NCBI GenBank assembly: GCA_965287045.1 | Contig: OZ336880.1 | Location: 73,408,001 to 73,472,000 of the forward strand | Length of the DNA stretch: 64,000 nt | Direction of reading: 5' to 3' | DNA from: Carcharhinus amblyrhynchos | Taxonomy: Eukaryota | Notes under the pieces: generated by a model | Seen by the model: only the letters and a program-made list of their open reading frames with translations | What the model was told of the DNA's origin: nothing | The model's database searches: none | Shown: positions 1-64,000 of the stretch, in pieces | Numbering within the stretch: position 1 is the first letter of the stretch | Layout: every line of letters starts with the position of its first letter | Program-made: the position numbers and the translations under genes

Positions 1-974
1 ATATAACACAAAGCATTTTTTTATTTCTTGCACTAATAAAACAATACATTAACTGTTTTTCAGTTGGCTTTCATTATTCTTTCAAAACGTTTGGTGCTGA
101 AGTGTGACGGAATATTACTCTCAGAAATGCTAATTGATGGAAAAGAAGTTTATCCTCCCCACGCTGCAATAGCAAATTCAGCATTCCCTTTGTCATAAAT
201 TATTGATCAGGCTATGAAGGTCCCCTGGACTTTGCCCAAACTGGCATATAGCAGTGTTACTCACTCTGCCTGCATCTCATGTGGAGAATTTTGTCCTTTT
301 TTACGTTGGGTCTGTGAAATGTCCTTAACCCCTCAAGCTCAGTCATTACAACATTTAGTCAGTACATTGTGTTTGCCATGTCAAGAGACACAATGACACT
401 GTACTTCAGAAAAGTGTAGACATTATTTCTGCTCTTCAGATTAATAGATTTTGTCATACTCATGAAGAGCAGCAATCAATAGCACTTTACTTTGACATCC
501 ACTATCAATAGACCTTGTACCCATTACTAGGGATGGTTAATAGATAGTCCTTCAGAATCCTTTTTGTTGCTCATAATAAGTTGGAAATAATTGCTTAAGA
601 AATGGTGTGAATGAACAATCATAAATATTTGTTCTCTTGACAGGTGATTTATTGCATCATATTGTTTGGTCTGATACCTATATCATAATAATATGATATT
701 TGTGTTATGTGCTTCATGAGCCAATTACAAACAACTATTGAATCAGCTCTCATGGGTTCTTAAAATAAAACAAATAAACAAATAAAATAAAACTTCCATG
801 CAAACTTATTTCTGTGCTTGCATCCAAAGTTGGATATCTTAAGAATAAATTAATAAAAACTATTAAATTTACTTCTAGTACAATCATATCAAATGGTTTT
901 AATATTCCATCAAATAGAAAATCAAAGTATTGAAATTACCGCTTACAGTACCAATATTCAGGTTGAGTGTTGCT

Positions 975-2150
975 GAAAAGAGAGACTTAAGTTGCCAAAG
1001 CTTTCATTCATCAGGACAAATGCAAGAATACCAGATTTTAAATGATCACCACAATTTACAACACAAGTTGATTCTGATTAGGCGAGGAAAAAGCCATGGA
1101 GCAACCAACAAGGAAGTATAGGTGCCTCACATTTCCAGTAATTTGATAACAGTGCAAGGCTTGAATATATTTATTTTGATTGCAGAAAACAGGTCCATGT
1201 GTGTGAATGTATGTCACTTCTAATGAGCATAAATGTTCCATTTTACAAGCTTCAGTTAAATTGGTTCAGGCATGGTTATGAACACAGTCAGGACTGTTCA
1301 GCAAGTGCTGCCCAATTGTAGAATCACATCAAAGAATAGAAGTTTTGCTTTGGGTTTTACAAGCGCAGCTAAGTTTTAAGTTTATTTATTGGTCTCACAA
1401 GTAGGCTTACATTAACACTCCAGCAAAGTTACTGTGAAAATCCCCTCGTCACCACACTCCGGCACCTGTTTGGGTACACTGAGGAAGAATTTAGCACGGT
1501 CAATGTACTTAACCAGCATATCTTTTGGACTGCGGGAGGAAACCCATGCAGACAAGAGGAGAACATGCAGACTCTGCACAGATGGTGACCCAAGATGGGA
1601 ATCGAACCTAGGTCCTTGACGCTGTGAGGCAGCAATGCTAACTGCTGTGCCACTGCGCTGCCCTGTTTGAGTATGTTCTACATTGCGAACAGCTAGTGAA
1701 TGTACTTGGCATTACAATGGCACTGGAAGCTATGCACAATGTTACTCAGTTGTATGGACCAACAACAGCATCCTGTTGGTGAGAAATACCAATAGCATTG
1801 CCACTGTATAGTAGCAGTGCAAAATGGCTTACTCACCCTGTTTGTTAAATTTTTGGATACTCTGCCTTTTCAGGGTAATTTAAGGAATACCAGGGACTTT
1901 ATGTCCAAATTTGGAGGCCTTTAGCCCTTTTGCAGGTCTGTATGATTCACAATGAGCAATCATCTGATCAGGATAGCCATTGCCCTGCAGGATAATTTTT
2001 ATGCACACTATTTCTGTATCAAGCTTGCAAGGTGGAAAATGACTTGCGCCCTATCTACAAGATGGCTGATTAGGTCAATCTTAATGTGTATATTGGCCAG
2101 TGAAAATTTGAACAACAAGTTAAGGAACTGTTTTTTTGTGTTACAATGCA
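975..2150 (-). mobile_element. Penelope-like retroelement relic (RT thumb, GIY-YIG endonuclease, 3' end with hammerhead remnant), split by a SINE
   Basis: Minus-strand peptides in order: FTGQYT, KIDLISHLVDRAQVI, IKIILQGNGYPDQMIA (NGYP motif), VFLKLP*KG, SNIVHSFQCHCNAKYI (GIY-YIG-like), LEVTYIHTHGPVFCNQ. Then CTGATGA..GAAAGCTT at 991-1017. Confidence 0.8.
1371..1663 (-). mobile_element. tRNA-derived V-SINE (HE1-like head, tail type 2)
   Basis: Minus strand GGGCAGCGCAGTGGCACAGCAGTTAGCATTGCTGCCTCACAGC..GGTTCGATTCCC (Pol III A/B boxes), V-domain, tail ending AATAAATAAACTTAAAACTT. Confidence 0.88.
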
Positions 2151-2391
2151 GTGGCAATGTGATTTGCATTTCCCTGCTCACAATTGCAAAACGCAAACCA
2201 AAATGTCTAATACTAGATCTGATTCTGTAATTGGAAAGCACGTGTTGACGAATCCTGAGTGTGCTAATAGCTACATGAACAAACAATCTAAGATAATTAG
2301 CTGAACTTGTAACATGGCTCATTTGTGCTTGCTAGAAGTAGCATGCATTCATTTGCAACAACTCATTCTATGCAAACAGAAAAGATACATA

Positions 2392-2743
2392 GAGGGGGCG
2401 ATGGCCTAGGGGCATTATCACTGAACTATTAAACCAGAAACCCAGCTAATATTCTGGGGACCATGGCAGATGGTGAAATTTGAATTCAATAAAAAAAAAA
2501 TCTGGAATTAAGAATCTGCTGATGACCATGAAATCATTGTCAATTGTTGGAGAAATCCATCTGGTTCATTCATGCTCGCTAGGGAAGGAAATCGGTTGTC
2601 CTTACCTAGTCTGGCCCACATGTGACTCCAGAGCCATAATAATGTGGTTGACTCTCATTAGCCCTCTGAACAAGTGCAACCAGGGGTGGGCAATAAATGC
2701 TGGCCAGCCAGTGATGCCCATGTCCCACAAATGAACAAAATAA
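2392..2743 (+). mobile_element. tRNA-derived SINE, second family, with LINE-derived GGGCAATAAATGCTGGCC tail
   Basis: Homologous to 36590-37132. The 3' end matches the LINE tail at about 62720-62800. Confidence 0.7.
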
Positions 2744-3221
2744 GAGCCTTTTTTGAATTACCTGGATGTAAGAGGAGCCTTTTTTCCAGGTTGCTTTCTC
2801 CAAAATTGAATAAACTTACAAACCAATAGCACCCTTTTATCTTACGGTATAAATTGTCATGAATATTTAAAATTTGGCATTCTTATATTTGTCATGGTAA
2901 GGTGCAAGAGAAAAACTTTTACAACATGTGTCTCTTTTCAGAAATATTGATATTATACTATGGTGGAATTAATAATACTAGCTTTAAGACTGCCTTGTTA
3001 AGAAATTGGACTATCAGGCTATTGGTAAAAAAAAGTGCCTGGTCATGAGTGTTGGTTCAGGTCTAGTGTTGGTAATGTAGCATATTAATACATGCTTTTA
3101 TCTTCTTATCTTTTCTTTGAACTTGAATGTTCTTTTAATTAAAATTGAAATGATATTTCAATTGACACCAAAATGTACTTCTACTGAATAATATATGTTC
3201 CCAGAACAAATAATAAAGAAG

Positions 3222-3610
3222 TAATTTACATTTATACAGTGCCTTTGATGTTCTCAACTCTTCAAAGCCAATTAAGTACTTTAGAAGCGTAGTCACTTTC
3301 TGTAATGTCGGAAGACATCACAGCCAATTTTCACACAGCAAGGTCTCATAAACGATAATCGGATAAATGACCAGATAATCTGCTTCTGTGATGTTGCTTA
3401 AGGGGTGAATACTGTTCAGGACACTTATTCTTCAATTTATACAGTGGGACCTCTTATATCTTCCTCAGTTTAAGATCCCAGCTAACAGAAAGCACTGCTG
3501 ATAACGCTTCATGAGTTATCAGCTAGCATGATGTGCAATGCCGCTGGAAAGAGTAACACCCGGAGCCATGATTCAAGAGATGAGAAGGCTATCACTAAGC
3601 TGAGGTTGAC
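3222..3610 (-). mobile_element. Deu-domain SINE (SacSINE1-like), decayed
   Basis: Shares gtagtcact..cagccaattt..cacagcaag..gaccagataatctg blocks with the copy at 11090-11530. Confidence 0.6.
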
Positions 3611-4469
3611 ACCTAAGAAACCACCTTGGTGCAGAAATAAACATCAAGAATGACCAATTAAAGTTAAAACTGTAAACAGAGGACAGCATACTTGCAAGTG
3701 AAGGAATGTGGTGCATTGTGTTTGCTGGTCTCTGTTGTAGCCCTGTGAAGTATTTGGAATAGTTTAGGAATGGGATCACACAAAGAGCCATCCTGGATTA
3801 CTGCCATGTGACAGGCTATCTGTGTGCCTTTAAGCATGCTGGCTTACAGGTAATTTCGGCATTTATAATGGGCTAAGGTTTATCCTGTTACAAGGGTAAT
3901 GCTGCTTGTAAATGTCCAATGGCCACTTAAATTTCAGTACGTGTGTAAGTAGAAGGGCGCCAGTTGGTTTGACCGCAGGTATGTTTTCTAACCGCTTTGT
4001 ATTTCACTTCATATAGGGTACAGTTGCAGGCTAGCAAAGGTATATTTTATGCCACTGTTATTGGCATCCTAAGAGTAAATCCTTGTACCACCTTTCCCAC
4101 ACATGGAGCAATTCAGACCTGAGTAAGACAGGCGATTGACTTCTGTTTGGTGCAAAAGTGAAATGTAAGCGGCTAAAACCTGCCATCCCGTTACTGTAAC
4201 ATCTCATGAAAAAGGATCTGCCAAAATTTCACTGTATTCTCCCAAAAAGTGTCCCAAGAAGCATCAACATTAAATTGGGATGACAAGAAGTGGACCATGC
4301 AGCATTCTCCCAAACCTGTGCCACATGATCATGGGCTAAAGGAGGATATTCACCCACTCAGAAGGAGAGTAAGAACAGAATAAAAAGAATGAGCCCTTTA
4401 CTGCCTTAGGTTCAACCAATAATTTTGCAAATACCATGTCAGACCACATGCATATTTCTGAAAACATAT

Positions 4470-4740
4470 TTCCTTTAAAACAGAGATGAGGAGGAATTTC
4501 TTCAGCTAGAGAGTGGTGAATCTGTGGAACTCTTTGCAGCAGAAGGCTGTGGAGGCCAGGTCATTGAATGTCTGTAAGACAGAGATAGGTTCTTGATTAA
4601 TAACGGGATCAGGGGTTACGGGGAAAAGGCAGGAGAATGGGGATGAGAAAAGTATCAGCCATGATTGAATTGCGGAGCAGACTCAGTGAGCCGAGTGGCT
4701 TAATTCTGCTCCTATGTTATCTGGTCTTATGGTTTTATGA
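4470..4740 (+). mobile_element. CR1 LINE 3' end
   Basis: gagatgaggaggaatttcttc..gtggtgaatctgtggaactc (RVVNLWNSL) and a ttatggttttatg terminal repeat. Confidence 0.85.
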
Positions 4741-5209
4741 AGTATGTTTTTGCTGTGATCATATGGCCTGAGAACTTATGTTTCAACTGGTCTTCAGGAT
4801 CTGTTCACCATTTTTAATATTTATGAAGCAAGAAATTAAATCAGTACAGCCAAGTTGTAAGATTCTAATTTGTGAAAGATTCATCACTTGGAGGAAATAC
4901 CTCCACTGCCAGACGCAGTTCATCAACAATTCCACAAATTGTGGATAGTTCACATTCTTCAGAAATCTTCAGAAATTTTTGTAGAACGATTCAGAAAAAA
5001 ATGCTGGAAAAATGCATTTTAACAGAATCTCAAAACATTTGTTATTATGTACAGTAACATGACTGTAACACCTTCCTTCCTGAAAGAAACTGTGTGATGA
5101 TTGCAAGTTAACAAAAGCTGACTGAGCAAGAGAGAAAATCAAGTTTTAAAATAAAAGAGTAGAAAACTGACCACATAATTTCTGTGATTAGCACATATAT
5201 AGGATTATC

Positions 5210-5580
5210 GACCTTAAGACACAGTAGGCCATTCAGCCCATTGAGTCTGCCCTGCCATTCAATGAGATCATGACTTATCTAACATGGCCATCCTCAACTT
5301 CATTTTCCTGCCTTATCCCTATAACTCTTGATTCCCTTACTGATTAAAAATCTGTCTATCACAGCTTTGAACATACTTAACGACCCAGCCTCTGTGGCCC
5401 TCTTCGGCAAAGAATTCCATTGAATCACCACCCTTTGAGAGAAGAAACTCTTCCTCACCTCTGATTTAAATGGGTGATCCCTTACTCTGGTCTAAGACGC
5501 TCCCATTAGGGAAAACAACTTCTCACCATCTACACTGCCAAAGTTCCTGACAATCCTTTATGACTCAGTATGTTATTCTC
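5210..5580 (-). mobile_element. CR1 LINE 3' end
   Basis: gtaggccattcagccc..ctgccattcaatgagatcatg, the reverse of a CR1 3' UTR. Confidence 0.8.
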
Positions 5581-7143
5581 TTCTATAATTAAAAAAATAC
5601 CATATGCAATTTAAAAACTACGCTATGCCATTCTTAAAGGAAGTGTATGTCAAATTCTTCAATGTCAAGCATAGATTTCATACTCAATAAAGGAACATAA
5701 TAGCATATGACTATCATTGTCTTGGAATTCTGCATGCTTAATTCAGACATAAGAAAATCAGACATGTTTCACAAATTATTTTAAGAAATGCAAGTCATTT
5801 AAGTTCACTGTTATTATTTATTTAGAGGTTCATACATTTATAATCAAATTTTCCATTTGCCTGTTATTCTTCAGAATTCATTATAACAATTCTTAATTAT
5901 AAGAATGAAAGGTTCCAGTGCCAGGTTATGAAATCACTAACTTCTACCCGACATCGGAAAGCCATGGCCCACTGGAATTTCAAGAGATTAAAGCCCACTT
6001 TTTCGCTCTGGAAAACTTTGATGAAAGCTCTGATGGCTTTCAGAGCTTTCATGTAGAGGTTTACATTGAAAGAGCCCCACCAGGCCCTGGCGCAGTCCAG
6101 TTCTGGCAAAGGAGGCCATGTCCCCTTAAGAGCCTCAGTTGGGGTCAAAGATAGAGGTTCTGTCCAATGCCCTTCTTGCCCCAGTGTAAGATTGTTGTAG
6201 GGTCTGGACTGGAGGGAAACCAATTCCTTCAACTTCATGTTCCACCTAAAAGCCCATCAGTGGGGAAGCATGAAATTCTATCCTTAAAGCTGTTAGATCA
6301 CAAGGACCCTTCATTGTCACATACAGTATGTAACATACTGTGGTTTTCATTTGGCTGGGCCAAGTCCTCGTTTGCCACAAATTTTACCCTGTCTTTCAAG
6401 TTATCAAGACACTGAGTTCTGAATACAGTACCTAATCTGCACTGGAGTTTTTTAAACTGTTATTTTGTTTTGGAGTTATGGTATTAATTATACTTAATGC
6501 AGGACAAGAAAAATAGGATGCCATCGGTTTTAAAATATGTAACCTTGAAATTGCATTGTGAGCGTATGAAGACAGTACAGTTCCCTGCAATTCCTGTGCT
6601 CAGGGTTGGAATAATCCAGCTAAGTTAATACCACTGGCTATTTCAAATACATCTAGTTTTAAATGAGATATTTCCCTTAACAAAGCACTCTTTAATAATT
6701 GTTGGTGACACTGTGAACTTGTATGATAATATGAAGGGTGACACAGGCTGGGTTCATTCTCAGTTTCCCATTGAAGATATCTTTGCAATTGGTCAGAACA
6801 TTTCTGATTTAGAGAGGAAACTTCTGTAAGTTAAACTGAAGCCCAGAAAGAGTTACTACTTCCAGAAACAGGAAGACAATTCGAGGGGGTAAAGCAACTT
6901 CAGCCTCAAGAATTTCAGAAGGAAGATCATAAGAATTAACTGTTCTCAATGTCTGCTACCAATTTGGTACTTCTCATCATCAGAGCGAATCTTTGGAAAT
7001 TAGACTTATTTTATCTTGCAAATCAGAAATTCCTGATCAAGTTTGTAAATCCTATTTGACTTTTCCAAGTGTTAATGTCTGTAAGCTACCTCTACAAAGA
7101 GTTACTTCAGTTATATGACTCCGGTTTATTCTTTTATCCCCAG

Positions 7144-7266
7144 TACTACGGCTGAACCATGGCTCATCTGACAACTCGGAGAAGAAAAGAGTTAAGAGCA
7201 GACTAAAAAAATTCATATCAAGGCGACCTTCACTGCAAACTTTACAGGAGAAAGGACTGATTAAAG
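7144..7266 (+). CDS. ARHGAP15: Internal coding exon (123 nt, phase 1-1) of a RhoGAP gene, ARHGAP15-like; region just N-terminal of the GAP domain
   Basis: Polypyrimidine acceptor tttattcttttatccccag and donor AG|gtaatg. Translates xLRLNHGSSDNSEKKRVKSRLKKFISRRPSLQTLQEKGLIK(D), close to ARHGAP15 FRLHHSASDTSDKNRVKSRLKKFITRRPSLKTLQEKGLIKD as I recall it, and closer than ARHGAP9/12/27. Not in the ORF track. Confidence 0.93.
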
Positions 7267-8146
7267 GTAATGTGTTTGATTTTTAAGTGCAGTGGCCTCA
7301 CAGTAAAATATATTGATGAACCACAGCCTCTAATATGACATGCATTGCTTATGCATTATGAGTGCTTCACTAATTGGTAAACTATTGACAACTTATATAA
7401 AAGCAGACAAGTTTTATGACATTTGTCTTATGGACACAACACAATTGCCTTTGTCTTTCTCCTGCTCTTGCCATTTGTGGCAATGTGTCACTACTGCTAA
7501 AGCAAAGGAAGGAGACTAACTTAATGCAATATCCAGGCACTGCTGCATCGATTTTATTCCTTTGAAGACAGCATGTCTGTTGTGACCATCACACCATACT
7601 CCACTTATAGGGGATAGTGTAACTAAGTGCTGCAGTGTATTGGAACTCCATTGTTTGAAGTTTGGGACTTTGGTTCAATTTCTATAACACACATGACATC
7701 TATTTTCTAAGATAGTTGACCCAAATGGCCATGAATCCAAAGCATAAAGTGGCTCATAATTCTGCATCAATTGCTATAAAATTGGCCACTTGAGTGGATG
7801 TTTAAACTGGTAGAACTCCGGATGTCAATGAAGGACACAGCTTTATCCTGGATTTTGTTGAACCTCTTAAGTGCTGTTATAGTTCCACCCAGCCAAGCAA
7901 GTGGAAGATTTTTTTACAATATTCCTGATATAACTTATAGGTAGTGAAATGGCTTCGGGGAGTTCAGACCTGTTTGGGTTTTGGAAATGTAATGTACTGC
8001 CTAGCTTGCCATAGTCATGTGATCCTCTCATGAGGCAAACTGGCAGTAGATTCCCATTTCCATTCATTTCAATAAGGTGTCTTATTGAGAACACACTGAA
8101 GAAGTATTACTATCTTTATACATGAAATATAGAAATGATGCACAGG

Positions 8147-8452
8147 AACACAGAATGGTTCAAATCTGCAAAATGAATCTGCTGAAAACAAGGCAAAATG
8201 AAAATCTGCAAATAGAATATTGACTACAGAGAAGATAGGGCCAAGAAAAAAATACAGAAAAGTTCAAATCTGCAGAAATGCTACCGGTAAAGGGACAAAA
8301 AGAAAAGTTGCAAGTTAAATATTGGCAACAGAGAAGGCACAGCTAAGAAAGGAACACAGTAAAGTTCCAATCTGTTACTGCAAAAGGACAAAGGGAAAGT
8401 AAACACAAAAGGGCCAAAGAAACGCAAAGAAAATCTGCAAATAAATACTGAA
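8147..8452. repeat. Degenerate A-rich tandem repeat, about 3 x 103 nt
   Basis: aacacagaatggttcaaatctgca (8147), aatacagaaaagttcaaatctgca (8251), aacacagtaaagttccaatctgt (8353); second motif aaaatctgcaaata at about 8200, 8303 and 8429. Confidence 0.6.
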
Positions 8453-8604
8453 TGAGTAAAAATAATTGCAGTAAAGTTTTCAAACCATCTCTTCCAATAT
8501 TGGATTTGAGATATATGGCAAAAATGGCAGTTTTTCCACTTAAAATGGCAAAACTATGAGACTGCAACAGACTGAATTAACGAGCCTGGATCAATAAGAG
8601 ACAT

Positions 8605-8961
8605 GATGTGGAGATTCTGGCGTTGGACTGGCTAAGCACAGTAAAAAGTCTCACAACACCAGGTTGAAGTCCAACAGGTTTATTTAGTAGCACAAGCCAC
8701 AGCTTTCGGAGTGCTGCCCCTTCATCAGGTAAGTGGGGGTTCTGTTCACAAACAGGGCACATATAGACAAATGCGATTTACAAAATAATGGCTGGAATGT
8801 GAGTCTTCACAGGTAATCAAGTCTTAAAGGTACAGACGATGTGAGTGTTCAGAAGGTTGAGCACAGATTAAAGAGATGTGTGTTGTCTCCAGCCAGGACA
8901 GTTAGTGAGACTTTGCAAGCCCAGGCAAGTCAAGGGGATTACAGATAGTATGACATGAACC
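8605..8961 (-). mobile_element. Penelope-like element 3' fragment (pLTR) with hammerhead motif
   Basis: Collinear with 24314-24681. Minus strand CCACTTAC-CTGATGA-AGGGGCAGCACTCC-GAAA-GCT-GTGG followed by AATAAA. Confidence 0.8.
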
Positions 8962-9419
8962 AGTGTAAAGTGACTCAACATGGTGATCCAAAAATGAAGC
9001 CATCAAAAGTAAGATTGAGGCTACAAGGTGACACAATATGTCAAGGATAAATTAATCAGACAACCTAGTGCAATGGTGATTCCAGCTCCTGCTACTTGAC
9101 CCTGTCAGCACTAAGCTGCTGACCATCCAACTTCCTTTCCCAGCCCCCATATTAGCTGGTATTAATACCGAATTTTCTCTCCTTGGGTGCTGCCCCTCTC
9201 TCCTTCATTTTCCGTCGGATCAAATAAAAGCTTAATTTTTCTGTAAACTATAAACTATGTCAACATTTCCAACCACCATTGCCTTTGAAAAACCTTGGAA
9301 GTGTTGTCACTTCCCAAAAAAATTGTTCTTGGAAATCAACGTTTGAATTAGCTTTCCATCTCTGTCACAGGAGGAAAACAACTCAGAATTATATTTAAAA
9401 AATCCTATGTAACTGTGAC

Positions 9420-10215
9420 AAAGATAAGTTAGCCTCCTCATCCTTCTTGTCTATTTTCAGCCTTTAATGTTCTTCACCAAGACCATCCTCCTCTAACACA
9501 CCTTCGCCACTCTTAGCTGGATGGGTCTGCACTACGCTGGTTCCATTATTAGAGACTTCATGGCTTCTGTTCCTGCTCCCATACCCTTATCCCTGGTACC
9601 TCCTTATCCTTTGACCCCACTCCCATTTTTCATTTACCCTGCTGAATCTCAGTGACATCATCCAAAAACAGGATGTCATTTTTCCCATGTACGCTGATGG
9701 CATCCAACTTCACCTCACCGCCATTTCACTTAACACCTCGACTGTCTCAAATGTTCAGACTGCTTGGCTCATAGTCAATAACAAACATTGTAAATTTCCT
9801 CCAACTTGGAAGGCCAAAACCAGTTTCAGCCACAAACTCTATTGACAAGTCCATGACTGCATCCCTCTCTTTGACAACTGCTTAAGCTTGGGCCAGACGG
9901 TTTGCAACTTCAATGTCACATTTGGCTGTGAGATGAGTTTCCCCACACATATGTGCACATTGCTAAAATACTACTTTTTCATGTCTGTAACATCACCTGA
10001 TTCTACCCCTGCCTCAGGTTTGATTGCTGCTGAAACCCTTTCTGTACTGTTGTTACCTGCAGACCTGAATATTTCAATGCAGTCCTGGTCAGCCTCTCAC
10101 ACTCTAATTTAAGGTCAAACAATACACTGCTGCTCATGTCCTAATTTGCAACAATCACCCATCTCTGCTGGGCCTGTTGACCTTCATTGACTCCTAGTAA
10201 AGCAATGTTTGAAGC
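9420..10215 (+). mobile_element. L2 LINE reverse transcriptase relic
   Basis: atgtacgctgatggcatccaacttcacctc = MYADGIQLHL, a decayed YADDTQLYL; pyrimidine-rich L2-like flanks. Confidence 0.7.
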
Positions 10216-10402
10216 ACTTCTGTGTCTTTCCTAGGCAAGACAATCCAACTCTCTGCTTCCTCCACTCCAGAAATCTTTGACTGAACTTTTGGGTCTTTTC
10301 ATCCGAAGGTGGGAGAGAGGTTGTTATCCAACACACCCCTAGTCCATTGAGGCATATACATTGTCTATCCAGTGGGTCTGTAGCTGGGTGCATACATGCA
10401 TT

Positions 10403-10668
10403 TGTGATAACTCCTATGATCTGCATGGGGAAATCACTGATTTCCCAGTTGGGCTTGTTGAATACGAGCTCTCTGGGGATTGGTAATTAACCAATCAGCT
10501 AGAATTCATATACCAAGCCATGTATAAAGCAAGACCCTGAGTTGGTCCATTATCATTTTAGTCGCAGTTGGGACCTGTTGTGTTCACCACGGGCTTGTGG
10601 TTATTGTTTATTTTCATTTGTGCTATAAAAGCATGGTTCCTTCACAACCAACTCCTGGAGTTATTACA
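10403..10668 (+). mobile_element. Solo LTR (266 nt)
   Basis: Termini TGTGATAACTCC...GGAGTTATTACA (11/12 inverted match). 5-bp TSD GCATT at 10398-10402 and 10669-10673. Internal CCAAT and TATAAA. Confidence 0.85.
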
Positions 10669-11089
10669 GCATTTAAATGGATTTTCTAGAAAAAAATCTC
10701 TCATTTCTCCAATGCATTTGTTTTCATATATGTGTGGTTTCTAAGAAAACAGGTCATTCTTTCCTTGACCTTATGTTAACCGAGCAAAACATTTCTACAC
10801 AGCTGTCCCATTCCAGAATTAATCAGAGAACAGTAGGAAATGTGGCAGATTTCACATTTTCTTTCCAAACCTGAAATTAAAACATAAACCACAAAAAAAG
10901 TCTGAAATGCATGCTTGAAAAGAGATATGTTGAAGTTTTGGGTCCAAACCCGTTGCCAGAAATGAAAGAATGGAAGCTAGCAAGCCATTTTTGGGGATGG
11001 AACAAAGTCAAAGATAGATGAGAGACATTGAAGATGTCAACTTGCAAAATAGCTTTAATAACCTATAATTAAGTTTATCAGAAGAAAGG

Positions 11090-11530
11090 AAAATGTATAG
11101 CATTTTTCACCATCACCAGACATCTCAAATATAGCCAGTTGAATGTTGCTTGAAGTGTGGCCGCTGTTGGAATGCAGAAAATGTGGCATTAAGTTGCACT
11201 CCATAAATTCCCACAAACAGCAATGTGATAATTACCAAATAATCTGCTTTTTTTTGTGGGAGGGGGTTGGTTGAGGGATTAATACTGACCAGATCACCTG
11301 CTTTTCTTCAAAAATAATTGTGTCACAGGATCTTTTATGTCAACGGAAGGCAGGCGGACAGGATCTTGATTTGGATGACGGTGTCATCCAAAAGACAGCT
11401 CTGACAGTGTAATAATTCCTCAGTACAACACTGGAGTGTCAGACTTGATTTTTGTGCACAAGCTCCATAGGACTCGAACCTGGAACCTTGTGAATCAGAG
11501 GCAAGTGTGCTACTTACTGAGCCACAGCTA
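11090..11530 (-). mobile_element. Deu-domain SINE (SacSINE1-like), near full length
   Basis: Minus-strand tRNA head GTGGCTCAGTAAGTAGCAC..GGTTCGAGTCC, then conserved central blocks. Confidence 0.75.
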
Positions 11531-11731
11531 AAACACACAGAAGCCTCCGCGCAGAAGGTTTGAAAGAGATGTTGCATGATAAATGTATAAAGGTTATCTC
11601 AGTTGGGCAGTGAAGAGCAAAAGGTGTGTGATCTAAGCTCGGTAAGGCAGCTGAGTCACAAAAAACTCAAATGAAAATGTAGAGGAATGAAGTGATAGAA
11701 CGATGGGAGAAACATGGCTAGAGAGACACAG

Positions 11732-11862
11732 TGGCCAGAATTCTCCGGTTGTTCACACACTGTCGACGCTGCCAGTGAGAACAGTGGATTCGCCCCTCGG
11801 CAAAATCTCCATTCTCTGTGGTGGGACCGGAGAAAACCAGGCGAGTTTGGAGAATCCAGCCC
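11732..11862. mobile_element. About 130-nt MITE, PIF/Harbinger-like
   Basis: Terminal inverted repeats ggccagaattctcc / ggagaatccagcc. Relatives at about 15049, 23608, 29018, 40200, 43248, 47400, 55490, 57685 and 63740. Confidence 0.7.
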
Positions 11863-13619
11863 AGTATGAAGTTGCTAAACTCAGTGTTCAGACCAGTCAT
11901 ACCCTGAAATAAACAGCAGCTGTGTCCCTTCCATGATTTATTAGTTAATATCATTTTCAAGCACCTTGTCAAAGTGCAAGACATTAAAGAATATTCAGGC
12001 TACATAAAGTAAATTGAGACATGTTAGCGGATAAACTGTGAGTCAATTTCAACACAGGTGTGGATATCTTAACTTCATTTCACAAATAGCTTCAGAATTA
12101 CTTTTTGTTCAGTGGCATACCTGATACTTTGAGGTCAGTTTTATGAGTTCTAAATCAATTGGTTCGATAATCTTTTCATTCTCTGACAAGAATTTAAAAG
12201 TAGAACTGACATTAAATAGATTAGACCAATAAAATACCCTGGACTTCTAAAACTGAAATAACCTGAATGTTTTATTACAGAAACACAAATGAAATAAATA
12301 TACTTTTCCTTTTATAGATTTGAATATACGCCTTTAAAGGTTCACCAATGTGAAAACTCCATCTTTAGAAATCTGGTTATAAATACGATTACAGTAAAAG
12401 TAATCTGTTGCCAATCTGGTCTGCAGTAGCTGGTGAATGATGTCAGGTGACATTTATGTACAGCTATTAGTGACAGGTCAGATAGCATCTCTGAATGGTA
12501 AGATATATGAGCGTAAAATCTGAAATGATTTAGTTTAGTTTGTCCATGGTTTTGTATTAATGCCATAACCATATCAATCATCTCATCCTCCCCTAATGAA
12601 TAACAGCCACAAAATAAACTGCTGCAGGATTATTTCCCTTAAAATGCCTGTTGATTTTCCATACTCAAATATTGACTAACTGTCTGTGCTTGATGTATGA
12701 TTTACTGAGTTGATGCAGCCCACTGTTAGTCCTTAAGTATGAATTTTACTTTTTCAGCCAATTCAGAATAACTGCACATTTCATGATATATTAAAATTGA
12801 CTGCTTAAATGGACTCAGTGTGGGAGTTTCATTGGGTTTAAATTGATAACAGCTGGGCAGCCAAACAGATTAAGCATGTAAGAACTGAGAATAAAACTGG
12901 TTCCCTCTGCAAATGGCATTCTGTTCCACAAAAAGATGAAGAGGAGCTGCTGAATAAAGCTGGGAGTCTTTATTAATCAGGAGCACTAATTGATTACTTA
13001 GGTTATAAACTGCTCACACGCTGTGGGACTGCGTTAAAAAAGATTATACAGTGACTGAGATTTTCATGTGCAGGTAATGCTGTTGCTCTTGCCCTCCATT
13101 CTTCCATCTTTCTCCCTTCCCCATTTCAGTCTTTCATATCATCCTGCGTTTTATTGACCAACTGAGAACTATCATTCCCGATTCCTCGTTAATAGCAAAC
13201 ATGCGTTGCTGCAACTGCTTTCTCTTTCCTGTATCGTTAGCTGTCTTAAAAGGAAAATGTATCAAAATGCCTCATAATCCAGTTTGTTTAAAAAGTGATG
13301 AAGCAAGTTTATTTCAAAACTGGCATCTCCACAAGTCCATGAGCTTCAAGAACTTCTTTGCGAACAGGACCGTCATGTACACAACATGCGAATCTTCACA
13401 CCAGACCCATTTCATCAAGCCCACAACCATTCACATCAGGGAGATACAGACCAGTGTACACATTTTGCTGCCTGGAGAACTTCCAAGCATGCTCTGCAGG
13501 AAAAGACAAAGACTGTGACCAGGTACACCAGTTCCATGTGAAAATCCACCGTTCTTCATTCAATCTTTCTTTCCTCCAAACGAGCAACAGACTTTTAAAA
13601 TCTAACTCCATTAAAACTG

Positions 13620-14320
13620 AACCATAGAATCATAGAAGAATCATGGAATCATACGGTGCTAGATGCCCTTCGGCCCATCAAGTCTGCACCAACACATTAG
13701 AAAGACCTAAACTCCCATCTAATCCCATTTGTCAGCACTTGGCCCATAGCCCTAAATGTTATGACATGCCAAGTGCTCACCCAGGTACTTTTTAAAACTT
13801 GTGAGGCAACCTGCCTCTACCACTCTGCCAGGCAACACATTCCAGACCATCACTACCCTCTAAGTAAAAATGTTTTTCCTCACATCCCCCTAAACCTCCT
13901 CACGCTCACCTTGAACCTGTGTCCCCTGGTGACTGGCCCTTCAACTAAGGGGAACAAGCTGCTCCTTGTCCACTCTTTACATGTCCCTCATAATCTTGTA
14001 TACCTTGATCAGGTCACCTGCAAAATCATACAATGAGACAGCACTGTCTGTGTGGACTCTTTGAAAGACTTTTCTGATAAGTCCCATGTCATTGCCGTTT
14101 TCCCATAGTGTGCTGACTCTTTGAAAGAGCTATGTCATTAATCCCATTCCCCTGCCATTTTCCCGTCGTCCTGTAAATTTTTCCCCTTTAAGAATTTACC
14201 CAATTCCCTTTTGAATCTGCTCCCATCAGCCCTTTTGGAATTCCAGGTCATAAGAACAGCTGTGTAAAATATAAAACGTTCTTCATCTTGGCTGTGGTTC
14301 TTTTGCCAATAGCTCTTTCC
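13620..14320 (-). mobile_element. Two CR1 LINE 3' ends
   Basis: catagaatcataga terminal repeat and cttcggcccatcaagtctgcacc. Second tail at about 14110-14320. Confidence 0.8.
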
Positions 14321-14964
14321 TGCCTTTTTCAACTTTGGTGGAGTGAAATACTGTGGGTCTTCACCTCTGGTTTCTCAATTAAAAGGCATGTTGGGACCCT
14401 AACTATCACTTTTAATGTTTGTCGAGTGTATCTATTTGATCAGGAAAATATGAAATATATATTAGTTCCCAAAGTGAAGTCTCAGTAACCCGACCATGTA
14501 GTTATTCAAATAAAGTATTGCAGCTCAAGTTTTGCGTTCTGTGCACATTATGAGATCACTGGTAAATTTATGGAAGACCTGTAATTCACCCTTTGCAGAG
14601 CAGATTTTGAAAGAGAAGCCATCAGCTAACAATATACTTAAATGACAAGTAATTCTACTAAAACTTTAAAATCTTTAATCTTCATCTTGAGCTTTATAGC
14701 CTAAATTACATTGCTACACTCTCATAAAATGAACTGTATCACTAATTGATGTAATAAGTTACAAAATAATGTGAGGGGCCTGGCTGAGTTTCAGCTTCTG
14801 ACATCATTAATGGAATCGTCTGTTGCCATCAAGCGAGCAAGTTAAAGTGGAATTGTGCCCTGGTAATGCCTTCATCAAAAGGGCTGCCCTCATCCCATAA
14901 ACTACAAAGGAGGAAGAGATAAACTTCATCTTCGCCACATGGCTAGAATCTGGCTGAGTGGGTC

Positions 14965-15418
14965 AAATCCATTGAATCCGTCTACACTTCCCGCTGCCTC
15001 GGAAAAGCAGCCAGCATAATCAAGAACCCTGCGCACCACGGACATACTGGGTGGGATTTTACAGCCTCGTTCTTCCCAAAACCATAAAATCCCACCAGAG
15101 GTCAATGGACCTTTCCATGCCCCACCTCTCACCATCTCCAATTCCCATGGTGGACGGGACAGTAAAATTCTAGCCTCCATCTTCCATCATCTTCTGTCAG
15201 GAAAAGGTACAAAAGTCTAAGCTCAATTACCAACTAACTCAAGGACAGCTTCTTCCCTGCTGTCATCAGACTTTTGAATGGACCCAACTTAAAATAAGCT
15301 GGTCTTTCTCTACACCCTAGCTATGACTGTAACACTATATTCTGCACCCTCTCCTTTCCTTCTCCCCTATGTACTGAATGAACAGTATCTTTGTGACAAT
15401 AACAAATCAAGTCAAATT
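14965..15418 (+). mobile_element. Rex-Babar LINE 3' fragment interrupted by a MITE (15049-15176)
   Basis: Collinear with about 41520-41887; ends tgtgacaataacaaatcaagtcaaat. Confidence 0.8.
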
Positions 15419-15454
15419 TTAAAAATGCCCTTTTTAAAAAACATTTGATCTTTC

Positions 15455-15590
15455 ATTGGTAGCACTGCTGCTTGTGAATCAGAAGGTTATGGTTTCAAAC
15501 CCTATACCAGGTGTGAGAACAGAATCCAACCTGCCACTGCAGTGTTGTGCTGAGAGAGTGCTGCACTGCCGGAGGTGGTGTTTTTCATTT
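15455..15590 (+). mobile_element. Deu-domain SINE 5' part
   Basis: ggtagcact..tgaatcagaaggttatggtttcaaaccc tRNA head and gagagtgctgcactg block. Confidence 0.6.
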
Positions 15591-15699
15591 AGAAAGGTGC
15601 ATGCTTTCTTTCTGTCTATTATTTCTTTTTCTAAACCAGAGAGGTGATTTACTCCAGTAGACTCCTCCCATGCCAGGAAGATAAAAAGTTATCCCCATG

Positions 15700-16020
15700 A
15701 CTCCTCTCCAAGTGGAGGACTGTTTCATTTCTTGTAAAGCCATTTCATGGAGAATCAGTATGTTGGTTCTTGGGTGATGTGTGCGACAGGTAAACTGATT
15801 CCTGACAGCATGACATTGCTCAATAACCCCTGAAAGTTAACTATGGCCAACAGTAAAGGTTGGATCCGAGTACTTTGATTCAGCATTCATGAAGAAGACA
15901 AAATGCTACGGATCTGTTCTCAGTTTCTAGCCAGAGACAGACTGTATACATGAATCAGTTAAGGAGCCTTTACCAGTCAGGACATTTCTGGTCTTGCTGT
16001 AACTCTCTTTATTTGCAGAA
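15700..16020 (+). mobile_element. Possible L1/Tx1 reverse transcriptase relic
   Basis: KWRTVSFL (cf. NWRPISLL) and GKLIPDSMTLL (cf. GRxIxDxxxLL); heavily decayed. Confidence 0.35.
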
Positions 16021-16314
16021 ACCTCCAGAGGATGAAGTCTCCATTAACCTTTTTACACAATATTGAGTCAGAAATACGTCTCCCAGAATGCAGTCCCTTT
16101 ATGAATTAATATTTAGAGATGAGATACCTGTTGAGAACTTTTAATATCAAACGTGCTGGCGAATAGTCTTGGTGAGATATTTTTCCCATCCCTTTGTGTG
16201 TTATCAATTTTCTTGTTCAGAATAGAATGTTGAACAGAGTGGATTTTTTTTTCAAAAAGCCCATTGAAACATAAGGAAAAGTTGAAATTAAGGTACAGCA
16301 AAGACCAAAGGAAA

Positions 16315-16780
16315 ATATGGATTAGGAACAGTAATAGCCTGTCAGGCCCTTGAGCTCTGCCATTCAATAAGATCATGGCTGATCTTGGATTGTAACTTCA
16401 ACTCTACATTCCAGCCAACCTCTATAATCTCATATCCCCAATGTTAATCAAGAATCTATCTAGGTCTGTCTTAAAAATATTCAAAGATTCTGCTTCCATT
16501 GCCTTTGGAGGAACAGTTTCAGAGACTTATGCTTCCCTGAGAGAGAAACGTTCTTCTCATCTCAGTCTTAAATGTGTCCCTTTATTTTTAAACAGTGACC
16601 TCTTTAAGCGGAAAAGCAGAAAACGTCTTTCCACATCCACCCTGTCAATATCACTCAAAATCTTGAAGGTTTCAATCAAGTCACCTCTTACTCTTCTAAA
16701 CTCAAATGGATACAAACTTAACCTCTCCAAACTTTCGTCATAAGACAGCCTGCGCGTTCCTGGTATTCACTTGGTAGACT
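16315..16780 (-). mobile_element. CR1 LINE 3' end
   Basis: ctctgccattcaataagatcatggctgatc; ggtttcaatcaagtcacctctta is the reverse of RGDLIET. Confidence 0.85.
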
Positions 16781-17324
16781 GTGTTGCACATCATCCAGGT
16801 GGCCAAAAATACAATACACATGACCATTTTTATATTATATATTTTAAAGCATTGTGATCCATCTCAGCAAATCCACAGCACTTTCCATCAATGGTTCTTG
16901 ACCCTCTGATCCAGAAGATACAGTTTTATTGACTATCTGCCTTTCACAGAAATGCATGACACAAGAATTAACATTCACCCTTACTTACAATAACTGTTAC
17001 TAGATTTGCTGCAGTTTGGTGCCAGGATACCATTCTTTTGGAAACGGTAGAAAATGAAACATGTATGAAGAAGTCGCAGCAGTGGCCAATCAACCAACCA
17101 GCTTTAGTTTCAGCTTTGCTGGGGTTATTAGTTAAGAGGGAGGAGTTGAGAGAGGAGGTGAGGAATAAGACGAGTTCCATTATTCAACATTAATGACATA
17201 TCACATTAAATTAGATATCAATGTTGGCGAAAGCTGCAGAGAACTGCTTAATCCAAGATTTATCACCACCTGAGTGAATGTCTAGGATAGAAAGCAAGGA
17301 ATCTGCATTGCCACTGCAATGTCA

Positions 17325-17830
17325 TGGAATCTTATAAAGGATTACAGCATGGAAACAGGCTCTTCGGCCCAACTTGTCCATGCTGCTCTTTTTTTTTAAA
17401 TTCCTAAACTAATCCCATTTGCCCGCATTTGGCCCATATCCCTCTATACCCATCTTATCCATGTAATTATCTAAATGCTGGTTAAAAGACAAAATTGTAC
17501 CCACCTCTACTACTGCTCTGGCAGCTTGTTCCAGACACTCACCACCCTCTGTGTGAAATAATTGCCCCTCTCACTTTTGTATCTCTCCTCTCACCTTAAA
17601 CCTATGCTCTCTAGTTTTAGACTCCACTGCTTTTGGGAAAAGATATTGACTATCTAGCTCATCTGTGCCCCTCATTATTTTATAGAACTCTATAAGATCA
17701 TCCCTCAGCCTCCTATGCTCCAGAGAAAAAAGTCTCAGTCTATCTAGCCTCTCCTTATATCCCAAACCATCAAGTTCTGGTGGCATCCTCGTAAATCTTT
17801 TCTGCACTCTTTCTAGTTTAATAATATCTC
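17325..17830 (-). mobile_element. CR1 LINE 3' end with ORF2 C-terminus
   Basis: ORF 17571-17807 QKRFTRMPPELDGLGYKERLDRLRLFSLEHRRLRDDLIEFYKIMRG is the classic CR1 ORF2 tail. Confidence 0.92.
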
Positions 17831-18704
17831 TAAATGGTTGGCTGGAATTTGCTTTTTGTCGCTTAGTTAAACATTATGGAAACTAATCTAAACAAAATAT
17901 GGATTTAGAAATTTGGGCAATCACCTACACAGCAGAAACATATACACTTCTGCGCAATGGAATATATATTACACAGAGCTCAAATTCTCCAGCCATGCAC
18001 TGGACCACTATTTTAGTTTTGCAGATTTCTCCTTTACTATAAGGAGATTAGGTTTAATAATAAATAACATCTCAATACTGTTTGGCCCTTGATGGATTTA
18101 TTTCTTCGTGCTTCACTGTAAACATTGTCCAAGCAAAAAAGCTGTTTCTACCTATTTCTTAAACTTAATCTTTTCCTTTTGATCGTTAAAGCATAACATT
18201 TACTGCTCAAAGAGTTTATTGTGAATGTAAGTCCAATGTGTTACGGGGTATTTAACCAAAGTAGGTTCACCCAGTTTTTGACCAAAGCATAAATGAGGAT
18301 TTGAAGCTATTCTAGACAGGCGGCAGTGTTGCAACAGATTGAAGGTTAAATGCATTGATTTGCTTACATTATCCTCCGAAACATAGGAGGTAAATAGGAA
18401 GGCAGAGAGAAGTGCTGCCGTTCTTACAACATTTCCTTCTGTTTGATTACGTGGTGGAATTTTATAATTGGCCATCTTAATACATCATCTGACAGCTAAA
18501 GGAAGGCTCATACTGATATTGTATTGTTTCCTATTATGTGATCTATTTCATGAAATGCTTGCTTTTGAGGTAGTTTTTGTATTAAAGCATTAATTAAGAA
18601 TCAATCCATTGTGGATTGAGTTCTAACTACAGGTGTCTTTGGAAGGGCTCTCAAGCTGTCATTCTGCAGTTGTATTGGCAATTTTTAGTTCCATTCATTC
18701 ATAA

Positions 18705-18930
18705 GGATGTAGGCTTCATCAAGCGGTGAGTCAACTTCTCTGTAACATAGTGAAAGTACTCCCACAGTGCTACTAGATTTGGAGTTCATGGATTTTGATC
18801 CAGAGATAATAAAGTAACAGTGATACATTTCCAGTTCAGGATGGTGTGTGACTTGGAGGGATTCTAGAAAGTGATGGCTCCAATGTGACTTTTGACCTTC
18901 TAGGTTATGGGTTTGGGAGTCATAAACCAA
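18705..18930 (-). mobile_element. Non-LTR LINE 3' fragment (same family as 62200-62805)
   Basis: ggatggtgtgtgacttggagggg is the reverse of the ccttcaagtcacatacc block at about 62255. Confidence 0.6.
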
Positions 18931-18987
18931 TGAATGTGAACGATTTCTGCATATGTCACACATATTTAAACAAATCTTTAAGCTGAT

Positions 18988-19318
18988 GGGTGGCATGGGG
19001 GCACAGTTGTCAGCACTGATGCCTCACAGCGCCAGGAATCCGGAGTCAATTCAGGCCTTGAGTCACTGTCTGTGTGGAGTTTGCTCATTCTCCCCGTGTC
19101 TGTGTAGGTTTCCTCCTGGTGTTCCAGTTTCTTCCCACACTCCAAAGATGTGTGGGTTAGTTGATTGGCCATGATAAATTGCCCTCAGTGTCAGGGAGGT
19201 TAGGAGGGTAAATACGTGGAGTAACGGGGATCGGACCTGGGTGGGATTGTTGTCAGTGCAGGCTCAATATGCCAAATGGCCAGCTTCTGCACAATAGATT
19301 CTATGATTCAATGATTCT
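18988..19318 (+). mobile_element. HE1-type V-SINE with CR1-derived tail (type 1)
   Basis: tRNA head, gggtttcctcc-type V-domain, tail ctgggtgggattgttg..ctatgattcaatgattct. Confidence 0.9.
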
Positions 19319-20423
19319 GATGCAGTGAATGTTAATGCCTTAACTATGTTCCTGTAAGCCAATGAGCATACTTATTAGGAATAAACTTACACAATAAGAA
19401 ATCCTCAATAACGCAGTGACATATTTGACTTAGAGTGCTGCAATACACCAGAATAATGATGCATAGTCAATATACCAGATATTAATCTTCTGCTGCTGAA
19501 ACCAGGAACCATCAAAAAATCATAAGCAAAATTAAAGTTAATGATCTCAAGTGTCAGTATTTGTAAGTACATTTATTGTACAAATGGAATATCATGTTTA
19601 CATACAGTTTAAGAAAAAAATTCCAATCATGATTTAACCTAAACAGAACACTTGTAACCTCATGCCTCATGGAATATTAGACAACTCATTTGGGATATAC
19701 AGCACCATAGAAAACCTGGCAAAATTGTCTAAACATCTCTTGGATTACTGGATGCAGCTGAAGCTGGACACTAAATCATCCAGAAAGCTGAAGTTTATGT
19801 CACTACCTTGTGCTCACTCAGCACATATCATGAGTTACTGGTCATGTGACTCAATGGGACAGCTTTTATGGAGAGAATGGGGAACAGAGGTCAGGAACTG
19901 CCTCATTTAGTAAATGCCCTCTGTCACTCAATCACAAAATCATGATGACTGAAGCCCAAAACCATCTCAGCCAAAGAGAAGTCAAATCTGCAAGTTCCAC
20001 TCATTTTGTTGGTTGATGAGCTCTGCAGCAGTAAAAATTGACGTTCAAGGGGTATAAGGAGCAGGGATGGGAGGGTAGAAATGGAGTTCAAACCCAAGTC
20101 AGCAATCCTATTGAATAAAGAACAGGCTCAATGGGGCATGTGGTCCACCTGTGCTCTTATTACTTGTGTCCTTGTGTTCTTTATCAACTGCCCTTGTCAG
20201 AATACCTGATAACCTTGATAATAGTTTTTAATGTGTTTCTTAAAAGACGCTGGGGAGTGATTTTCATTGAATACTTTAGAAGTTGAAGGGACGTAGAGTG
20301 GCCAGGGTGGATTCTTAAACTGAACTGCCAGTCTAGCCCATGTTTCGGGCAAGATGCCACTAAAAGTTGAATCCAATGATGGATAGCCACCAAGAGGTTT
20401 GTTAAATAGCTTCATACCACTTA

Positions 20424-21270
20424 AGGCTGGATTTTACAGCTAGCTTTGGCGACAGATTTGTGGGGCAGGGTGGGGACGCGTGTGGTGTCATAACAGGACA
20501 TGTCTACCGCTTACCCACCCCTGCTGCTGCCACAATTCTTCCAGTGGTAGGGGGAGGCCTGCCTGTGGGACAGTTATCGGCCACTTAAGGGCCTCATCCA
20601 GCTGTGATTTAACTGAGGTGGCAAGAAAAGGGGGGGTGGTGGCGGTAGCGGAGTTTGGGGTAGTGGGAGGGGGTGGGGAGAGGGAGGTGAAATGACCCGT
20701 TCCATTGAACAATGTGACTCATTGTCATATAGCTCATGATATGCGCTTCCAGAGCACAATACAGTGACTTCAAATTTAGCTTTCTGGGTGATTAGTGCCC
20801 AACTCAACTAGATCTAGTAATCCAAGTATATACAACAAACGTACAGCTGGCAGACTTCACTACCCCTGCTGGCGGCAAGTAAGTGGCAGGGAGGGATTGG
20901 GGGGGCCTCTTAAAGGACACCTTAAACTATTGGAGGCCCTTCCCCCAGATTGTTTTATCTCTCTCCACAGTTCTTCTCCCCCACTGCCCATATACACAGG
21001 CCTCCCAAATCCTCTAGTCCCCCTCACCAGAGCCTTCTAGCCTGCTCCTGCTAATACTTCTCCCCCACTCAGCTTTAACTTTGGTTCCACGCCTTTGGTA
21101 ACTCTCGTATTCCCAGCACTAGCCAACACTTCAGATAATCTGGAAAAGAGAGCTGCCAGGCACTTGATTGGACGGACGGGAAGCTACCTATCAAGATGGG
21201 GGTGGAAGACCTGTCTTAGACTGGTTAACAACCTGAGGAGTCATTAAATGCTTGCAGGGCAATGCATCAG
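20424..21270. mobile_element. GC-rich non-autonomous DNA transposon fragments (Harbinger-like)
   Basis: Starts ggctggattttac, like the MITE TIRs; gccacttaagggcctc motif shared with similar blocks elsewhere. Confidence 0.45.
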
Positions 21271-21899
21271 AGTAGGATTTTTTTTTGTTAGGGTAAGGGG
21301 TGGTTAGTGATAGGGTTAATCTGATGGCGTTGGTGGGGGAAGTGATGTGTCGGGGGGGGTGTTGATGGGAGGGGTGGCATGGTAGTGGTGTTAGTCAGGG
21401 TGATGGGGTTGCTAATGCTCATTAAAGTGTCCATAATGTTTTGGTGACTAACACTTCGTCTAATACTTTCTCCTATCAGTGATTAGCTATTTGGGGGCTA
21501 TCAGGGCACTCGTGCTGATTTGAAGCACTTAATCGGATGCTCGCCATTTAACGGTCATTGCTGCTGAGGCTGTAGAGTGGCCAGAGACGTAGAGTGGCCA
21601 GGGTCCCTTGAAACACAATGAGAGGCTTCCTCTGACAATTTGTACAAAAATAGAAACAGGGACATTGAAGAAGGACTTCAGCCCTTTGAGTCTGCTCTGC
21701 CATTCATTATGATTCTGGCTGATTAATAAATTCAATCTCCTGATCCTGTCTTCCCCCAATAAACAGCCAAGAAACATTTTATTTTTCTGAAGTTCTCTGA
21801 GGACTCCAGCTATAAGAGTAAGTGCTTTGCTTCTCCACCTTCTAGAACACCAATAAGAATCTCCTCAAAAAGAAAGGCAGTCATTGGTTGCTCATGGTT

Positions 21900-22060
21900 A
21901 CCACTAGGTGGGAAGAGGACACAAAGCCAGGCATTAGCATGAGCTGCTGCAGAAGAAGGGAACAGAAGGGCATGGAGGAAATAGAGATCCCTCTTCCTCT
22001 GATGCTCCTCCACAGGGACCTCAAATGCTGCACTTGAGAACCTGGACACCTTCTTCCTCA
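21900..22060 (-). pseudogene. Myb/SANT-like DNA-binding ORF relic of a PIF/Harbinger transposon
   Basis: SRFSSAAFEVPVEEHQRKRDLYF resembles the PRFSxxxLExLVxxVxxRRxxLF start of Harbinger Myb/SANT proteins. Confidence 0.55.
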
Positions 22061-22134
22061 GCTCCTGGGTTATTCAGCAATGTGCCACTGTTCTCCAGCC
22101 ACAACTGTTCATGTCTAAAGCCCAGAGTGAGTGG

Positions 22135-22308
22135 TCATGCTGAATTGCCCCTTAGTGTCCCAAGGTTAGGTGGATTGGCCATGATCAATATATAAGGTTA
22201 TGGGGTTAGAGCAGGGATTGGGCCAAGGTCGGGTGCTCTTTCAAAGGGTTGGCGCAGACCCAATGGGCTGAATGGCCTCTTCTGAACTGTAGGGATTCTA
22301 TGATTCTA
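22135..22308 (+). mobile_element. V-SINE 3' half (CR1-type tail)
   Basis: catgctgaattgccccttagtgtcc..gggattctatgattcta. Confidence 0.8.
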
Positions 22309-24313
22309 AGGAGCCACATTTACCTTTCACAAGAATTACATCCAATCAGTGGTTGTGTGCTATATCTGTAGGTGTCTTTTAGCATCTACAGGCAAGTTCA
22401 AATTAACCAGCAATTAGGACCAAAGTCATGGGCTAAATCCAAGCTTCCCAAACAGGCGAGTATGCACTATAGTATATTAAAACTGGTTATTAGCCAATTA
22501 GCAATTTTCGTGTTGGGGTTTTCTATCCGAAAGCTCCACTGTCCTGGCACCATTTCTTGCTCCCTTTTGTCAGTTCCTTAGTTAAGTAATTTAACAAGAT
22601 TATAGCATTTATGTTGCAAAATGTCAGCTGGTCTTATAACATAAATTGGGTGAAGAGTTGTGTCAGCAGGAAAATGGCATGAGTTTGCATGTTTTTTAAG
22701 AGTCCGAGATGGTCCATAATATATGTTTCATGATTAATTTACCATAAAAATATTAAACAGCTGTGGTTGTTTAAATGATTCATCAGCATAACGCCACACT
22801 AAAACTTTTCAATCAAGTTTCTTCAGGAGCTTTCGGTTCTGGGTGTTTAAATAGAGTATATTTTTAATGGATATTAAATTGATCATAGCTATGACTGAAT
22901 ATTATCATTATATTAATAATTGATTCTTAATTGTGATTGGCTGAAAGGTCACAAATCATTTGACAATTTTTGGTAGTATAACATTTAGTCATAATTCCAA
23001 TGAAATGAGGTTCACTGTTGCAAGTAAATAAAAGTGATGGTAACCATGGTGATTAAGCGTTGCATAATGGTTACACTTGACTTACTAATATTAGATTAAG
23101 TTGCAGTAAAAAATATGTTTGGTGGTGTTGATCACCTGGGTGTGTTAGTGATTCAACAGCTTTTGACTGTGTTAAACATGGGCCAGAAGCAAGACTGCTG
23201 GTGAAGCTATTTGAAGCAAGATTTTCCACTCGGCATCAGTAGCTGAGCAACATTTGAACTGCTGTTTTTGTTTTCTCCATGCCGCTTTCAGCGTTAATAT
23301 TCTGGATATAAGATTTAGTAGCAAGTTAAATTTTCCAGTCAGGTCCTGTGATAATTGGAATGCTTGGCGTGGACCCAGTTAACAACAATGGCTATTTATT
23401 AACTAATGCAGACGATGTACAGACTGCTTCAATACATGTCTGCTCCATTCACTTCTAGGATCAGTTCTGATGGTAAAAGCGCATGCCCACTGGAATTTGC
23501 ATGCTCGTGTCCCATTGGGTGATCAGGTCACATGAGCCTCTGGGCACTGAACCCTTAAAGAAGCTGACTGATACACCCTTCCCCCTTTAAGTCCCCTAAC
23601 ACATTATGGCCGGGATTCTCCAGCATTTCACACCAGCGGGATTGTCCAGTCCTGCTGCAAGTGAACGGAAATTTGGCTGAGTGCAGCGGGGTGCAGGGGG
23701 TTGGGGGGGATGGGTGGTGGGGGGAGGTGAATGGCTGGAGGATTCTGGCCTGTATCTTCAAAAGTTGAAGTATTTACATAGCATTAACAATAATAAATAT
23801 TTTTAATATAACTCATCAGAAGCTCAGTCTATCAGGAGATTTGTTTTCTCTGGGAGTGACATCGCTCAACTGGCTGTAATTCAACACAAGAGGTAGATTC
23901 AGTTGGACTTTCTTGAGTCTGTTTCTCTTTTTGTAAAGTCACATCACTTTCCACTGTTTCCTGGCTTTCAATGGGATCAACAGTTGGTTCTGCAACAGGC
24001 TGACTTACCTCTTCACTCCTTTGATCAGCGACAACACAACTAACAGGCACAATTGGAATAGCTACAACACTTGCCCTTGAGATGACTCTCAACTTCTTAA
24101 ATGATTGAAGTGCTTCTTTAGAACTTTGTCCTAAACTTCCGCTTTGTAGGATGCTGGACCAGCTCTGGCCTCTACAACTCCTGGGACCCAACTTGGCCTG
24201 TTCCCAAATCTTTTGCAAATACTGGATCTATTTATCTCAAATGCTGTTGCGAGTGTTGATGAATCATGGTTCCTTTCCTGCATACTCCACTCTTTCTGCC
24301 AAACTTGGAATTG

Positions 24314-24681
24314 ATGTGGAGATGCCGGCGTTGGACTGGGATAAACACAGTAAGAAGTCTGACAACACCAGGTTTAAGTCCAACCGATTTATTTGATAGT
24401 AAACTCACAAGCTTTCGAGGTTAACCTCTTCATCAGGTGACTGGAGAGTTCAGAGCATTTAAGCACAGACAGTTTACAGATTACTAATTAGAATGTGAAT
24501 CTTTACACCTAACCTGCTATTCAAGTCTTAAAGTGGCCAACAATGTGAGTGGAAAGAGCACTGATCACAGGTTAAAGAGATATGTATTGTCTCCAGACAG
24601 TACAGTAAGTGAGGTTTTACAAACCCAGGCAAGGTGCGGGGGTTACAGATAGTGCAACATGAACCCAAGATCCCTGTTGAG
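24314..24681 (-). mobile_element. Penelope-like pLTR fragment nested in the Gypsy element
   Basis: Collinear with 8605-8961; flanked by direct repeat ACTTGGAATTG (24303-13 and 24682-92). Confidence 0.85.
24405..24440 (-). ncRNA. Minimal type I hammerhead ribozyme motif, intact
   Basis: UCAC-CUGAUGA-A-GAGG-UUAA-CCUC-GAAA-GC-UU-GUGA: stem I UCAC/GUGA, full catalytic core, perfect stem II, palindromic AAGCUU stem III. Confidence 0.8.
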
Positions 24682-27600
24682 ACTTGGAATTGGCAGGGTC
24701 AACCTGGTCCTCAAAGTCTGACCCAGTAGGAGCTCAGCAGAAGCTAGTCCAGTGTTTGTACATGTAAGCAAACAGCAATCTTGCTAACTTTGGTTCAAGG
24801 CAGTGATAATTTCTCCATGTCAGCTTTGAAGGCTTGTACTGCATGTTGCATGAGCCCATTAGATGAGGAGTGATATGGCGCTTTTCAGATATACTTGATT
24901 CCATTGTGTGTGATGAAGCTTTGGAACTCAGCCCCTGTGAGTGCCGTTCCATTGTCTGAAAGAAGTACTTCTGGCAATCCATGGGTGGAAACTGGAGCAG
25001 TTTCTCAATTGTCACATAGGATGTTGTGGCTTTCATTTAGCATGCCTCTGACCCGAAAACAGGAACATTACACCCATAAATGGGCCAAAAAAAGTCAACA
25101 TAAACTCTTACCAGCAGCTAGGACTTCCTTTTCAATTTGAGAATACCCTTGTTCCACATCTGAAAGGGTTCTTGATATGTATCCAATGGGTCTGCCTGAC
25201 CCATCATCTATCCTATTGGATAACAGAATTCCCATCCCATACAGGGATGATTCACATGTGAGAACCAACTTTTTTTGTGGGGCCAAAATGTGCTAACAGG
25301 CATCATGATTGAAGTGTTTGTATCATTTGGCTGAAAGCTTCCTTTTGTGGTGTTTTTCACCACTATCTCTGACGTTGCTTCAATTGTGCATGCAAAGGTG
25401 CCAGCGATGTTAATGTATTTGGGAGGAACTGCCTGTAGTAGTTGACAAGCTCAAGGAAAGATTTGAGTTCTGAGGTGTTCCTAGGGGTCAGTGTTTCTTT
25501 AACGGCTCTCACTTTGTTCTCCATAAGATGAACCCATCTGTGCATCCACTCTACAACCTAGATACACCAACTCATGAACTCCTCCTTGGAGTTACTGATA
25601 TGTTTGTTCTCTGGGGCTGAGGCCCCCTGTGTCCACCTTCAGCTTCAGTGGACACTATTCACCAATAACTGCGTTGTAATTGGGACAACCTTGCCTACGT
25701 TATGTTATTCATTAACAAAATAATGGATTCACCTTCCAGATGACTATATTATGCGCTGAAGCTACATTATTTATCCTGTTAATACTGGGCAGGCCCTGCT
25801 TGTTCTACACTTGTCTTATATGCGCTCTTGTTCCAAATGTGAAGCATTCTGCTTTTCTGAATCAACACTTGTCTTGGGACTGAATCCCCCCACATCGGTA
25901 GCACACTGCATTTCTCCTTGGCTGTTGAATATAATTCCTATACTTTTGAATTATTTTGACTTCAATGCTTCACCCCTTGCTTAAACCAACACCTTCCCTT
26001 TTGGCCTCACTGCTGTAGCTGCTTCACCAAACCTGGTGGATCTCACTGTTGTGCATCCTTTGTAGCTCTGGGGACCTCTTCTCTACACTTTCCATTGCTA
26101 AGGCCATTTTCAACTTTTTAAAAAGTTACTTCTAACTCTGGCAGTAGCCTCTTCTGTACTGCCATATTGTTTACATCGCTAACCAAACAGTCCCTCAGCA
26201 TGTCATTCAATGCTGGACCAAATTCACAATGCTCCATTATTTGTCTTATCCTTACTAAAAAGGCTGCAATGATTCCTCTTTTGGCCCTCCCAACTGAATT
26301 AGCTGTTTACATTTACAATATTACTGAGGGCTTCAGGTGGTAATGCCGTTTCACTAGTTACATGGGTTCTGCAAAAATTTTGGTACCAGGCGCATCTGGA
26401 GATATTGAATCCTTGGTCAAATTATATGCCCCAGCCCACACATTGTAATCAATATAACCTCCTCCTTATCCTTCCCCTCTATTCCATTAGCCTGGAAAAT
26501 TATTGCAAATACTCCACATTCTGTACTCAGTCTTTGGAATTTGCATCAAATGGCTCCAACTTGCCAAAGATGGTCACGTTGTTAATTTTTTCTTTGCAGA
26601 TTGGATCCAAGTTATGCTCATGACTTATGCTGGACTATTTCAAATGAGATCACCTTTGCACTTTTTTTCAGGACCTTCCATTTTCTTCATCGCCAATGTG
26701 ATGATTGCAATGATTGGCGACAGGTTAACAACAACAACTATTTATTAACTAACTCAAACTAGCGTGCTTCAGTATGTGTCTTCCCCCATTCAGCTCAAGG
26801 ATCAATTTTGATGGTAAAAGCCTGTGCTCAGCCCTAGGATTTGCACAGTCCCACCTCACTGGCAATCAGGTCACATGATGTGATTGGCGCAACTAGTGGG
26901 CTGAAGGGTCTGTTTGTGCTGTAGTGTTCTATGTTCTATATTCTATGATCCCTGGACACTTGTCCCGTATGTAGGCTCACTGCTGCAGGTCCAAAATAAA
27001 GGATTTCATCGCCATCTTGAAGAGGCATTTCTGGAGACTCTTTTTATTGATTTGAGAAGGGAGGAGAGTCAACACTAATGGTGTTGCTGATGAACAACAG
27101 ATAAAAATCCTAGATAACAGTTTGCATCAGTGCATCATTTGTTTGTGAACTCATGATTTGCCAGACATTTTATGTCGCATTCAATGCGCTATTTTTGATT
27201 TGACTTTAACCAGAGGGTTCTAACCGCATTGATAGAGCAATGTGGAAAGTCCCTGAACAATTTCTGCTTCGTCATTCACCTGGGCTTCATAACGTTAAAA
27301 GAACCTTTGGAAAGGCAATCTAGGCACACATCTGAATAAGCCACACACTGACAGATGCAGTAGGAAAGAAGAGACAACAGGGAGAAGGCCTTACCACTAA
27401 AAGTGTACACAGTATTGATTTGGATCTGCGGGAACAGGCTGGCATTTTTGACTTAACAGATGAGCTTTCGCTGATGCATCCCATGAGTTGCACAAGTATT
27501 GTAAATTGTCGTGGGTAATTTCTATAGCTTTGCCAGGGATTCTGGCAGTTTCCCTGTCAGTCTATGATACATAGTTGTATCCAGCAGATGACATCTCCTC

Positions 27601-28284
27601 CAACATACTACTGCACAGACAATATAATTGCAATTTCTGAGCTTCTCAATGCATTGTCACATTCACCAACATAAGTCCAACATGCTGGAAAGAAAAGCGA
27701 CGGAACAGTGGAGCCAAAAAGCATAAACCTCTATTGCGCGAGTTTCACCTTCAAACTGGCTCAGAGATCAGTTCTCCTCAGCAGCTTTAAACATTATATG
27801 AAACAGATTCCACTCATTTTAAATTGATTGCTACAACTCTAGACTAATTAACTGAAACAGACATTTTGTCCTGAATAAAATATCAATAGAACTATGAACA
27901 TGAATGATGACAGTCTAAAACTATTTGTATGAAGGGGAAAAAAAAACAACATTGGATTTCAGTCCAAATCTTTAGATGTTGAACTGTGCAAAATTATGAT
28001 TCCCTTAAAGCTAAATTTCTACAAAACTATTGATATTGGTTTTTGAACACTTTGAATTGCAAATTCTCACCATAACAATCAGCTGGGGGAATGCCATGGC
28101 TCTTGTAAAGTTCTTTTAATTCGCATTACATTGGGGTATTTGTTGACTCAGATTGAGCAGTCACTCCACTTGAGGCAATGCAATGTTTGTTCATGAATAA
28201 AAGTTAGGCTACTTTTTCCATGTGTTCATTGGTGCGTTGGATGCATTTCAAGAGAAGAAATGAGGTGTCATAATACATCGCAAT

Positions 28285-28587
28285 GTGGCACAGTGGTTAG
28301 CACTGCTGCCTCACAGCACCAGGGACCCAGATTCGCTTCGCAGCTTGGGTCATTACTTGTGCAGAGACTGCACATTCTCCCCGTATCTGCGTATGTTTCC
28401 TTCGGGCTCTCGGGTTTCCTCCCACAGTCTGAAAGATGTGCTGGCTAGGTGAGTTGGCCATGCTAAGTTCGCTCTCAGTGTATCCGAACAGGTGCCAGAA
28501 GGCGACTAGGGGATTTTCACTTTAACTTCATTGCAGTGTTAATGTAAGGTTACTTGTGACACTGATAAATGAACTTTAAATTTAAAC
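28285..28587 (+). mobile_element. V-SINE, tail type 2
   Basis: gtggcacagtggttagcactgctgcctcacagc head; tail cattgcagtgttaatgtaag..tgtgacactgataaa. Confidence 0.88.
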
Positions 28588-29017
28588 ATTGTCATCATTA
28601 AAACATGGAAGCAGTGAAGCAGGACACATCTATCCTGCTGATGAATTCCCACATGTCTAGGATTTTCCATTTATTCCCCCCTGACTGAGATCATATTTAT
28701 GAATTGAAATTGTGTTCAAATTCAAAGAATATGGAGGTAGTTTGTGACGTCAGTTTATCATCCTGTCTTCAGTTGCTAGCTAATCAGCAATCCTCTTGTG
28801 CCTTCTTCATCACGTCCCAGGCCACAAAGGTTTCAAAGGATCCTAAGGCCCTGGGTCTAGCTGATGGATAAATCTTAATTAAAATATTTTCATTTATTTT
28901 AAACACTACCACTGTCAGAAATATCTTTTAATTCATGAGCCACTCCTTCATTACCTGGCAGCCTTCTGCTAGCTTGCCATTCTCATCCACTGGCAATTGA
29001 CATTGGGTTCAAAGATC

Positions 29018-29155
29018 AGGGCAGGATTCTCCCATCTTGTCTGTACCTGCCCTGCTGCAAGTGAGAATGGAGAATTTGGCGTTCCAGCCAAAATTTCATT
29101 CACTTTCAGTCACACCGGAGAAACCTGGCTGCAAATGGGGATGGAGATTTTTGGC
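29018..29155. mobile_element. Harbinger-like MITE
   Basis: gggcaggattctccc 5' TIR; gagaatttggc..cagccaaa core shared with the 55490 copy. Confidence 0.65.
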
Positions 29156-29410
29156 GTAAACGGCTTTCTGGTCCATCTTTGACCACTAGCAATGTTAACA
29201 CCAAAGAACACTGAGGACTGTGGACATGCTGTAAAGTTGAATACAGAGTCATTATTATGCAAAGAAATTTAGATCTACAATTTTTTTGCCATCTCCTCCT
29301 GATCTTACAATTTGAATGCTCTATGAAAATATTCTACATTTAATTGAGAATTAATAATATCAATAATTATGCATTATAATTAAACACCCTAAAACGGAAA
29401 ATCAATATGT

Positions 29411-29683
29411 GGGGCGGCACAGTGTCAGGGATGTGGGTTCGATTCCTGGCTTGGGACACTGTCTGTGCAGCCTCCACATGTCTGCATGGGTTTCCTCCAG
29501 ATGCTTCAGTTTCCCTCCACAGGCTGAAAGACGTGCTGGTTAAGTTCAATGACCATGCTAAATTCTCCCTCAGTCTACTCAAACAGGCGCCAGAGTGTGG
29601 CAACTGGGGAATTTTCACAGTAAGTTCACTGCAGTGTTAATGTAAACCCACATGTGACACTAACAGATAAACTTAGAAACTTA
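29411..29683 (+). mobile_element. V-SINE, tail type 2, internally deleted
   Basis: gggcggcacagtg..gggttcgattcc; tail tgtgacactaacagataaacttagaaactt. Confidence 0.85.
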
Positions 29684-29864
29684 ATACAGTTTTGGAGTTC
29701 AACTGTAATTTATGCACACAGAGTCTAGTTAAACAATTGTTTCTGCATTGATGCAACGTGGTTTTACTGCTGCATCAGGGCACAATGTGCAATATCATTG
29801 TGATTTGAATTTTGGCAAGCAAGAGATTGTCTCACAAATGATCGAGAAAGACCTTCCATTGATA

Positions 29865-30245
29865 GAGTACATTTCACACCCCTAGGACACCCCGACATGC
29901 TCTGCAGCCAATCATCTTTTGAATTCTGCAATCATTCTTATTTGTAGGCAAACGGTGGGGGGTGGGGGAGGGGAACAACTGTAAGATCCCACAATGAATC
30001 AACAAGGTAAACAGCAGTTTGTTTATTTTGATGGAGGAATGAATGTTGGCCAGGACAATTGGAAAATGCCCTGTTCATTTTTGAATGTGTCACATGTTCA
30101 AGGCACTAATAAATGGATAAGTCTTCCAACAATGCAGCACTCCATCAGTCTTGTGTTGAAGCATCAATTGAGATTAATGGCTTATGCTTTGGAGAGATGC
30201 TAGAAATTCCTGACCTCAAACTAAGTGCTGCCACTAAGCAAAGGT
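29865..30245 (-). mobile_element. Deu-domain SINE, decayed
   Basis: cagccaat..aagatcccaca..ttggccaggaca..tgcagcactcc blocks. Confidence 0.5.
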
Positions 30246-31695
30246 GATTCAGAATGTAACTTTTTTTTTACTGCCAGTTAATTAGGGAAATATGGCAATT
30301 CTAATTTGAACTGGATAGTTCTTTAAAGAACATAAAAACGTAAAATATAGTTGCACAAAACAAAATACTTGAACTAATACATTTGAAAACTAAACACTTC
30401 CTCGGGGCTCAGCAATTAGGTTCAGATGCTACTTGTTTCTGCTTGCAAAGGGGTTAATTAAAAAAAAAATTACTCGCATTTATGCCTCTGGCCTAGTTTC
30501 CTCCGTACTTCAGAAACACTTTTTGATAATTGCTAATGAATTGATAACAGTTAATGAATTCTTCTCAGAGTCAAATATACTGACCATGAAACATAAAGTT
30601 TGGAGTTAATATTCTATACAGGTTTTCGAGGGCATAGCGACGATAAACGTTAATTGTTTATGAATCTATTCGAATATTAAGCCATTTCCACGGATGTTAC
30701 TTTTATTATTTATATTCCTTTGTCCAGCAAATGCCACGTTGTAAGGTAGTAAATATGTTTCATGATTGATTAAATGTGCTTCAGTTTATTTGAGAGAAAA
30801 AAAATTCTTTCATTTTTTGAATACTGGAATAAATATTTGACATATTAGAGCTGAGACATTGTTCTTTGAAGGAAAATTCTTCAGTTTAGTCAACATCTGT
30901 GTTACCAAGTCAACGGTGATAATTATCTTTCATAATTGGCTGGAAAATGTTCATGCTTACCAAATGTGATTTCAATGGGCTGCCTTACATGTGTGCATTT
31001 CAATGACCTTGACCATCATATAACACTCCTCAGGGGGCTCTTCCCAGATGAAAATACCTTAGAAATGCAGTGGGTGCTCCAAGCAATAATTACTCGTAGA
31101 AAATGTGCGGTTATGTGACACATATATTCACAGCAGAATAAATAGTACCAGAATTCACTCTGAATTTACACCATGGATTTAAAGTAAATAACCATTTGGA
31201 AGCACATCAAGGATATAATGACAGGAGTGGATCGTGCAACACTGAAGTCACATTAATTTACATGCAATTCCAGTTGTTAAAAAAAAACTTAACAGAAATG
31301 TGAGCTTGCTTTCGAGACTGCAAGCAGCCTGTCTACAGCTAAAAAGAAGTAATAATCCTGTGAACGTCTTGGTAGTGGCTGATACAGAAAGGGAGTGACT
31401 TACAAATACAGTGCATTTGAGAGTTTGTGATGGAGCTTTTTGATAGGATTGACAGTGGACAATAATAAGCTTGTGATCAAAGTCATCTCACATTCCTACT
31501 CAAGAAAGGCTTGAATGGCAGTGGAGGAAAAAAATCTTCACTTGCATTGTTCTTTTTGCATCATCAATACATCACAAAAAGCTAGTAGCTAATTACTTAA
31601 GTTAAAGGTTAAAATGGTATTCACCACCCTCCAAAAACAAGCAAAACCGTGCCCCTTGTGCTCATGTAAATAAATAATGTGGAGATGTGGGTACA

Positions 31696-31829
31696 GTAAG
31701 AAGTCTCACAACATCAGGTTAAAGTCCAACAGGTTAATTTGGTATCACGAGCTTTTGGAGCACTGCTCCTTCATCAGTGATACCAAATAAACCTGTTGGA
31801 CTTTAGCCTGGTGATGTGAGACTTCTTAC
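31696..31829. mobile_element. Palindromic Penelope-derived mini-element with one central hammerhead core
   Basis: About 53-nt arms gtaagaagtctcaca..ggtatcac / gtgatacc..tgtgagacttcttac around minus-strand CTGATGAAGGAGCAGTGCTCCAAAAGCTC. Confidence 0.85.
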
Positions 31830-31843
31830 CACGCAAATAGAGA

Positions 31844-32240
31844 CAAAATACTGCAGATGCTGGAATCTGAAACAAATACAGAAAATGCTGGAAAAACTCA
31901 ACAGGTCTGACAACATCTGTGGAGGAGAATATAGCCAGCGTTTTGAGTCATTACTCTGTAACTTTAAGTTACAACTGTTTTCTTTGGAACAAAGAAAGCT
32001 GAGATGAGAAATGATAGAGGTACTCAAAATCATGGAGCGTTCTGGCCAGAATAGATAGGGAGTAATTATTCCCACATATGAAAGGCTCGAGAATGGGAGG
32101 ACACAGATTTAAAGAAATTGGTAAAAGAATCAAAAGCGATGGTTAGAAAAGGCTTTAGCCTACAGCAACTGGTTAGGATCTGGAAAACACTGCCAGTGAA
32201 TGTGGTGGAACCAGGCTCAATCAAAGCATATGAAGGAAAG
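31844..32240. mobile_element. Penelope-derived terminus (family B, 31844-31950) followed by a CR1 fragment (+, 31975-32240)
   Basis: aaaatactgcagatgctggaatctgaaacaaa as at 50565. Then tttctttggaacaaagaaagctgaga (FSLEQRKLR, CR1 ORF2). Confidence 0.7.
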
Positions 32241-32957
32241 TCATGTTGCTGAAAATCTGTGTCAGTGTCACCTGTGGAACCTCAATCTGCTTTAAGGGGA
32301 GAAATTTGAATGGAATGTTTTAGTAACATCTTTGCAAAGAACTGCTGAACAAAATCATAAAAGGAATATTAACAGAAGAAGAGGATATCTAGAATCTAAA
32401 GACAAGAATAAACAATGGGATTTGTGCCTTCCTCAAAACATTTGCCATTATGGATAATTATAGCCAGTTGTCATTTTTGGGATACCAATTGGAACAATTA
32501 TATTTGAGCCAATGCTATTTTGAGGATATGCAATGAGTTTTTTGGATGACATCCTTAAGTCATAATGTTAAATTGCTGTCAACGTTCCCAAAACCTTTCC
32601 TAAGCATTTTAGCCAAGCATCAGATAATTCAAAATGATCTTTCAAGACAAACCCAGTTTTTTTTATCACAGCTCACATTAGTCCAGCATGAACATTTCAC
32701 AAAGCAAGCATTCTGCCCTGTCAAATGGTGGCAACAATGTCAGTAATACATTAATGATTTGTATTTCCATGGAATATGGTAAGGTGCCTCAGAACTTTAT
32801 ATTACAGGTGCAGAGAGAATAAATAAATGGCACTTCACCAGAAGGGGAAAGGAAAACATGGAGAGAGTTTGGATCAGATTTCTTTTACAAATTATAATAA
32901 ACTAAGTATTTCAAAAGGTTTTTGAAACAAGGGAGTGAGATTTTATATCAAAAACTT

Positions 32958-33600
32958 GGGCAGGATTTTATCACATGCTGCAGAACCCCAATGTTGGGAT
33001 CCAATGGGGCTCTCCAGCCTGCATGTGGCATCACCTGGTGCCCTCTCACACCAGCTTCCTGAAGGTAGCCACCTAATTGACCAACTTTGCATCTGCCATC
33101 TAAATAAAGACAGTAGGTGCCCAGAACGGCACACCCCACCTCCCCCCAGACACCTCCCTCTGCACTCAATTCTGCCGGCACCAGAAATGGACATTGCTAA
33201 GGCAGGTAGGAGACCTCAAGGGTGTTTTAACATGGAGTTATAGCAATGAATTATTTCAGGGGTGGGGGAGGTGGTAGGCCCCTCCAAGGAGGGTGGAGGG
33301 AAATCCTTCCAGTTGAACTATTCGAACCATGGCAGCGTTTAATGCCCAGTGCCCTTTTTCGGATCGAGGCTCTGACCCCTCTGGCTTCTACTATATTTGA
33401 GCAGGAGGTTGGCTACATTCAGCTGATTGCCTCCACAAGAGCCAGAGGGGCAGCTCCAACAGTAGGACAATGCCAACCAAGGCAGAATTTGGCTCCTAGT
33501 TGAGGGCTTAATCATGTAAAGTGGTTACCTGTCTCCATACAGCAAGCAGCACTGATCCACATCCCTGCCTGCCTGGGAAACTGTCCTGGTAGCTGGAATG
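32958..33600. mobile_element. GC-rich non-autonomous DNA transposon (Harbinger-like)
   Basis: Starts gggcaggatttta, the same TIR class as the MITEs. A related block lies at about 34198-34820. Confidence 0.45.
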
Positions 33601-33901
33601 TATTGGGGAACCTCCTGATATGCATGCATGCATGCACCTACACACACACACATGCACACGTGCTCATACACACGCCTGCAAGCATGGGGCCAGGAAACTC
33701 TGTCTCAGCTTTCTATTATTCAATATATATTCAATGACTCACAGACAATAATTTCCAAAATACATATTTTAAAAAAAGCAATAAACTATGCAAAAAAAAA
33801 ACAAGTTCCATACAAGCAAAGAATTCAAGGCACAGTTCTCTGACCAAGAACTTTTAATTACTGCTCTGATTGCTGGCCAATCCATTTGCTTTAAGTTCAA
33901 A

Positions 33902-34190
33902 GTGTCAGCTTGGCTCAGTTGGTACAGTAGTTGTCTCTGATTCAGAAGATTGTGCATTCAAGCTTCACTTCAGCACTTAAGCATATAATCTAGGCTGACA
34001 GCTCTGTGTAGTTACAGAACAGGTGCTGCATTGTTTGGCTGAGATATTAACAGGAAGCTTTCTCTGCCCAGTGAGGTAACTGCAAGAGTCTTGTGTTACT
34101 ACTTGAACAAGAGCCAGGAGTTCTTCAGAAGTCCAAGCTAATATTCCTTCACGTTACCCAAATAAACTAATTGGCCATTTCCTGTTTAAA
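33902..34190 (+). mobile_element. Deu-domain SINE
   Basis: gtgtcagcttggctcagttggta..ctctgattcagaag head; ataatctaggctgaca. Confidence 0.65.
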
Positions 34191-34907
34191 GGAGCTTGAC
34201 CAGAATATTATGCCCTCCCTTGTTGGGTTAGAAAATATGGGGGCATAAAATTAGGCATCATGCCCATGCCTATTGCCCACCTGCCTAAAATGGGATTTCC
34301 CCATGGCATTGGGATTGCCAAAATGGGATTGCAGCTGATGGGATTTTACCTTCAGCAAGGCCACCGAGTTACTCTTGGCAGTTTTTTGCATGCCCAGTTG
34401 TGCACCCCCCCCCCCCCACCCCACAAAATAGATTTCCCATCTATGCATTTCCCTCATGCCTTAACAAGTTCCCTCCCCACCACCATCACCTCGATCACTG
34501 GGACCTGGCCCCTGTGAAAGCCTGAATTTATTTCAAGTCTGTGTCCATGGCATTTGTTCTCTGGGTCTGCCCATAGTCCTGGCAGTGGCACTGTTGGGGA
34601 TAGAGAACTGCCAGTCAGTTCATTAGCGGGCAGCACTTGGTGGTAGGACTTCTCCGAGATGGAGGTGGAATTCCTGCCTCGAGCCAATTAACAGTCCAAA
34701 TGGCAGCGGGGTTGACCAAGCCAAGCAAGAGGCAGCCCTGCCCAACTTTTCAGCTGGGCGGTGGGCAGGGGCAGAGGGGTGGGTGGGTGGGGGAATAACA
34801 CCAGCTCCATGTAAACCTCTCGCTGTTCTGTGTACAAATTAGCTGCTGTGATGATTGGACATTTAAATAGGTTTGTTTGTTATTAAGTTTTTTCTGACGT
34901 CTTCAAA

Positions 34908-35045
34908 TGATTAGGTGCATTGGCCATGCTAAATTCTCCTTCTGTGTACCCAAACAGGCGCCAGAATGTGGCAACTAGGGGACTTTCACAGTAACTTCAT
35001 TGCAGTGTTAATGTAAGCCTTCTTGTGACTATTAAATTAACTTTT
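34908..35045 (+). mobile_element. V-SINE 3' half, tail type 2
   Basis: ggccatgctaaattctcc..cagtaacttcattgcagtgttaatgtaagcc. Confidence 0.85.
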
Positions 35046-36589
35046 TTTTTAAAAAATCATGTAAGGTGCTAAATAAATGTAAATTCTACAATTTAATTAA
35101 ATGCATTAAGATTGTAAATTGATATGAAACATAAAAGGCAGAAAGTTAACACAAATGTGGTAGCCAGCCTACTAAAAATAGCGCACTCAGAAAACAAAAG
35201 GCCCACTTGTCTTCATTAACATTCATCTTCACCTCATATCAAAATGATTGAAATATTTAGCCCTGTGCTCTTACATCCTCATGCTTCCTCAGTCAATATT
35301 TCCTAGTCTAGTAATGCTTTTGAGCAAGAACTCAGTGGAAAGTTAAACAGTTTAGCTGTTGAACCAAGCAATAAATGGTGTTTCAGGAAAAGAAAAGCAA
35401 TGAGTTTGCCAACAGTGACATAAAGATGAAATGAGTTGGATTTCTCCATAACATAGCACGTTGTTCGGATCACTTACTAACGGATTGTGTTTATGAATAC
35501 ACTATTGATTTTTTAAAAGGCGGGGGATTTTATTTAAAACCTATTTACTTGAAAGCTATCATAAACATATGAGTTCAAATTGGTAAGTCAAGGGACATCT
35601 GAAAAAAAAAGACATATCGTTTTCACAGACTTTTCCTTTCATTTTCAGATCATTAAATCAGTAGATGAAATGTGCAGCGATGATTAATTTTAGCTAATCA
35701 AGGTCATTTTAAGGTATCAGCTTCACATCCTGCCAAAATAACCATGGCTTGCTAAAATGTACCATAACCATTATTGCACGCTATGCCATTATCACATTTA
35801 TTATTGCTCAATTAGAGTGGTCCTTAAAATTCCATAAAAGATAGAACTTCCTTACTTAACATATTTATTATGATCCTGATTCACATTCAACAGTGCATCA
35901 TGTTCATCTCCCACTCATTCTAATCCTGATTCGACTCAAATACTGCTTAATGGAGTTTCTCTTTAATTTCGATCATAGAATGGGAAATTTTCATTAAAAC
36001 AGAATGTTCTGAGCATCAGTAACCAAATATTATATTATGTCTTAATGTAATTTCTAATTTTCTGAGGGTATAAAGTAAATGCAGTGAATGGGAAAAGAGC
36101 TGCCATGATATTGGGATTGATAGTTTCAAGATTATTGCTGACAAAATCATTTTCCTTTTAAAGGTACATTACTCGGCATTAGTAGAATTTATTGTGGCTG
36201 TGACACTGTTATGTGGTACTTTTGACCGGTATTTCAAGAGTGAAAAGAAAATTAGTATTGGCTCTAGTTCCTGAATTAGCGGCAGTCCGACCACTTGACT
36301 GAACCGAACTGTGTTGGAGAAATGAGATGGGATTGACCCTGTTATTTCACATAGCAAAACTAAGGTGAAATGTCAGTACTTAGCACAACATTCTACAGAA
36401 TTTTACTTAATTTGGGCCGTAGAGATTTCTTTCAAAACAAAATTACGCAACTGTTCAAAACCACATGAGTAGTATCCCATTGAAACATAATGAACATGTG
36501 TAGTCTTTCCAGCCCCTTCAAACCTTAACAAAATCATGGGAAGTCTTATTTCACAGTGTCTTGAGAAGCTAGATTTGTTTAGGGACAGT

Positions 36590-37132
36590 TGTCTAGGTAC
36601 TGTCACTGGACTAGAAAACCAGAAGCCCAGGGTCATACTCCGGTTTGAATCCCACCATGGCAGATGCTGAAATTTGAATTCAATAAAAAAAAACTGGGAT
36701 GAAAAAGTCTAATAATGACCATTAATTAAATGCATTACAATTGTAAATTGACCTGAAATATAAAAGGCAGAAAGTGAATACAAATGTGGTAGTCAGTCTA
36801 CTAAAAATAACACACTCAGAAAATGAAAGACCCACTTGGCTTCCTTAACATTCATCTTCATCTTGTATCAAAATGATTGAAACATTTAGCCCTTTGCTCT
36901 TACATCCTTCAATTGTCAATTGTCATAAAAACACTCTGGTTTTCACTAATGTCCTTTAGGGAGGGAAATCTGCCATCCTTACCTGGTCTGGTCCACATGT
37001 AATTCCAGATTCACAGCAATGTTGACTCTGAAAATAAAAATGCTCTTTGAAATGTTCAGGGGCAATTAAGGTTGGGCAATAAATGTTCGACCAACCAGTG
37101 GTACCTATATTCCTCATGAATCAATGAAAAAA
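36590..37132 (+). mobile_element. tRNA-SINE (family of 2392-2743) interrupted by a 190-nt local duplication
   Basis: Collinear with 2392-2743 except for 36721-36909. Confidence 0.75.
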
Positions 37133-37266
37133 GAATGGGGATCTAATATTCTGTCTTTGCTAACTAGCTCAAAAATGGACGTGAATAAGAAGTGACAGAG
37201 TGGAGGGGTATAAAGGCTGACAAAGTATTTCATCAGTTTTTAAGTATTACTCTTTGATCCGACAAC

Positions 37267-37988
37267 GGACCCTATTTTATCATTGCGTCACACCTGTTTT
37301 CAGGCATGAAAACATGGTAACATTGGGTGTCAGGCCATTAACACGATCCACGCCCGTGTCTGTGCAGATGGCCACTTGACTGAGACCCGGGAATGACCAC
37401 GTGGTCACGATCTGATTCGCGCCCAAAAAGGGGGCAACAGCGATTTAAATGCATTCGCCGAAATCGCGCCAAAATAAACAAGCTAAATAAAAGTCTGAAT
37501 TGGGAGCTCCAGCTGCTGGGGAAGCGAGTTCAGTGCAATCGGAGGCCCGATTGCTCACTGCTGGGGCGAGGCGGGTGGGGGGAAGATGGATCTCTGGTGA
37601 GGGGGGACGGGGGGGGGGGGGGTCCGCTGCCACTCTGCGGGTGATTGGTGGGGGGGAAGGGGGCAGGGGGTCACATCAGTCTGGGTAGTGGGGGTTTGGG
37701 TGGATAAGGGGGACAGTGGGGGCCATCATTCCTGCTTTTCGCTCCCTGGCAGCTTTCTCCACTTCCTTGGCTTGGGAGTGATCTGACACGGGCCCGCTTT
37801 TTCAAATATTTTTCCAACTGCGCATGCGCAGCTCAGAGCGCTGATCATTTTGGGCGTGTTAAGCCCTGCCCACAGCAATTTTTTTTTTCAGGCTGAGTGC
37901 GTATGGGTGCCCCGAAAGCAGATTTCCAATTCAGATCTGAATTGCGCCCAGATTCAACACTTAGAATAAAAATGGTAAAATCAGGCCC
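37267..37988. mobile_element. CpG-rich non-autonomous DNA transposon with terminal inverted repeats
   Basis: Left end GGACCCTATTTTATCATT; reverse complement of right end GGGCCTGATTTTACCATT. Confidence 0.7.
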
Positions 37989-40449
37989 AATGGGTAAGCG
38001 ACTGCAGCAGAAATGTAAGAAGTAGTCAAATTATGCTCGAGAAGTTCAACACCATGAACTTACACAGCTGTCTGCAGTTGTTTAAAGTTTATTTATCAGT
38101 GTCACACGCAGGCTTGCATGAACGCTGCAATGAAGTTGCTGTGAAAATCCCAAGTTGCTCAGCAAAACAGAGAAATGACGATCTTGCCCAACTCCATTAG
38201 TAACCTGAATAGATGGGTGACTATCACAGCAATCTTGGAGCTCAGTAGTACGTGAGGACAGTGGAGGATGAATGGGGGTCACCTTATCAGCAAAGCTGCA
38301 TTTATAAGTGTCAAACAAGAGAAAAGAGGACATGTGAGGTACTCCTATATGTTGTATGAGGAGCACCATCTTTCAACCAGTAAAAGCATAATTACTATAC
38401 ATATATAAATATAACTACCCTTCTGAGCTTTTAGCCATTACTTTATCGAGGTGGATTCTGAAGATTTAGTACTTGAAATGTCAGGAGACATATTTCACTG
38501 ACAGAAATATGACAATGTGGAAATCCCATTGGCTATATGTTGCTACAAGCTGGGCAAAAGAAAACCTAATATGTGCTACTTATCATGCAAGAGAAGCTAT
38601 CTTAAAACAGAGCACATTGCATTGTTTAAAAAAAGAACAATTTTGTTTAATGTGCAGAGCTCTCACTATGGTACATACAAGAATTAAAAATAATCTTCAA
38701 GGCATGTGCCAGCTGGGTTTGTTACATTTTGACACGATAATCTATCTAATCTAAAATTGTCCAAGGGAGGGAGCCAAATCATTCAATTCAAATATAAACA
38801 TTCATCGTGACTTGCCCAAGTATATGTTTGATGGACAGCTTTTTTTAATTTAAGAGGTTATTGAAATTTAAAAAAAAATCCAATCACTATTGGGCAGCCT
38901 TTTCAAAATGTAACGATTGGTTAAGGTCTTAAAAGACTCCATTGTTATTTTGATATGTTTATCAATCTGTACTTTGCAATTCAGGGGTCTGATTAAGAAA
39001 GGGTTAAAGAACTACTATTCACTATCATAATCACGGCTTCAAGGGTTGCAAACTTTTTTGTTTACTCCACATGGTAAAGCTTTATAACACAGTAAAATAT
39101 AGTTTATTATTGCTACAATTCCTCTGTTCTATGACAGTTTGATACAGTTATTTGGCAATTCAAGCCTAAAATAGGATTTAGTGTGAATGTTGCTTTGCTG
39201 TCTTTTAAAAAAAAACTGAGGAAAATTCTGTGGGAGCAGGAACCAGAAGCAACAATTGACGGTACTGAAGGTGGATTCTCTACTCATTATTCGAGGTGCG
39301 CTATGTTGTTTCGCTGAGGTATCAAGGCAAGTGGAAAAATTTGTGGAGATCTTGAAGAATAGTCTGAAGCACAGAAGTTAAAAGGATTTGGAGTAAACTG
39401 ATAAAAAGAACCCACAAACATGACAAACTGGTGGAAGAGGCAGTGTCTATTTGCTAGCTAATATCTCAAATCATAATGAGTGAACATCTTCTATGTGTTT
39501 TCTGCACAAACGTTGTATGCTCCAATATGGCTTACATGTGATACTTTCTGCTATTTGCTTTGTAAGCATATACTGGATGCATAAACAAAACTTTTTTACT
39601 TTTTTATTTCTCCTTGTTATTCTTACTGACATTTCTTTTTCCTGCTTCATGGAATACATCCAAATTTGCATACTTTTGGAAATTAGAATGAATTAGTAGA
39701 ATGTCAGTAAATTCCTTAACATGTCGTGCCAATGAGAACCTTGGACGCAGCAATTAAACACAAACTAAACCTTAGCTGATGGAATTTGGGTCGACAACAA
39801 GATAATAGTAAAATAATCCATATGAACTGTTTGGCGTTTCCTCTCCATCTATTTGCCCTCACTTCAAGTAGAAGCAGCTCAGGGAAGGGACAATTTGGGG
39901 AGAAGGGTTGTTACCTATTTTACATTCCAATAATAAGTACCAACACACAATTCGGAGTTCTACTTGATCATCTGGCTACCAGCGAGTCTGTGATACTGAT
40001 TGACTGTATTCTAAAGTCGGGGGAAGAATTTGGTGTTCGAAAGTCAGTGTAGTTCTCCACCCTGGAAAGAAGAACCCTCAGGCCCTTTTGTAAGTGTTCC
40101 ACTTTAAATATTACAACAATATTATCTTTACTAGTCTTCACATGGGTTCCACTTGCATCCCAGTATGGCTCAGTATGCCAGGGGCACCAAGGACACAACG
40201 GGGGGCACGTTTCCCATCCTGCCTGCCACGGGAATCATAGCAGGTAGGGGGCACAATATGCAAAGGTCTGTTGATCTCGGGTGGGATTTTCTAGTTTGGG
40301 GGCGAGTGCACAGGAAATTCCAACATGGAGAACACCACCCTTAATCCAACTCTCCACCAATGGCTATGGCCTTGTTCAGAGTTTGTTGAAGGACTGCTTG
40401 TATCAGCGATGATTAGGAACTCCCAGATTACATTGTCACACGGTTTATA

Positions 40450-40772
40450 TGGCGGCACAACAGTTAACACTGCTGCCTCACAGCGCCAGGAACCCAGGTT
40501 CAATTCTAGCCTTGGGTCACTGTTTATGTGGAGTTTGCACATTCTCCCCATGTCTGCCTGGGTTTCCTCTGGGTGCTCAGGTTTCCTCACACAATCCAAA
40601 GATGTATGGGTTAGGTTATTTGGCCATGCTAAATTGCCGCATAGTGTCAGGGGACTAGCATATAAATATGTGGGGTTACGGGCATAGGGCCTGGATGGGA
40701 TTGTTGTCAATGCAGGTTCGATGGGTCAAATGGTCTCCTTCTGCACTGTAGAGATTCTATGAATCTACGATT
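40450..40772 (+). mobile_element. HE1-type V-SINE, tail type 1
   Basis: tRNA head, V-domain, ctgcactgtagagattctatgaatctacgatt tail. Confidence 0.9.
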
Positions 40773-41349
40773 CAAGCTTAATCAACAACTTTTGTGGCAA
40801 AGCTACAGCAAGAAGTGTGCCAAAAAGTTGTGGATTTATGGGCCTTGTCATACAGGATGCAACCTTCATCAGAAATGTTTGCTGAACCTATAGCTTTCCA
40901 AGATGACTTTGAAATTCCATTAGTTTTTTTGCACAGATTGTGAAAAGTATGGTAGATTTTTTTTTAAAAACGGCTAAATGTTTTTAACTGCAATTGCTCT
41001 TTAACATCACTGATCGTTTGCATTGTCCGGAGGTAAAATTAAGTTGCACTGATCTGTCAGATGAATGAATTTTTCAAGTTCATTGTTTATAAGTTAAGTA
41101 GACAGCAATGTGCTTCTGGAATAAGGAGGATCAAGGTTCCCCAGACGTGCATGTTAACACTTTTCAAGTCCTTTATCCCATTCTGAGTTCTTGAGCAGTA
41201 AACAATAGTGTCCAGGGAAGAAGTGAAGGAATAACTCAAAGCAACACAAAAACACTGAGACCAGTTGGTTGGTTGATGTTACATTGATTTGTGAGTGCAA
41301 TTTGCTTTCTTCAAATCATAATTCTTTAAGAAAATTCTAATTCTAACAA

Positions 41350-41887
41350 TTCTAAGGAAGTCTGACATGTCTGCTACAACTCTCATCAACTTGTACAGAT
41401 GCATCACAGAAAGTATTCTTCCTAGTTGTATTGCGGCTGGGTATGGCTCCTACTCTGTCCAAGAAAGCAAGAAACTACAAAAGGTCATGAACGAAGCCCA
41501 ATCCATCACTCAAACCTGCCTCCCATCCATTGACATTGTCTGCACTTTCCAATGCCTCGGAAGAGTAGCCAGCATAATCAAGCATCCCACGCACCCCCAA
41601 ACATACTTTCTTCCACTTTCTTCCATCGGGAAAAAGATACAAAAGTCTGAGGTCACATCCCAAATGACTTAAAGACAACTTCTTCCCTGCTGCCATCAGA
41701 CTTTTGCATGGACCCACCCTGCATTAAGTTGACTTTTCTCTCCAACCTCGCTATGACTGTAGCACTATATTCTGCATTCCCTTCTTGCTTTCTCTTTGTA
41801 CGGTATGCTTTGTCTGTATAGCACGCAAGAAACAATATTTCTCACTGTTTCCTAATACAGATGACAATAATAAATCAAATCAAATCA
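41350..41887 (+). mobile_element. Rex-Babar LINE 3' end
   Basis: ORF 41367 TTLINLYRCITESILPSCIAAGYG..KKLQKV..ASIIKHPTHP is the Rex1/Babar RT C-terminal (DUF1891-type) region; ends tgacaataataaatcaaatcaaatc. Confidence 0.88.
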
Positions 41888-43058
41888 GATGATTGGTGTT
41901 ATTTACAGCTCATTTTTAGGTTTGGTCATGAAGCTGTTTCCATGAGCTTCCCACAAATTCTATAAATAAGACTGATTTACTAACTACTTTATTTTGCTTA
42001 AGGAGGCTGATAAATAAATAAATTGGCATTCTTGCCCAACATTCTAATTAGTAGAATTGAAGCCACACAAATTAAATATGGAAGGACAAGAACAGTTAGT
42101 ACCTAAACTGATGTCTTGAATCTAATGCCTCAAAAATAAATTTAAATAACAAATTTCATTCAGGCATAATCCATAAATAAATGTTAGGTTTTCAGCAAAA
42201 ACTTAATAATTGACTCTGAGTTAATTTTGAGCAAAGATAGAATTTTGGCACCATATTCAATAAAATAATTTGACTTGAAAATGCAGGGTGATAGTTTTGA
42301 AGAGGTCAGTCATATCTTTCAGGAATCATAACTTACAAAGAATAAGTTCTGGATAATGTGAGTTGAGTAGAATTGGCTGTAGATTTAACATCTAAAGTGA
42401 CATTTTTGTAAAGATAAAAACTATTCTTGGAGTTTTTAGTCTGTTTACACAGAATTTAGTCAAAGGCATTTTATTTTTGCCAATAGCATTAGGGCACTCC
42501 ATAGCAACTGCATTCAATTAGATATCTATATTATACAAACAGTCATATCCTTACTGACAGTCCATTCAGTATTCTTATTGTACGTCAGTAGAGAAATTAC
42601 TAGCATTTAAAAATGACTTGCAGTAAACCAGAAATTCCTCACCTGAAATAAACTACCTTGGTAACAGTATTAAACAAATCCATTTCATTAAGGTGAATTC
42701 ATTGAATTGTTGTAATAAAGGCTTTGATTTTGTGGTTACAATTGTAGCAAAACTCAGCACTCATTGCCATTACTTTGCAAAACTAACAACAGCTTCTGGT
42801 GTGCGCACATGCATAATTGAATATCGAAATCCAAAAACTGCAGTCAGTGGTTGTGTCCTCCTCCACAGGATGTACCGCTGAAGAACTCTCAGATGGAAAC
42901 AATCTAAAAATCACTGAATTGGTGTGCATTTCTACTTTTTACATTATTCTGGCCATAAAAATTGTTTACAAATGTACACCTTGTTGAATGAACAGTAACT
43001 TATGTTTTTAACAGTGGATAGTGTCTTTTTTTATTACTAATCAACCTCTTTGGTTCAA

Positions 43059-43231
43059 TAAGAAGTCTCCACAACACCAGGTTAAAGTCCAATAGATTTA
43101 TTTGGTATCATGAGCTTTTGAAGCGCTGCTTCTTCATCAGGTAAGTCATCTGATGAAGGGGCAGCGCTCCAAAAACTCTCAATACTAAATAAAACTGTTG
43201 GACATTAATCTGGTGTTGTGAGACTTCTTAC
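43059..43231. mobile_element. Palindromic Penelope-derived mini-element with two opposed hammerhead cores
   Basis: Inverted arms centred on catcag-gtaagtcat-ctgatg. Cores at 43108-43144 (-) and 43146-43180 (+). Confidence 0.85.
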
Positions 43232-43419
43232 TGTGCCCACATTACACTGGCAGGATCTTTTAGTCCTGCTAATGGTGCACCCCTGCCATGGGCTTGCCAG
43301 CAATGAAGGGGGTGCATTCAATGGGAAACCCCATTAATAATGGCAGGACCAGAAGGTCTCACCTGCCTGCAATGATGGGGCTGTCTCCCACCTACCATGT
43401 TTACTCCTATAGGGAAATC

Positions 43420-43690
43420 CTAGTGGTCATAGATATAAAATGGTCACCAATAAATCCAGTAAAGAACTCAGGAGAAACTTACTTACCTAGGGAGTGTTAG
43501 AATATAGCACTTTCTATTACAAGAGCAGTTGATTGGGATAGTATAGATGCATTTAAGAGGAAGCTAGATAAGGATATGAGGGAGAAAGGAATTGAAAGGT
43601 TTGCTGATTGAGTTAGGTGCAGGAGGTTTGGCTGGAAATGGACACTGGCCTGGTTGGACTGAATGTCCTATTTCTGTGTTGTAAATTCTA
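43420..43690 (+). mobile_element. CR1 LINE 3' end
   Basis: tagtatagatgcatttaagaggaagctagataag..gaatgtcctatttctgtgttgtaaattcta. Confidence 0.75.
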
Positions 43691-44642
43691 AGCAGCACGT
43701 AGCTCTGTATAATCATTTTAGGCCACAAGTACAGTGACCCACCATCATAACACAAATGATTGCTAGTGACTCTCTGGGTGAGCGTAGCCAGAGGACAATA
43801 GTAAAAGACCAGATCAGATGTAATGAGATGAGGAGTCTGGGTGACCACAATTTTTCACTTCCCATTGCCTATTTTCCTGGAGATGGAACTGGGCTGCAGT
43901 GAAAATCACCCCCAGAATCAATAAAAACAACTTGTATTCATATATCCTGCTCATATCCAGGGAGACTAAATAAAGGTTGCTCAGTGTTTCATTCCATTGT
44001 CTATTTTAATTGGGATCTGTTTGAAGTCCATTATATCTATTGATTGTAAATGCCTGTAATAGAGTACTCAGTCGTCGTAATCAAATTTCAAACAATTACT
44101 CCATGCAATAAACAGTGTTTTCTAATTCTATTTATGCCATGCTTTCATGCATTTTTTTCTTCACTGACATGAAATTGTGGTTTTACATTGCATGGCTATC
44201 CAGTTTATTTAGTCGCACTGGGTAATGTCGCTAATGCACTCTCAGTGGCTTTGATGGTGCCAAATGTAATCCCATTGAAGTTTTCCAAGAGAATGGCAAT
44301 AAATGGAGACAATGGGCCAGAAATTTCTGTCAAAATAGCAGTGAAGCTAATTGCACTTGCCTTTGCTTATGCACATATGGCTAGGCGAAGGACACGTGAG
44401 GTAAAAGTGAGAATCCAAAAATTGCTTCCCCAGTTGGGTTGCTCTGTCCTTCACCTCACAGAATTACATTTCCCTCTGTGCACTTCCAAACACATTGAGT
44501 GATGTGATGATGCTGTATTTGCATGGTGGATACAGACAAAACTCACCCGCAGAAAGTTCAGTCTCGTCATTTCAAGCACAGATAAACCTTTTTTGTTTCT
44601 TTTCATTATTTTTCTTTCTCTCGTAATCCAATATTTATTTCA

Positions 44643-45220
44643 CAAGAACATAAGAATTAAGACCAGAAGGAAACTATATGCCACCTCAAATCTGCTCTGA
44701 CATTCAATGCAATCATGTCTCATCTTCTACGATACTCCACTTTTCCTCTCATTCCCATATCCCTCGATTTCCTGAGGGATGAAACATCTGTCTGTCTCGG
44801 TCTTGAATACGGAGTATCCAAAACCCTCTGGAATATAAAATCCTAAAGATTCACAATCCTCTTTCTCAAGAATTTGGTCTCACCTCAGTACTAAATGATT
44901 GACCCTTTATACTGAGACAGTACTGGGGAAATAACCTCTCAGTTTCTACCCCATCCAGTCCTTTTCGAATCTTGCATATTTCAATGAGCTCATCTCTCAT
45001 TTTTCTAAATCCCAGACAGTGAAGCCCAATTTCCTCAATCTCTCATCGTAGCACAAGTCTCTCAGCCCCAGAGCCAATCTAGATAACCTTTGTGCTCCCA
45101 ATTCTAAGTTCTTAGATATGGACAACAAAACTGTTCACGCGGTACTTCAGATGTGGTCTCACCAAAGACTTAAGCATTGTAGCAAAACTTCCTTATTCCC
45201 ACACTCAATCCTCCTTGCAC
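44643..45220 (-). mobile_element. CR1 LINE 3' portion
   Basis: agaacataagaatta terminus; tttcaatgagctcatctctc; gtacttcagatgtggtctcacc (reverse of VRPHLKY). Confidence 0.8.
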
Positions 45221-45389
45221 TAAATTTCTGTGTTCCTTGTGCAAGTGCACGCAAGTCCCCTGAGAAAAATCAACATTTAAAAATTGAAAAAAATTTGATT
45301 TTCTATTGTTGTATAATCTCACTCCTGCCTGTGTTATATATTCCATTAGCCACCATGTTCACTTTACAGCCAGCATTTTAAAGATGTGC

Positions 45390-46088
45390 TGAGGAATGGC
45401 GTGGTGGTGGGGGAGGTAAAATTGGAGGTGCCTATTGCTTACCTACCACCATTAGCATTTTCAGAGGACTAAGGAATGGATAGTCTTCCCTCCCTTAGGC
45501 CAATTGAGGCCCTAAATAGGAAAAGAAAGGGCCTCTTAAGGGTCTTTTCCCAATGCCTCTGGTGTTTTACCACTGATGAATGGGCACTTCTCACACTGGA
45601 AGACCACCAAGTTTAACCTGGTGACTTCTTTGCAGGCTTAGGGTGGGGTTGTGAATGGGTGCGGTGGGGGGGAGGGGTGGAGGCTTTTGATCTGTCAGCT
45701 TGTGTCCACCCCCACCCCAAGAAGGATTGCCACCTCATTTGAAAGACATAACTGTGCCCTCATGGACACTTCCATCCCCTCTTGCTGCAACCATCTCACT
45801 GGCCTAGCAAACCCAGTTCAGCTTACTTCCATTTTGTGGCATTGTCCATGTGGTTGGCCCTGCCTCTTTGCAGGCCCAGCAATGACCACCGCTCCTGGGG
45901 GCACTGTTGGGATTGGAGAGCCTCCAGCTACCTGGTTGCTTTGTCCCCTTAAAGGGACAGAAGCCCTGGTTGGAGGAAGTCAACGAATGCAGCATGCAGT
46001 TAGGAATAATCTGACTGGTTGAGACTGGTGTATATACATGATTTTCTGGCTGGTGGACAGGGCCACGACCACCCTATAAAATCCTGAT
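45390..46088. mobile_element. GC-rich non-autonomous DNA transposon (Harbinger-like)
   Basis: gccaattgaggccct and gggcctcttaagg motifs; ends taaaatcctg. Confidence 0.4.
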
Positions 46089-47215
46089 CAATCTGTCCAG
46101 TGTTCCTCACTGCTGTTGCCCTATTCACTCCGGTGCAGGAATGCCCTCTTTCCCTGGCTGCAGTAACAGCTCATACTTGCAACGATTTGTCACTCAAAAC
46201 AGTTTTTAAAATAAACCCTAAATGTCAAAGGCAAGTCTAACTCACAGCAGATACCATTAGGCTGTTGACAAATGAATTTGTATTTCAAATCTACATTACT
46301 GATTATACAAGTTATTCTTTGGCAAAGCACTAAGTTGCTTTTTTGTTATAAATTGTCTGTGTGTCACCAACTTTGAGGTCGGCGCCAGTCAAAATTCCAG
46401 CATGTATGCATCAGACTTTAGAATTAATTTTCTCAGTTCTCATTTGTCCAAAAGATGAGGGAATTCCCAACTGCGATTTAACTGCCAGACTTTGACCTTT
46501 AGGTTCATTAGCGAGCCTACTGGATTGAAAGAACCCCTATAATTATACTTTGCTTGAGATTGTTTTACATTTTAATACAAAAGCTTTCAGAACTTGTACC
46601 ATTCAAGTTAAATAATTTGGGTACATGTAAACACTGTAACTTTAGTAACAATGTATTTTATTTATTACATCTTTTTGGAAATATTTCCAACGTCTCTCTT
46701 TATTTCCTCATGACAATGTTATGCCAAAGTGAGGTATCTATGTATTTATCTGAAGCAACTCTCAGTCACAGAAACGATTCAACCCTTTGAGCCTGCTGTG
46801 TCATTCATTTTGATCATGGCTGATCATCACATTCAATATCCTGATCTGACCTTCCTCCCCCATATCCCTTGATTCCTTCAGCCCTAAGAGCTGTATCTAA
46901 TTTCTTCTTGATGGAGGCAGAAGAAAGCAAAAACAGATTGAAAGAGATTCTAACTAGTTTGAAGACCATGATGGTTCCTTCAGTCAACCAATTTTTGACG
47001 ATATCACTCAGTATTCCGCCAGTCATTATCTTGACTCTCCAAAAACTTTGTTAAAATGTGAAATATCTGATGATGTGATCTTTATTGATTCAGGCTCAGG
47101 ATTGCAGCAGGAATGCCAGAGAAAGAGACTGATTGAATCAGAGATAGAATCAACCTGCTTATTAATGCAATAGTCTTTTGATTAACACAAGTTATGTCTT
47201 TGTATTGTGTTGTAG

Positions 47216-47314
47216 ATCAAGTATTCGGCTGCCATTTGACTGTACTGTGCAAGCGCGAGGGAACCACAGTTCCAAGATTTGTGAAGCTTTGCATTGAGGC
47301 TGTGGAGAAAAGAG
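47216..47314 (+). CDS. ARHGAP15: Internal coding exon (99 nt, phase 1-1), start of the RhoGAP domain, ARHGAP15-like
   Basis: Acceptor tgtctttgtattgtgttgtag and donor AG|gtaggt. Translates (D)QVFGCHLTVLCKREGTTVPRFVKLCIEAVEKR(G). Joins the 7144-7266 exon in frame (G+AT = Asp), giving the GLIKDQVFG motif. Confidence 0.95.
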
Positions 47315-47530
47315 GTAGGTGGCAGTTTAATTGTTCTTTTGCATCTCTCAATAAAATTCCCAACAGCACCATCAGATAAGATATAAGTCCCATTTATATG
47401 GTCTGGGGGAGGGGAACTCACCCGCCTCAGGAATCGTAACAGCGAGGGATGGACCATGTAAGGATCCGTTGACCTTCAGGCAGGATTTTCTGGTTTTGGG
47501 GCAAGCATGGTGGGAAGATCCCGCCATCAT

Positions 47531-48110
47531 AGAGATATGGTTCGGCACAGCCAAGAAGAGCCAAAAGGCCTGTTTCTGTGCTGTAACGTTCTATGATTCT
47601 ATGAGAGTGGGGGGAGTGTGGAATGAGCTGCCAGATGAAGCGGTGAAAGCGGGCTCACTTTTAACATTTAAGAAAAACTTGGACAGGTACATGGATGAGA
47701 TTGGTATGGAGGGATATGGCCCAGGTGCAGGTCAGTGGGACTAGGCAGAAAAATGGTTTGGCATAGCCAAGAAGGGTCAAAAGGCCTGTTTCTGTGCTGT
47801 AGTGTTCTATGGTTCTATGATTCTATATACAGCAGGGAAACAAGACCTTCAGCCCAACTGGTCCACACCAACCAGGTTTCCTAAACTGAACTAGACCCAT
47901 TTGCCTGTGTTTGGCCCATATCCCTCAAAACCTTTCCCATCCATTTACCTGTCCAAATGTATTTTAAATGTTGTAATTGTACCCGCATCTACCACCTCCT
48001 CTGGCAGTTCATTCTATATACACATCACCCTCAGGTCCCTTTTAAATCTTTCCCTTCTCACTTTAAACCTGTGCCCTCTAGTTTTGGACTCCCCTACCCT
48101 GCGGAAAAAG
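47531..48110. mobile_element. Cluster of three CR1 3' ends (+, +, -)
   Basis: aaaaggcctgtttctgtgctgta..ttctatg occurs twice (about 47562 and 47780), then an opposed tail from about 47828. Confidence 0.85.
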
Positions 48111-49424
48111 TGTCCCCGAGAGGACTCAACAGTTAACAGGAATCCAATTGCAAAGTTTCATTTAGTTGCTTCACAATTTACTCTGGTGTTCCTCAAACGC
48201 ATCTCCGCCATCCCGTAATTCAAAATCTTTTTGGGAGAAAAATGTGAGGGAAGGGTTCTGGCAATGACATGATGACAGTTTATATCAACTATAAACATTT
48301 GTCCATTATAAACACAGGACAGGCATCTAAATGTTAAACAAGTACTCCAGCTCACTAATCCCACTGCACTGCAAGATGTGATAGCAGGAGGGGCAAGGGG
48401 TGGATGGGGTGGGGATTTATTTTCTGGCAATGCCCATCTGCTGATCTGCATGTGAACTCTAACTTGTCAATAGCAATAACTTTAAAATGTCTCATGAGGT
48501 TATAGTGAAACCTCTTTAGTGTCTTGCTCTTAGTTCAGGCTGGTAACTGTACATTATCACTATCAGTTTATGTCAAAGAGGAACACTGAATGCAATAACT
48601 TGAAGGTGATACTCAGAGCTGTGTGGGAGAAATAATAGGTTGCTTACCAGCATGTGTGCTGGTGGTATTCTAAGGTGAATCACAGTTTCACACTGCCCTA
48701 TAAGCATAGCAAGAGGACGATGAGGGAGATTTACTCTCAATTTCAGTAAATAACCACTCAATGTTTATAGTAAACATCAAACGTTAGATTTTTTTCATGA
48801 ATCACCGTGCAGGGAAAAGCATGCTGAGTGCTCTGGGTAGTTCACAAGAGTCAACTAAAATTGTAGGTGGTGTTTTGAGGTAATCTTACATTTGAAGTAA
48901 CTGCTCATAATTACTTGTTAATTGGCTCCAAATTGGTAGTTTCACTTCAGCTGCGAGAATATCTGTGTGGATAAGGAAAAAAATCACACCGATGCAACTT
49001 AAGATGCTTTACTCATGCATTGTTGGATCAGCATACATTTCCTCTGCACCTGACCTATGCCATTTGTGATCTGAAAGTGTTCGAGGCTGGGGCTGAGCGC
49101 AGAATAAAATAACTCTGCCTAATATCATTCACTCTGTCAGTGTAAGTTTGGCTGATTTGGTAGTGCTCATATATGCGGAGTCAGAAATTTATTGATGCAA
49201 ACCGCACTTTATGATTTGACTTCATACTCATTCAAGGTGAACACAAAAACTAGCTTGACATTCGCCTCCAGCTCCCTTCTTGTCATTCAGCAGGAATGGT
49301 GAAATCGTGTGAAAAGGCAGAAGACAGGGTAAAGACAGCCATGTTCCTGAGAGGGGAAAGGAGGCAAATTTAGGTGGCAGAGTCACATTCCGATGACCTC
49401 ACCAGGGAGAAGATGAAATTTTTG

Positions 49425-49533
49425 CTGTGGGCCTGATGATGGACTGCACAGTCTTCACCCTGCCAGTGATAGGTAGATCACTGCGGGCCTGATGATGGAC
49501 TGCATAGTCTTCAACCTGCCAGTGACAGGTAGA
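49425..49533. repeat. 56-nt tandem duplication (2 copies)
   Basis: ctgYgggcctgatgatggactgcaYagtcttcaMcctgccagtgaYaggtaga at 49425 and 49481. Confidence 0.95.
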
Positions 49534-49845
49534 AGCAGCAAGATTCCTGGTCCCAGTTAAAATTGGTCCTTTTGTGTTGCATTGTAGGTGTTGTCTTCCT
49601 TCAGATGAGACATTAAACCAAAATGGTCTGGATATAAGACATCCAGTGGCATTGAAAAATTAAAATATTTCCTGATTTCCAATATTCCTGACTAAAAACA
49701 GATTAACTCCTCACTCATCACATTAGCCATTTTGAGGGTCTTAATAGCTGCATGTACCAGGAGTGACTACACTTCTGTAATAAACTGTAGGCCATAAAAT
49801 ATTTTAGAATACCCTAAGAATATGAAGACTTGGCAGATCTTACCA

Positions 49846-50140
49846 GGGCGGCACAATGGTTAGCACGGCTGCCTCACAGCACCAGGAACCCGAGTTCAAT
49901 TCCGGCCTTGGGTGAGTGAAGTTTGCACATTCTCCCTGTGTCTGCATGCATTTCGGTTTCTTCCACAGGTGTACAGGTTAGGTGGATTGACCATGCTAAA
50001 TTGCCCCTTAGTGTCCCAAGATGTGTTGGTTAGGGGTGATTAGCAAAGTAAATATGTGGGGTTACAGAGCAGGGCCTGGGTGGGATGCTGTAATGGAAAG
50101 CCGATGCAGGCCTTCTATGCCATAGGGGTTCTGTGATCTG
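49846..50140 (+). mobile_element. HE1-type V-SINE, tail type 1
   Basis: gggcggcacaatggttagcacggctgcctcacagc head; cagggcctgggtgggatgc tail. Confidence 0.88.
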
Positions 50141-50553
50141 AGATTATTCTATTTTAACAGATGGAAAAGATGTGAAATGTATGACATTTCTCTTTACATA
50201 TATGTATAGACGTAAAGACACCAGGTGCAGGTTAAATAATGGTAGATACACGCTTTGCTCATCTCTGCTTCAGAATTAAAGTAACAGACAACAATAACTT
50301 TCATTTATATATCAACTTTAACATAGAAAACCTCCAAAAGTGCCTTACAAAAGTGGGAGAGGAAGGAAAAGTAAATACAATAGTTAAATAAAATTAATGC
50401 AATGGACAACTAGCCATCATGCAAGAGTTGGGAGATATGACTGAGAGTATAGTCAAAAAGATGGATTTTGAGAAAGTTTTTAAAGGTGGAGAAGAGATGG
50501 ATTTAGCAAAGAATTCCTAAGTGTAAAGACAAAGCAGCTAAGAGTCTAAACTT

Positions 50554-50768
50554 AAGATAAAAGCAAAATACTGCAGATGCTGGAATCTGAAACAAAATCA
50601 GGAAATTCTAGAAAATCTCAGCAAGTCTGAAGGCATCTGTGGAGAGAGAATAGAGCCAATGTCAGAACTGCTCCAGGAAAGGTCATCCAGACGTGAAACG
50701 TTGGCTCTGTTCTCTCTCCACAGATGCTGTCAGATCTGCTGAGATTTTCCAACATTTTCTGTTTTGTG
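50554..50768. mobile_element. Fold-back Penelope-derived element (family B) with 15-bp target duplication
   Basis: TAAGAGTCTAAACTT at 50539-53 and 50769-83. Arms gaaaatctcagca..gcatctgtggagagagaa / ttctctctccacagatgc..tgctgagattttc. Decayed hammerhead ggtcatccagacgtgaaacgtt. Confidence 0.8.
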
Positions 50769-51820
50769 TAAGAGTCTAAACTTGCTTGGGAGATTGCTTT
50801 TGAAAAGCAGAACTAGCAGAGTCTAAATAGTCCTTCGAGCAAAACATTATTGAACATTGTAGGATGTGTGCACCAGGGCTATGCTGTTGGAATGAAATCA
50901 TAACCAACAGGAGTTCAGCCTGTAAGATCAAGCACAGAGGTTAATAAGCTTGGTTCATGACACTCCTAATTTTTGGATGATAGATTTTAATCACCAGACT
51001 CAGAAATACCATGAATCAGGGGCACTAACCTCTGCACCCTTTTCACTCGTCTGTGATACTGTTCAGTGAACCATTACGCAGAGGGCATAGCTCCTCTGAA
51101 TTTATTGTATGTATTATCTAATGCATTTACCAACTTTTGTTAGCAATACCCTCCATCAGACAGTGAGGTCCTTTGTGATCTAGGCAATGTGGGCTTGCAT
51201 TCAAATAAATAAATATTACTTCAATAAGGACTGGGCTATTTCAATACGTTCATATTTTTTATTAGCTTTAAGGTCGCCATCATCTATGGGATCTTTTCAC
51301 AAATCTGACAACTGGGAACTATCTGCATTTCTGGCTTTCAAAAACTCAGCGGGGAATTTATCAAAACACTTTTCGGCCAGAATTCAAAAGGCTCATCTCA
51401 GTGTGGGATTACGAATGCTTCATTTTCAGTTCCCTTGCACTGGTTTCATGGAATTATAATGAGAATGTCACAGAAGTCTTGTATTCCCACCATGATTGAA
51501 AAATTTGAAAATGATTCACTGGTTTTGAATGCAGTTTCCAGATCCATCTGAAAAACGTAGACATTCTTCATCATCATCTCGGTGACTAAAAACTGTCCGC
51601 TGCACCCCTAGACTGAAGAAACCATTTGTATTTAATTGTTTTTAACAAGAAATGGTCTGTTGTTTGGACAGTGCCATTTTCTGTAGCAGCTTGAAAGTAA
51701 CCCAATAAACATAAGTGTTTTGATGGGATAGGCTTTGAAAGTCAAGACATAAGTGATTCATTCAGCTTAAAGCCCCTGCCAAAAACTTAAATGCACATTA
51801 TCATAGAATCCTACAGTGCA

Positions 51821-52112
51821 GAAGGAGGTCATTTGGCCCATCAAGTGTACCAACCACAATCCCACCCAGGCCCTATCCCCATAATCCTATGCATTTACCC
51901 TAGCTAACTCCCCTGACACTAAGGGGCAATTTAGCATGCCCAATCCACCTAACCCGCACATCTTTGGACTGTGGGACGAAACCCGAGCACCCGGAAGAAA
52001 CCCATGTAGACACGGGGAGAACATGCAAACTCCACATACGCAGTGACCCAAGTCAGGAATTGAACCCGGGTCCCTAGTGCTGTGAGGCAGCAGTGTTGAC
52101 CACTGTGCCACC
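51821..52112 (-). mobile_element. HE1-type V-SINE, tail type 1
   Basis: catagaatcctacagtgcagaagg..gctgtgaggcagcagtgttgaccactgtgccacc. Confidence 0.92.
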
Positions 52113-53689
52113 ATTGCTTCAGAAGTCATGAAGCAATGTATAGAAGTAATCTGGGTACGCTTAGGCAAAAAGAAACAAAGAGGTGTTTCCGTCCCTCAAC
52201 AGTTAACGTTTGATTATTGCTTAAGATCCCCCCAAAATTAAGAAAACATATTTTCTTTAAACTCAAGCTTTAAGTTAACAAATTCTAGATTCATGGGGAA
52301 TTCAACAGTTCAGGGGAAAAATATACAAGATGTACCTGCAGTCTCTCATACCCACTGTATCAAAAAAAAAGCCAATAACAAAATTGCTTTTTCTATACAC
52401 TTAAAATGTTGGGGAAATATGGCTAGCCTCGTTAACTTTCTCTTCCCACGGTTCACATGTTGGTTTCCTCTTTTTTTCCTCCACACATTCCAAAAATGAA
52501 AACTTTCCACGGTTTTGCACTTAGTACAAAATATCACTGCAGTGGAATGCTTGTGCGTATGTTTCTTCCAAAACTACTTTTCCAATTATTTACCCAACCA
52601 TCTGTGTCATCAGCATTCACGTGTAGTAAAAGGAACTTTCTCACCTGTCTAATTTGGGCAAGTGCTACGATGAAGTAATGAACCAGTCGGAAAGAGTCTC
52701 AAAGGAGTAGAACAACTTCCAAACAACTTTTGTCATTATTGCTCCTGGATCCAGAAGGCTGTTAGTTCACCAAGGTCAACCTGGTTTGCATTAGCTTAAT
52801 CTTTCAGGTCCTGAAGGTGTAACATGGTCTCTCTCAGCTTGCTGACTACCTACAGTATCCGACAAATCGATATTCTCTGATTCAGAGAATTGGCTTCTTG
52901 AATGAATTCAGCATAGACCTCACCTCCTTGTGTGTGCCTTGAACCTGTCCACTGTAATCACTTTCCAGCATGAAAGGCTGACCAAAAGATGTGAATAAAA
53001 AGTTTAAGCTCGTTTGAATTTAAATTTACCATTTGTATCGGATCCACCAAAACAAGTGGCAACAATCATGATCCCAGTGGATTTCAACTGTATACTTGTG
53101 TTTGTGACATGCAAAACACAGCCATCCGCACACATATACACTTACACTCCAAACCCTGCCAAAATTTTCCTTCATTATGGCAAGTGACATATACATACTT
53201 GGAGCAACAACAATAAATGGTAGGAACTCTATGTGCAGCGCCTAATTTAGGATTCTTTCATGAACTCGTAAAACTTATGATGCCTCAAAGCCTTTGTTTT
53301 GGTATACAGTGCCGATATCCAGTAATAAATCTGCTTTTGAATGTTGGTGGTCTGAGTAAATAGTATTCATCTGATTCTCGACTGATTGGTGCCAACAACA
53401 ACTTGTATTTATATAGCACCTTTAATAGTAGTACAACATACCAAGATGCTTTGTAGGAGTGTAATTGGACAAAAAAAAATTAACTGCAGGAGACATTGGG
53501 CAAAATTTTTGACTGATATTCCCAGCCAAAATGATGGAACCTGCAGCACTGTATCTGTCAAAGGGATGATTTCGAATTAAATGATCTCCAGGATGGATCA
53601 GAAAGGTTCAACTATATATAGATTTCTGAGCTTACAGCAATCACTGGAATAGAGAGTAGTCCTGTCTTCCCAGCTATCTCACGCTTACT

Positions 53690-53880
53690 TCTGGAGGCCC
53701 AGTTTCAGGATCTGAGGCACCATACTCAGGTGAGCTTTCCCAAGGATGGAAGAGACCAGCCTCTCCAACTGAGCTGATGTACCATGGAAGAGGCCAGGGA
53801 GGGAAACAGCAGATGTTCACTCCAACCTGGAGACAGTGCATCAAGGGAACCAAGGAACTCAGGACGGTCGGAAAGGTGAG
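53690..53880 (+). pseudogene. Myb/SANT-like ORF relic of a Harbinger transposon
   Basis: FPKDGR..TWRQCIKGTKELRTVGKV resembles LFPxDGR..RTWxQCRKRFNDLxR, followed by a gtgag donor-like site. Confidence 0.5.
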
Positions 53881-54439
53881 GGGAATAACTCTTTCAGGTG
53901 CCAAGTCCCGTATCCTGCCTTTCTCCATATTTTCTTTCCCAGCACTCCTCAGAACAATACGCCTTGCTGCTCCACTCTCTTCCTGACAGAGCCTCACTCC
54001 TTCATAAATGGACTTTCAGCACTCACCTTCATTCTATTGCACAGTCACCGTTTTCAAGTGTCCTTTCCTCCCTGACACATAAGCCATTTTGAACACTTGT
54101 GACTCTCAGTCTTCTTTCCCTGCAGTTAAAGGGAACACACTATTTCAGGGAGAGGCAGAGACCTCCCTGTGTCATGGGGATGAGTAGGGGTGGTGGTTCT
54201 CCAGAGACAGGCACCTTGATGGTCACTGGCAATAGATATCTTCATAGTGCACTTGGAAGGAGGTCTTATTCCAGGAGACTGCAAATGTTAGCAGGGAACA
54301 GCTATGAAAACCTGAGCCCCCTAAAGTATTGGTGTTGACTCTTGTTAAGAAAGCTGAACCACTTCCTGCCTATGTTGGGGATATTGCCTCATTGAAGCCG
54401 GATCTCAGTGTCCATCCCCTCTGCACTGTAGGGCAGAAT

Positions 54440-55230
54440 GTGAATGAGGATAAGGCAGCTGCTTCTTCTACTCAGCTCAGCCTTCAGCCAATTGAGAAGA
54501 AGAATATATGAGAACCAGCTTCTAAAACCCAAGACTAAAGTCTTAGTTTACCAGACAGCATTGATTCTTACATTCCTATATGCTTCAGAGAGTTGTGCAG
54601 CCTATTTTGCAGTCACCTCAAAGCACTGGAGAAATACCAGCAAGTGTTACTTCACATGATACGAATATAATAACATAAGATACAGGAATTGAAGTAGACC
54701 ACACAGCCCATTTAAACTACTCTGCCATTCAATATGATCGTGGCTGATTTTGGGCTTCAAATCCTCCAAATCTGGTGGTAAGAAAGGCCATCCAACAATG
54801 GTGTCCACTCCCAAACCAACATGCCCAGCATCAAGGTGCTAATCACTCAAAACCAGCTCCACTGGGTGGGACACCATTCTTCTGAAGCAACTGCTCTATT
54901 TTAAATTTGGTCTGCAGGAGTCCCATGAGGACAATACAAATGCTTTACGAATGCCTCCCCCCACCCCCCTATTCATCCTGCATCCTGCCTTGTGACTGAC
55001 CAAAATGGAGGAAATTTATTCAGGAAGAAACACATGGAGTGAGTATGCAGAGATGAAATCAAGGTATGGAAGAGAGCACATCCAAATACATCAACTCCCA
55101 AATCTTCCTGCAACAGCTGCTCCTCATGGGGCAGGGTCTGCAGTTTATGCATTAAACTTAATTGCCATCTCAGAACCCAACTGGATAGCTTAAATCTGGA
55201 GACACTGCCTAAGAGAGAAAGTCTCTTCCC
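54440..55230 (+). mobile_element. RTE-clade LINE 3' portion, interrupted by a CR1 tail (about 54660-54760, -)
   Basis: SSAFSQLRRRIYENQLLKPKTKVLVYQTALILTFLYASES is an RTE RT C-terminal signature; decayed C2H2 finger near 55115-55175. Confidence 0.75.
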
Positions 55231-57599
55231 TATCAGAGTTGTAAGAAGAGCTGGTAAAATTTCTGCCATGTCATGATGAAGGTTGACAGCAGGGAAGTGC
55301 AGCTGAAAAATGAGTGAAGTGACTTCCGAGAAGTTGGAAATCACCTGTCCAGCAGTCAGAGCTCACTCTGTGCTGTGGTCGTGGCTGCACTTCTTCAGTT
55401 TCACTGATCAAAGTCTTAGCAACGTGTCAGCTTTGCTGAAGAAGTCCCCACATTCCCCCCGGTTGGTTAAAACAGCAGTCAAAAACATAGGGCGCGATCT
55501 TACTGGCCGTTCATGCCCCACGTTCCCACTGCAGTAAAGTCAGAGAATTTGGCGACCAGCCAAATCTCCATTTGCTGCAGCAGGATGGGGAATTCCCGCT
55601 GGTATGAATGGCTGTAACTTTGCAGCCCCAGTTAAATATTTTAATTAATTGCTCAACAACTGCAAGGGTGTTACTCTCTCACTTGCAAAAACCACCCAGG
55701 CGAAACCTGGGAGTGGGCAAGATCACGTCAAGAACCCGACCCAGCAATATTTTCATGGGATTTAACTTGTCCTCATGCACCCAAACCCGTGAACCCTTTG
55801 TCCAGTAAAACTCCCCCATTAGTTGAGCCGACTGAAATCTTGTTCAAAGATGTTGGGGAGAGGGGTGGAAAAGCAGGGAGGGTTCGTGAGCACATTTAGC
55901 ATCTAGACAGCTGAAGGCATGGCAGCCATTAGTTGGGTGACAGAAGTTTGGGATGCATCAGAGACCAGAACTGGAGAAATGAAATGCTCTCAGAGGGATA
56001 TATGTTCGGAAGGAATTTCAGAAATACGATAGGGAGATGTCATGAAGGAATTGAACATGAGGATAAGAATTTTTAAATTAGGCACCTGGAGACTCCATCT
56101 TAATCTGTACCAGTCAGGGCTAATGTAGAGAGGATACATGTCCAAGGTCTGCCAGTACATACCTTGGTTCCTACTAATTCAGCAAAGGGTCTTCCCAATG
56201 CTAAACCAACACATATTGTATTTATTTATTGATTGGGCTATATTTTCATTCTAGGCTTTAAAGTTTGAAATTCCCTGCCTAAGTCATTCTACCTTTCTGC
56301 CTGCCTTTCTTCATTTTAAAAAACTCCTCGAGCTCTTCCTCCTTGACCGAGCTCTTTGATCATTAAAAATGTCTCGTGATTTCTATTCCATTGAGGGTGC
56401 TACATAACTGCAGGTCACTGTTGTGGCTTAGCCATATCCACTGATTATAGTTTTGTCACAGAACGGTACCGTTTTCAGCACAATAATGCAGTCTGCAGCA
56501 GTGTAAACCTTTATACTCATGCACATGCAACAAGTCACAGCAGATGCTGACATTAATGCATTGGACCTAGTCTAATACCAAATAACGTTAAACCAAAATT
56601 AGAGATTGTACTTTTTTTGATTCCCTAAAGAGACTGAATGTGCCTGTTTATTTTACTTAAACAGCCTTCAGTAAGACACAAGTTCAGTTGACAAATTTGA
56701 ATGCAGGTGCTGCCTCAACCATTGTCACATTTATGTCACCAGAAATGGCTCTATACTTTCTGGAATTGATACAATGGACAGTTCCTCCCAGAAAGGTCTG
56801 AATTATAGTTGACATTTCATGAACTTCCTAATGTTTTACTGAGAGGGTCAATGAACTAAAATTTATGTGTTCTGCAAACCTCGAGTCACAAAAAGTTCAT
56901 CCTGTGTACCTCCAACAACAGCTTTCCTTCTAAACAAAGACAGCAAGTAAATCAGTTCAGGGATCCTGCATCCTGCTTTCAGATGTCACACACCACATTC
57001 CTGCTGGCTGTATTCTCTTCATGGTGGGAGAAATAAGGCACATGGACAATTCTCATGAAAGAATCCAGACAAGACAGCATTAAAGCGAAAGGAAGAGACA
57101 GGGGCTGATGCAGTTAGGCACCATTTTAATGCTCCACTGTCCGTTTATCCTATTTAGAAATTTAGTCGTACTTTCCTCTCGATATTTTGTGCAATACCAA
57201 CCTTTGACCAACTTATTAGTGAAAAGCATAGTCAACAAATTAGTCAGACATTAGTGAGAAACCCTATGACCTGGCTAGGAGCAGTGAACCACACAGTTTA
57301 CACAGAATTGTTGCAGTGCAGAAGGAAGCCATCTGCCTCATTGTCTGCACCAGCTCTCTGAATGAGCAATTTGAGCAATGCAATTGCCCTTTTTTTCATT
57401 CCTTAGCTCTAGCCAAGTTGATTCTATCCTTGACCCCTCTGGGACATTCTGTTCCTCTAAGCTCTGCAATGATCCCCTTAATCAATACCACCATTCCTCC
57501 CATCGTTCATCATTTAGAACATAAAACATACAGCATAGAACACTACAGTACAAACAGGCCCTTCGGCCCACAAGTTGTGCCAATCATATCCATACCTAA

Positions 57600-58170
57600 C
57601 ATTTCCTATTTTTCACGAATTCTTTGAATCCAGGGGTATTTAACTCTTCTTTGAGCCAGGTCTCTGTTATAGCCACAGCATCATGGGTGGGAATTTCTGG
57701 CCACGCTTGTCCCAAGATCAGAAAATCTCACCTGAGATCAACCGACATTTGTATGGCCTGGTCCCCGTCCACTACAATTCCCATGGCAGTGGGTTGGGAA
57801 AATTCTGCCCCATGTTTCTACATAGCAATCTGCACTTGTAACTGACCAATCTTGCAATCACACTCCATGTGTGAATACACAGTTGCCCTGATTAAGACTT
57901 TTTTACTTTCTTGCTTACTTTTACCCCACCTATTAACTGACACTGTTTGCCTTGGTATTTCTCTCTGATATTATCTCCTGGTTTCCATACCCCTGCTACA
58001 TTGGTTTGAAACCTCCCCAATAACACGAGTAAAATGCCTTACAAGGAACTTAGTCATGGCTCTATTTAAATGCAGCGCGTTCATCCTGTCTACGTCTCAT
58101 TTCCCCCAAAAGCAATGCCAGCATCCCAAAAACCCAAGTGTCCCTTCTGCACCAACTTTCCAAATGATAG
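57600..58170 (-). mobile_element. CR1 5' relic (ORF1 esterase end and ORF2 endonuclease start)
   Basis: Minus strand FLGCWHCFWGK..ALHLNRA (SGNH esterase-like) and DAVAITETWLKE (APE endonuclease motif). Confidence 0.7.
57685..57810. mobile_element. Harbinger-like MITE with 3-bp TSD
   Basis: CAT|gggtgggaattt...aaattctgccc|CAT; removing it restores the CR1 endonuclease frame. Confidence 0.85.
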
Positions 58171-60025
58171 GAATGCACTGGGGCTAAGAATGCATAAATA
58201 TGGATAGATTCAGATCAGGTCACCGAGAGCACGATTTCTGTGCTCTTCAAATGGCTTACAGTTAAGGTTGGGACATAAAGAGGAAAACAGGTATGGCATT
58301 TTTCGAAGCCAGTACCCATATTATTCGTTGATCATTCCTTCATTGTTAACCAGACTATTGCAAGGAAACACAACTACCAAATATTTATTCAGCAAATCAC
58401 ACTCATGTATCAATGGTAGATGGTGGCAGGCTGGGTTTATCCTCAATACCCCATTCACCATGATGAAGTCAATTGCTCAAGATTCACACACGAACAGAAG
58501 TGACTGAGCAAAATACTGCAGGTTACCTGACACCCAAGGGACCACCTCAGGACAGGAGTCAATACATTGAGGAAAGGAGTGAAGGAGACTGCTGTAACTA
58601 TATTAATGCAGTAGCAATAATACTATTCATGATTAGACTATCAATAATGTCTGTTAGATTTGGTAGGCATTTTTAAATCTAATTTTAATTAACTGTGCAT
58701 TAATAAATAAAACGACATTTTAGAAAAATTAATTGAATAAGTTCGCTTCGTTTGCCACTTAAAAATGGATGTTATATGAGAGCAGGAACAATTACTGGTA
58801 ATTGCACAGTTTAGCACAGAAAGACTGGCTCAGCAACATCCTAATGGTCAATAGCACTCATTTCTATCCTAATTTGCTTTTATTCCAGTAAGAGTACAAA
58901 TGTTTCAGATTAATTACTGATAAATAATAAATTTGACTGAACTTTTAATAGAATCACATCATGACATGGCCACTATTTGCATTTAATATATTTTACAAGT
59001 AGAATGGAGGAACAATCAAGGTGTTTATCTTTTTGTCATCATCCTGTTCACCTTGACCAGTCACGTAAAAAGAGTAAAGTGTTGTAAATATATGATACGG
59101 CCCATTTAAATGTGAAGAGAGGAAAGTTTAGCACTTCGAATTTCGAGCCTTTACCAAAACTAGGTGACAAACAAACCTCTTTAGATAATGGAATAACTTA
59201 AAGTAGGGGGGAAGATGAGGAAAATATTAGATAAGAATTTATTCAAATGCATGACCTGAATTTTTGAGATAGGAGTCAGCCAACAGCAATTTGGGCTTTT
59301 ATCAGTTATTCTCAGTTTCTTTCTCTCACATCTTGGCCCAAGTCTTCTGAGGAGTGAAAATCACCATTGGATTCCCACACCTTTCCTACTTTCCTGCACC
59401 ATGAATCTGTTCCATAGTTCTGGCCGGATATTCTGATTCTGAATTTTTCAAAAATGATGAGCAGTCTTCCATCCTTCTTCCTTGTCGTGCTGGGAGGTAG
59501 AGCTGCCATGACGAGTAAGTGTTCACTACAGACTAAAAGGCCAGAACACTTAAACTGTTTTTCACTGTATTTGTGAAGAAGCAAATGGGTAAGTGTGCAA
59601 ATGCATAGGTTAGATGAGATAAGTGGATAAGGTTGTAGCTCTAAAGGATGAGTAGGGTGGCAACTGCTGGGGTAGAAGCTGGATATTGTGGCAGGTGACT
59701 ATGGTGGTAAGTGGATATGGTCGCAACTAGGTAGGATGAAGGAGCTTAGTGTAGCATGTGGGTAGGGTGGCAGCTGAGCAGGATGGTATGTGGATCAGGG
59801 GTTAGATGGGTCAAGCAGGAAGAGTTGTCAGGTTGGGGTCGAGTCGGTTTTATCGGGGGGGAGTTGGGAAGTCAGGTGGAATGTTAGTTGGTGAGAGCTA
59901 GTCAGATCGGGTCAGGGATAAGCAGGTGTAGGTGGGGGAGTAGTTGGGAGGTCGGAGGGAGGGAGTCGGATGTGTCAGTTTTATAGTTACCCATGTTAGG
60001 GTATCTGAACAGAAACCTCAATGTA

Positions 60026-60726
60026 TGTTATGAAGTCTGATTAGATTAAATGTGAGGCTAAGATGTTTCACGCCAGGTGTGATTCTATTGATACACTAGG
60101 AAGCCTTTATCAAACAAATAACAATACAGCTTAACTATGACAAATGTAATACCTAAATGTGATGGAACATAATTCTTAACTGCTAATCTATCTTGATTTG
60201 TTCCAAAATAAGCAATATTCTTCCATTGACTTAAACTCTCCACTTCAGAATCAGTTAGCAAATAACACAAGTTTACATGTTATTACTTGTTAACAGTCCT
60301 AGAGCCTTAGAGACTGGAGAGAGAAATAGAGAAACACCTGTCTTCTGACAGCTCCAAACAGCAGCCTTCAGAAAGAGAGAGAGAAAAAGAGAGAGAGAAG
60401 GAAAGAATCTTGCTTCTTTCAGAACCAGATAGAGACTGCTTACTTTTCCCTGTGAACTTAACTCTTCTGATTCACATGACTCTGTTTCTGTCAATTAACC
60501 TAATCAAAACCCTACTCTGAAACCCCAGGACAGATAAACAAAAAAATACATTTATCAGTTTAAAACAAATACCCCATTATGTAAAACAATGTATTCTCCA
60601 GCATTCTCAGCGTGGAGCTGCCTGGTGTGGACAAATCAGCACCAGGTTAACAGAGCTGAATGTTAAACATACCCCTTACAAGAAACATGATATCAATATA
60701 TTTCTTATAGGCAGAGTATCGTCACA
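60026..60726 (-). mobile_element. Probable solo LTR
   Basis: TGTTATGA...TCGTCACA termini and a (GA)n tract; no TSD visible. Confidence 0.4.
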
Positions 60727-62199
60727 CCCTGGTGTTAAACTAGAATATTGGTGTTTAACATTTCCTGGTTAACTATCCAGCTGAGTAATTTGGAACTGTC
60801 CGAAATCTCAAATTGTAACTCATAGTCAGAAGCTTCTTGGGAGAGTTCCTGAAAACAGGGGAAATTAGCCATCGGAAGATCAAACTTCCTGTGCAATTCC
60901 CATGAAGTCAGTATACCAGGACCTCTGTGGGGTTCAGAACTGCATCTTGTGGGATATGCCTGATCTCTGACAATCCTGAAGATCTAGGCCTTTGTTATAT
61001 TAAGCCCTGTAAGGCTGGGTGATTATCTTCAGTTCCCTGTTCTGATAAGATTAACCTAAAATTAGCTAACTGCAGAATTCTTCCAAGCCCCCACCAGTGG
61101 TTTCAATGGCAGGTAGGAGGCAAGGATTTGAGCGGGCTCCAAAAATCAGTTTTACACCAGTGTGCTTTTTCCAGCGGGCTCTTCCACTGATGCCCACCAC
61201 AGGACATCGGGAAGAGGTCAGCGTGAAACTCATTGACATCCTGCTAATGGGATGTAGATAACAGCCTGACCACCCACACCTGATTCTCCATGGCACCAGC
61301 ATGAAAACATCTGGAAAATGTGATGTTCACATGTTGGGACTCACCAGAACAGTGCCTAGGGCTGCATCTGGAGTGCATAGCGGAGGCCTCCAGCAACAAC
61401 GAACCCTGGGAGACCACAGTAGTGGTTGGAGGGAGCATCTGGAGATGCTTCCAGAATTTAATATCCTGGAGTCCATCTTCCAACCTCAGAATGTGCCTGC
61501 AGATCCATCTTCATTTTGAGATGATCCACCTTCTTTCTTCAATAGTGGGTCAGTGATGTTGGGAGCCTTTTCAATATGGTGCCTGGATAGAATGATGTGC
61601 CTTCAGACCTGTCCGCGCCCTGGGAAATGATGCAAAACCACAGGGTGCATAATTAATGAGTAGGGGGTCTGAAGATTTGGCACGTTTGCCTGCCAGCCTC
61701 CTCAGTATGAACCATTCCACATTCCCAGCCCTGCCATAGGGCTTGGGAAAATTCCACCCATTTTTTTTTTCTTTTCAAATACTGAAAGATCTGCTTTGTA
61801 TTTCCTACATTTCCAGTGTTTTACATTTATTAAAAAAAAATTCTTTATAATTCCATCAATGCCTATTGTGCAGCAAAATCTACCAAATTTGAATAAGCGA
61901 TCCAAAAGACCAGTGCCAAAACTATGTACATCAATAATAAATATATACATAATATAAATGAAACAGTTTTACATAATTGCTATAAAAAGTAGTTGCATAC
62001 TTCACAAGAAATGATTATCCAATTACGGAACGACTCATTAAGTGGAGTGGAAATGAAAAGATAATGTAACAGTAGCTTGGTTTGAGAAATGTAATTCTAC
62101 TATTTACCATATTTTTCAATTCCTTTTTTCTGAATTTACGAGTGTTGGACTAGTGTGTGGCCATTTTTGCAATTATTTCCAAATATACTGTGTCTGTGT

Positions 62200-62805
62200 C
62201 CAACTATAACGACAAGGGCAGCAGATGTATGGGGACACCACCACTGCAAATTATCCTTCAAGTCACATACCTTCCTGACTTGGAACTGTACTGCTGCACC
62301 TGGGACGGCATTTGGCACAGTGGTCAGCTTTGCTGGCTCGCAGTGCTTAGGGACCCGAGTTCAATTCCTAGCTTGGGTCATTGTCTGCATGTTCTCTCTG
62401 TGGGTTTCCTCCAGGGGGTCCAGTTTTCTCTCACAGCCCGAAAGATGTGCTGTGTAGGTGCATTGGCCATGCTAAATCCTCGCTCAGTGTACCCGAACAG
62501 GCACCGGAATGTGGTCATCCGAGGATTTTCACAGTAACTTCATTGCAGTGTTAATGTAAGCCAACTTGTGACACTAATAACAAATAAACTTAAAGCTTCA
62601 ACTTAAACTTCACTGTCACTGCACAAAAGTTCTTGGAACTCCATTCTTAACAGCACTGTGTGTGTGCCTACACCTCATGGGCTGCTGCGATTCATGAAAA
62701 CAGTTCACCAATACCTTCTCAAGGGCAATTAGGAATGGGCAACAAATGTTGGCCTTGCCAGCCAAGCTTACATCTGAAGAAGAAATAAAAAGAAAAAAAA
62801 ACCTC
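62200..62805 (+). mobile_element. LINE 3' end interrupted by a V-SINE (tail type 2, 62301-62608)
   Basis: LINE blocks ccttcaagtcacatacc and ctcaagggcaattaggaatgggcaac flank a full SINE ending tgtgacactaataacaaataaacttaaagcttcaacttaaactt. Confidence 0.8.
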
Positions 62806-63369
62806 AACATAAAAAAAGTTGAGGATTATCAAATTTACATTGAAGGAGAATGCTGCTTATCACTGAATTGTAACCAAATGACTGCATTCCAGTTATTGAC
62901 ACTATTATGTTGACATTAGGTTAAGAACATTTCAATTGTCCTCAGATAGTTGTGGAGGTATAATTTGTCCCCTAAATCATATTTTATACTCAAGCCACTT
63001 CAGATCTCAAATGTAACTGGTGTGATCCATCAATAAAGAATCCAAAGATTAAAACAAAACTAACCTGCATACTTAAATTGAAGAGATACCTGATCCAGGT
63101 TAGTGGACTGAGGAACTCCAAAAGCTGTCGTGTCACAGGATTCTAAATTGAAACTGAGCTCTTTGGTGCAACATTGGTTGCTCCAAATCTATCAAGTTTT
63201 GCATTGTTAGGTCACAGGGCTTGCAATTGCCCATGCACCGACTCAGCAATTTTAACAGTGCTATCCATAAGCAAGGTGAAGGGAGGAAAAATCAGGTCGG
63301 ACAATTCTTCTACAGTCCACATGACTACCTCATCATGCTCTATTTAAGTCAAGGCTAAGCACAGGTCAG

Positions 63370-63945
63370 AAGGCAGGAGACTTGTCCTTTTCTTGACTTA
63401 ATTGCATGATCCACTGTGCCTGCACCTACAGTCCAAATGAGCAACTCTCCCAGTGCAATCTCCCCACTTTCTTTCCATAACCCTGCACATTGTTCCTTTT
63501 CAGATAACAGACAAATTCCATCTCAAGTGCTTTATTTGAACCTGCCTCCACTACAGTCTCAGAGTGCATTCCAGAGCTTAACAATCTGCTGTGTCACTTT
63601 TGCTTCTTTTGCCAATTAGGGTTGTATCCTTTCTTTTGCCTTGTCCTTCCACACTCTTCCTACCAAAATAAATCCCTTCACATTTGCCCACATTGAACTT
63701 CATCTGTCACTTGTCTGCCCTTTTCACCAACTTGTTTATGGGCTGAACTTTCTGGTCCTTCCTGCCAGTGGAATCTTCTGGTCCCACCAAGTTGACTCTT
63801 GCTGTGGTTTACCTGGCGATGGAATAGGTGAGCCATACAAATTGCCATTATCTTTAACAGGACTGAAAGATCCACTACCAACCAATAACAAGCTGCACCC
63901 ACTGTAGGATAACTCATTGCAGAGAAGCTGGAAAATTTCATCCCT
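63370..63945. mobile_element. CR1 fragments (-) followed by a Harbinger-like MITE
   Basis: CR1-type reverse-strand text (ttgaacttcatctgtcacttgtctgccc); gggctgaactttc...ggaaaatttcatccc TIRs at about 63740-63944. Confidence 0.5.
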
Positions 63946-64000
63946 TTAGAACCTCTACACTAACCTTTTCACATTCATAATGCTTCCAAGTTTTGTGTCA

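Follow-up and report, generated by a model that had tools for sequence, protein, structure and literature searches.

A minimal hammerhead motif in a truncated Penelope-like element nested within a decayed Gypsy element in an ARHGAP15 intron of Carcharhinus amblyrhynchos

Nested elements in an ARHGAP15 intron

The stretch of C. amblyrhynchos DNA analyzed here (the window, 64,000 nt) contains two plus-strand exons, between which a 40-kb ARHGAP15 intron holds a series of nested elements (Table 1). The next PDB match of the downstream exon after ARHGAP15 is ARHGAP12 (1.2e-8), and a later exon, located 104 kb downstream of the window, matches 3byi at 2.3e-25. The upstream exon was located by means of what we take to be short ARHGAP15 motifs. 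Database searches returned nothing for it; its splice sites and phase fit the next exon.

Table 1. Coordinates of the features in the window (minus-strand motif parts read from high to low positions) and of three full-length copies elsewhere in the genome
Feature	Position	Strand	Remark
ARHGAP15-like exon upstream of intron	7144..7266	+	splice sites and phase fit next exon
ARHGAP15 exon downstream of intron	47216..47314	+	best PDB match 3byi ARHGAP15, E 8.7e-10
Gypsy 5' LTR	26697..26987	-	complete but interrupted by ~69 nt of another repeat
Gypsy body	23576..26696	-	decayed, internally deleted; PBS-like tract, gag/pol remnants, RNase H, integrase, PPT-like tract
Gypsy 3' LTR	23347..23575	-	
Gypsy 5-bp duplication	26992-26988 and 23346-23342		
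5'-truncated Penelope-like 3' end	24314..24681	-	368 nt; 91-92% BLAST identity to family copies
C-terminal codons and stop of Penelope-like ORF	24643..24681	-	
Target-site duplication, upstream copy	24682..24692	-	11 bp; last 2 nt also match element
Target-site duplication, downstream copy	24303..24313	-	first 2 nt also match element tail
Private changes of window copy	24441..24453	-	G at 24441; 11-nt deletion at ~24452
Stem I, 5' arm	24440-24437	-	
Hammerhead C3-A9	24436-24430	-	
Extra A between 9 and 10.1	24429	-	
Stem II	24428-24417	-	4 bp, UUAA loop
Stem-loop II palindrome	24417..24428	-	perfect, 12 nt
G12-A15.1	24416-24413	-	
Helix III, loop-less	24413-24410	-	AGCU
G-C of helix III	24412-24411	-	
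U16.1	24410	-	
U17	24409	-	
Stem I, 3' arm	24408-24405	-	4 bp with 5' arm
Full-length copies L200-L202	G000:C1:24054800-24059000, C1:73238900-73243100, C16:12162000-12166300		

The Gypsy element spans 26987-23347 on the minus strand and is bounded by TG...CA LTRs and a 5-bp duplication. It also carries PBS-like and PPT-like tracts, presumably genuine by their pattern and position. Pfam detected RNase H in the body (E 5e-14) and a weak integrase below the cut-off; RNase H precedes integrase, the Ty3/Gypsy order, with the integrase match under the Pfam cut-off. The initial annotation had described a Gypsy provirus, and its LTRs, duplication and RNase H agree with this description, but there is no room for env because only about 240 nt separate the integrase frame from the PPT. 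Over 218 aligned columns, identity between the two LTRs is 73.9% (K2P 0.33), and the body bears 47-66 stops per frame. Judging from its sequence, the element is old and decayed. The repeat of about 69 nt inside the 5' LTR lies at 26949-26881 on the minus strand and matches positions 57517-57590 at 85%.

The integrase region of this element is interrupted by a Penelope-like insert, which contains, in order, the last 12 codons of an ORF, a pLTR with the hammerhead motif, and a tail. The tail extends to the A that opens the start codon of the family (24312), a position that is common to the duplication; the family ATG lies 96 nt past the predicted cut. The target carries ATT. None of seven related Gypsy copies showed a match to the insert, and in four of the seven the flanks are continuous with each other. 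Identity between the window copy and its 29 best relatives is 94.0%, against 95.0% among those relatives, and the insertion is about 6% diverged. Contigs from three differently labelled organisms reach 25-28 nt into the insert from the Gypsy flank, under the 31-nt bar; the flanks were covered in three runs, with the repeat interior not assignable to the window locus. By these contig sequences, the insertion may be shared across organisms and old. One further run, presumably of RNA, covered the repeat but neither flank, and so speaks neither for nor against transcription of the locus.

The nesting first reported for this locus, in which a Penelope fragment sits in a Gypsy element within an ARHGAP15 intron, was borne out. 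This three-level nesting is real, yet it is what a repeat-rich intron yields. The motif lies on the minus strand, antisense to the ARHGAP15 pre-mRNA and, as also stated at the outset, co-oriented with the Gypsy LTRs. Since the motif is on the minus strand and ARHGAP15 on the plus strand, it cannot cut the ARHGAP15 pre-mRNA in cis.

Several further repeats were observed in the window. Relics of other Penelope-like subfamilies with hammerheads lie at 8604-8961 (minus strand), 31685-31829 and 43056-43242, the latter two being short head-to-head inverted pairs. SINE-like repeats of roughly 300 nt, on both strands, lie at 1370-1653, 18995-19298, 28282-28585 and 29427-29684, and the same multi-copy family also occurs at 40449-40752, 49846-50080, 51846-52117 and 62310-62602. 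An inverted repeat at 50595-50765 has 68-nt arms, a 35-nt spacer and 84% complementarity.

The hammerhead motif and the frequency of intact cores

The minimal type I hammerhead motif occupies positions 24440-24405 of the minus strand and reads exactly as first claimed, with a complete core, 4-bp stems I and II, a CUU triplet and a predicted cut between 24409 and 24408. All the core elements of minimal hammerheads in PLE pLTRs (CUGANGA, GAAA and UH) are present, as is the G10.1-C11.1 pair (G24428-C24417). The extra nucleotide between 9 and 10.1 is an A in 46/46 family copies. Loop 3 is absent and the palindromic 15.2-16.2 segment is AGCU, with its G kept in 45/46 and its C in 46/46 copies of the family. 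In hammerhead numbering, A14 and U17 are core positions, so that helix III is limited to AGCU; the stem III described in the initial annotation as the palindrome AAGCUU is indeed palindromic and loop-less, but shorter than proposed. Likewise, the term intact holds for the core but less so for stem I, in which G24441 breaks the fifth pair of the 6-bp family norm. This break was seen in the window copy alone among 46 distinct rows. U17 is a slower cleavage site than C17. It is the norm of this family (42/46 copies), and no rate for the CUU triplet was found in the available part of PMC11875169.

It could be argued that such a short motif is a chance look-alike without ribozyme ancestry. The hammerhead covariance-model check suggested for this locus did not support the motif, as no hammerhead family was matched in an Rfam scan of 22000-27000, even at E values as high as 10, and the 36-mer folds modestly better than its shuffles (z -1.9); both results are unsurprising because the motif has no helix III. 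In addition, covariation is confined to two pairs, with counts inflated by related copies. In contrast, the minimal-hammerhead descriptor matched the window once while 300 first-order Markov resamples gave 0.01 matches on average, the motif has a fixed place in both pLTRs of full-length elements, and four features that had not been sought, listed in the text of PMC4209133, are all present. A fortuitous origin is hardly credible, and the sequence is that of a real minimal hammerhead. By every testable feature it is a minimal hammerhead of a Penelope-like pLTR.

In the family alignment, 18 rows have G-C in place of A-U at the second pair of stem II, and 4 rows show a compensatory change in one stem I pair. 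Two-sided changes amount to 22 cells versus 9.3 in shuffles, in 2/10 pairs, where relatedness inflates the cell counts; the number of covarying pairs (2) does not exceed that in shuffles. This sequence pattern would fit selection in a few source lineages. An alternative distal helix pairing columns 6-9 with 53-56 was rejected, as two-sided change was absent from it.

In the folding of a window-copy dimer, an inactive duplex reached -29.0 kcal/mol, compared with -16.6 for two separate monomers and -14.1 for the double hammerhead. In this model, the palindromic stem-loop II of the window copy is predicted to favour the inactive duplex. All six family copies folded also preferred inactive dimers, by 4-15 kcal/mol. 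Core-intact copies that formed stem I no better than the window copy numbered 19/52, 26/52 and 23/50, and in folding the window copy ranks close to the median of its family. An apparent misfolding of the window copy relative to copy L127 alone was discarded, as it was gone in the comparison with 50-52 copies. Folding is weak evidence here, because the six family copies also favour inactive dimers and the window copy lies near the median; nearest-neighbour models do not appear to separate live from dead ribozymes.

The initial annotation had implied that an intact copy is rare, which is contradicted by the genome. A 34-letter family motif has 10,621 matches genome-wide and 7,794 of them keep G8, C11.1 and G12; the window copy itself falls outside this motif owing to its G at 24441. 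The 63-mer downstream of the motif has 516 exact matches. Ninety copies were chosen by this 63-mer alone; 3 duplicates were dropped, 50 copies span the motif and 46 are in register. The core was kept in 23/46 of these in-register copies and a strict test was passed by 11/46. Core losses fell mostly on CpG guanines (19/92 cells, versus 8/414 other core cells). Non-CpG core positions vary less than non-core positions (1.9% versus 4.2%, Fisher p 0.038), a comparison that the register filter and subfamily differences bias toward lower core variation. Position 7 is C in 44/46 family copies and U in the window copy, which is a tolerated outcome of CpG decay. These results demonstrated that an intact core is commonplace in this family, being found in thousands of copies.

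At one CpG, G8A and C7T were observed 14 times and once, respectively, in 46 copies (L098-L187). Other CpGs are skewed too, in either direction. The G8A excess was not reproduced in the first 100 genome-wide matches listed (13 versus 9, by eye), and the skew is probably due to sampling or context.

The base rate of intact cores also bears on the idea that the host has domesticated the window copy for the processing of an antisense RNA regulating ARHGAP15. Its intronic position, its possible sharing across the three labelled organisms by the 25-28 nt contig overlap, and the precedent of conserved intronic hammerheads in RECK and other genes (described in PMC6155905) would be in line with such a role. 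However, the copy is antisense to the host gene and has a minimal architecture without helix III, its family identity of 94.0% is no better than the 95.0% among its relatives, it carries a private deletion and a stem I mismatch, and its intactness equals the family base rate. Domestication is, in our opinion, improbable in the extreme.

The Penelope-like family in the genome

A genome search with the insert returned 4,747 candidates, the best at 91-92% identity. A 917-codon open frame was found in 5 of 150 scored protein matches, many of which had identical scores, suggesting a very young subfamily. Three full-length copies that were fetched (L200-L202, Table 1) each encode 893 amino acids with DKG, RT motifs and a CX4CxxC linker. 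Copy L200 has a single ORF with RT (Pfam RVT_1, E 1.5e-9, over the cut-off) and the order pLTR-hammerhead, 893-aa ORF, pLTR-hammerhead. Its two motifs, at 601 and 3627, are 3,026 nt apart and flank the ORF (731-3409). A longer stem II variant occurs in both of its pLTRs.

The linker was also seen in copy L005, four fragments of which gave no Pfam match; a PDB search with the RT fragment gave none either. GIY-YIG/CCHH-like residues were seen by eye at the C-terminus of the full-length copies, where Pfam gave no GIY-YIG match; the residues were picked out by what we take to be the pattern of a GIY-YIG endonuclease. The linker led to the rejection of a Poseidon identity. As described in PMC8557442, a CX2-5CxxC linker is common to Neptune and Nematis, and the linker sequence would mark the present family as being of the Neptune or Nematis type.

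Insertions of this family sit in ordinary DNA with 9-15 bp duplications, and inverted 5'-truncated partner copies accompany many of its members. The 3' ends are concentrated at the start codon of the family, although a minority extends 10-15 nt into the ORF (L056-L085, L002-L030), while the inverted partner copies end mostly about 60-65 nt past the cut. These positions suggest that priming favours two sites separated by about 35 nt, which resembles the published tail. Within 190 kb, at G000:C1:5.34-5.52 Mb, a single insertion is present in four near-identical copies (L098-L101), pointing to a putative local segmental or tandem duplication.

The 5' ends of 90 copies, a sample in which 4/90 are duplicates of one locus and microhomology blurs the breakpoints, showed no peak at +1 of the predicted cut, where only 1/90 was located. 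A mild excess was seen around the cut, with 22/90 ends in the 17 nt from -7 to +9. The single end at +1 is consistent with reverse transcription of uncut RNA.

Probable fate of the window copy and comparison with known systems

Taken together, these features make it very probable that the window copy is a passive relic, lying in a truncated Penelope-like end within an older, decayed Gypsy element and cutting no RNA in the cell. The truncation, the duplication, the tail and the family architecture are direct observations. As for the mechanism, the element protein would have nicked DNA of the Gypsy integrase and, by target-primed reverse transcription as reported for Poseidon (PMC11167929), copied an uncut RNA, starting from the AC-rich tail that lies 96 nt past the ribozyme. 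An early stop of reverse transcription would have left the ribozyme copied as cargo. The hammerhead structure may be selected in the source elements, whose two pLTR copies, separated by 3 kb on the same transcript, could pair via AGCU and stem I into a double hammerhead; alternatively, two RNAs could be held together by the element protein. The window copy would then have drifted after insertion. Its core presumably survived because the divergence is only about 6% and because, of the CpG at positions 7-8, decay struck the nucleotide at which change is tolerated.

Several observations speak against the relic interpretation. All the catalytic nucleotides are present, so that cleavage with a partner RNA or protein is chemically possible, and the family keeps open 893-aa ORFs and thousands of potential partners sharing AGCU. 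The lower variability of non-CpG core positions (with the biases named above), the mild excess of 5' ends around the cut, the ordinary folding of the window copy within its family and the possible sharing of the insertion count on the same side. The initial annotation had proposed that the copy could still be catalytic if transcribed antisense, and the motif might be conditionally active: a minus-strand RNA, started from the Gypsy LTR or elsewhere, would meet family RNA and protein and be cut at 24409/24408, with no benefit to the host. The intact core, the co-oriented LTR with a 5' LTR present, and the open ORFs and 7,794 core-intact partners in the genome favour this scenario, as does the protein-aided cleavage of Poseidon. 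In Anolis carolinensis, the Poseidon hammerhead was reported to cleave only with the element protein, and insertion in vitro did not depend on this cleavage (Frangieh et al. 2024, PMC11167929).

The prediction of catalysis is nevertheless weakened on several sides. The Gypsy LTRs are only 74% identical and the 5' LTR is interrupted, stem I has 4 bp, and the palindromic stem-loop II competes. A descriptor search found no intact same-strand hammerhead partner within the 64-kb window; a cis partner is missing because the four other hammerhead relics found there have dead cores (G12A or G at position 17). The window copy also has no ORF start, to which the protein-binding region of the Poseidon RNA was mapped according to PMC11167929; this region may differ in the present family. 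The literature points the same way, beyond the protein requirement of Poseidon. A need for dimers, claimed for this hammerhead from the beginning, agrees with the text of PMC4209133, where a single minimal hammerhead of Schistosoma was left uncut in vitro and dimers cleaved at low levels, and 8/9 Xenopus retrozyme dimers were reported uncleaved in vitro (bioRxiv 10.64898/2026.07.22.740005). Conditional activity is therefore considered unlikely. A broader, genome-wide trans-cutting network, in which single copies, the window copy included, would be cut whenever transcribed in sense, with the family protein as chaperone and AGCU-bearing RNAs as partners, is a good deal less probable still. If true, it would here terminate an antisense RNA that starts in the Gypsy LTR and runs against ARHGAP15; and if the element protein allowed trans cleavage of single copies, sense intronic copies elsewhere could shape host transcripts.

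Minimal hammerheads in metazoan PLE pLTRs have been known since 2014, when Cervera and De la Pena (PMC4209133) reported thousands of them per genome. The relic shares with them, as far as described in that paper, the type I topology, the absence of loop 3, the palindromic 15.2-16.2 segment, the extra nucleotide between 9 and 10.1, the G10.1-C11.1 pair and a short helix I. The occurrence of thousands of single copies from truncated elements is also similar, and such motifs were reported in fish Poseidon and Neptune. Stem II, however, has 4 bp in the window copy and 7-8 bp in Schistosoma, and stem I of the present family reaches 6 bp, unlike that of the published motifs. Cartilaginous fishes are not named in the results or discussion of PMC4209133. 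Our literature search found no study of the present family in this group, although the supplements of that paper and of the 2026 preprint may list one.

Poseidon, as described in PMC11167929, resembles the present family in its pLTR hammerhead, its AC-rich 3' end about 90-100 nt past the cut, its ATT target and its copies spanning an uncut ribozyme; that paper also reports that no RNA-seq reads end at the Poseidon cleavage site. The two differ in the start of the ORF, which lies 96 nt past the cut in the present family and inside the ribozyme in Poseidon, and in the CX4CxxC linker, which is of the Neptune/Nematis type. The Neptune PLEs of Craig et al. (2021, PMC8557442) share with the family a single ORF with RT and a C-terminal endonuclease region (putative here, by eye), a CX2-5CxxC linker, the DKG motif, pLTRs, inverted 5'-truncated partners and a tail. 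The 9-15 bp duplications in ordinary DNA contrast with the (TA)n bias given there for Neptune, in a comparison where the clade is assigned by the linker only.

The window copy is also comparable to non-LTR retrozymes, which are pLTR-derived, hammerhead-bearing units of 300-400 nt and were reported in one chondrichthyan genome (bioRxiv 10.64898/2026.07.22.740005). Unlike these head-to-tail arrays, however, it is a single unit with an ORF remnant, lying between target duplications. The amniote intronic hammerheads of RECK and other genes (PMC6155905) are likewise of type I, intronic and of retroelement origin, but they are described as highly conserved, whereas the window copy is minimal, antisense to its host gene and decaying with its family. 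It is thus neither a retrozyme array nor a sense-strand intronic ribozyme. While the locus itself matters little, being one among thousands of relics of a known type, its family is a resource for studying the function of PLE hammerheads, as a single assembly offers open 893-aa ORFs, pLTR ribozymes in pairs and some 7,800 copies with an intact core.

Follow-up and report, generated by a model that had tools for sequence, protein, structure and literature searches.

A fold-back with two decayed hammerhead ribozymes in Carcharhinus amblyrhynchos is very probably a minimal inverted insertion of a Penelope-like element

In the window, i.e. the whole 64,000-nucleotide stretch of Carcharhinus amblyrhynchos DNA analysed here, positions 43056-43240 very probably represent an old, decayed and minimal insertion of a Penelope-like element (PLE), in which two short, 5'-truncated, hammerhead-bearing ends lie head to head. 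The pair likely arose anew on site and not as a copy of a palindromic master; its two ribozymes are predicted to be inactive. Because this copy has kept neither a recoverable target-site duplication (TSD) nor a full tail, its origin was read from its relatives. The observations behind this reading are its membership in the family, a parent frame with RT and GIY-YIG, two 3' end sites ~38 nt from each other, pairs with a single tail, relatives flanked by TSDs, junctions that vary from copy to copy, independent 5' extents of the arms and the loss of G12.

Results

Structure and extent of the fold-back

The fold-back consists of an inverted repeat with 71-nt arms (43070-43140 and 43150-43220; 83% complementary) around a 9-nt centre, to which an outer pair (43056-43069 and 43220-43233) adds 14 nt. 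Its minimum free energy was -115.6 kcal/mol (z -16.6), and none of 200 shuffled sequences folded equally well. A preliminary description of this DNA had reported a near-perfect fold-back of 173 nt. While the fold-back is real, "near-perfect" is too strong, as the arms mismatch each other at 16 of 89 positions, and the element is in fact 185 bases long, with ~8 nt in its right arm remaining of a tail found complete in relatives (Table 1). Both hammerhead-like cores with AAAA in place of GAAA were present at the positions described, and an AATAAA was likewise seen 3' of each core. The mismatches between the arms, together with 9 and 11 differences from the family majority, indicate an old copy. 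Single contigs from two further DNA-like runs, differing from the window at 13 of 390 and 5 of 393 bases, read across the left junction; the insertion thus exists beyond the present assembly. At the right end (43233-43240), the rest of the tail is missing and the target duplication appears to be lost, a search for a TSD having yielded chance 8-mers only.

Three side observations concern the same positions. The unrelated repeat at 43244-43399 is partly self-complementary and may have removed the tail of the element. In stem II of the left arm (43120-43132, minus strand), a transition on each side of one pair has turned G-C into A-U and kept the helix, either by chance or as a minor source variant. 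At 43139-43146 (plus strand) and in the family as a whole, the antisense of the bases just upstream of the core resembles a splice donor, the consensus of which is AG followed by GTRAGT; insertions could give host genes cryptic donors.

Table 1 Features of the element at 43056-43240 and of the repeat adjoining it (window positions).
Feature	Positions	Strand	Remarks
Whole insertion remnant	43056..43240		Head-to-head junction of two Penelope-like pLTR ends, each 5'-truncated
Tail-less arm	43056..43146	-	Outer end is the inner one of the family's two 3' end sites; inner end 6 nt before hammerhead C3; row L001 (3' end 20, 5' extent 6); 9 differences/89 nt vs family majority plus a one-base insertion
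Decayed minimal type I hammerhead	43108..43144	-	G12 to A; 3/4 pairs in stem I, 5 in stem II; 4-nt stem III still a palindrome
Central junction	43141..43149		9 nt, commonest recurrent class
Decayed minimal type I hammerhead	43146..43182	+	G12 to A; 1/4 pairs in stem I; stem III no longer a palindrome
Arm formerly bearing 3' tail	43146..43240	+	11 differences/90 nt vs family majority
PLE tail remnant	43233..43240	+	Full tail ~38 nt; in relatives the tail continues to the ORF start codon; loose contig ends at 43240
Unrelated decayed repeat	43244..43399		Adjoins the broken tail, outside the element; 68-71% matches in L280 and L059

The arms are ends of an abundant Penelope-like family

First-look candidates numbered 5798 in the 2.9-Gb genome, 40 of which were scored, and a 23-mer of the arm had 35,115 exact matches genome-wide (control, 0). 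In relatives, one arm is extended by a ~38-nt tail terminating at a start codon, and two of 30 examined loci (L066 and L084) run far into the ORF. A search based on this ORF recovered copies with an 806-aa frame that matched RVT_1 at E 1.4e-7, above the cutoff. The 3' parts of copies matched GIY-YIG at E 4e-4 and 1e-3, just below the Pfam cutoff (1.7 bits under for E 4e-4), and NCBIfam returned weak RT matches only. The same arm follows directly downstream of the ORF and in some copies stands on both sides of it. Judged from its sequence, the family is an endonuclease-bearing (EN+) PLE with the arm as its pLTR end. Indeed, the features of EN+ PLEs are present: sequence continuity with an ORF for RT and C-terminal GIY-YIG, an optional 30-40 bp tail at one end (reflecting two 3' end sites), an inverted 5'-truncated copy at the 5' end and, in the family, TSDs. 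In addition, the parent's RT-EN linker is Cys-rich, which suggests a Neptune/Nematis type (PMC8557442).

Near-intact parents exist (L124:703-3120 on the minus strand, L119 and L121), among them an 806-aa open frame and a ~3.1-kb pLTR-ORF-pLTR copy, and a younger subfamily had 6,647 exact 31-mer matches. The window, in which 10 stop-to-stop frames of at least 120 aa were found, contains three further family members. One, at 31676-31829, is a second mini-palindrome, the right arm of which starts at the predicted hammerhead cleavage site; the others, at 8602-8960 and 24313-24665 (minus strand), are longer single-arm, 5'-truncated copies with tails. An inverted repeat of a different family (50595-50765 and ~31837-31924; 68-nt arms, 84%) gave a weak mir-7094 match far under threshold. 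Elsewhere in the genome, one mini-palindrome (L002/L010; G000:C19:16774579-16775167) has been duplicated locally, in inverted orientation and with its flank.

The family hammerhead and its decay

The ribozyme was analysed in 129 short-type arms, 30 of which came from unselected sets and the remainder from loci picked by similarity or pattern. Their majority sequence is a minimal type I hammerhead with a 4-bp stem I, CUGAUGA with an additional A, a 5-bp stem II, GAAA and a self-complementary stem III of 4 nt, and thus has the core boxes, the extra base after A9, the G10.1-C11.1 pair, stems I and II and the palindromic stem III of PLE minimal hammerheads. With GAAA in the family majority, the ribozyme reading, which the preliminary description had tied to the consensus, is supported at the level of the family. 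An intact hammerhead was found in 22 of 100 sampled arms; the copy at 43056-43240 is without an intact core, both on the minus and on the plus strand (Table 1). A scan with Rfam at E<=1 gave no hammerhead match at the locus, which is not evidence either way, since the motif is too minimal and decayed.

Across the 129 arms, the C11.1-G12 dinucleotide reads CG in 38, TG in 44, CA in 42 and otherwise in 5, and CA in both arms of the copy studied here. As the harmless TG is no commoner than the damaging CA, G12 is not preferentially kept, and its loss in both cores fits neutral CpG decay, in line with what had been supposed for the change of GAAA to AAAA. In the younger subfamily, stem II sequences differ and pairing was retained in 100 of the 100 matches listed (of 6,647 exact); these changes are inherited variants and not independent events.

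The energy needed to impose the hammerhead fold is 39.9 and 46.1 kcal/mol in the 43056-43240 copy and 66.7 kcal/mol in the intact young pair L304 (the L313 minus-strand row was left out of these results), and stem II had a probability of 0.0 in the fold of the palindromic transcript. On either strand of such a transcript the antisense arm is transcribed first, and the core is therefore predicted to be buried; both ribozymes at 43056-43240 are predicted to be inactive. Arms that begin at the predicted cleavage site, including the one at window position 31777, amounted to ~3-4 of 141, too few to claim cleavage in vivo from arm starts.

These results bear on the viroid- or retrozyme-like architecture that the two cores had brought to mind, i.e. 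an RNA whose two polarities would each hold a functional ribozyme. Hammerhead viroids and viroid-like RNAs carry active ribozymes in both polarities of the replicating RNA. The locus does have a rod-like fold with one hammerhead motif per strand, and the family core is intact; however, both cores of this copy are mutated, with G12 absent from either arm, and their folds are predicted to be buried. Each strand moreover holds a single core, in inverted arrangement, whereas minimal hammerheads need a partner on the same strand (PMC4209133) and active retrozymes are defined by two tandem cores (bioRxiv 10.64898/2026.07.22.740005); two or more tandem same-strand units, each with a complete hammerhead, as in non-LTR retrozymes, were not found at the locus. 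In addition, the locus is a genomic insertion, bridged at its left junction also by the DNA-like contigs of the two other runs, and a ribozyme on each strand arises automatically from any inverted pair of ribozyme-bearing arms. An RNA of this kind is therefore extremely improbable here.

Head-to-head pairs form a continuum with variable junctions

Arms were sampled from 45 arbitrary 10-kb stretches, the window and the loci round the first 100 exact anchor matches on contig C1, giving 141 arms after an imperfect de-duplication that left a few segmental duplicates in. Their 3' ends are bimodal, lying 18-22 and 55-63 nt beyond the anchor, i.e. at sites ~38 nt apart, and an inverted partner was detected for 89 of them. 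The 43 head-to-head pairs, which contain one duplicate pair and possibly two chance neighbours, had anchor spacings of 25-1208 nt and formed a continuum of sizes. One tail was present in 35 pairs, none in five and two in three, and 27 of the 43 were flanked by a TSD of at least 8 nt (8-16 nt), compared with a mean of 2.75 in shuffled pairings. The single tails, the TSDs of relatives and the variable junctions together support an inverted pLTR integration product, one of the two origins put forward beforehand.

A short inverted repeat in high copy number and flanked by TSDs could also be a DNA-transposon MITE or a microRNA-type hairpin. This is hardly credible for arms that are PLE ends continuous with an RT/GIY-YIG frame, as the pairs have an asymmetric single tail and TSDs varying from 8 to 16 nt, and the locus itself has no match in Rfam.

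The second origin put forward beforehand was a non-autonomous ribozyme element working from either strand; in this case, the palindrome would spread as a unit from master copies by means of the PLE enzyme. Mini-palindromes are indeed numerous and flanked by TSDs, with a shared modal 9-nt centre (82 strand matches), and pLTRs can act in trans, having mobilised a host gene (PMC3846280). Very short pairs are over-represented, with 13 of the 43 at spacings of 80-115, and a minor self-propagating class could equally give this excess and the one centre. However, none of the 43 had exactly the spacing of the 43056-43240 copy, and pair sizes are continuous. Among 547 exact back-to-back cores with a gap of at most 30 nt, centres were highly varied, the 9-nt length occurring in nine of the first 50 places listed; such heterogeneity of the centre had been named in advance as pointing to independent inversion by-products. 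The 36 copies with the same centre, which include the 43056-43240 copy and were drawn from similarity- and pattern-selected loci, had the tail on the left in 16, on the right in 14 and on both sides in none, and they fall in several subfamilies, one of them with a long spacer. Mini-palindromes were found in the younger subfamily with its different stem II, too. Since one centre occurs with either tail side and in several subfamilies, we take the 9-nt centre to be a recurrent junction and not the mark of a master copy. A fixed centre and polarity with linked variants across copies, as expected of a spreading unit, were not seen. Furthermore, it is the second start site at which the short arm stops, and this speaks for a second priming event and against truncation. 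Together, these observations make spread as a unit very unlikely, and the palindromes were likely formed independently at each insertion.

Arm 5' ends cluster just upstream of the core

Of the 141 arms, 32 end 0-11 nt before C3 (mode 6-7), compared with 32 across the next 89 nt; in the short subfamily, 20 of 34 arms end in this zone. The same end zone was seen in solo arms flanked by duplications and at one tandem junction. The small size of the palindromes follows from this shared hot spot, which is possibly the RNA 5' end at an initiator-like motif. An Inr-like TCACT has been described in a pLTR (PMC3846280), and a promoter inside a pLTR (PMC2377424). A rival source of the hot spot is stalling of the RT after the ribozyme; part of the peak may also stem from alignments being biased toward the conserved core.

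Discussion

We propose that the protein of the element would nick both DNA strands ~8-16 nt apart. One nick would prime cDNA at the outer internal start site, giving the arm with the tail, and the other at the inner start site, giving the arm without it. Synthesis of both cDNAs would stop within ~10 nt on the upstream side of the ribozyme core, where the RNA 5' end likely lies, and the two would be joined head to head through microhomology or end joining, after which the inserted copy would decay neutrally. In the anole Poseidon element PAc (Frangieh et al. 2024, PMC11167929), the tail is bounded by two internal RT start sites, as it appears to be here, in agreement with the bimodal 3' ends; in vitro, the anole enzyme, a predicted dimer, cleaves both DNA strands and extends them, and insertion does not require the hammerhead. 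PAc differs in that its ORF starts in stem II and its start sites lie within the ORF, whereas the shark family has its ORF start where the tail ends.

Whether one RNA or two served as template bears on the mechanism only. In a variant that overlaps with the best explanation, the mirror half would arise by fold-back self-priming on one molecule, with an antisense template, rather than by priming at both nicks, as already proposed in PMC3846280. In favour of this variant, the arms of a pair nearly always share subfamily variants: two subfamily positions were discordant in 2 of 42 and 3 of 43 pairs (background 9%), and the spacer class agreed in 29 of 31. Against it, extra or duplicated bases are frequent at the centre where a clean loop would be expected, and a stem II A/G site, 10 nt after C3, was A/A in 367, G/G in 106 and discordant in 155 of 628 pairs, with 260 discordant pairs expected if the arms were independent. 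One-arm decay at the next base (56 of 367) sets a ceiling of ~72, about half of the discordance observed. The excess could be due to two templates, to RNA editing or to an error hot spot of the RT; as the site may simply be a hot spot, the two-template test is not decisive. Both arms thus come from one subfamily, with two templates only hinted at by these sequence comparisons, and self-priming appears rather unlikely as the source of the mirror half.

On the basis of the peak of arm ends (32 of 141; 20 of 34) and the excess discordance at this one site, we tentatively consider a broader possibility, in which the mini-palindromes are a genome-wide in vivo record of PLE integration. A dimeric enzyme would use the 5' pLTR's two internal start sites to prime both nicked strands on two separate RNAs, and would run off the transcript 5' end ~6 nt before the hammerhead, the commonest product being a strong-stop-like cDNA pair joined back to back.

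The layout is already in print (PMC3846280, PMC4209133). An inverted 5'-truncated copy, a one-sided tail and a TSD have been described for PLEs (PMC3846280, PMC8557442, PMC2377424). Adineta Pen2a/Pen2 (PMC3846280), the general EN+ PLE scheme (PMC8557442) and the inverted form in D. virilis (PMC2377424) share several features with the shark family: 5'-truncated copies arranged head to head, a tail of 30-40 bp confined to one end and reaching up to the ORF start, and TSDs, which are ~8-16 bp in the relatives studied here. In contrast to such EN+ PLE insertions, the halves at 43056-43240 are only ~90 nt long, hence without the ORF, and the tail and, as it seems, the TSD have been lost. The PLE minimal hammerheads of PMC4209133, which have no activity as monomers and low activity as dimers, share the type I core, the extra base between 9 and 10.1, the G10.1-C11.1 pair, the 4-bp stem I and the palindromic 15.2-16.2. 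Dual motifs on opposite strands are described there at distances of 100-700 bp, whereas the two cores here are just 9 nt apart, have a stem II of 5 instead of 7-8 bp and are both decayed. A PLE-related type I hammerhead, the lack of coding capacity and a rod-like fold are shared with hammerhead viroids and with non-LTR retrozymes (bioRxiv 10.64898/2026.07.22.740005); the element at 43056-43240 differs from both in having neither tandem same-strand cores nor an excisable, circularisable unit. A published description of this shark PLE family was not found in the open-access literature.

The locus is thus real, and it is an ordinary decayed inverted-pLTR stump of an abundant family, in itself minor as one dead copy among many thousands. 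For surveys of ribozymes it calls for caution, since hammerheads in two polarities of a rod-like genomic fold-back need not signal a viroid-like RNA. The family, in turn, is a large natural data set on how PLEs form head-to-head inverted halves and a one-sided tail.
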